From Podarcis bocagei (Eukaryota): a stretch of DNA of 64,000 bases. How positions within the stretch are numbered: position 1 is the stretch's first letter; each line of letters opens with the position of its first letter. The notes below the pieces were generated by a model. The model had not been told where the DNA came from and ran no database searches. It saw nothing but the letters and a program-made list of their open reading frames with translations. Made by a program: the position numbers and the translations under genes. This document shows positions 1 to 64,000 of this stretch, one piece after another. The DNA lies in the NCBI GenBank assembly GCA_964188305.1, contig OZ076899.1. One strand, written 5' to 3'.

Positions 1-865
1 CTCTTATGCTATAAGAAATGCGAAGAGAGACTTTGTATATACTGGTTTCCCGTTCAGTCTGTCATTGTTACTAGTACTGCCAGTTCCCACAATCCTAACA
101 TTCCCTGGGCATCAGTCAGTGTCTGCAAGGAACAATTTTCATGTGAAAAGCCCACAGGCCAAGACTCAGTAGTCTCTAGAGAGCTGACCTCTAAAGTTGA
201 GTCTCTTCTGACATTTTCACAAGCTACTTGAAGTGATTTCTGCAGATTCATTCCATTTGGTAAACTTTTGAACAAAATCCCTGTCCTTTTCAGTAAGATT
301 TATTAAAGCAATTTCCCCCTTTCTCAGTGACAGAATGATGCAGTTAAGATTGGAGATGTGTCTGGTGACTAAGTATGATGAAAAATATTGTTTACTGATT
401 CTTATTTTTAAGAAGTAGTACAAAAAGAGTCATGGTGTTGTTTTACTTCCAGACATTTCTTGTTGATAATGAAGTATTTTGCTGGTAATTAATGTAATGT
501 CTACTTTTTAAAACTATTTTTTTAAAAAAATTATCTTTTAGGGGGCAAAATGCTAAGTGTAGTGGTTCTCTCTAGATGAATGTTGATAATTTTCGAGTTT
601 CAGTGAAATTACCCTTAGCAGTGTTGTATGCTATTGATGTTCTAAAAATGACCTGTCATTAGGAAAAGATATTGGTGGAATAATTTTCAAAGCGTGGGTT
701 ACTGTACACGTTGCCAATCCTTTTCTTTCCATGAGCACATTTCAAATTTCTTCCTTTTCTTTCTTCATCCCTCCCCCCCAAAAGTTACAAAGAGAGAGAG
801 AGAACACATACAGTTTCCTTTTTCAAGGGTTTGAGGTAAAATACAGCTTCAATAGTGTTAAAATG

Positions 866-1027
866 CATAGGTGTAGCCAAGATTTATTTTATGGGGGGCA
901 GGCTTTATGTTGGGGGGCAGAACTGAGATATCTGTGATGCAATTGGCCAGTTAGTTAAGGATTTCTATTTATTTACTTGATTTAGGTGGGGCAGCTGCCC
1001 CCTCTGCCTCTCCTGGCTACGCCCATG
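866..1027. mobile_element. hAT-type MITE
   Basis: Imperfect TIR cataggtgtagcca / tggctacgcccatg; 8-bp TSD TTAAAATG. Confidence 0.85.
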
Positions 1028-2336
1028 TTAAAATGAATCCTCTTGAATTTGCATGATGTTACACAGGGTCCTATAGCAGCAACTGTTAAATTAAAGCTTA
1101 CATTGGCAGACTGCAAAGTAAAAAATCATAGATATGGTGTCTGGGACAAAAACACTGATTCAAGGCATGGATCCTCATCATGGTTCATTTTTACATAGGA
1201 TGTCAATCAATTATATCTATGCACTTAGAGGTGACCTATGATTTGACTCATGATTTTAGGGCATAGTTTGTAAACAATTACGAGAATCCATAGGGATCTG
1301 TGCCTCACATCCATGTTTTTGCACCAAGGCAGTACTAGAAAGGGCCAGATCTTTGATTTTCATGGTTCAATCAGTGGAGACAGATGGGATATGTGACTTG
1401 ATAGAAGGGTGTATCTGTCTGCCTGGGGACAGGTAGCCCATTACAAACTTATGAAATTTCAAGTGGATCCATTTTACTAGATTGTGTGCGTTTCCATCTC
1501 TCTGTTTCTCTGGTACCTTATTTCTCCCAACTCTTGTAGCACCATGTCTTCTCCACATTGCACAGTCTGTTTTCCTATCGCATTCCCAGTCTCAAATTTC
1601 TCCCCTTTTTCTCATACCATGTCAGGTGCTTTGCTGTCTGTTCAGCTGCTGATGTGCTGATCTAAGACTTGGAAACCACATAGTTCAAGAGATTACAAAA
1701 AGTTCATTAAAAACTAAACACAGCAACACTATTACGCCAACACAACATACAGCTGAAAGAGGAACTGGGAAAGAGTGTCCACCTTCCCACTTCCTGTTTC
1801 ACATTCATGCATTTCAAGGCTCAGATTGGTAGCTGATAAAAAAGCTATATATGTGAAGTATATTCTTATGAGGAAAAATTGCCACAAACACATCTAAGGG
1901 ATTGCTTACTGGGAGCTCAACTCTTCACTTTACTGAATGTTCACATTTAAGGCATCTGTTCTTTGATTTTAAAGCAGCCATGGGGAGGGTCCAATCAGGA
2001 TTCGAACAACAGAGTATTGGGGAGAGGGTTTAATTGAGTCCCCCAGTGAAAACCAAATATCCCTTTTCCCCAGGGCAAATTGCAACTTGGAGGGTTTGAT
2101 ATTTATATTTTTAATTAGGACTACAGTTTTGGGGGCACAGGCAGCTGCTATTTAAAAAAGAAAACTGATTTGTTAAAACTGATTGTACATTTTAACATGA
2201 TGTGTACTGTAGTTCTGTGTTTTAATAGATCATATGTTCTATTAATGTTTTATTGTTTTTTAATTATTTCTTCCACACCCAATGTGTTTAGCTGTTTCTA
2301 TTTTAGCTGTAGAGTCCCTGTCAGGGAAAAGGGCAG

Positions 2337-2337
<1 letters not shown>

Positions 2338-2395
<58 letters not shown>
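2338..2395. repeat. (AAT)n microsatellite
   Basis: Directly visible. Confidence 0.95.
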
Positions 2396-2409
2396 CCAGC
2401 AATCCTATA

Positions 2410-2652
2410 CAGTGGTACCTCGGGTTAAGTACTTAATTCATTCCGGAGGTCCATACTTAACCTGAAACTGTTCTTAACCTGAAGCACCAGTTTAGCTAAT
2501 GGGGGTCTCCTGCTGCCGCCGCGCTGCCGGAGCCCGATTTCTGTTCTTATCCTGAAGCAAAGTTATTAACCTGAAGCACTATTTCTAGGTTAGCGGAGTG
2601 TGTAACCTGAAGCGTATGTAACCTGAAGCATATGTAACCCGAGGTACCACTG
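2410..2652. mobile_element. Tc1/mariner (pogo/Tigger-like) MITE
   Basis: Perfect 18-bp TIR CAGTGGTACCTCGGGTTA, TA TSD, internal TAACCTGAAG repeats. Confidence 0.9.
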
Positions 2653-3895
2653 TATCCAATTTGCTTTACTTCAAGCTGACATTTATAAAAAGATTTTGCT
2701 TTTAACCTATTATTATTGTTGCACACCACCCCAATCTCTGAGTGATGTGAAATTCCAGAGGCTCCAGGCAATAACCAAGGCTTTCATTTTTCATTCAGAA
2801 TGATGCATAGAGGAGACTGTGGTATTTTTATGATATATTGTTTATTTACACATATATACAACCTGAGCCCATGAAGGAGGGGTTCACAGTATCAACACCC
2901 CAAGAAGGCCTTGCTTCTCCCATAGTCACAGCCTCAGATTCAAAACAGAAATCAGGCATTGCCCCCTCTCTCTCCCCATCTTGCTGCTTTTCTTCTACCT
3001 AACATCACTTCACTCTCTCCTCTCAACTTTGGCTTTGTCCTTCTAACTATCCATGAGTTGAGGGAGGGTGCCCCACCTATTTGCCATCTCACACTGATCC
3101 ACTTAATTTGTTCCCCTTAATGGCCAGGTGACCACCTTACCAGGAAGTTAACATGGCTTTAACACTCGCTGGTTAGAAGGTCCTTAACCTTCTTCCCCTC
3201 CCAACTCATAACATTATAAAACTTGTGTGTGATTGGTGTGTGTTTGTGGTCTGTTTGTGTGTGAAAGAGTGGATGTGACCACACCAATCTTTTGGAGGTT
3301 TGGCCAACAGTAAATGCAGCTCTTGGGCCAAAAAAAGGTTATCCAATCTTGTTTTATAGCATTCTCAAGAAAAAATGAAATGATCAGTCTCATGGAGGGG
3401 TGCTGAACCACTTCTTTTATCTGAGCTACCCATTCCTTAATCTGTGTTTTTGGTTTTCTGTCAGTTTGAAAAACAACAACCAAAAGGCTTGTTCAGCTTG
3501 ACATTATGAGGAGAGGGAGAATGGATCCCATAAGATAAGGTCCAAGCAGTATTAAATACTTGCTTGTGCATTTACGTCATGTTTAATGAGGCAATAAAAT
3601 TGTCCACATATGTTCCTGTTTTCATTTCTCATGTAACTGATACTTGAAATTGAGGCTAGCCATGCTCCCAAAGTTCTAGGCAGACTGGCATAGTTGAGAT
3701 AACAGAGGATGCATCATTTCCTATAGAGCCTTTCTTAAGATTTTTAGTGGTTGTTTCCCCTAGCCCTGATGTTTCTTGAGGCTAGAATTGGATGGTGTGA
3801 ATGCAAACTATTTGTAAATCTGTGGGAAATGTGATGTTAAAGAGATTATTTATGTGGCTTATTTTGTTGATGGCGCAGCAGATGCTGGGAAGAAG

Positions 3896-6800
3896 TAATA
3901 ATAATAATAATAATAATAATTTTTTATTTATACCCCGCCCTCCCCAGCCAAGGCCAGGCTCAGAGCGGCTTACAAGCAATAATAAAAACAAGATGAGTGA
4001 TTACAACTTAAAAACAAAAATAAAATACAACATTAAAATAATGGAACATTAAAATATTAAAATGGAGCCTCATTGCAGGAGAAGGAAAAGAAAAAAGAAA
4101 AAGGGGGCGGAGGGAATCAAATTGGCTCCAATCCAAAGGCCAGGCGGAACAACTCTGTCTTACAGGCCCTGCGGAAAGAGATCAGATCCTGCAGGGCCCT
4201 GGTCTCATGAGACAGAGCGTTCCACCAAGTTGGGGCCAGTGCTGAAAAGGCCCTGGCTCTGGTTGAAGCCAATCTAACTTCCTTAGGGCCTGGGACCACT
4301 AGGGTGTTGTTATTTATGGACCTTGAGGCTCTCCGTGGGGCATACCAGGCGAGGCGGTCCCGTAGGTACGAGGGTCCTAGGCCGTGAAGGGCTTTAAAGG
4401 TCAAAAGCAGCACCTTAAATCTGACCCTGTACTCCACCGGGAGCCAGTGCAGCTTGAAAAGCACTGGATGAATATGCTCCCATGGCAGAGACGCTGTGAG
4501 GAGCCTCGCTGCAGCATTCTGTACCCGCTGGAGTTTCTGGGACAGCTTCAAGGGCAGCCCCGCGTAGAGCGAGTTACAGTAGTCAAGCCTGGAGATGACT
4601 GTCGCATGGATCACTGTGGCCAGGTCGGGGCGGGAAAGGTAAGGGACCAACTGCTTGATGCGGCGAAGGTGGAAAAATGTCGCCTTGGCTGTTGCTGTGA
4701 CTTGCGCCTCCATGGAAAGGGAGGCGTCAAGGATTACACCCAAACTCTTAACGGAAGGCAATGGCACTAATTGGGCCCCCGCAAGAGAAGGGAGTTGGTC
4801 CCTCATCCCCATGCTATCCCGACCTAGCCATAGGACCTCTGTCTTCGAAGGATTTAGTTTCAATCGGCTCCCACGAAACCATCCAGCCACAGCTTCCAAG
4901 CATCTGGTCAGTGTGTAAGGGGCCGAGTTGGTGTGGCCATCCATCAGTAGATAGAGCTGAGTGTCATCAGCATATTGATGACAGCCCAGCCCAAAGCTCC
5001 GGATAATCTGGGCAAGGGGGCGCATAAAGATGTTAAAAAGCATTGGGGAGAGAATTGCGCCCTGCGGCACTCCACACACCAAGGAGTGGCGTGACGACAT
5101 TTCCCTCCCTAGTGCCACCCTCTGTCCCCGACCAGAGATAAAAGAGCACAACCAGTTACGGGCTATGCCCTGTATCCCCACGTCTGCAAGGCGATGGTCC
5201 AGAAGATCATGATCGACCATGTCAAAGGCTGCTGACAAATCTAAAAGGATCAGCAGTCCTGACCCGCCTCGATCCAGTTGTCTACGGATATCATCTGTTA
5301 GGGCAACCAGAGCCGTCTCCGTCCCAAAACCAGGACGGAAACCGGACTGAAATGGATCTAATGCCGATGTTTCCTCCAGAAACCTACCAAGCTGTTCAGC
5401 AACCGCTCTCTCAATTACCTTACCCAGGTATGGAAGATTTGAAACTGGGCGGTAATTGGATAGGTCTAAGGGATCTAATGAAGCTTTCTTTAAGAGTGGA
5501 CGCACCACTGCTTCCTTCAGTTCCCCTGGGAATGTCCCCGTGTCAAGGGACAAATTGATAATTTCAACCAGGGGGGTCCGCGCAACATCTGGACACTCCC
5601 TAATCAGCCAAGACGGGCACGGATCAAGGAGGCAGGTGGTGGGCCTACCAACTTGGAGGAATCTATCCACATCAGTAGGGAGTATCCGATCGAAATGGTC
5701 CAACACTGGACCTGAAGTCAGTCGAGGGGCCTCCAGTTCAGTCACTGTATCTAAATTGGCAGGGAGGTCACGGCGGAGCAACAGGACTTTCTCCGCAAAA
5801 AAGCTCGCGAATGCCTCACAGCTGTGGGTCGAATTTGTGCTTAAATTTGGTTGTCCTCCTAAGGACGTTATTGACCTAATTATTCTAAAAAGTTGTGCCG
5901 GGCGAGAGCTAGCGGATGCAATAGAAGCTGCAAAGTAAGATTTCTTAGCAGCTTTCATAGCCATCTCATAGGCTTTCATAAGCGTCCTATAAGATGTTCT
6001 TGAGGCTCCGTCATGAGTCCGTCGCCATACTCGCTCTAGCCGTCTGAGATCCCGCTTCATTTTCCGGAGGTCCTCAGTAAACCAAGGGGCCCGGTTTCGA
6101 CGGGGTCGCAGAGGGCGCTTAGGCGCGATTTCATCAATGGCTGCCAAGAGCCGGTTATTCCAGTCCTCAACAAGGTCATCTAATGAGTCGCCAGGAGGAG
6201 CAGGGTTCCGCAAGGCTTGTCGGAATCTATCAGGATCCATCAGTTTTCGCGGACGAGCCCAAATAGGCTCGGCACCCGAGCCGGGGAGGAGCGGGAAGTC
6301 AATCTTGGCTTTTAAAGCGTAGTGATCAGACCATGGCACTTTCACAGCGGGGAGCATGATCACATCTATGCCAGCCCCAAAGATCAGATCCAGCGTGTGG
6401 CCTGCTTGATGAGTGGGGCCCAAAACAAATTGGGAGAGCCCTAGTGTTGCCATGGAAGTCACTAGGTCTAGAGCCTGTGAGGAGGGAGCGGCATCGGCAT
6501 GGACGTTGAAGTCTCCCAAAACCAGTAGGTTTGGGAACTCCAAGGCCCAGCCCGCCACCACCTCCAGCAGATCTGACAGGGTGGCTGCAGATGTGCTGGG
6601 TGGTCGGTACACCAGCCAGACAGCCAAGCTCTCCTTGGTGCCCCACACGAGACCAACACATTCAATGCCGGAGATTGCCGGTGATGGCAGAGCTCTGAAA
6701 GAGCAATCCTCCCGGAATAACAACGCTACTCCTCCCCCCCGACCTACAGTCCGCGATTGATGGAGGACAGAGAAACCTGGGGGTGTTATCTCATGTAGGG

Positions 6801-7262
6801 AGACTACTTCGCCTTCCCGTACCCAGGTCTCCGTCACGCAAGCCAGGTCAATCCCCTGCGAGACAAAAAAGTCACGCATGGTGGCAGTTTTGTTGCCTAT
6901 GGACCTGGCATTGCACAGCACCAATGACGGAGGTGTGTAATCCTTGTTCTCCCTACCCTCATCCCTTGGGATGGGGCGTAGATTGGAAGGGGTTCGAGGA
7001 TCACTGCATCTCGAAACCCTTCGCCGATAGAGATATCTAGCCCTACCGCCATTCCTCCCTAGCCCTTCAATTGTGGAAATCCTAGATCCCATACTAGCCT
7101 CCCCAATAGATGGGTAACATCCCCTCAATAACAAGTCATCCTTGGGCCAGGACTCCTGGGTCAAAATGGTATGGGAAAGAGGTGGAGGTTTGATAGGGTA
7201 AGTATCCCTAGAAGATAAAACCCAACCAACCGCACCCCAAGCGGGGGGGGACAGTCCCATGG
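3896..7262 (-). mobile_element. L2-clade LINE with intact ORF2, 3' UTR and (TTA)n tail
   Basis: Uninterrupted, GC/CpG-rich ORF; 3' end TGTAAGCCGCTCTGAG...GGGCGGGGTATAAAT followed by a microsatellite tail at 3896-3920. The 5' boundary is approximate and no TSD was found. Confidence 0.92.
4117..7260 (-). CDS. L2 LINE ORF2: APE endonuclease plus reverse transcriptase
   Basis: APE motifs CNARS, VTETW, VYRPP, GDFN, TLD, SDH; RT motifs FQSGFR, LDLSAAFD, GVPQG, YADDTQLY; L2-type C-terminus LHWLPV...RAFS..AP..WNAL...KTELF. Confidence 0.94.
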   Translation of the reverse strand: MGLSPPAWGAVGWVLSSRDTYPIKPPPLSHTILTQESWPKDDLLLRGCYPSIGEASMGSRISTIEGLGRNGGRARYLYRRRVSRCSDPRTPSNLRPIPRDEGRENKDYTPPSLVLCNARSIGNKTATMRDFFVSQGIDLACVTETWVREGEVVSLHEITPPGFSVLHQSRTVGRGGGVALLFREDCSFRALPSPAISGIECVGLVWGTKESLAVWLVYRPPSTSAATLSDLLEVVAGWALEFPNLLVLGDFNVHADAAPSSQALDLVTSMATLGLSQFVLGPTHQAGHTLDLIFGAGIDVIMLPAVKVPWSDHYALKAKIDFPLLPGSGAEPIWARPRKLMDPDRFRQALRNPAPPGDSLDDLVEDWNNRLLAAIDEIAPKRPLRPRRNRAPWFTEDLRKMKRDLRRLERVWRRTHDGASRTSYRTLMKAYEMAMKAAKKSYFAASIASASSRPAQLFRIIRSITSLGGQPNLSTNSTHSCEAFASFFAEKVLLLRRDLPANLDTVTELEAPRLTSGPVLDHFDRILPTDVDRFLQVGRPTTCLLDPCPSWLIRECPDVARTPLVEIINLSLDTGTFPGELKEAVVRPLLKKASLDPLDLSNYRPVSNLPYLGKVIERAVAEQLGRFLEETSALDPFQSGFRPGFGTETALVALTDDIRRQLDRGGSGLLILLDLSAAFDMVDHDLLDHRLADVGIQGIARNWLCSFISGRGQRVALGREMSSRHSLVCGVPQGAILSPMLFNIFMRPLAQIIRSFGLGCHQYADDTQLYLLMDGHTNSAPYTLTRCLEAVAGWFRGSRLKLNPSKTEVLWLGRDSMGMRDQLPSLAGAQLVPLPSVKSLGVILDASLSMEAQVTATAKATFFHLRRIKQLVPYLSRPDLATVIHATVISRLDYCNSLYAGLPLKLSQKLQRVQNAAARLLTASLPWEHIHPVLFKLHWLPVEYRVRFKVLLLTFKALHGLGPSYLRDRLAWYAPRRASRSINNNTLVVPGPKEVRLASTRARAFSALAPTWWNALSHETRALQDLISFRRACKTELFRLAFGLEPI

Positions 7263-7389
7263 TGAAGGGCCTTTGAGCAGCACGCTCAAAACAAGCATGC
7301 TGCTTGTCAGCATTAATCCATAGTTTGTTTTAAGACCAAATGACTGCAGTATGTGGGATTGTCCTTGGTTCTGGTTTGGAAGCTTGTGC

Positions 7390-7913
7390 AGAAAGCAATG
7401 ACCAGACTGCTTCCCTGGCCACTGTGACAAACCATTGTTATGACATCTGCACTGGCTGCATGTCTGCTACTGAGCCAGGTTCAAGGTCGTATTGATTTAC
7501 AAAACCCTGTGCAACATAGGTCCAGGGTACTCTGGGGATTACCCGAACCCTTATATTCCAGCTCGATCACTGAGATCATCTACAGGAGTGTCGTTGGTCA
7601 TTCCCTATGTTTGTCAGGCTCATTTAACAACAAAAAGTAACCAAGGCTTTAGTGTCATTGGCCCAGTCCTGTGGAATGCCCAGTCCTGTGGAATTCATCA
7701 GGCTCTTCTGTTTCAACCTTTAAATGCCTGTTAAAAACTTTTCTACTTGTCCAGTTTATGCAGGAAATTAAGAATGCATATTTCCTTAAAGTTAGCTTTT
7801 TTAATATTAGCACCTTAATTTTTATATTGTATGATTTTGCATATAATTATTGTAAACTGCTCTGATATTTCCAATGATTAGTGGTATATAAATATTTTAA
7901 TCAATAAATAAAG
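7390..7913 (+). mobile_element. Old degenerate L2 3' fragment
   Basis: Decayed HLHWL...FKV..IYK.L..GP.Y...ARSLRS and LLKTFL motifs; A-rich end. Confidence 0.7.
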
Positions 7914-9467
7914 CAATATGCTTTGTGAATCAGGTCATTGTGTTTGCTTATCACCATCGTTACAGTCCAAATGGGATTGTTTCATGCCAGGCAAATATAT
8001 TCTCTTTAACAGGAAATAAATTTATCTAACATGCCTTTCATGTTTAAGCTTGCTTTTTTAAAAAAACCAAAAAAACAATGAGTGATAAATTTTACTCAGA
8101 GCAGCCCCATTGAAATTAATGAACATAGCTAATTTAGGTCCGTTAATTTAACAGTAAAACTTCATTAAATAACACTCCATGTTTACTTGGTACATTATTG
8201 TCATGTTTAGTCTTCCAGAAGAAAATCTAGTCACAATTTTAATGATTTTGATATGGTGTCCATAATCTGGGATCTTATCTGTCAGCTACTGAAATCAACT
8301 GAAATACTTCTTATTGACTTGTATAAAAATACTGAAATGTTAGTTATCAAATGAATGTTAAATGTATGTTTGATTACAGCCTTCTTCATTTGGTGCAGTG
8401 CTTCAAAACATACTTCAAAGGGTCAGTTGTAGTTGTTCATCTGAAGAGACTCTCATTAGATCAGACATTTTTGGGAAGGCTTTCTATGTCACCTTCCTGT
8501 TTACCATGTTTACGGTACCATGCCAACATACCATTGTGAAACACTGGTCTGTATGAAATCCTACTCGACTTCTTTTAACAAATTAGTTTTATAATTGCAT
8601 GAATTTCTTCAAACTGCGAGAGACAGTTGTTCAGCAATTAAATCCACATGTTTGCTTCTCTTGCTACATAGTTCAAAGCTGCAAAAAGTGTATAAAAACT
8701 TTGAAGCAATTAGTTGTTACAGCAATGATTGCTTTCTTTACAAAACAAAATGCTACAACTTTTGAACTCTTGATACTCCTGGTCTGTAGTGTTCTAGTGA
8801 TCAGACTAATACAAGTACAGGATATCCTCCTACATCCTTAGTAGACATACGTACATTTTCTCTGTCTGTTCAGTCATTTTTTTTGAGAGCACATCCACAC
8901 GTTTATTAAAAGCACCTAGCTGTTCCCTTTCTTCCTCCTCATCTTACCCAAGTGGCATACTATTAGTTCACATTTGTTTGAATGCAGGGATAGACAACAC
9001 AGTACTCACTGGGTTGGTGGTTCTTGTTATTTTAAGTCACTATTTTATTGAAATGGCAGGCACTTTGATCATCCTTGGAGGGGCTTTTCTGAATGTGTAA
9101 GTGGTGGGGTGCTCAATTATATTCTGTGTGTGAGATACATTTGGGCAGAGAGAGGGGGGAACAAGGTATGTGTGACTGTGCATAGATGAAGTATATGAGT
9201 GCATGTGTGTGAGGGAGGTGCTTGTGTGCATGTGGTTTTTATGTGTGTGCGTGTGTATTGTGTGCTAGAGTGAGTAGCCACCTTGTATACTTTTCCTAGT
9301 GCTGGGGAATGCACCCTTTTATTATTAGATAGCAACTACATAAGTGTGTGTGCCCAGGGGAATCAGTATTGTGTGATTTCCACAGTCAGCACCAGCAGGT
9401 CATTGAGGACCTCCCATGGAAAGCATGAGATTGTCTGACAAAGGAGGGGGACAGCAGCAATAACTGT

Positions 9468-9517
9468 ACTTCCGATCAGCAAGCCCAAGAGGCTCAGTGA
9501 TTTAGACCACAGCGCCA
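9468..9517 (-). mobile_element. Sauria SINE 5' fragment
   Basis: Matches 33661-33708. Confidence 0.65.
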
Positions 9518-9920
9518 ACAGCTCCCTTGATTGTAATTAGATTACAGTTGTTCTAAAGAAACCATCCTTGCACTCTTGAGGATTGCAATAACTACCTGTG
9601 AGATTGCAAACACCCTTTTCCTAGACAAAGTGCTTCAGCAGGTAGCTTGACATAAATAATTTGAATTCACTGCTATCTAGTTTCAGGCCCGGGTTCAACA
9701 CTGAAACAATCTTGATGAGTAATCTATGATGGAAGTTGGAGAAGGACTGATAGAGTGTGACCCTGTTATTTTTCATGATCTTTCAGTTTCTTTTGTTATT
9801 GTTGGCCATGGTATTCTTCTGAAGCAGCTGTTGGGATCATTAACGATGGAATCCAGTGGTCCTGGTCCTTCCTCAGTGACCTATTTCAGAAGGTGGTGAT
9901 GGGAGGCTATTGCTCTACTC

Positions 9921-10284
9921 CAGGGATGTCTAACCAGTCAACCACGATTGACAGGTCGATCGCGGGCTCATTTTCCTCTGCGGGGGAAAAGGAGCATCCG
10001 GCCCCACCCCCTCACTCTTTTGAGTATTCACGCACTATTTCAAGAACGGAAGAGGGAGTTACCGCTGGTGGGATTACTTCTTGTTTATCAATTAATGCCA
10101 CACTCCCCCCCAAAAAAATCAGCAGAAGTATTTGCTGTTTCCCTAAAAAATGGTCAATAACTTTGGCACCCTCCAAAAAAAACTCAACAACTTTGACTTG
10201 CCCCCCTTAAAAAAGGTCAACAACTTAGGTCCTCCCCCCTCATGGGTAGATCACTGCTAGTTTCTTGGGAGTTGGACATCCCTG
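9921..10284. mobile_element. hAT MITE nested in an old L2 fragment
   Basis: TIR cagggatgtctaac / gttggacatccctg; 8-bp TSD CTCTACTC; the upstream flank encodes a decayed S.FRPGFNTET RT motif. Confidence 0.88.
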
Positions 10285-13200
10285 CTCTACTCCATGGCAG
10301 ATAGGCTGTTGTATAGCACATTTTGAAGCTGGGTGGCAATGTTCAAAGCAGCACAATCTACTGAAAATTCTTATTTAACATCTTACTTTCTAAGACATGG
10401 AAAACTGTTGCTACAGTTGAAAAAAAAAGCAATTCTAAAACAGTTAACACAGGAGGAATGATTTAAAAAATCATGAATTCACTTCTGTTCTATTTGCAAT
10501 GCAATAATTAGGGCTTGAGGCTGCAATCCTATACACAGTTACACAGGTGTAAGTACCATTTTACTTAATAATACTTACTTTTGTGTAGGCATTTTTAGGA
10601 TTGCCCGGTAAGAAATGTTTTTTGTTTTTGTTCAGTGCAGAATGCAGAAAAGGGCATTGTTGGTAGATGATGGCATACATGCATAATGTTGGAAGATGAG
10701 CAGATGGATCAATTCTGCTGTTGTGGATAATGTTATTAATGTTATTAGGTCCTGTAATAGTGCTGCCAAAATAGATATACAGTAAACAAACAAACCCCAG
10801 TGTTGCAAAATGTGACTCAGCAATATCGACAGCAACACGATGGCCAGAAAAAATTACAGTTCAGAAAACTTTATGGAATAATGCAAAACATCAAAACTAT
10901 CAAACTGAAGTCTCTGAAAGTCCTTGAATAAGTCACGGTGCCAGACTTTACCCAGTGGAGAGCAAGCTTGTAAAGCTTTGTATGATTAGCAAATGTCCAG
11001 TTCTGATGTCCAACTCTGAACTCTGCCGAACAGTGTTTACAGATAGCAACTACTGTTTTGTTCAGTTCTTCATCAGCCAATTAGTTCAACAAACACTCGT
11101 AAGTAGAAAGATGTGTAATTTCTTCACTAACCAATCTTTTTTCGAATTGATATAATATACATGAGAATGAAAAATACTCTGGAACAGTACTCATAATTGT
11201 ATATTCATGCATATTATATCAATTCGAAAAAAGATTGGTTGAAGAAATTACACATCGATCTGGCCATCGTGTTGCTTTTGATATTGCTGAAAATAGATAT
11301 GCAGACAGAGTTGAAATCTGGCTCTGGTCGCTCTGACCATATCCTTGTTGTGTATCCTGTTCTGAATGGTGAGTAGCTGTTTTAGATTGGGAGGCTGTCT
11401 TGTCTGTAAGCCAGTACAGAGCTTTGAGAGGGCCAACTTAAAACAACTACTCACTCACAACAAGAGGACAAAACTTCATGCATCTGATGGAGTGTAGTCT
11501 ATGAAAGCTTTTGTCCTGTTTTGAGCAGGTCATAATCTAAAGCATAAAAACATGTTGAGCTTGCACACTTGTTAGCTTTGGTTACAAATTTGGTTACAAA
11601 AATGTATTACATTTGGGGAGATGAGCATTAATGATGCAGAAGAATATAGAGCTCTTAAGGAAATCTTCTATTAGTGTTTCAGCTTTTTGCTGTGTTTTAT
11701 ATTCCTCCTACGAGTCCTTAGTTTCTTTGCACAGAAACTAAAGAGTTAAATAAAGTCTATCTGAATAAGCTGACGGTCTTAGGGCTCGCAAACTTGAGTG
11801 AACACTTGATTGGCTCATCTACAAATGCCCTTTTTCATGAGAGCAGATTTCTGTGAGTGAAGAGACAAGATTGTTGTTTCCTTGTATTGTTAAAGGTTCT
11901 GGGGAAGCCCTTTTGAATGGGTGATCATTTTTGGAAATTACACCATCTTGGTATTTTCTTGGATTGTGATGAATCTACCTTCATTTGAAGTTCTTTGGGT
12001 TCGATTATTTCTGCTCTCCACACTTTTTTGCCTCACAGATTTTGCATGCTCTGAGAGTTTAGCATCATCCATGTAAGTAATTGACTCCTCTTTTACTTTT
12101 TCACAGGAAAAATATTAAGTTTTTCATTTCATTTTATTGAAAGTGTGTTTTAATGTTCTTGCTTAAAGTATGTTTTTCATACAGAAACTAATTGCATTGT
12201 GTGGGGAAAGCTTAAGACTTGCTGAAATATTGACACTCTTCTTACAATAAGCAGACAGTCACAGAGTTTCTGCTGAATACCAGCTTTTCCACTAATGTAG
12301 GGATAACTCCATTTGCCAATGTGCAGGATGCTTTAGCAAATTATCCTGTTTGTGTTATTTCAGTGAATTTTATTGTTTTGAAAAGAGAAATTGAAAACTG
12401 GAGGGAGGCACCTTTATAAAAAGGACCTTATTCCTTTAAATATTATTAGAACATGTAAGAAAAACCTGTCCATACACTGAGAAACCACCTTATTCAAAAT
12501 AATTCACAATTAGCTCTAAATAGGAAAGTTATCTTTTATTGTAACTTGGTCAACAAAGTCTTAATTCTATCTGCACATTACATTGTCATTTGCAGTACAA
12601 AAATTCCATCAAACTGACTAGTGACACTCTTTTAGAATAGGAAGGTCCCCCCCATTTCTTTAACAATGCTTTGAGGTCATTTATGCATTGATATGCTATG
12701 GGATATTATTAATTTTAGATACCCTTGCCCTAATCCAGACTGATTATACACATGGGAGCTCAAGTGAGCATGCTGGGATTTTGCGTAATCATGCATTTCC
12801 CTGTTCACTGCATTGTGGGCCATGCTCAGCATTGCGTGGCCCCCACATTGTAGTGGTTGAAGCAATCATGTGTGCATTGTAATTTTTTTTTTGGTCTTTT
12901 GGGATGGAAACAGAGATAATAACTTTATTGAATGAATTTATTTATGGAAGATAAAGCATATTTTAAAGTGGAATTTATTTTGTGTTCCAGTTCTGCATAG
13001 ATTTTTTTAAAAAAAATTTAGGTTTGCAACCCAGTCACAGGTTGCATGAATCTGTATTTTTTCATCTGTTTTTAAATCTTATACTAAAGGGTTAGCCCTG
13101 GACAGTTGGTCAGGTCTGAAATATTTCCAGATAATCCCTTACATAGTACAATTTACTGGTCTTAATATACAGCATGCAAGTCAACCATATACAGTATATG

Positions 13201-26139: not shown

Positions 26140-26413
26140 CTTTATCCATTGCAGAGGTGACTGTGATCTTGTCTGCTGGATCCTTATGTCCTTTAAGGGC
26201 AGAAAATAGTGGAGACAAAGTGGAGGTGGGCAGGTCCAAATAACTCTTTATCCAATTCAGCTGTCCAAGGATTTGTTGTAAATCCACCAATCTAAGATAA
26301 CCAGGAAACTGTAGTTGAGGCGTAACTGGAATGGCTGCAGATGCTGTCAGCTTGTGTCCCAGGTACGTAATAGGTAAGGTCCGCTGGATTTTTTCTTTAG
26401 CCACTGTCAATCC
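26140..26413 (-). pseudogene. pol: ERV pol remnant (end of RT palm plus RT thumb)
   Basis: GLTVAKEKIQ...PITYLG...LVDLQQILGQLNWIKSYLDL...LSPLFSALKG fits a class II RT thumb. No protease, YxDD, RNase H or recognisable integrase. Lower boundary is approximate. Confidence 0.88.
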
Positions 26414-27824
26414 AACAGGTTGTAGCCTTTGCAGGATTTTGGGACACGGCGGAGGACAAGGCCGTGGCTAGCAGGCCGTGGCTAGCAGTGCCCACTGACT
26501 TGCAGGCTGTAAGGATATCAGCAATGGCTATATTTGATGTTGCCATTAGAAGACGCAGCACTTGCTTATGGTTCTCATTTACATTAGTGAACGCAAGCTG
26601 GTGTACAGTCAGGTCTTGTGCTGCCAGGTCCTGAACTTGCCGCTTGAAGGTATTATACAAGCGATCAACAAATTGTCCATAGGGCTTTGCAGGGTCCTGT
26701 CTGATGCTTCCCAATAGGCCATCGCGCTCATTCTTGTCATCAGGGACAGAGGCCAGAGCCTCTTGGGCAGCGGCTGTAGTGGCCTCCCAATACTGAGGTT
26801 GGAGAGTTAGCTGTTGGGCAGCAGTAAGAAAATTGCCTCCTCCCGTTAACCCATCAAGGACATCAGCTTGGGTTAACATGACGGGGGCTGGGGGTGGGGC
26901 GGCACCAGCAGCGGCAGCAGCCAAAGCAGCCTGATGATTAGCCAATGCAGCATTATTAAGATTATTCCGAATCCCATCAACACGACGTTGGCAGGCCCAG
27001 TGCCAAGCTTGTATAAACAAAATCATTTGATGAGGCTGCATTACAGTGCGGGCCAACAGCTTAACATCCTCTGGTATCAAATTTTGTTGAAAAATAGTGC
27101 CAAACAAGCCCAGGGTGTAAGGAGATTGTAAACCATTGTCCTTGACAGAGGAATGCAGTTCCTTTATGAATCTCAAATCAAACTGTTCGTGCCGGGCTGG
27201 GCCTCCCCCTGGCGCGGCAGGAGCAATCACAGGGAAGAGATTAGGAGTTGCACAGTCAAAACCCAACAATGGGGCAGCGGCACGGAGAGATTCTTGGAGA
27301 GGAGTAGTAACAGCGGTGGCAGAGGCCTTGGGCGCAGGAGTTGGAAGAGTGGGGGGTGCTGAATGCGAAGATTCTTGGAGAGGAGTAGTAACGGGAGGTG
27401 CAGGAAGTGAAGAATGCGGAGAATGCAGGGGAGGGACGACAGGAGGAGCCGGAGGGAAAATGTCCGGCGGTTTAGGAGGTAGGTTTGAGGCAGGCAAAAC
27501 AGGTACCTGAAGGGCGGGCGAAGAAGCTGTCGCAGCAGCCAGAAGAATGTTTGAAGGAGTTAAACACGACATAGCTTTGTAGACGTTACTCCAGGCATGC
27601 AAAACCTTGACATCAATTTGTGGATGATTTTGAAAGAAGTGTCCAATTTTTTTCCAATCATCTAACTGCCAATTTCCGTCCTGGGGGAACCACGGGCAGT
27701 GAGTGTCCAGGGCTATTATAAGGGACTTAAGGTCAGCTTTCCGAACAGCAAGGTTGTTACTGGCCAAAAGGAATTTAAGGTCTTTATAAAATTTTTTCTG
27801 TGGTGCAGAGAGAGATTTTCCCAT
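26397..27824 (-). CDS. gag: ERV Gag (MA, Pro-rich spacer, CA), truncated at the first NC zinc-knuckle Cys
   Basis: MG myristoylation start; beta-type MA motif CPWFP..G.W...W; CA motif IKEL..SV..NG..SPYT; degenerate MHR IRQDPAKPYGQFVDRL; ends TTCW-IDSG* at a deletion junction. Confidence 0.92.
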   Translation of the reverse strand: MGKSLSAPQKKFYKDLKFLLASNNLAVRKADLKSLIIALDTHCPWFPQDGNWQLDDWKKIGHFFQNHPQIDVKVLHAWSNVYKAMSCLTPSNILLAAATASSPALQVPVLPASNLPPKPPDIFPPAPPVVPPLHSPHSSLPAPPVTTPLQESSHSAPPTLPTPAPKASATAVTTPLQESLRAAAPLLGFDCATPNLFPVIAPAAPGGGPARHEQFDLRFIKELHSSVKDNGLQSPYTLGLFGTIFQQNLIPEDVKLLARTVMQPHQMILFIQAWHWACQRRVDGIRNNLNNAALANHQAALAAAAAGAAPPPAPVMLTQADVLDGLTGGGNFLTAAQQLTLQPQYWEATTAAAQEALASVPDDKNERDGLLGSIRQDPAKPYGQFVDRLYNTFKRQVQDLAAQDLTVHQLAFTNVNENHKQVLRLLMATSNIAIADILTACKSVGTASHGLLATALSSAVSQNPAKATTCWIDSG

Positions 27825-27850
27825 GATTGCAAGAGTTGCAAAAAAAGGCA

Positions 27851-28224
27851 GGGAGCACTTACCGAGGGATCCGTAGGAGGATGAGGAAGGCGCCTTTTTG
27901 CCCTGTCCGGGCGGAGATAAGTGCTGATAAGTCCGTAACGTAGTCCAGAATCACATTCACACGGGAGCTCTCACCAGGGATCCACTACGTGGATGAACGA
28001 CGCGTCTGCAGCCCTTGCGGGGCGAGGTGAGAGCTGAACGTTGTAAAACAGCATGAAATCCGAAAGAAATCACACGGGAGCACTCACCAGGGATCCACTA
28101 CGTGGATGAACGACGTGTTGGTGAGTGCTGAATAATGAAAAACAGGCAGTCACACGGGAGCACTCACCAGGGATCCACTACGTGGATGAACGACGTGTTG
28201 GTGAGTGCTGAATAATGAAAAACA
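27851..28224 (-). repeat. ERV leader repeat array (4 hairpin units, each with a splice-donor motif)
   Basis: Units at about 27851-27926, 27957-28038, 28070-28144 and 28150-28224; the last two are identical at 80-bp spacing. Confidence 0.85.
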
Positions 28225-28240
28225 ACGTGAAGTCCGAAGG

Positions 28241-28258
28241 CAGTCACACGGGGCACCA
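28241..28258 (-). promoter_or_regulatory. Primer binding site, tRNA-Met(elongator)-like
   Basis: TGGTGCCCCGTGTGACTG lies 2 nt after the 5' LTR. The first 15 nt complement the vertebrate elongator tRNA-Met 3' end (...TCACACGGGGCACCA), recalled from memory. Confidence 0.8.
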
Positions 28259-28260
28259 AA

Positions 28261-28598
28261 TGTCGAGTTGCAGCTCGACATCCAGGGAAAAATCAGTCTC
28301 ACACCATGAGGGGTTCCGAAATATGGCTGCTCCTAGGGCTAATGCAGCACAGCTTTTATTGTGTGAAATAGAAAAGATACAAAAAATACAAGTCAAGCAA
28401 TTTGTTCTAGCCAGCAGATAAAGACCTTGGTACTAGACCATGCGAGCAATCAGGCCATGCTACGTTAGCCAATCATATGGGACAGCACGAGCTGTTCACG
28501 CGCTATTCATGCTCCAAGGATGCTTCTAGCTATGAGATCACCCTGCAACAATAAGAACTTTGCTCATGCTCTCATGTACAAGCAATCATTTTCCCACA
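28261..28598 (-). repeat. ERV 5' LTR
   Basis: Minus strand TGTGGGAAAA...CTCGACA; matches 23969-24306 with no difference seen by eye; followed by TT and the PBS. Confidence 0.96.
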
Positions 28599-28610
28599 AC
28601 CAGAGTATCT

Positions 28611-28668
28611 TAGAATCATGGAGTTGGAAGGGACCTCAGTGGTCATCTAACCCAACCTCTTGCTAATG
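28611..28668 (-). mobile_element. CR1 3' end fragment
   Basis: tagaatcatggagttggaagggacc...tcatctaacccaacc is a typical CR1 terminus. Confidence 0.65.
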
Positions 28669-29337
28669 TAGAAAGTCGATTGCTAATTGAGTAGGATCCT
28701 AGATCATCACAGTAAATGTTCAATACAGGGTTATATCCTAGAAGAACAGCTAAGTAACCCACAGCAATAATAGATCCCACATGGGAAGGATCACATCATA
28801 TTCTGCATTTCACTGATTAGGAAGGTGGGATTTTGCCTTGAGTCAATCAAGGGATAAGCTCGGGTGATCATAAAGGAACTGCCTACAAAGCCCAAGGGAG
28901 CCCTGCTTCCCACTTTTAGCTCTTTTTTCCTTTGCTAATAGCATTTCAGTTATAACTGTTAACAGATATGTTATTTTGGAAGCATGCAAGATGAGTAATA
29001 GGGAGTCAAAAACCACATATTTTATGACCTTTTGCAAGCTTGCATCGTGAACAATTAAAAGATTATAATGTGCATTCTAATTTTTGAGATGTTGAATTTA
29101 ATTAAATGAAGGCAAGTCTATCATCTTTTAACAAAATCAAATTATTTCTGGAATCAGTTTACAACAACAATTAAAAAATTACAATCTGTATATTCAGGGC
29201 AAAATGTGGATTTATGTACTCTTGAAATACTTAGCGACCAAATTTGCAAAACCCAGTGAGTTGTTAGAAATGTTTCCATTTTCAACTGAATTTTTAGCTG
29301 TCTGTATAAAATAGGCATGATCTTCAATATTCAAATA

Positions 29338-29487
29338 CTGTATTTTTCTGTGTCTATAAGACACCCCCTATTTTGGGGGCCTCCAATTTAAGAAAACGGG
29401 GGGAGATCTATCCATGTAAAAGATGCCTCCAAATTTTGGACATTATTTTTTAGGGGGGGAAATAGTCTTATACATGGAAAAATACGG
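29338..29487. mobile_element. Tc1/mariner-type MITE (CCGTATTTTTC TIR family)
   Basis: ctgtatttttc...gaaaaatacgg flanked by TA. Confidence 0.8.
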
Positions 29488-30879
29488 TACTTCATCTCGC
29501 TTTTTGCACTTTTAGACTCATTCTAATTGATGCAGCCACACAATAAATTATTTGGTCCAACATTAGGACAGCATCATATATTGCATTGTGAGCAATTGCC
29601 AAAGTGGAAAAATTGCTCTATTTATTGTTTTTTAAAGGAGGGGAAATCGTTTTTGTAACAACTGTGATAAATTCAAAGGAACTCACCAGATTTCTGCACC
29701 GTTTCCATGGCAGCAAGAAGAACAGCTGTAGTGCCTTCTGTAAATGTCCAAAGTCAAATACTGGAAAACCTGTTTTTCTAAGCTCTTACTACTTTACTTC
29801 ATTGCAGCTGGTTACCTTCTGCTGAAGAACGGAATATAGTGCTAGATTAAATTTTGACCAAGATTGCAATTCATATCTCTTTAGTGTACTCAAGTTTAAG
29901 CAGATGTACCCCCATCCCTACTATAAAAATGATATCCAAAGTAGCAGAATAAAAAGATAATGATAAAACGACAAGATCTGGGATTGCCTATTGTTCATAC
30001 ACATGCATGCACACATGCAAATACCAACAAACTCTTACATGTAACAGGAGATTCACAAATATTTCAATTTTATAATTAATAACAACTGCTAGGATCAGCA
30101 TCCCTTAAACAAATTTCCATTTCCAGACACACTACTGAATATGGGGGGCAGGGAGAAAGAAACTCTTGCACTGCACACAAATGGAAAAAAGAAGCCAAAA
30201 TTTATCACTCAGAGCACATATCTAGAAATGGTTGCCAAATTGAGTTTCATTTCTTGCAATTAGCCCTGCTGTGGTTTGCAGCTGGTTATTTAGTGGATGA
30301 ATCGAATAGGTCTTCAACACACTTTTCTGTTGTTGGCAAAGAGTGTGACTTCCCAAACTACAGCACAATTAGTTTTACCAAGAGCGGTGTTTTAACTGTT
30401 CAAAGCACAGCTGTTTGTGGATGGATCCAAATTAGCTGGCTGTTACCCAGAATAAATGTATTTATCTATTTATGACATTTATGGGGTTCCTCTCAAGAAA
30501 GCCTCCCACCTGTCTGCTGCAACATGCATCCTGGTCTAATTAATGACTGTGTTGCTGTTTTGCTAGAAATTAATTTAATTGGCTTGTATTCTTCTTATTT
30601 ACTTGGTTTTATTGTGTGCTTCCCTGGGAATCCTTGAAGGCTGATAGGCAGTGCCTAAATAAATAAATAAAATGGGGAGTTGGTACATCTGCGAGGGATG
30701 GTACCAGGGACACAAAGCAGCAGTGATGACAACACTATGTCCTGGGGGGGGGGTTATGTGAGAATTGTGTGCCTGTTCATTTTGTTGTTTGTAAATCCAT
30801 GCTGCATATTTTATTTATTAATTGGTTTATTGATAAATATATATTTCAGTGGTGCCTAGGGCAGCAAACACAAACAGTA

Positions 30880-31580
30880 AAAGAAAACGTCTAGAAACAA
30901 TTCCTAAACAAACGCAGGCTGGGAAAGAGCTTTACTTGAAAGACTTGTTGAAAGAGGAAGGGTTTCACTAGCTGCCAAAAAACCTCCACTGAAGATGGTG
31001 CCTGTATAATATTTGAAGGGAGGGAATTGCAAAGGATAGGTGCCCGATTGCTATATTATGTGGAACAAACCTCCTGATAAGATGGTATCTGCAGGAGGCC
31101 TTTGCTCACAGAGTTCAAATTATTCATTCATTTATTAAAAGTTCTATACTTCCCTTCATCAATGCATTGCAGGGCGGTTTAAAATACGTAACACAAAAAT
31201 GCACACCATAGTAACAAATGGAAACAATACCTCTCACAGCTCAAAAGGGCACAGATTGTTTTTGCCTGGCACCTAAAGATATGTAACAAATGCGCTAAGC
31301 CAGCCGCCCTGGGAAGAACATTCCACAAGTGGGGAGCTGCCACAAAAAAAGGCCCACTTTTGTGTTGTCACCCTCCGGACCTCTCAATTGGGTTTATAAG
31401 GGTGAGATGATCTTTCAAGTATTCTGGTCCCATGCTTTATAGGACTTTAATGCACCAGAACCAGCAGCTTGAACATAGCCCCGTAGCTAATTGGCAACCA
31501 GTACAATTCTTTCTGTAATGCATTTTGCACTTGCTGCAGCTTCTGGGCCTCAAAGGCAGCCATACATAGAGTGCATTGCA
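30880..31580 (-). mobile_element. Degenerate L2 3' fragments
   Basis: Decayed L2 C-terminal and 3' UTR signatures (gggcggttt, cattccacaagtggggagc, tttataggac, ggcaaccagt); boundaries approximate. Confidence 0.55.
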
Positions 31581-31894
31581 GACCCTCCAAGTGTCCCTAT
31601 TTTCCAGGGACTTCCCAGATTTAGAGAAGATGTCCTGGTTTCTGATTTGATCCTGGAATATCCCCCTTAGGATGAAATGTTTGATGGTATGGAGTTATCT
31701 GACCCCTGAGCCATCTGAGGGCAATGCTGTATAGAATTTGTTTCAATGTTTAATGTTTTATTATGTTTTTATATATGTTGGAAGCTGCCCAGATTGGCTG
31801 GGGCAACCCATTAAGATGTGTGGGGTATAAAGGGCAAAATTATCATTATGGAATGGGACGTCCCTATTTTCATCAGAGAAATGTTGGAGGGTAG
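31581..31894. mobile_element. hAT-like non-autonomous element containing an L2 3' end
   Basis: TIR accctccaa / ttggagggt; imperfect 8-bp TSD gcattgca / gcatgaca; internal 31725-31835 resembles the L2 tail at 43245 and 60315. Confidence 0.65.
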
Positions 31895-32394
31895 GCATGA
31901 CAGTAATTTAAGCTCTCTCAGCACCTCTTCTTTTGGTGTGGTGGCAACAGCTCAAGGCTAAATTGATTCCTAGCTATGGTTTGTGCAGATGGACAATAAA
32001 GTCAAATTAAATTATAATTAAGATGCCTGCAGGGGAAAGCCTATCTATTTTTTTAAACAACAACAGCCCATCTTGCTTTAAAAGTAAAGAGAATACATGC
32101 TTTACACTTTGTGTCCTGCTTCCCTCCACTGTTCATACTTCTTTTGATATGTGTATATATGCCAGTGAATCCCACATTATAAATCACAGTGTTTATAATA
32201 CATGTACACTCAAAATGCAGCTGGACATTTTAGATGACACATTTAAAAACACAGACAGAAGTTGAACAGAACATGCTACAAATCTCATTGGAGCTGGAAT
32301 TAAATAGTTCCTTATAATTGCTGAGGACCTTGGTGGACTATTTAGTTATTCTTTTCTGCCTGTTGTAGCTATTATAATGCACTGTGCTATATGC

Positions 32395-32587
32395 TAGGGT
32401 TGCCATATTTCAAAACGTGAAAATCCAGACAAAGTTGTTGAGCTTCTTTTTGCAAAATCTCAACACAAAAAAAGAAGATGAGGAACATATATTTTTAAGG
32501 AAGTTTTCCCAGACATTCAAGCAATTTCTGCTCAGATAATATTTACGAGGTCCAAATCTGGAAAATTTCAGACATATGGCAGCCCTA
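32395..32587. mobile_element. hAT MITE
   Basis: TIR tagggttgccatat / atatggcagcccta; TSD CTATATGC / CTATATGT. Confidence 0.82.
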
Positions 32588-33377
32588 CTATATGTTATGA
32601 TTTTTAATTGTATTTTATTGCTTCTTTTATTTCTTACGTTGCATTTTATTGTACAGTATTATAATTTGAATCACATCTAAATAAAGCTTGTTTTGGGAAG
32701 CCTTGGTATAGATAACACTATAAGGATAGAAAATACCATTTTTCTTTGATTGCCACAAGTATGAATCCTTGCATCAGCTGGTATCATCAGATCACTCTCT
32801 GGTCCATATGGCTTATTATGTATGATAAAATAATAAACTCTTGTAGCAAGGCTTTAACTGTAGTCACCTCGGATCTTTGGGATGTCCTTCCTAGCTAAGA
32901 TCATGGCAACTTTGCAGAGGTGTCACATAGAGTAATGTGTAAGTGAATGAGCCATTTGTGAAATCCCCATTGCAACGTGAACTGAATGGTAGCTTGGTCT
33001 CGGGCAAGCTACCATTTTTCTGCCAATCAATACATTTATGTGAGTTGTGGCAGTCTTGTGGAATAAAAACATAAGAGCACAAAGAGCTACTACTGCGTAG
33101 TGCTGTAAATGTCTACTCAGAAGTAAGTCTTATTTTCATGGGACTTACTCCCAGGTAAGTGTGTGCGGAACTGCAGTAAGTTAAACAAGGGATTTGCACT
33201 AGCTCTATATAATTATTATTTTTTTGAACAGCTGATCTCCATGACATACCACATACTCATTTCCCAGAGTGCTCAACTATTTAAAAACAGAGTGCCATGG
33301 GGTTGGCTGGGGGTACTGTTTGAGAAGAACAAGTTGAGAAATTGGAATTGTGGGATCATGGTATAATTCACATTGTA

Positions 33378-33718
33378 AAGGTACAGGTAAAGGGACTACT
33401 GACTGTTAAGTCCAGTTGCAGACGACTCTGGGGTTGCGGCGCTCATCTTGCTTTACTGGCCGAGGGAGCTGCCGTACAGCTTCCGGGTCATGAGGCCAGC
33501 ATGACTAAGCTGCTTCTGGCAAACCAGAGCAGCGCATGGAAACGCTGTTTACCTTCCCACCAGAGCAGTACCTATTTATCTACTTGCACTTTGACGTGCT
33601 TTTGAACTGCTAGGTTGGCAAGAGCTGGGACAGAGCAATAGTGAGGATTCGAACCACCAACCTTCTGATCAGCAAGCCCTAAGCGCTGTGGTTTAGACCA
33701 CAACGCCACCCGCATCCC
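33378..33718 (-). mobile_element. Sauria SINE, near full length
   Basis: Minus-strand 5' GGGATGCGGGTGGCGTTGTGG, B-box GGTTCGAATCC, ACCTTT-type tail; 13-bp TSD AATTCACATTGTA (33365-33377 and 33722-33734). Confidence 0.9.
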
Positions 33719-34055
33719 ATCAATTCACATTGTAGCATAGGTAAAACTCAGATAAGAAACAAACAAAATATGGCAGATATCCATGCAAATGTAAAAAGAT
33801 AACTGAGATTAAAAAGCTAACTGATGAGCAGCACACAAGCACATATTCCATAATCCTGGTGGACATTTTATTTGATTTTATTTTAGATTAGATTTTAATA
33901 GAACCTTGTGACAAACCTTCTGGAATAATTACAGTGCTTGTATTTTAAAAGTATGTGATTATAACAACATCAGAGCTCTTTGAGCAATTTGAAATAATTA
34001 AAAAGGCAAACATTTTGCTCTCTAATTTATTATGGAAAAGGTTGCTTGACTGTGT

Positions 34056-34057
<2 letters not shown>

Positions 34058-34102
<45 letters not shown>
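34058..34102. repeat. (CA)n microsatellite
   Basis: Directly visible. Confidence 0.95.
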
Positions 34103-34104
<2 letters not shown>

Positions 34105-35207
34105 TATACTTGGCAACATTTCAGTTTGACTCGCTTTATTTGGGGAATGGCTCTTATTATATTGTTTGGGGTATAGTTCCCACTCTGGAGCCTTCACATT
34201 GGAACCTTGGCTTGCACTGCATTTCTGGCAATGGCAAATGCATTGTTAATCCCCATAACTAATAGCATTTCTGCTCGTCTCATGTCGCTTTTGGCAGCAG
34301 GCTTTTTAAAGTGCTAGTCTTTCTGATAGACTCAAGGCATCAGATGTGTTTATACTACCCTGAGCCCATGCTGCATTATAAAATGAGCACCAGCATCTTC
34401 TGGCATGTCCATCGCAGTAAGCAGGTATACTTCACAACAGGACACTAGATAAAAATGTTTGGCACTGCAACACAATTGAATTGCTCGATGTGCTGTTAAC
34501 TGGGGAAAAAAATATTTTTGAAAGGTTATTATTCTAAAAGATGAGATACAGTTTAGTATTAATTTGTTTTCATTGATAAGTTTCATCTGTTGCTCTCCAC
34601 ATTGAGGTACAAGTTTTCAAAAGTTAAGACATAGACTTAGCTCAAGTATTTGTTGTTTTAAACATGCTATAAAAGCAAATGTTACAAAAGGTGTATATAA
34701 AATATTTTTTAAGTGATCTGGGGATTCCTTGCCCTTCATGTTCAGTAACTACTTGACCCTACTTAGAGATTTTAGCCTGTAAGTGTAGAGATAACCAAAA
34801 AGACTTTCCTGTGTAATCCATTTCTCCTCTCTCTCTCTCTCTCTTCTCACAGTGACTTAATGTTCATACCAGTGAAAGAACTGAACACTCTAATTTAGAA
34901 TGTTCTGAGATGGTATCTGAAGTATTCTTCACAAACTGATCAAAGGCTAATTTTACTCCTCTGTCCAGACCTCACAGATTCCCTGCAGTTATGATTGAAA
35001 AGATGCACATTTACACTTCAGTGTTACAGCTACGTGGAGTGGTCAACCTGCATCTTATTAGGCCAATGTTTGCTGCAGATAAGAAAAGATTATACCCATG
35101 ACTTAAGTCAGCAAATAATTAAATAAATAAATTCCAACAAATTTGACCATACTTGTGTATAACTGAATGTGGCGGCAAACTTTTACCCTCAGATACCTTC
35201 AGATACT

Positions 35208-35272
35208 GGTAAAAGTTGTGTCCAACTCTTTGTGACCCCACAGACCAGAGCACGCCAGGCTCTGTGATCTCA
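35208..35272 (-). mobile_element. RTE-BovB 3' end fragment
   Basis: gtgtccaactctttgtgacccc...accagagcacgccaggc. Confidence 0.6.
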
Positions 35273-36941
35273 TCTATTAGCCTTGCTATAGATACTGAAA
35301 AGATGGAAGGGGTGAGAGAATAGATAGCGATCCATATTTTGTTGGTGCAGATGTGTGATTACACAAGGCAGAAGTCATGAACTAGAAAGAATAACCCCCT
35401 ATGTGCTCTTTCCAGTCATGGAGAATTAGAGTTGCTTTATTCTAAGTTCTCTATTCTGAGTGTGCTGCACAATTTATAATCCTAGTGCTCTAGATTTATT
35501 AGGATCAGAATTACAAATAGGGGCATGCAAACAAGTTCCTTTTTTTGGTTAGTAGAGACAGTGTGAGGCAGTGTGCAGTGCATTACCTGGAACACTGCAT
35601 TGCAGAGTATGGCCTAGTTGCACACCACTCTAAGCCAAAATTGAATCACAGGTTATTGAACAAATGGTGTGTAAACCACAAGTCGGTGTTTCAGTTGATT
35701 GCAGCGTGGCTTGTTTGTGTGTGGGGTGAGGGTAAGTTGTTGGGTCAGGTTAGCCATATTGATTTGTATGCTGTTGAGGGGGGAATAGGTAATTGTCCTG
35801 TTGTGGTGTGGAGGTGATGAAGGGGAGCCATAAAGGAGGAGAGGACTTAACCAGAAACCAGAGTTGGGGCAACATGCTAAGCCAAACCTTGATTTAGCTG
35901 CTGTGCTGGATTTAGCTAGAAAGATTTGGGAGGAGCAAAACAGCTGCAGTTTCTCCCTGGTAGCTCACACATTTGCACTAATCCATAGTTTGACTTAGCA
36001 TTGCGTGCGAATGTGGCAATTTTGGGGGGAGAGGGGTCCTTTCTAGAATAATAGAATGGCATTGTTTTCTAGGTTTGATACACACACACTTATTTTTGGT
36101 GCCTGCTAAAACATTTTTGTTTAGACAAGCCTACACAGATATCTAGAATGGTGATATATTGTTTAGCTTATTGCCTAATTTTTGAACGTTTTAAATAGTT
36201 GTTTCAATTATTTTTAAACAATAATTTTATCTTTTTATTCTCTCTGTAAACCTCTTTAAGGATTTTTTTTTTAAAAAAATCAAGCGATATATAAATTTTA
36301 CAAAATAAATATAGAACCAACAGAACTCATATTTTAGACTAGTAACTTATTTATATATTGATATCATACTGAAAATTATGTGTTTTTTGGGGAAACACTT
36401 TGCACATTGAAAGTGTTTGTCATTCAAAAACAAACAGTGTCCTAAAATTACAGTATTGAGTTTCTTTTGACCATCTGGCAACTACTTTTGTTTTGTTTCC
36501 ATTTTAAAAAAAGTAGAATGGAAACTTCACATCCTGAACATACATTCATAAGCTATCAAGAAAAAACAGGAGAATGCAATGTAGTTTATTATATATATTT
36601 CCTATCCTAAATCCCTTTTCAAAAAAACTTTATTTGAAGAGAGGATGTATACATGCTTTGATTAATTGTTTGCTTAGATTCCCTTTTCTTATCTCATATC
36701 AAGTCTCAAGGAGAAGTATTAAGATGTAATCATTTTGTTTTGACAACTAACTTTAAAAAACACACACCAAGATCTACGGAACCAATTTATTTTTGGCCTG
36801 CAATTCTTGGACTAGGAACTATGACCTATTGATATCCTTGCAGTCTAAAAGTTTGTAACTGCCTCCCACAATGTGGTATCTGGCACATGTTTTGGACCTC
36901 AGCTCCCATCAGCCACAGGCAGTGTGGACATTGGTCTAGGT

Positions 36942-37192
36942 CAGGGGTAGGCAACCTAAAGCCCGGGGGCTGGATCTGGCCCAATCGCCTTCTCAATCCG
37001 GCCCGCAGACGGTCCGGGAATCAGTGTGTTTTTACATGAGTAGAATGTGTCCTTTTATTTAAAATGCATCTCTGGGTTATTTGTGGGGCATAGGAATTTG
37101 TTCACCCCCCCCCCAAAAAAAATAGTCCGGCCCACCACATGGTCTGAGGGACGGTGGACCGGCCCACAGCTGAAAAAGGTTGCTGACCCCTG
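36942..37192. mobile_element. hAT (Charlie-like) MITE nested in an older short MITE (~36858-37262)
   Basis: TIR caggggtaggcaacct / aggttgctgacccctg; 8-bp TSD GTCTAGGT. Confidence 0.9.
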
Positions 37193-38650
37193 GTCTAGGT
37201 CCTAGGATGATGGGAAGTTGTAGTCCAACAACATCTGGAAGGCACCTTGTTGGGGAAGGCTGATTTACAGGATCAGGTCCACTGTGGCTAAGCTACTGAT
37301 TTAAACCAGCCTATAAATGTGTTGGTAGTGTCATTTGATTGCTGAGTGGAAATTTAAAAAGCAAGCAGGGTTGCTGTGGCCCTGAAGGTGTGACCTAATT
37401 TTCAAAACAGAGAAACAGTCTTTTTCTTAAAACTCTCTGAGAGAAACTTATTGGCCTTTTGCCACACACATGGCATTTTATATGTGACACACACACCACT
37501 GTGGAGTTGTGATAACTGAGGAAGGCTGTAATGAGTTATGCCAACTCAGAAATATAAGAATTGAATACTGTAAGAAGGTGGAGAGTCAGTCATTCAGTTT
37601 GGACCAAAAGCAGATGTAAAAATACCCCCATTAAAAATGGATAACCAGAAACCTTACAGCATCTTTAACCTCTGCATGATTCCCTGAGCACACAACAGAA
37701 CATGTCAAACTTCCAGTGATAGTTCTTTAATAACAAATATATAGTGGGTTGGATTGAATAATACCTTTTCCTGAGCCAGGGCATATGCATGGTAGAATGT
37801 GAAAATACATTTTCTTTTTTTGCCTACCCAGTCAGCCCTCCCTGCTTACGGGCTTCATGCAGGAGCATAGCATTTGAGTAGGGCCACTAAGTGTAAAAAC
37901 CAGTCTGCACAATCCTGCACATGGATGATTCCTGGATTTTATCTGGGGTAGAACTATGCTTTGGGACTATTCACTTCGGACTTCATGCTAGTAGGTTCTA
38001 ATTAAATGTTACTGTATGGATGACTGAGGACAGTGGAAAAGAGTTGTATAGGGAGTGAGATGATTGTGGTGGACTGGGGTAAGGTCTGATCCCAGCCCAA
38101 TTTGTATTAAGTGTTAAAATCACTCCTTACACTTTATTTTAGTAATCCTTTCAACAGTCCTAACAGACTAGTGTTATAATCCCTGTATTGTAGATGTGGG
38201 GCTAAAAAAATAGTGCTGTCCTTTAAATCATTTAGTTGGGTGAGATTTGATCTGGGGACTTCCCTGCACTAACAGCATCAGCTCCTAGGGAATTGATTGT
38301 AGATATGGACATTTACAAAGAGAAATCTTCCGCAGATAAAATGCCTAGTGTCTTGGCAATATTCTACTACCATTAAAACACAATGCAATACAATAATGCA
38401 TGACTTCAAGTTAAAATGCCTGTGCCACTCCACTGTGGAATGGAGCATATTCTGTCTGTGTTGATGCACCTAAATCCTATGGAAAACAAGGGGTCATAAT
38501 GAAACATTAAGCTGTAGGGCTTAAGTCCGATTAATTTAGTGAGAATTATGTATTCCTCTAACTTTCTCTGGATTGCACCCATTGTACTTAGCTACTCGTA
38601 AAACTGCGTTCCTGATTGTCAAATAATTATTCCCTTTTTTCTGTTGCCAG

Positions 38651-38716
38651 TACTTCAGCTAAGGCTACAGCAAAGGCGGACAAGAGAACAGCTGGTGGAT
38701 CAGGGAATCATGCCAC
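38651..38716 (+). CDS. MRTFB: MRTFB exon, RPEL1 (VLQLRLQQRRTREQLVDQGIMP)
   Basis: Acceptor ttttctgttgccag, donor gtaaga, 66 nt. Confidence 0.96.
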
Positions 38717-41188
38717 GTAAGACTAATTTTATTTTTTGCAGCTTGTGCAGCACTGAATTCTCAGACTTCTTGCTGAAGACAAAAGGAAATAACCAATAAC
38801 ATTTATGCCCCCCAGAAAACAAAGGGATAATCAAAATTATGTGCTTTCACTGTCTTTTTCTTTCTCAGACACACACACACACACAAATATTTCACCTTTG
38901 TGGAATTTGTCTACCATTTTTAAGTTTAGAAAAAACCTGGGAAAAATACAGATTTTTGTTAAAAACCAATAATATACTTCATTGAAGTATTATGGATTAA
39001 TTATAAATTCAATGAACAATAAAATGATTTATTGTCACATGTCTCTGTAATAGCTAATATTAGGATGTCCGTATGTGAATTTAGAATTACTGCTTCAGAA
39101 GCAACTAAAAAACCTTTATTGCTTGGAGATATATACTGTTTCTAAAACATGATTCAGTTGGTCAGAACCCAAAGATACCTTCCACATGAGAAAGTTGCGT
39201 AACACATGTGGAAGTTACGATGGAAAACCTAATCATGTGGAACTGGGTGGGTTTTTGGTGTAAGAGGCTAGAACGAGGGGCTGGTTTTGTAAGGTTGCTG
39301 AGTGGCGGTTTGGGAAGGGGTGGCCCAAGGCAAGAGTCTGGGTTGCACTTTTTAGTAGACTGCTTGGGTCTGTTTCCACTGCACTTTCAATAAACCTTAA
39401 AGATATGAGCCTCTTAGGGTGTGTAGGAAATGGGCTTTTTGTGTGCATTTTTAGAAACATCATATGCACTTTGTTTGCTGCTAATTGTTTTATTTTAGCT
39501 TTGCTATCTTGTGATAAATTTCGAGCAGGCTTGCTTTCCATGGAGTTTGTTCCTATTTATGTCTTCTTCTAAACTTTTCCTTCATTTGTGTGTTTGTGAG
39601 TTGGGTAGCTTATGTGTTTGGGTGGAGGAAGAGGTGGGTGAGGCGGGGGGAAAGAGATGCCTCAATCCGGACATTCAGTGGCAAAGTGGGATGCAGCACA
39701 GGTGGATGAAGAGAAGATAATAGCAAGCAGTTAATTGTGGTCTGTGGCCTTTTCTGTTCTACCAACCTGTCCTCCAGGCTGGTAGTGCTGTTGCTGTATG
39801 TCAGGTTGGTCATTGCCATTCCTTATTTACAATTTGATTTTGGGTGAAGGAGCTGACTTGGCATGCAGTACCATGATGTGAGTGTCTGTGCTAGGTGAGA
39901 CAGATTTCACTCAGTTTGTCCCCATGGTACTTGGTACAATATCAGCGTAGGCTTGGTGGATGACGCTTTGAGCGCAAGTGACATAAGTCTCATAACCAAG
40001 ACAACTGATGATAAAGGCATGTAATCTTAGCCCACCCTGTGCTGTTGGTGATAGCAGCAAAGAAAGCTGACTTCTGCCACCATTTCATCCTCCAGTACTC
40101 ATCCAGCAGAGTTTTTCTGTGATGAATGAGTTAAGATCTTGCCCTGTGAAAATGGCTTGGAACCCTCAGAAGCCTGCTATGACAAGTTTGCAAGGCATTT
40201 TGAGAGCAAAGTTATTTGCTGCCATTGTTAATACAGCTCTAGAGGAGGTGTTTAGATCCCCCTCAAGCCTGGATGTTTGGTATCAGTTTCAGATATCAGG
40301 GCCTGATGATGCAAAACAAGATGCTTGAGGATACTTGAAGATGTCAAACCTATCACATGCAGGTCTAACCCTTGCCCAGCTTGGGTTGTTAGAGCTAGCT
40401 GGGGTTTTGAATGAGCGAGCCCAGAGGGTATTTCATTCTTCATTGCAGGAGTAGGTAATGCCTGCTGCATTAGAGGTGGCAGTAGTGCACCCTCTCCTCA
40501 AGAGATCTGCCTGGATTCTAGAGGTTTGCTCAAGTACCACCCAGTTACAAAGATTCCCCTTTCGACAAGATGCTTGAGAAGGTGGTGGCTGCTCAACTTC
40601 ATATGCATGTGGAGGAAGCAGGCGAAATTATGTTGTTGGGGAACTCCTGAGTACAACCAATCCCTGGCAAAAGTGAGGTTGCCAGTCAGCTAATCAGTGC
40701 TAACTGGGAGTCCCTTTTGGCAGGGATGGGGAAAGAGTAATACAAGCGAAGGGGGAGAATAATGAGAGTGCATGAACATTATTTTTGTTGATGTAAGGCA
40801 GACACCTGAACCAACTTATTATTTTCCATACACATATATTTGGTTTTTGTTTGCCGTTTCTACACAATTATCACCTCTTGCTCTAATTCCTACCGGTATA
40901 TAGAGGGAAATTAATCCAAGCACCTCATTTTTCTGCTCATGGTCTTTTAGAACCCAGTCAATATTAATGATGTTCATTGAACTTATTGGTCGATGTAGAT
41001 TTTATTATTACTAACGAAAGGCCCGTCATTATGACAGGTGGGGGAGGGCAACAAAGAGCAGGCCATATACTGTGGATAGAACACATTCAATGTTAGTTAG
41101 TAGAAACAAATATCAAGGAGTATAAAGTATCTGTCTTTACCAGTATGTTCTGATAGTTTCATGTCAGTCTTTTACTTCTCCGTTGTAG

Positions 41189-41244
41189 CTTTGAAGAGCC
41201 CAGCTGCATTCCATGAGCAGATAAAGAGCTTGGAAAGAGCCAGG
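41189..41244 (+). CDS. MRTFB: MRTFB exon (PLKSPAAFHEQIKSLERAR)
   Basis: Acceptor cttctccgttgtag, donor gtaagg, 56 nt. Confidence 0.96.
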
Positions 41245-42454
41245 GTAAGGATTCAAGTTTAAACGTGTTGCTTCATTCTTCACATATATTTGCATTTGGA
41301 AAGGGTGAGATATGCAAGATATGTGAAACAAGATGAAACAAAACTAGATTATAATCTCTGGAACTAAATTTTGGGGTCATTTTTAATGAAATTTAAAGTC
41401 CTACAGTAACTAATACAAACAAGCCAAAAACAGGCAACAGAATGATTACTTGTAATATTCTTCAGCCCTTTCCCCAGTCACCCTCATCTTCCACTGAATA
41501 TAGATTTACAGTAGATAATCCCAGCTGAGATTCATTTTCTGTCCAAACAAACCACAATGATGTAAAGCCAAGGGTTGTTCTTGGCTTACGAATTGTGGTT
41601 TGTCTGGTAGAAGCAAACCCAGAGCACTGGTTTGCATGTCCCTCTAAGCCAAGGCTCATGATTTGTTACTCCTGGCCCAACAAAATGAGCATTAGTACAC
41701 TGCTCATTCACAGTAAGCCATGGTTTATGGTTTACCATGATAGGTGCCAGTGTGTTTCATTGTAATGCAATATAGGACTCAATCATAGAGCAGCTTAAAC
41801 TCAGTGCTGCTTAATGACATTCAGGGGGAAATGCTGACTTGTATTTCCTGTGGTAAGTGTGTTGCGTATTCACATTCAATCTGCTCAATAGAAGTGGCCT
41901 TAAAAAATGGGCAAACTGCACTATTGGGAAGTCATTATTGTATTTAAAAAATCAAACCGTTCAAAAACACCATAAAGTCTGGTGGTTGTAACTGCTGACT
42001 TGCTAGGAATCCTAAATTAGATTTATACCACATTTTGTTCACTAGCGTCACTATGTAGAGGAATAGGTTTGAAATACGTCATCTACAAAGAGTAAATTTG
42101 TATGAGTTGGATCTTGGATTGTAAAATGTGAAGGGGAGAAGTCTGCATTTTATCCCTTATTGTGTGAGTTGCCAAGAACCTGATGTTCTGTAGTATTCTC
42201 TAAATGATTTAATAATAAACATAAAACATAATCTTCTGATGTAAGGCAACGTCTTGCAAAACATTCTCAGATGGTTACTTTTTTTCTGTGACCAAAGAAT
42301 TTTAATAATTTCCTTCAATGACAGCCGTTCAGGACTGCAATAAAGACATGTACTCTGAAAGCCATTTCCCAAAAATGTTTCCTTAAAGTGAACTGTTTGG
42401 GGTGAATTGCCAGTAAATGTGGTATATTTAATGTTCATGCATTTTTTCCTTCAG

Positions 42455-42530
42455 ACTGAAAATTTTCTGAAGCACAAGATACGCAGTAGACCTGATAGAT
42501 CAGAGTTGGTCAGAATGCACATTCTTGAAG
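42455..42530 (+). CDS. MRTFB: MRTFB exon, RPEL2 (TENFLKHKIRSRPDRSELVRMHILE)
   Basis: Acceptor ttttccttcag, donor gtgagg, 76 nt. Confidence 0.96.
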
Positions 42531-43043
42531 GTGAGGACCCTGAGGTCATATTTTCTGGCTGAACATTTTAAAACGCTCAATATGGCTTCAGAACTTGATT
42601 ATATTCCAAACCTTTAGAAAAGCCAATGAATCTCCCTTGATAAAACCAATTATTAATATGTGTTGATAAAATCTAATTTACTCGATTTACATAGTTAACA
42701 ATCTTTGATTTAAGGTAAAGTGGATATTAGGGACATTAACTGTGTTGTGGTGTTTCTAGACCTCTTAATAAAGAATATTTATCTGCTTGTTTCAAAAATA
42801 TATACTTTGATTTCTGCTTCAAAAACAAATGTAGCTGCAAAGATTGTACAGTGCCAGAAATGCATAGCTTGTGGTGAACTGTGATAGCCATTTAAAATGG
42901 TCAGCAAATGCTCTCTAGAAATGCATGAATAATGTGATCTAGATGTTGAAAATATGGTTGTAATATTAAAATCAAAACAAATGTTCATAAAAAGGAGTTG
43001 GAAATTGTATAGTTCTTTTTAAAATGTGTCCCCTTTCTTCCAG

Positions 43044-43205
43044 AGACCTTTGCGGAACCCTCTCTACAGGCAACTCAGATGAAACTGAAAAGAGCACGAT
43101 TGGCAGATGATCTGAATGAAAAAATTGCTCAGAGGCCTGGTCCTATGGAACTTGTAGAAAAAAACATCCTTCCTGTAGACTCCAGTGTCAAAGAAGCGAT
43201 TATAG
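43044..43205 (+). CDS. MRTFB: MRTFB exon, RPEL3 (ETFAEPSLQATQMKLKRARLADDLNEKIAQRPGPMELVEKNILPVDSSVKEAII)
   Basis: Acceptor ctttcttccag; ends at a non-canonical GC donor (ATAG|GCAAGT); phase 1 fits the next exon. Confidence 0.93.
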
Positions 43206-43244
43206 GCAAGTAGGGAAGCTATGACATCATCAACACCATCATCA

Positions 43245-43517
43245 TTTATTATTTATACCCCGCCCACCTGGCTGGGTTTCCCCAGCCACTCTGGGCGGCT
43301 CCCAACCAGATATTAAAAACACAATACAGCATTAAACATTAAAAACTTCCCTAAACAGGGCTGCCTTCAGATGTCTTTTAAAAGCTTTTCCCCTTGACAT
43401 CTGATGGGAGGATGTTCCACAGGGCAGGCGCCACTACCAAGAAGGCCCTCTGTCTGGTTCCCTGTAACCTCACTTCTCGCAGTGAGGGAACCGCCAGAAG
43501 GCCCTCGGTGCTGGACA
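43245..43517 (-). mobile_element. L2 3' fragment
   Basis: Minus strand encodes RAFLVVAPALWNILP; L2 terminal motif GGGCGGGGTATAAAT. Confidence 0.85.
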
Positions 43518-43912
43518 TGGGTCTATTGATGCAGAAAAGAATGAGAGGTGAAAACCTGAGCTTTAAAGGACCTTCCAAGTTATGAGGTTTTGAAAATATA
43601 CGTTTAAAAAGGTGCATTTGTGAAGTCATTTGTTGTAGAAGATCCAGATGGTTTCCCTCAAAAAGCATTTTTAATCATAATTTATTTATTTTAAATAATA
43701 ATAATAAATTAAAAATAAAAATGTGTGCCCCACCCCCAGACCATTCCATTCTAACTATCCAACCTCCCAAAATTTTAACACCTCTTGCGATGCTTTGACC
43801 CTTTCCATTTTAACGGTACAAATTCTACAAATACCTTCCTCAAAATAATTTCACCTGCATATTTCCCGTCTTAGCACATGTTAATTTATCATTAATAGCT
43901 ATGGCTATCTTA

Positions 43913-44414
43913 CCGTATTTTTCGCCCCATAGGACTCACTGGCCCCTAGGACACACCTAGTTTTTTTGGGGGGAAATAAAGGGGAAAAATTTTATTTCCC
44001 CCCCCCAGGTGCGCTGCGCTAATCCCGAAGCTTGGGGCGTGCGGAGTTCAGCGCGCCCCAAGCTTCTGGGTGCTGGCAAGGTCTCCGCTAGCCGTGGGAG
44101 AGCCGCACGACTTCGCACGGCTCTCCCAGGGCTAGCGGAGCGCTGCGCTAACCCCGAAGCTTGGGGCGTGCAGAGCTCAGCGCGCCCCAAGCTTCTGGGT
44201 GCAGGCAAGATCTCCGCTAGCCCTGGGAGAGCTGGGTCTCCCACAGCTAGCGGATAGCTTCCTGAAGCCTGGAGAGCGAGAGGGGTCGGTGCTCACTGAC
44301 CCCCCTCGCTCTCCAGGCTTCAGCGAAAGCCTGCATTCGCCCCATAGGACGCACACACATTTCCCCTTCATTTTTGGAGGGGAAAAAGTGCGTCTTATAG
44401 GGCGAAAAATACGG
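43913..44414. mobile_element. Tc1/mariner-type MITE (CCGTATTTTTC family) with an internal ~120-bp duplication
   Basis: TIR ccgtatttttcgccc / gggcgaaaaatacgg; TA TSD; CpG-rich. Confidence 0.9.
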
Positions 44415-45971
44415 TAATTTATTTCTGTGAGTATAAATACCTGTGTTGTGACTCACATATTTATTTATATGTTTGTTCTGCTGGTGTTGTGGTTGTCATC
44501 AACGGAAATGCAAAGCATATTTTTTTGCAAACACAATTATTAATTGATAAAGATTTGTCTTTCAGTGTCATCTGCTTCCTTTGTGGGGTTTTTTTTTGTT
44601 CCCTTTTCATTCTCTGTGTCCCTTACAGTTGGAGGTGCTGTATATCTGACACTCATTGGATAGTACCTATGACGTCACTAGTGATGTCACTAGTGGCACA
44701 ACTCCTTTCCATGATATCCAAGCCATTTTGTGTCCTTTAAAATTTTGAGAAGCATTTCTTACACCACCTCATTTTTAAAAAATACTAAATACTCTGCACT
44801 CCTCTCCAGATCTGAAACACATGTTTCCCTTATACTTTCCCCCCAAAAGCAAAACACATAGATGTAGTTATGTCCCACAGCAATGCTACCATTTGCCCCT
44901 TGTTCATTTTGTGGAACAGGATACTGACACCAGACCAGAGATTGTTCTATTTTAAAACTAATGGGGAAAATAGCAGTATATTAAAGGAATCCTAAGAGCA
45001 TATTTAAATGTCTGTTTTGTGGAACTGTGGACCTGCAGTCAGTGCACATTTGAGCCCCACATTCCACATACATATGTCATTCAGATTATGTCACTCTCGC
45101 ACTTGCACTTGAAAGAAAATGAGCTTGTTTTTTCAAGGTACACATGACATTCTCCACTACCCTGATTTTTTAATCTTTCTTCAATATGATAATAAGTAAG
45201 CCAGTTACTGCCTTCAAGAGTACTGCTTTGTCCTCATCCTCAGCTACAGGAGAGGTTCCCCCCACCCCGCTTTTCCTAGAACACATTCATTTAATCAGGT
45301 TAGTCTTTCTTATTACCCTCTCAGTTTTGTTCTGCTTAATATTTAACTTACGGCATAAAGCATGTTTTGTTTTATGGAATAGTTGCACAGAATGTGCAGT
45401 GTAAATCAAATTTCTCAGTAGTAATTAGGAAAAAAATAGGAAAAAATGCAGCCAAACTAGACACAACAGGGCCATTGTTCCTGGCCTGCCCTGTTCTCTC
45501 ATATAAAGGAGGAAGTGGAGGACATGGAAGAGGGGAGCCAAATGCCCCCATACCTTGCTTCTACACAGTTTGTTGCTCCAGACACTTTCTTTATTTTCTT
45601 GACCTCAATACTGAGTCAGAAATGGAGAAGATTACCTGGAGAATACAGATTATCCTCATTAAAACATGGAACCAAGGAAAGTTTAGCACCTCTCTGCCAT
45701 GCACTCTTGTACTATTAAAATCTCCAACCTGTTTTATGTCGAACTGGAATAGACATATGATGAAAACAAGTGTCCAACGCTGCTTTGTTTAGTTTGGCCC
45801 AAACTCACACAAAGAAGACCTTCATACAAGAAGGTCTGTTACTTGTGAAATGTCCACAGGTCTTCACCGAATGAGTGCTGGATACATGTAAAAAACAATA
45901 AAAGTATATTGTTTCTTCATTATCATGGCATTAAAAGGTGATTTCTCTCACACACACCCCTTTCATTTTAG

Positions 45972-46150
45972 CGGTTGGTCAGGAGAACTATCCTCAAGGA
46001 TTGGATGAATCCTTTGATGAAGACAGCAGTGATGCTTTATCTCCAGATCAGCCTGCTAGTCAGGAATCCCAGGGCTCGGCAGCATCCCCTGGTGAGCCCA
46101 AAACAAGAGAGGCACCATCTCCAGTCTTGCCAACCCCCGCTACTAATCAG
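45972..46150 (+). CDS. MRTFB: MRTFB exon (AVGQENYPQG...FDEDSSDALSPDQPASQESQGSAASP...)
   Basis: Acceptor tttcattttag, donor gtaaag, 179 nt; conserved FDEDSSDALSPDQPAS motif. Confidence 0.95.
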
Positions 46151-48619
46151 GTAAAGTGTCTTGATTCCATGCCATAACCTTAGTTATTGTCATATTTTGC
46201 TGTTAACCAAGCATTCTTAAGATATTCTTTCTCTATTTGATAAATGTCTGTTGTGTTTTATGAAAACCCTGAAGTTTTGGTGGGTAGAAAATGTTCATTA
46301 CTTCAAGCAAGTCTGTCCATTTTTGTTAGATGCATATGCTCAGCAGGTAGATATCAAACTCTGCCCTGTCGTTCTTCAATATGAGCGCCAACATGCATAA
46401 TAGTCAGGGATTTCTGTGCCAAGAAAAAACCCGGAATCCGTATATTTTCCATACAACTTACATATAGTGGCTTCCTTTGCTTACTTTCTTTTTCTTCCCA
46501 AGCTTAATGGCAATGAAGGGATTGCAGAGGGGGGAGGGAGTGTTAACTCTCTCCTCTTCAGCCGTGACCACCCTCTTGAAATCTTCCCCTGTTGCAAATT
46601 GGCTTGGAAGAAGCCTTCTGTTGGCTTTAATAAAAGACTCCACACACCCACACCCCAGCTTGGTTATTGTATGTGGTGGTGGTAGGATCTTTTTGGAGAG
46701 TGCAGATGTGGAGCTCAAAAAGGTTGAACCTGTGATATCTTGATGTCTGTAGATGAAAGTGCTGGACCTTTTTGATTCATCTAGAATAAATACACACAGC
46801 ACTGTGGCCGGGAAATCTGTTAAATAAGTATCTGTTAACTATCCACACATCACATAGAATGGCCATAGCATATTTATTTTTAGATGCAGTGTCTTTAAAA
46901 TGTGACGTGGAAGATCATTTTGACTGGAAATGAATTCTCTTCTCCTTTTTACAGTTGTACTTGGGCTGAAAAATCTCCCTTGTTATTATTATTACTCAGA
47001 TTTGCTGGAAATCTCTGTCTGTGGTGTCATAGCTGTTTCTTCTCTCTTCATGGTCTAGATATTTAACATTTCTTCATATGTGCAATCAAATAGTTAGCCA
47101 AGAACATAAATTTCTTTTCGTTACCGTTAGTACAAAAATAAATTAGATTATTTTCCTTTTAAAAACTAAAAGCAGGATGAAAAAGTGATTGCACAACACA
47201 AGGTGTTCCTTGCTATCATGCTCTTCCCAACTAGTTTTGAAGTAACATTTAAGAACACTTTTATTCATTTAGGTCCATTGAGAAACACTTGTAAATTAAG
47301 TATTTCAGTGCTGGAAATTGTAGGTTTTTCTTGCAGAGGTTTTCTCTTGTGGTTAACGATTTTTGTGTAAAATTGCTAAATCCAATCTTTACCATGCTCC
47401 CTTGAGACCAGACCAGATATTACACAATAGATTCATGTAACTATGTATGACTGATTGGATTTTAATTACAAGTAATTTCAGATGGATGGCAGTTTAAATG
47501 GAGGAATTTCACAGAGAGGGGCTGCTTAGTTCTCTTCTACCCATTGGGGGGAAAATAGGGATATAGACAGCTTGGGGCAGGAGTTGACTTTGAGCAGCAA
47601 AATAGCTTATAGAGGGAGGCACTGGGAAACTCTTGCACACATCTCCCTTATAGTATCCAGTTTATCTTTACATGAAATATGAAGAATTTCATATCCTCTA
47701 TCATTTGTATATGATTTAAGCAGTGTAATTACTTTTAAATATTTGAGCAATGCACCCTTGATCTAAATTTTTCCCTTACTGTTTTCTCCACATTTTACAC
47801 ACTCTCTCTCTCTCTCTCACGCACACAAACACACGAAATGCCCAGTGCTGCCCAGGAATTTGAAGGCATTAAAATATATTGTAATTTTTAAATGAATAGT
47901 GTAATTTGGGGGTTTGGAGGTTGTGTGCACACACACACGCCAACTCAGGACTCCAACCTGACCTGGGGAAGAAGCTGAACTGGCACAGAATAATAATAAT
48001 AAAATGTTGGGGAGCTAATATTTAATTATGGTTACTTTGGCCCACCATCTTGATTCAAAATGGTGCCTGGCATCCAAACATAGATGAAGACTGGGGATGA
48101 TATTTCCAGACATTTGTGCAGGTTAATGCCATCCTGCCAAATTGGGCAGCAAAACCTTCAAAGCTATCCAGATTGGCACAGGTTACTGTCACACCAACAT
48201 TTGTGAAGACCTGCCAAATGGTATGATGAAATTTTCAGAGGTGTCAAAAGTAGTGGACCCAACCTATGCCAAAAAAGAGCAAAATCATGCCAGAGTGATG
48301 TTTTGATGTGCTATCTTGATTCAGAATGTTGTCCGGCATCCAAAGTTGCTTTTTTTAAAAAAACAAACTTGTCCAGAGAAAAAACAAGCAAACATGGTTA
48401 CAAAATAGAGAGGACAATGATTCCCATTTTAAGTAATCCACATCTTTATTATGTAACCAAAGGCCATCAGGACCAGGGCAAGAGCACAGTGGCTGCAGTC
48501 TTCACTCTGGGAACACATGTTTTCTCCTTTGCACTAAGTCATGGTTTGGCTTAGCAAATCAAATCTGTATATCCTTGCCTCTCTAACAGGAATTTTGTTC
48601 AGAATGCCTGCCTGCCAGC

Positions 48620-48682
48620 CAGTGGTGTCCGCCTCTTCATGACCCCTGGACCAGAGCACGCCAGGCACTCCTGTTTTCCCTC
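48620..48682 (-). mobile_element. RTE-BovB 3' end fragment
   Basis: gtgtccgcctcttcatgacccctggaccagagcacgccaggc, the same family as 35208. Confidence 0.6.
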
Positions 48683-49609
48683 CTCCAGCAGGCCATTCCA
48701 TCCCCGTCCACCTCTCTTCTCCTTTTTCCATGTTTTCCCTTTTCCCAACTGATACTATGTCTGTGACTAATGAGCTTGTACAATCCTTACAAGGCTGGGT
48801 TTCTTTGGGTGGGGTGGGGGTCAACTCCATCATTATGATCATCATCAAAATCATCATTATTTGTAGTTCTGCAAATAGTGTTCTGGGGGTTTCCCCAAGT
48901 ATTCTGATTCCTCCCGTTTTTCAATGATTTCATTTTGACTCCACTTCTATTGACAGTCACTGCCTGAATGCACAAGGAGAAGAAATGACAAATTGTCATT
49001 AATAACGTTACAAATATTTGTTAAATGCACTTTTGTAGGCTTAATTTTTTGTTTAATTTTGCCAAATTAAAATGTAATTCATGCAGCCAGTATGCTTGCA
49101 GCTGGTGAGTGCTGGGAACATTGTTTTCAGCAGTCCTAGTGCTTTGACCTAGAGAAAACTTGGCAGCAGTGGGATAGATTGGAGGAACCAGACCCTGAGT
49201 GTGGAGGGAAACCCTGGCCACACTCAACAAAATGTTCTCAACCTTTAGCATGAATTTACTCTCTCTGACATGCTATTTCCAGTGACTTTTTCTGATGAAT
49301 TTGGATACTTTCAGTAGCAAAAGGAAGACACAAACCTTTTAAGGGGGGGGGGGTGTTTAATTCTACAGGCCACTTAAAAAAATATTTTATTGATTTTTCA
49401 AAATTCTACTGGCGACTCTTGAGACATAAATGTATCTAGAGTAAGACTTTCCTTTGGTTGCTCTTTTTGAGAATTTTTGGAGAATTTTGTGGCTCTAGTT
49501 CTTTTGGGGAAATATGTGTGATGTAAATTCTTTTAGAAAAGCCAATGCCAATGTAGAAAAAATGTTTGGGCAGTAGTTACTCATTTTGTTTTGTTTTCTT
49601 TATTATCAG

Positions 49610-49753
49610 TACCCCACATTAACACCATCACTACCTGAATTTCTGAAGCCGCCTGTCACTGATCAGCACACTACACGCTCTGCAGCTGCTGCTTCTCTTA
49701 CCCCAAATACCGTGTTGGCAACAAAACTCAGCAGTGGGCCAACACTAATAAAG
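49610..49753 (+). CDS. MRTFB: MRTFB exon (YPTLTPSLPEFLKPP...GPTLIK)
   Basis: Long pyrimidine tract plus cag, donor gtatga, 144 nt, phase 0-0; PEFLK and GPxLIK motifs. Confidence 0.92.
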
Positions 49754-52418
49754 GTATGAGAAAACAGTCATGCTTGATTTGTTTGGTTTATTTACTCTAT
49801 TAACAAAGAAAAATCTCACAACAGGAGAGGTGAGAAATATTGCCAAATTCCTGTACTAGTATTATGGATCTTGCAAGACAGACATTTGAAAAATGAAACA
49901 GCATAAGTAAAGATAACTTTGTATAAGTACAGGTGCCACTGAAGCCATCACAGAAGAGTACAAATCATTCTCAAGTTGTTATTTGGCTGATATGTTAATT
50001 TTAAGCACCACGTTTTTGCCAGAACCCAGTTCTATACATTAAAGTAGAAGGTACTTCTGAAGGAAAATAAGTGATGTAAAAATGTATGACATTTACAACG
50101 TTTACTGAACAGTTATTTGTAGTTGGACTTATGGTGGTGGGTTTTTTTTGCAAGTGTGTTCCCGACACTGCATTTTCTGAGATGATGTGGGGGAAAGTAG
50201 GATGTTGGCAAGGGATGTTCAGCTTTCCTTGAAACACACACACACCTACGCACAAAGCCTTGCATTTCAGTGTCAATACAGATTTAGTTTTGCTATCTCC
50301 AAGGTTTATTATTATGCCAGCTGGATTAGTGGCCTTCAGAGGATTGCAGGCAAGGACAACCCTCTGCCAGTTCCTATAAAATTGTTTTATAAGACATTTC
50401 CCGCAGTCAAATAGACACAGTGGTGATGTCACCTGTAACCTAACCCAGCTTTTCCTGCAGTGGTTAGATTTTAAAGATCAAGTATCACCTAAAGCTGTGT
50501 AATGCAACAGATCTCTGCCTTGTGAGGCAACTGTCCCTAAGAAGGGACAGGTAATTATTGGGGAGTAGGATAGTTGGATATGCCAATATTTGTGCCCTAA
50601 CAAATACAAGCCAATGCTGCCTCTGCATCACATTTCCACCAACACTTACTGCTCATCTCTAGCATTTAGGAAGCCACAGACTGGAACTATCTAAGTTTGC
50701 TATGCTTTGGAGAGTTTGCTTAGCAAAATAGTTAACAGCATGGGTTTAAGCGAACTGAACCTGCAAAGGGTATCTGGAAGATGCTACCAATATACACTGG
50801 CAGTTATTGAGGACAAGTCAGAACTTTGCAGGGTTGTGAGCAGATGGAACTTTGTGCAGGGAATGTTTTGCATGTGTAATGGGAGTCCCCATTTTCTCCA
50901 CTCCAAGTGCTAGTTCCAAAATGCAGCTGGTAGATACGTAAGTTCAAATGTGTGTGGGAGCCTCTGTGGACATATGAAACATGTGGACATATGGTTTCAA
51001 ATTTGGAAGACTTGGGGAGGGGACTTTTGGATATGGTTAGCATAAATAGGAGACTAGTGTTTTTGATTAGTGAATCTGTGCTATAGTTGTTTTTTAATTC
51101 TTGATTGAAGCCAAGTCAGTTTGTTGCAGTGGTTGTGAGGAATTTCCTTAATAAAGTTCCTGTAACTGTAATACTGGACTGTGATCTGCCATTTTTGTTT
51201 ATAAACATGGCCTGCAGCCCAACAAAAAAAAAGTTGACTATTACATTTGCTTTCTGTTCTCATTCATGATTATTTGTTCCAAAGCTACAAATTATTACAG
51301 ACTAGTAGGACAGTCTGCACATTCAAATTGCTAATTGACACATTTGAAGCATCCTTCAGAGGCTCATGAAAACCAGCCAAGGTGATGCATCTCTATATAG
51401 CATAAGAACGTGTCTAATTCTCTTTTAAAGCCAGCCACATTCATGGCCATCACCATTTGAGAGAGGGAAACCTATTTTCTCCAAATCATGCATAATATAC
51501 ATCTCTATCCTAATGACCCCTTACTCACCTTTTCTTTTAACTAAGAAGTCCCAGATATTGTAACCTTTCCTCATAGGGAAGTTTCTCCACCCTCATTTTC
51601 ATTGCCCTTTCTGAACTTTTTCTAGCTTTACTCTCGTACAGTAGATGCAGTATCTGTCATTGGTATCTAAATAGAAACAATGCAACAAGAGAATCACAGC
51701 AAATAATGCAAGAAGAGAAGCACAACATGCACAATGACTGCTATGAACCCCTAAATCCCTTTGCCTATCCTTCTGCCTATCTATTGTGCTAAGGATGGAG
51801 AACCTGTCAACCTCTGGATTCTGTTGATCTCCCACCAGCCCTAGCTAGCACAGCTAATAGCTGGAGATGATGGGAGTTACAGTTCTGCAACCTCCAAAAG
51901 GGGACAAGCTCCCCACCCCTGCTCTGTACAGTTCTCTGAATTAGACAACCTTTAATGTTCTGGTATATTCGATCCCACTGGAAAGCAGTGGGGCTTGTAT
52001 TCAGTGCTGAATTTAAACAGTGCCAACTGTAAATTCCATTGCAAAGGAACCTTTGGGAGTGCATGCTAAGCCGACTTGCATTCAGTGTTGTTTAAATTCA
52101 ACACTGAATGGACAAGCCAGCATCCTAGTGTTCACTGCTAAAATCGCTCCTGCTCCACTCCTCATTTTTGTTTGGAGAGAAACAAATCACAAGCACTGGT
52201 TTTCATAGAAACCTAAGCAAGTGCTCTTGGCTTCTTTGGATACAAAGAGCCATAAGCGAAAGGGAAATCACTATGTGTACTTTTGCAGAATGACATCTTT
52301 GGGTTTAGCTGCACTGCTCTTACATGGCATTCTATTGCATGGTGTAAAATATCCCTTCCATGAGCAGAAGGGAACCTTTGGCTCCAACTCATTGTTTATG
52401 TTGTCTATCTATGAATAG

Positions 52419-52666
52419 CAACCCCACCCCAAGAACCCAAGTGACAAACCTCGGAGCAAGAAAAGCAAAGAGCCAAAGCCCAGAGTGAAGAAACTGAAGT
52501 ACCATCAGTACATTCCACCTGATCAGAAAGGTGAGAAGAATGAGCCACAGATGGACTCCAACTATGCTCGCTTGCTGCAAGAACAACAGCTTTTTTTGCA
52601 ACTGCAGATCCTGAGCCAACAGCAGCAGCACTACAACTACCAGACGATTCTTCCTGCACCACTCAA
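52419..52666 (+). CDS. MRTFB: MRTFB exon, basic and Q-rich domains
   Basis: QPHPKNPSDKPRSKKSKEPKPRVKKLKYHQYIPPDQK...LQLQILSQQQQHYNYQTILPAPLK; donor AA|gtatgt, phase 2. Confidence 0.96.
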
Positions 52667-54239
52667 GTATGTGAAGCTTTGTCAGTTTTCCCCCCTGTGT
52701 GGGAGAGGGGATGGTATTTAATAGGGAGACATATCAACTGCTATGCTTGCTTTGGTGTTTTGGGGCTTGCAGTCAGTTTTGGGGAGAGAGTAGGTTTCTG
52801 AACTACAGAAGAATTCTGTTGGAAACAAGGGAATTGAGGAACACAGGACTTGTCTTACTTCTATTTCTTCTGAAGGTTTTTGAAGCAAAGGAAACCTAGT
52901 TTGATAGGCAGGGGTTGCCATCCTCTTAAACCCCCCCCCCCCACACCAAACTTGTTTCGTCTGGTTAAAGAGAGAGAGAGAACATAAAGCCCAATCATAT
53001 GATCTGCTATGCTAGGCAAAAATGGATGCATCAACAACCCCCAACCATAGCACATTGCAGCAATTTAGTCCAGGACAACAGTACTGTTTAAAGCCTTGCA
53101 CATCAGATGTATATAGGATAGCAAAGGCAAGGTGGACACATGATGGTATAAAGCAAAGTTCTGGTCACATAGGAACAGCTCCTTGATCTTCACCCCAAAT
53201 GAAGTGTCAAATCCCGTTATCCAAACAAAGGACTAAACTTAGATGGAGCATTAATTGTGTGTGCTTTCTGCAATGTATGTAGCAGCCTTCAGACTATGGG
53301 GATGGGGGAGATTACTCTTTCTCTCTCTGCTACAGCACAGATAAAAATTGCCTGTCGAAAGCTGCTGTCTGTGTTACAGCCAAAAGGAGCTTCCACTGAA
53401 ATGCGTATTGAACCTGTGAAGAGGCAGTGCTGTTGTTGTTACCATGACAGGGGTAGAGGAGTTAAAATTCTTTTCCCCATCTCCCACAGCACTGAGGCTG
53501 TTCAGTCTTTCCCATTGTTATTGTGAGAAAAAACTATGTATGCTAATTGCATGGGCGCAATTAACATCAAATCTTGTTTAGTCCAGATGATGCTTCCGAA
53601 GTGTAGGCTGGGACTGTTAATCTGGACGGTTAATCTGTTGCAGGCAACAGGCCTTTGCAGACACCCATAGAAATGGGGCTTCCAATCCTTACCATCAGAG
53701 ACAAAGGGCTGTCTTGTCTCTTATGCACACAGCATTTCATATTAAACATGTATTGTATAAGTATGTAATAAATGCCACTACAGGCATTCTCAAGGATAGC
53801 TATTTTAGTGTCTAAAGATAGGCTTTCTGCTTCTCTGAGATATTTACTGAAGTTATTATCCTGATAGAAACTGGGAAGATCAAGGCCAATTTTCATGTAC
53901 CACCCACTCCATGAAATGTGAATTGTCTGGATTCACATTTCAGCTGAGCCAATGAGGAAGCAGTACAAAGTGCTTTACAAATTCTTACTTTATTTCAATA
54001 CAAATTCCCTCCAGCATTTTTAAACAAAGGCCCTATTGTTATGCTAACAGAATAAAATATATTTTAAAGTAACAAATGGTTTGGTCATTTTGCATTTCTA
54101 GTGGTATACTCTGACTTGTGCAGCATATATAAAATACTTCATAGTTAAGTGGAAAATCACTTCCCATTCAAGGCAATGCATATTACAATGAGGTCATAGA
54201 GAAAATGGTTGAAAGCTTCAATTCCTTTTTTTCTTAAAG

Positions 54240-54393
54240 GCCAGTGAGTGACAAACAGAGCAACACCGGGAATGTACCACTGAATACTTTGAGCAATAGC
54301 ACATCTTCCGCAGCAGCCAGCACTCCGAGACAGAACAATAATATTTCCAACAGAAAACCTGGGCCCCTGCCTCCTAGCTTGGATGATTTAAAG
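54240..54393 (+). CDS. MRTFB: MRTFB exon (PVSDKQSN...RKPGPLPPSLDDLK)
   Basis: Acceptor ttttttcttaaag, donor gtaaaa; phase 2-0; begins the SAP domain. Confidence 0.94.
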
Positions 54394-54519
54394 GTAAAAA
54401 AAAAAGTGTCATGCGACCATTTCAAAAGTGATTTTTGTTTGCTTCTTATGATAGCAGTGCTTTCATGGGACCCCAAATGTTCCCAAATCATACCCTTCTC
54501 CCTTTACTCACCTTGTTCA

Positions 54520-54725
54520 TTGCTACTTGGCTTGGATTGCAGAGACCTGGGTTCAATTCACTGTTTTGCCATGAAGCTCACATGGTGACATTGGGCCAGT
54601 CCCCACCTCTCACCCTAACCTACCTCTCTGGGTGGTTGTGGAGATAGGTGTGTAGGAGTGGGAGTAGGAAGGATAGCATCTATGGCTAATTTGGGCTCCT
54701 TGGAAGAAAAACAGGATAAAAAATG
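54520..54725 (+). mobile_element. MIR/CORE-like tRNA SINE
   Basis: gagacctgggttcaattc B-box, then tgacattgggccagtc...cctacctc...ggttgtg; a reverse copy lies at about 21240-21385. Confidence 0.6.
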
Positions 54726-55297
54726 TAGTAAATTATAATTCAGGTGCTTGCCTATTAATAATTCTTCATGCATGCAAAGTTGACTGCACCTGACAACAGC
54801 TTATATTAAAAATAATAATAAAGGTTACTTTGTAAGGTGCCATCGGGCTTGCCCATTAAGTGCAATGTTGCTTTCAGTTCCGCACACATAGGGAAGGGAA
54901 TGTACATGGAGGTAGGTGATCAAGCGCCACAGTGAACATGAAAACTTTGTGCTTCCAGGAACTTCACTTGCACATTGTTGCTCCTTGTTTAATATTTTTC
55001 CACTCTTTGTCCAGGTCCTACTACTTCTTTACATTGTTCTTTTCATTGGTTTCCCCTCACTTCTCACCTTCGCTTCAACGTTTCGTGTCTCCCTGGTCTC
55101 TCTCCTCTATATCTATATTCTCTTCTATCTCTAAATGCTCCTTTCAGTTCATGCTCCACCTCAGAACACTTACTGTGCAGGTACTAGTCTTCTATTTCAA
55201 CCTAAGATTAATCTCACTATTCCTACCAGTGCCTTTTCCATTCCAGCTCCATATCACTGGAAAGCCCTTCTACCTTATATGTTTCTCTCTTGAGAAA

Positions 55298-55462
55298 GGG
55301 CTGTAGCTTTGTATGCAAGAGGCCCTAGGCACAGTCTCTGGCATCTCCAGGTAGGGCGGGGAGAGACTCCCTGCCTGAAATCCTGTAGAGGTGCTGCCAA
55401 TCAGTGTAGGCGATACTGAGCTAGATGGACCAATGGTCTCATTCATTATAAAGCAGCTTACT
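55298..55462 (+). mobile_element. tRNA-derived SINE (Squam3-like)
   Basis: gggctgtagct...ggcatctccaggtagg...actgagctagatggaccaatggtct; a related copy lies at about 57698-57880. Confidence 0.65.
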
Positions 55463-55728
55463 ACTGTACGTTCTTCTTGATCTGTTTTTTCATTCAAGCA
55501 CCTCTTAAGACACATGTGTTCAATTTGGCTTTTCCCAAGTCACTCTTTCCCCCTTTTACTTTTCTTTCTTCCCTAATTTATCTTGTCTTTAGTAATTTTA
55601 GGCACCCTATAAGTCATAATATCTCCTGTGTGCAGAAAAAAAGCAATCTGTCAGAGTTATCCTGATACTAGTTGGCTTCTTTTTCACAAATGCTTCTTTT
55701 TTCCTTTAAAAACAAAAACAAAACTCAG

Positions 55729-56754
55729 GTAGCTGAACTGAAAATGGAGCTCAAGATAAGAGGATTGCCAGTGTCTGGAACTAAAATGGATCTTATTGAG
55801 CGTTTGAAACCCTATCAGGATCTTAACAATAATTCTATCAATGCTAGTCATACAGCGGCAGTTACTCCTTCCACTAATTGTACCAGCCAGCCTGGAGAAA
55901 TAACTGCCGTATTCCCTGTTGCTACATTAAACAAGCCAATAGCTAGCTCAGTTTCCAGCTTTTCTTCAGAAACAACATCTGGTGGAACTGGCGGCAAATC
56001 AACACCTATGGAATGCATCAACTCCCCTTTGCCCATTTCCCCGTCTCCTTCAGAGCCGTCCAGTCTCAGCACGGATGACACTAACATGGCAGATACTTTG
56101 ACGGAAATCATGACCGTGATGTCTCCATCACAGTTCCCAAATGCATCACCTCCTCTTCGAGCTAACACAAATGAGGACAGTCACGGCAGTGGAAGCATGT
56201 TCGGCATGGAGCTTGATGCAGCAGAAAAGGACCGTAAGCTTCAAGAAAAAGAGAAGCAGATTGAAGAGCTCAAAAGAAAACTGGAGCAAGAGCAGAAACT
56301 CGTGGAAGTGCTGAAAATGCAACTTGAAGTTGAGAAGCGGGTTCAGCAGCAGCAACCCCAAGCCTCAGCTAATATTACACTGACTTTGAATCAGAAGCGT
56401 ATCGGTCATGATGTCAAAGAGGAAGGCACTTTAGCAGATTGCTCTGATGCAAAACAACCTGTATCTGAAGCCAACCATTCTTTAGGACAGCCAGCATCAG
56501 TGGATGTCCAGAACCTAGTTGCCAAAAAGGCTATTGTTATCAAACAGGAGGTACCTTTGGCCAAAGCTGAACCACAAAATGTCATATCTCAGTTTTATGT
56601 AAGTTCGCAGAGACAGCCACAAACTGCTGTTGTTGCCCAGCCTCAAGCTCTACTTACTGCACAAGGAACAGCACAGCTGCTACTGCCACTCTCTCTCCAG
56701 GGTCCAAATTCTGCCACTTCAATGCAACTACCTGTGGGCAGTATCCAGGTACAG
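55729..56754 (+). CDS. MRTFB: MRTFB large exon, SAP domain and leucine zipper
   Basis: VAELKMELKIRGLPVSGTKMDLIERLKPYQ (SAP) and LQEKEKQIEELKRKLEQEQKLVEVLKMQL (zipper); donor CAG|gtacga, with a possible in-frame donor at 56749. Confidence 0.95.
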
Positions 56755-58422
56755 GTACGAAAGGTTCCTCCATTTTGAGTTATTTGTCATTGTCACTTAC
56801 AATCTGATAGCCATGGGCAATTTTCTTCATGTGAATTCAGTGACTGTTTTATCTATTGTGGTTTGTTATGGATGTTGAGGGTCATCAGGGGAACCCTGTT
56901 CACCTCACAGAGCTACAATTCCTAGATTGGTTTAACAGCCAGTTCCTTTCACTATGGAACTCTGGGAAATGTAGTTCTCTGAAGGGAATAGGGGACTCCT
57001 GACTACTCTCAGACCCAAGATTCTTTGGAGGAAGTCATGACTGTTTAAAGCTGTACGATAGTGCTTTAAACGTATATTGCAGGTGGATCCTGCACTGGCC
57101 ATAGGATCTAATGTAAATGGATTCAAAAGTCATACCAGTTATTAGATTAGAGCTCTAGGTTAGGCCTCTGGTACCAGTGCAAGGGGGATTTACTGTGAGT
57201 TGCTGCTTCAACACAGTGGCTGACAGAAATATATTAATAATCCATTCTGTTATTACTATAAGAATAGTTGTTCTTGTGAACAGCTTGCCATAAAACATAA
57301 TAAGAGAAAATCTCATGTGCCTAGATGAATGCAAGACATAAAATGTGCCACATATACAAATTCTGGGATTTTCAAAAGAGAAAGAAAGAAAAAGACACTT
57401 TCTTGCAATATGTATAACTGGAAGTGGCACCAGCACACCTTTTCAGGATTTCTTAAGAAGTGCCTGGTGAACTGGCGCTAGAACAGGGAGTGATGTCAGT
57501 TAGAAAATTCATTTTAAAGAGACTTGGATTGACCAACTCACTCTCCTTCCCATATTTTTTCTAGAGCAGGGTTAATGATTACATGCACACCTTGGAATGC
57601 TCCTCTCAAGTGAGTGTGTAATAAAAAATGCATAATTTTGGCTTCACTCATTGTTTCCCTTATCTCTAAAAGATGTATCTAGTCATCTTAAGGAAGAAGG
57701 CATAGCTCAGTGGTAGAGCACATTCCCGGTTTGATGTGCGCCTTTCAAGTAATCTAAAAGGATCTCCATTAAGTGGGATGGGAGATGCATTTGTAGAAGA
57801 CCTTGGAGAGCTGCTACTTATCAGCACAGACAGTACCAGGCCAGATGGGCCGGTGGTTTGGCTCAGTTTTAGGTATATTTAAATGTCTCTTGTGTCAGGT
57901 CAAGATGGAGGGATGCAACTGAAATACATAATTGCATCACACACAATCACACACCCCTGTACTACATATACAAGCAGCAAGCACTATTTGCTTCTTCCCT
58001 CTAAAAGCTGCAAAACCGCTTTACAGAGCCACACTGACCATGACTCTTTCTCATGTAGAACAGGACAGTGAGGTTTAACTTAACAAGAGTTGTTGTGATT
58101 GTTGCATTTACCATGCAGCTCTTAATTTTCCTTTCAGCTTTCTGTTCCGCAGCTTTCAAGGCCCACTGTGACATCACAGAAGCCAAGCCAATTGAAGCCA
58201 CAGTGGTCGTAACACCTTTCTGTCCATAAAGTAGTATTTGCTGCTCATGGACTGTGAACATGCGAACCCACCATCTTCCTTAGCACTGTGTTTAGATACT
58301 TCAGGAGGACTTGATGTCAAACATTTAAAGATTCATTATAACATCCCTGGGTTTCTTTCTTTATGCATATAGTCCAGCTGAGTCCTGTACTGTGAAATCA
58401 AGCCATACTCTTTCTCCTGTAG

Positions 58423-58566
58423 GCCCAGCCACAGTCTGGCATTCCAGCCATGGCACAAGTATCTACTTCTGCTTTGTCCCAGAAAGTACCACAGATGCAC
58501 TCTTCAGCATCCAAAGAAAATGCTTCCCCACAGCATGTGCTTGGTCACACCCCACAAAACAGACAG
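58423..58566 (+). CDS. MRTFB: MRTFB exon (AQPQSGIPAMAQ...HTPQNRQ)
   Basis: Acceptor ctttctcctgtag, donor gttggt, 144 nt, open in phase 0. Confidence 0.85.
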
Positions 58567-59646
58567 GTTGGTGAATTATGAATACAGATAGACTGCATAC
58601 TGTCAATGGAACTCTTTACTTTTCTGCTTCGTTACTTAAAGTATGTGATATTCCTTAAAGTAGGATATAGCATTGAATGGGATTCATAAATTTTTATTAC
58701 ATTTCTCTGATTCTTAGGTTAGAATTTTTCCTCATATAAAAATATTAGCATAATTATCACCAAAACGCTTGAATGGAAGTCATTTTGCACTGATGAATGT
58801 GATGTACACCATTCCATTATTCTAATTATCTTGTCATTTTTGCTACGGTATCCTCAGCAATACTTAATGATTTCAGGGTTGTTGTTGTTTTTTTTAAAAA
58901 AATCAGTTGTGAAATGTACTACAACCTGCTATTGTGTCTTCTGAAAACTGCTATACTAAATTAAATCACACAGCAATGGGTAATTCTCTAAACTGCCTTA
59001 GCATTTTCATACATAAGGCTTACATACATTTCTATCCCAGTTGGTGTGCATTTGTGGTTCATTAGAGAGACATTGGTAGCACTTCATTGAGTTTCTTCTG
59101 TTTAATAGGAAACGTGCAATACCACACCTCATTCATTTTACTGAAGTGTATGCAGGAGAAGCTACTAGGACATTGCTACTACAAAAAAAACCTATGGCTG
59201 CAATCTTACATCCAACACAAATAGAGCAGGGTGTGAAATGTCCCCAATGTACTCCTTGCTTGGTGTTCCACTACCCTGCTGAACTTATATCTCCACAGGA
59301 CCATCCCTCCATGACAGGACTAGCCAACATCGGGCCCTTCAGAAGTTGTTGAACTACAGCTCCCATCTTTCCTTACAATTTATCTTGCTGACTGGGGCTG
59401 ATGGGAGTTGTAGACCAGGAACATCTGGCAGGCATCACCAAAGGTTGGCTACAACTGCCTTGTTAAGGAAGGCCTTTGTACTTTCTCCACTCCAGTGATA
59501 TTGTGCACTAGAGCATTTTATTCAATTTAAGATTGAATGTTATTATTGTTGGCCACACTAGGAGCTGCTTGATTGTTATTGTACACCATGCTCTTGAAGA
59601 AAAATAGCATGCATGAGTTTTAAATACATACATTTTGTTTTTACAG

Positions 59647-59802
59647 ATATTTCCTCCTACCTCACCAAATACAGTATTTTCCTATCAGAATCAGTCTGTG
59701 ACAACTCTACAGCAACCTTTGTTTAGTCAGACAGCAAATACCACTGTTCACTCAGGGAACCAGGTGCCCTTGGTGCAAAATGGACCCAGTGCTCCTCAGA
59801 AG
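59647..59802 (+). CDS. MRTFB: MRTFB exon (IFPPTSPN...VQNGPSAPQK)
   Basis: Acceptor tttgtttttacag, donor gtatat, 156 nt; VQNGP motif. Confidence 0.88.
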
Positions 59803-60254
59803 GTATATTCATTTTATGTATTCAGTTACTAACTTATTTAAATCATTTATTATCTTGCCATTAAGCCAAAAAGAAGTTCCTGAAACAGCTTACCGTATTT
59901 TTCGCTCCATAGGACGCTCCTGACCAAAAGACGCACCAAATTTTTAGAGCAGGAAAACAAGGAAAAAAATCTGACTCAAATTTTGTACTAAACTATTTAA
60001 AACAGCAAAGTGTGTGGCTCCTGTCCACTTTGCTGCTTTAAAGCGAGCCATGGTATATAATGAGGAGAATGGAAAAAGGACACATTCCATTATAATGTAG
60101 CTGTTTTCATTATCACTGGGAAGTCAGTATTGGCAGCAGTCACAAAAACTAAAATTTGAGCATTTTACTGTTACTAATCAAGAATATTAATAGTCAGGGA
60201 GAGAAACCAGGGCTGTGCAAATGAGAAGTGCTTGGGAGTATGGAGGAACAGCAA

Positions 60255-60255
<1 letters not shown>

Positions 60256-60314
<59 letters not shown>

Positions 60315-60388
60315 TTATTTATACCCCGCCCATCTGGCTGGGCCTCCCCAGCCACTCTGGGCGGCTTCCAAAAGAATATTAAAATACT
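60256..60388 (-). mobile_element. Short L2 3' end with (AAT)n tail
   Basis: Nearly identical to 43245-43320, preceded by an (AAT)n tract of about 19 units. Confidence 0.8.
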
Positions 60389-60924
60389 GTGAAGCTAAAG
60401 ATCAAATGATTGTGCTCCAGTTCCTAAATCTCTGAAGTTTTCTCAAAACAGGCATGGTTGTTTTGAAAGGAAGATTCGAAATGGAGTGACTGAGCAAAGA
60501 ACAGAGGAGGAAAAGAGGGCAGATAAATAGCTTCCATTCAATACCAAGAGAACACAATGTTTTTGGTTTAGTATAGGTGGACTGTACTTGTAAGAACTTG
60601 TATAATGAATTATAGAGTTGCAGTGGAATATCAGAGCCTCTTTTCAGCAGTAAAGATTAGCTACTAGGAACATGGTCCACACACACACAGGATGTCTGGT
60701 TATAGCTGTGCAGTTTAAACTGTTCCTGAGCCAGATACCTGCTCAGTTTTATCTGAAATTACTATTACTGGTTTGTGGAGATCCTTTGCATGTATTTATG
60801 ACTATTTCCCCAAAACTGCTACTTGAAGAAATCCCCAAACTTACTATTTTTAAACTTCAAATGGAGCTCAGAATCCAGTTAGGCAATCCTTTGCAGTTGA
60901 ATTAGGAGGCACTGAGAGACAGCA

Positions 60925-61785
60925 ATTTGCTGCTCCCCACCCCCACCCTCCACCCCAGGAGCACACAGCCTTCCCTCTGCTTGCAAACCTTGCAGGGACT
61001 TCAGGGGAAAGCAAAGGCTGTAGGCAGAGCAGTGTAGCTCCCCACCCCCCACCCCCCAAAAGCACCCCAGCAGCACACAATCTTCCCTCTGCTTCCAAAC
61101 CTTGTCGGGACTTCAGGGGAAAGCAAAGGCTGTAGGCATAGCAGTGTGGCTCCTCCCCCCACCCCCCAAAAGCACCCCAGCAGCACACAATCTTCCCTCT
61201 GCTTCCAAACCTTGCAAACCTTGTCGGGACTTCAGGGGAAAGCAAAGGCTGTAGGCATAGCAGTGTGGCTCCTCCCCCCACCCCCCAAAAGCACCCCAGC
61301 AGCACACAATCTTCCCTCTGCTTCCAAACCTTGCAAACCTTGTCGGGACTTCAGGGGAAAGCAAAGGGTGTAGGCAGAGCAGTGTGGCTCCTCCCCCCAC
61401 CCCCAAAAAGCACCCCAGCAGCACACAATCTTCCCTCTGCTTCCAAACCTTGCAAACCTTGTCGGGACTTCAGGGGAAAGCAAAGGGTGTAGGCAGAGCA
61501 GTGTGGCTCCTCCCCCCACCCCCAAAAAGCACCCCAGCAGCACACAATCTTCCCTCTGCTTCCAAACCTTGCAAACCTTGTCGGGACTTCAGGGGAAAGC
61601 AAAGGCTGTAGGCAGAGCCGTGTGGCTCCTCCCCCCACCCCCAAAGAGCAGCCCGGGAGCGCACAGCCTTCCCGCTGCTTGCAAACCTTGCAAACCTTAT
61701 CGGGACTTCAGGGGAAAGCAGAGGCTGCCGGCACAGCACCGTGGCTCCTCCCCCCACCCCCAAAGAGCAGCCCAGGAGCACAAGA
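60925..61785. repeat. 119-bp minisatellite, about 7 copies
   Basis: Repeating peptides in the ORF track at 119-nt spacing (61146, 61265, 61384, 61503, 61622); C-rich tracts. Confidence 0.93.
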
Positions 61786-62614
61786 CAACAGCGATTTGGC
61801 TCCAGGGAACACACATTCGCTCCATAAGACGCACAGACTTTTTCCCTTACTTTTTGGGAGGGAAAAAGTGCGTCCTATGGAGCGAAAAATACGGTACAAA
61901 GACCAGGAATGTCAGTCCCTGCCTTTAGGCTTACAATCTAAAAGATGCAAAACAAAAGGAAAAGAGATCAGGAGGGATTAGCAGGGAAGCAAACTCAGAC
62001 ACTGCTTCTTAGTTACAAAGGACGTAAAATAACCAGTCAGAATGAAAAAAGTTCAAGGACAGCAGGAGCTGGAGGTTTCTGGTCTCTCGATATAGCAGCT
62101 GCCTTTTATGCAGCTTGATGTAATAGCTTATACTTTGTTCCCCTACCCTAGAATATACATGCTCTAGGAGGTTGCTAGAGTAACATATTGGAGGCACTGC
62201 GACCATGGCATAAAAACAAGGAGGCACCCTCTCTTTTTGACCTGAGAACTTTTAAATCTCAAGACAACTTCCAAACCAGATGGGGCCACATTTAAATGAT
62301 AGGGTTGTCTCCAAAGTTAATCCTACTCAGAAACAAGTGGGTACAACTAATGCTGGTGTTCAGCAGGTGTACTCTATATGAGACCTAGTCAGATTCAACC
62401 CTAAATGCCATAGGCTACACTTACTGCACAGCCATATAAAGGGAAGTTGTTCTTTATGTGCACTTTTCATTTCCAATAGATTAATGGACATGACGTACAA
62501 GGTGCTAAATTAGCACATTATTGTTTTTAAAGGAAAGTGATGTGGATTTCTTAGTGTTTGAGAACCTTCTGCTGCCACAATTATTTTCTGACTGTTTGCC
62601 ATTGTTTCACACAG

Positions 62615-62752
62615 CTGGCCTCCCAGTCTCAACCCCAACAGTACATTTTGCAGCAATCTCTGTTCAGCAATTCAGTAACCAAGGCAAAGGACCCTCCACG
62701 GTATGAAGAAGCCATCAAACAGACCCGCAGCTTGCAGGCTTCTCAACGAGAG
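62615..62752 (+). CDS. MRTFB: MRTFB exon (LASQSQPQQ...KDPPRYEEAIKQTRS...)
   Basis: Acceptor tttcacacag, donor gtaaga, 138 nt; PPxY-type PPRYEEA motif. Confidence 0.94.
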
Positions 62753-63716
62753 GTAAGATGCATGCAGGAATGCAACAACTTGACATGTTTCACCGTTCTA
62801 CACAGAATAATCACATTCAACTTTCTGTACATATTTCCATAAGGAGCAGCCATGGGGAGACTAAGGGAGACACACACCCCTTTTAAAACTCTGTCACTAT
62901 CAAAGTTTTGCCTTCCTTTTGGCTTTCTTCCCCTCTTTAGTAGGCTGAAAGTTTCAAAGCCCTCATATTCTCTGATCATCATTCTTCATTGGCTGGCTGC
63001 TAGCAGCCTAATCCAGCCAAGATCACATCATTAGCATGAACCTAGGACTGAATAATATATAAGTAAGCTGACAACTATCATGCTCTTCTGCACCATGGTA
63101 GCTGTAATGAGTGGAGAAGGCTTTCTCTGTATTCTGTACCCTGTGTGTTGATTTATGCCTATTAGAGCATTCTTCCCATGCCTGCAGTTGTGTAGTACAC
63201 CTTTCTCTGGAAACAGTGATTATCTTAATTCTTAGCAGAATAGCGGCTAATGATCCTACAGCACATTCTTATATATGCATCCTCCCAACTAAATTCAGCA
63301 GTGTTTATTTCCAGATAAGTGTGTAGCACTACAACCTTAGTTGGATCAATCCTTTGGAAAAGTGTCCCAGATCTGCAAAATGTTTTCCTTTAGCTAGTAA
63401 AATTGTGTTAACTTAAATATGCATAAGCCTCTTCCTTCTTTGGGATCAAAAATGATATGAGATCTGTATTTGTTGAATTCTACTTTATTGATTTTTCTTT
63501 TCCCTACACTGAAACTTGGTTGAATAATTAATAAAATACATTTAAGAAAGAGCAAATGGGATCACAAAAGCATCCTTATTTAGGTAGAAACATGGGGTGT
63601 GCAGCATCCAGACCAGCACAATCCCCATGGTGATCCCTACATGGTGCAGAGCATGCATAACCATATTTTAGGGAAAGGTGTGTGACATAATGAATAAAGA
63701 ACTCTCTGTGTTACAG

Positions 63717-63777
63717 ATTTCCAGTGTTCACAGCCAGCAAATGGATGACCTCTTTGATATTCTCATTAAAAGCGGAG
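63717..63777 (+). CDS. MRTFB: MRTFB exon (ISSVHSQQMDDLFDILIKSG)
   Basis: Acceptor ctgtgttacag, donor gtgagt; conserved SQQMDDLFDILI motif. Confidence 0.95.
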
Positions 63778-64000
63778 GTGAGTCAGATTGAAATGCATCA
63801 TATGGTAGAGAGAGCTTCCTATTCTTATTTTTGATTTAACAAGAACAGCTGGCAGGGAGGGGTAGCACTGTGGGTTTGACGGCCCAGCACTGGCTTTGCT
63901 GCTACTTACAAGGATCGGGTAGGGCAACAGCGAGGTTTGCGGTGGTGTGGGAATGCTGGATTGGCTCCACTTGTGCTGATGCCCTGCCTGCTCCTACACG

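Follow-up and report, generated by a model that had tools for sequence, protein, structure and literature searches.

Provirus and leader units in the window

The window analyzed here, a 64-kb (64,000-nucleotide) stretch of Podarcis bocagei contig OZ076899.1, carries a 4.6-kb provirus on its minus strand, and all proviral features below lie on that strand. Its two LTRs (5′ LTR, 338 bp, TG...CA, 28261 to 28598; 3′ LTR, 23969 to 24306) are 100% identical, and both flanks carry the 6-bp target site duplication TCTGGT (28599 to 28604, partner at 23963 to 23968). The primer binding site (PBS; 28241 to 28258) is that of tRNA-Met(CAT), the first 15 of its 18 nt being equal to the host tRNA 3′ end. A tighter pattern search found two host tRNA-Met(CAT) genes that match the PBS by their 3′ ends; a looser one gave no tRNA gene among the first ten PBS-complement loci. 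In 24 of 88 true-PBS copies of the family the site continues with the tRNA-matched GGC, as expected if tRNA-Met primes. A strong hairpin occupies the extreme end of U5 (28260 to 28281), directly 5′ of the PBS.

The gag frame, read from its ATG (26397 to 27824), has Pfam matches to the Gag_p10 matrix and capsid domains; it contains no zinc knuckles and thus appears to be truncated before NC. Most of pro-pol is deleted, leaving a pol remnant that matches the RT thumb only (25997 to 26467). A stop-to-stop env frame with a TLV_coat match (24352 to 26247) is open over 631 codons. The best PDB matches of Gag include HERV-K capsid and M-PMV matrix, and an RT stretch from the family matches 7sr6, which we take to be HERV-K RT, at 1e-66 versus HIV-2 at 6e-37. 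Judged by these best matches, Gag and RT are closest to the beta type, and we classify the provirus as a young class II (beta-like) endogenous retrovirus (ERV); the 6-bp target site duplication, a class II trait, is present on both sides. Members of the genus Betaretrovirus use a tRNA-Lys primer and encode a dUTPase in pro. By primer the provirus is not a Betaretrovirus, its PBS matching tRNA-Met(CAT) and not tRNA-Lys; a single simple dUTPase motif was found in 0 of 60 loci, a crude test, most of these loci having no pro. Elsewhere the window holds a 368-aa frame with a SAP domain (55672 to 56778), probably one exon of a host gene of the myocardin family, with the provirus on the opposite strand; a 1,070-aa open frame resembling a LINE endonuclease/RT (4117 to 7329); and a tandem array of ∼119-bp units (60935 to 61867).

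Between the PBS and gag lie four units, each closed by an inverted repeat whose 3′ strand contains a GT splice donor. Unit 1 (28159 to 28209) is a short module consisting of a closing stem with donor 1 and a variable hairpin (28173 to 28187); it has neither the purine-loop hairpin nor the 6-nt palindrome described below. Unit 2 (28079 to 28129; donor 2, hairpin at 28093 to 28107) is identical to it. Unit 3 (27966 to 28035) is a complete module: its closing stem, with donor 3, encloses a pentaloop hairpin (28011 to 28023), the palindrome GACGCGTC (27999 to 28006), and a variable hairpin (27980 to 27994). Unit 4 (27854 to 27925) is likewise complete, with donor 4 (exon end at 27863), a GGACA hairpin (27900 to 27912), the palindrome AGGCGCCT (27888 to 27895), and a variable hairpin (27869 to 27882). 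At the junctions between units 1 and 2 (28150 to 28158), 2 and 3 (28070 to 28078), and 3 and 4 (27957 to 27965) stands a copy of the PBS core, CCCGTGTGA.

This layout bears out most of what a first-pass annotation had read from the letters: all four inverted-repeat pairs, the inner ATCCAC-GTA-GTGGAT hairpins of three units, the three PBS-core copies, and the donors inside the 3′ arms are where it had placed them. A pyrimidine tract, which it reported for three units, is lacking in unit 4. The palindromes had been overlooked. The claim that paired arms covary holds across other loci; units 1 and 2 share 75 nt without a difference, so the window alone offers only two double changes, too few for such a call. 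A CAG said to begin the 5′ arm is not conserved, being found in 0 of the 19 modules parsed from the most distant family (family C, below).

None of 100 shuffles folds as well as the complete leader (z = −4.5), and the single units give z scores of −3.0, −3.0, −2.3, and −1.9. Units 1 and 3 fold equally well on the opposite strand (z = −3.7 and −2.9), so folding energy cannot choose the strand by itself. Rfam covariance models gave no match up to E = 5 in positions 27700 to 28700.

Conservation of the module among related loci

A matrix-protein search, in which 150 of 420 candidates were scored, separated three identity tiers: family A (≥91%; 79 hits), family B (69 to 78%; 41 hits), and family C (49 to 60%; 30 hits). 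We read leaders at 138 loci: 78 from A (77 of the hits plus one other), 40 of the 41 from B, and 20 of the 30 from C. Family A leaders contain two (n = 1), three (n = 23), four (n = 51), or five (n = 3) modules, family B leaders one (n = 5) or two (n = 35), and all 20 family C leaders just one; by this distribution, with C having a single copy, the unit is one leader element that has been multiplied. Almost all of the copy number variation in family A lies in short modules, and 77 of 78 leaders retain at least one of these. LTR pairs in family A are 97 to 100% identical, and most copies carry internal deletions that differ from copy to copy; the family is thus young and was probably mobilized in trans. 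Thirty-three family A loci were read over 10 kb: the 9 that have protease, RT, or NC motifs hold three to four modules, and the 24 that do not hold three to five; we therefore rejected the idea that multiplication is peculiar to deleted, nonautonomous copies. The 5′ part of gag survives to a length of 223 nt or more in 32 of the 33 fully read loci of family A. Four family B loci (L073, the L074/L075 group, and L079) have a partial third module just 5′ of gag, with a variable hairpin and a decayed donor and without a closing stem. Most family C copies and a large number of PBS matches lie on a single contig, as they might on a repeat-rich sex chromosome.

A complete module has a closing stem of 10 to 11 bp, whose 3′ strand is the donor, enclosing three elements: a hairpin whose loop has 5 nt, a palindrome, and a second hairpin, the loop of which varies freely. 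Most modules have GGACA, CGCAA, or GGCAA as the first loop (5 nt, versus 9 nt in mouse mammary tumor virus [MMTV]), and this purine loop is predicted to be 0.31 to 0.99 unpaired. Run on 37 modules, RNAalifold recovered both the closing stem and the pentaloop hairpin. In the same 37 modules 98.6% of cells are paired and 5 of 10 pairs show double changes; 0 of 500 shuffles matched this score and slid controls paired in 24 to 47%, figures to be read with the reservation that relatedness inflates the test. A second test is partly free of this inflation: among minor pair types, those found in at least three loci preserve pairing in 14 of 15 cases, versus 5 of 15 for those in one or two loci (Fisher P = 0.002). 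These are counts of loci rather than independent events, the double changes amounting by eye to about ten lineage events, and one family C locus without the 5′ arm was excluded. Minor types common to three or more loci include eight G-U pairs versus one C-A, a bias that speaks for the viral RNA strand, and the short modules of family B have compensatory changes of their own. We conclude from these comparisons that the unit is one conserved structured RNA module across the 138 related loci. By covariation and prediction, the 3′ strand of its closing stem lies at or after the major donor, as in MMTV stem-loop 4 (SL4).

Palindromes of at least 6 nt occupy 19 of 22 distinct junctions, versus a chance expectation of ∼0.15 for each. 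GGCGCC, ACGCGT, GGTACC, or AGCGCT is present in 207 of 215 complete modules, and six of the eight failures are single CpG-type changes. Among short modules the palindrome is missing from 136 of 136 in family A and kept in 16 of 34 in family B. The sequence CTGCAG in unit 3, identical to the MMTV palindrome, was set aside because most other lineages lack it. In six one-module leaders the palindrome, which sits in the junction and not in an apical loop, is predicted to be 0.55 to 0.83 unpaired and the donor 0 to 0.16; in the whole-leader fold of the window, the unit 4 palindrome is predicted to be mostly paired (0.18 unpaired) and the outer stem of that unit to be weak (0.22). Change of sequence with self-complementarity kept is how dimerization sites behave among HIV-1 subtypes (PMC3187697).

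Complete modules within one leader commonly carry different palindromes. Palindromes are discordant in 72 of 78 family A leaders and concordant in none; the 72 cases descend from one ancestor, so the discordance is a lead and not proof. Nor is it a rule, since 11 of 40 family B leaders have the same hexamer twice. Predicted self-pairing energies are −16.1 kcal/mol for the unit 3 junction and −18.1 kcal/mol for that of unit 4, versus −8.2 kcal/mol between them. With different palindromes in units 3 and 4 and none in the short modules, self-dimers would probably be avoided.

Donor use and growth of the array

RNA data under the same species label comprised three raw runs, each covered to 6 to 12% (370, 584, and 178 reads), and a contig set. 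The RNA reads are mostly 90 to 99% alike and so derive from multiple copies. Inside the element most first mates map to the plus strand; this fits viral-sense RNA provided that the libraries are of the usual type. Leader depth is about 4 to 13 in the two bulk runs. Twelve reads show a 94-nt repeat in the RNA. Two reads from one run join donor 4 to an acceptor-like site, TTCTTATTGTTGCAG, in U3 of the 3′ LTR (24251 to 24265), and none of the joints listed uses donors 1 to 3. In the two donor 4 reads the intervening letters match a natural unit 4 variant up to the donor (31/32, by eye), and the U3 acceptor is exact in 27 of 33 family A loci. Among the joints listed, no GT-AG joint has three or more reads; there are 61 loose ends besides. 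Several non-GT-AG joints look like deletion variants of other copies. A micro-exon running from the acceptor-like site to the donor of a unit was rejected, since no such joint is listed and the CAG is not conserved. A search for spliced DNA copies found none: 78 of 78 module 4 matches retain the donor and 73 of 73 PBS-head matches adjoin one, with the caveat that most of these copies carry internal deletions.

The predicted unpaired fractions of donors 1 to 4 are 0, 0, 0, and 0.26. In the array the gag-proximal donor would be the one likely to splice, with the upstream donors locked in stems of 10 to 11 bp. RNA spliced at donor 4 would leave units 1 to 3 folded, and this would undo a discrimination between unspliced and spliced RNA of the MMTV kind; exclusion of spliced RNA would then need something else, such as 5′ gag.

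The internal PBS cores pair with tRNA-Met at a predicted −22.7 to −25.6 kcal/mol, versus −33.2 kcal/mol for the PBS. The pairing is interrupted beside the tRNA 3′ end and the cores overlap the closing stem, which weakens the earlier suggestion that they supply extra tRNA annealing sites; by this modeling they are unlikely primers, though they may bind Gag as the MMTV PBS does. They look more like duplication junctions, or scars, than priming sites. In family A the head found at the true PBS also follows 60 internal junctions, two of which carry the tRNA-matched end. The spacer of unit 3 agrees with a one-module family B leader in 35 of 37 nt, the spacer of unit 4 agrees with two-module family B leaders in 33 of 34 nt, and in family B a drifted whole PBS separates the modules. 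Plain U5-PBS duplications without a module occur in 9 of 78 family A leaders, so that spot is readily duplicated. Leaders L004, L006, L013, L014, L024, and L025 carry the U5 end plus PBS as tandem duplications of 29 or 39 nt whose last letters are the tRNA-matched GGC. At some loci PBS matches lie ∼3.5 to 4.2 kb apart, as if a PBS copy accompanied the 3′ LTR. In family C, leaders L112 to L130 have their own short A-rich repeats starting at GTGTGAGG-like PBS ends, which suggests PBS-anchored duplication there too.

These junctions are consistent with a route in which minus-strand synthesis, ending at the PBS, would jump to a PBS-like site on a copackaged RNA, so that leader segments stack; each unit would be a whole post-PBS leader segment, chained via PBS homology, and some would come from different lineages. 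Families A and B have palindromes in common and form a patchwork, 71 to 76% identical near matrix and 89 to 92% in parts of capsid/RT. Family C has its own palindrome, and none of the 10 loci read shows patches relative to the window, an absence that could stem from divergence alone. RT deletes direct repeats efficiently (110 bp lost at 41% in a single cycle; PMC3187697), and the persistence of the array therefore suggests selection or steady reduplication.

Interpretation and comparison with known systems

We read the repeated unit as a conserved module that is likely a dimerization/packaging domain of the genome, multiplied in the window to a four-unit array that probably grew by RT jumps at the PBS; we give this account a probability of roughly 0.65. 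The palindrome would start RNA dimerization and the purine loop would bind Gag. Because splicing would take away the 3′ strand of the closing stem, a one-module leader would fold the domain on unspliced RNA only, as MMTV SL4 does. The two spliced reads, both at the last donor, together with conservation of both palindrome and stems, make a multiplied domain of this kind likelier than the splicing-versus-packaging switch proposed in the first pass. The part of that proposal in which covarying stems bury donors within a packaging- or dimerization-like structure stands in the fold model; its four working switches do not fit donors 1 to 3 that are predicted to be fully paired. Such switches, each combining acceptor-like and donor sites to tune splicing against packaging, seem to us improbable even though all four donors are near consensus and stem-borne and structure is reported to attenuate the donor of murine leukemia virus (MLV) (PMC2794156): no joint from donors 1 to 3 is among those listed at a depth of about 4 to 13, the CAG is missing in family C, and a role in splicing only leaves the conserved palindrome and purine loop unexplained. 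We are slightly more doubtful that selection acts on the internal PBS cores themselves, as extra tRNA-annealing or Gag-binding sites. Their pairing with tRNA-Met persists and the MMTV PBS itself binds Gag (PMC8096270), but the broken pairing is in competition with the closing stem, family B has a drifted internal copy, and unit 4 has none. Maintenance of the inverted repeats by DNA-level template switching between arms, with no RNA function, would suit units that fold equally well on both strands; the excess of G-U over C-A among shared changes, the covariation of four separate elements, and an architecture kept across families whose matrix proteins are only 49 to 60% identical make it hardly credible.

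A rival that we consider quite plausible, if short of an even chance, accepts the function of the module and is compatible with our account of it: only one or two complete modules would matter, and the extra short copies may be passengers, neutral products of PBS-anchored slippage. Copy number in family A varies almost entirely in these short modules, which lack the purine loop and, in all 136 cases, the palindrome; module-free duplications arise at the same spot, and one-module relatives exist. Yet a short module persists in 77 of 78 leaders despite the repeat loss expected of RT, and the short modules of family B have compensatory changes of their own. Extending the dimerization/packaging account, we suggest, as a rather unlikely possibility, a natural "two-key" genome. 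Whole modules from different lineages, stacked at the PBS, would give one RNA two different dimerization palindromes, so that it could pair, be copackaged, and recombine with either of the parent lineages without forming self-dimers; extra Gag-binding sites would come from the short modules.

Good maps of packaging and dimerization signals exist for only a few retroviruses, and RNAs with two signals have been studied as engineered constructs. The genome analyzed here offers a natural series, with one to five modules, four palindrome types, and decayed variants. It allows tests, without designed constructs, of an effect of signal dose, of a limit that palindrome identity may set on recombination between lineages, and of the way in which spliced RNA is kept out once a donor-linked fold has been duplicated. 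Our literature search found no report of a repeated ERV leader module; its coverage was incomplete, and it does not establish absence from print.

The closest known structure is the bifurcated SL4 of MMTV (PMC6161677, PMC8096270). It too lies between PBS and gag in a class II leader, with a closing stem that holds a palindrome and a purine loop, and with the donor inside so that splicing breaks the fold. The palindrome lies in an apical loop in MMTV and in the junction here, where there are also an extra variable hairpin, a tRNA-Met primer, and one to five repeats of the domain; given this difference in the apical loop and the lack of a sequence match, we do not file the module as MMTV SL4. 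In MLV, RNA structure, an upstream stem-loop, likewise limits U1 access to the leader donor, in a gammaretrovirus that has a single donor and no repeated module (PMC2794156). The 23-nt insertion after the PBS of HIV-1 MAL/subtype A is another case of natural length variation directly after the PBS, but it is short and copies no whole structured domain (PMC11181671). HIV-1's core encapsidation signal also sequesters donor residues in a multiway junction formed on unspliced RNA only; it is a larger, single-copy structure with a kissing-loop hairpin (PMC7599994). HIV-1 engineered to carry two packaging signals provides a parallel to two signals per RNA: identical palindromes led to self-dimers (66% intermolecular, versus 98% for discordant palindromes; PMC3605237). 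Those are constructs with the second signal kilobases away, whereas the modules described here are natural and lie ∼110 nt apart.
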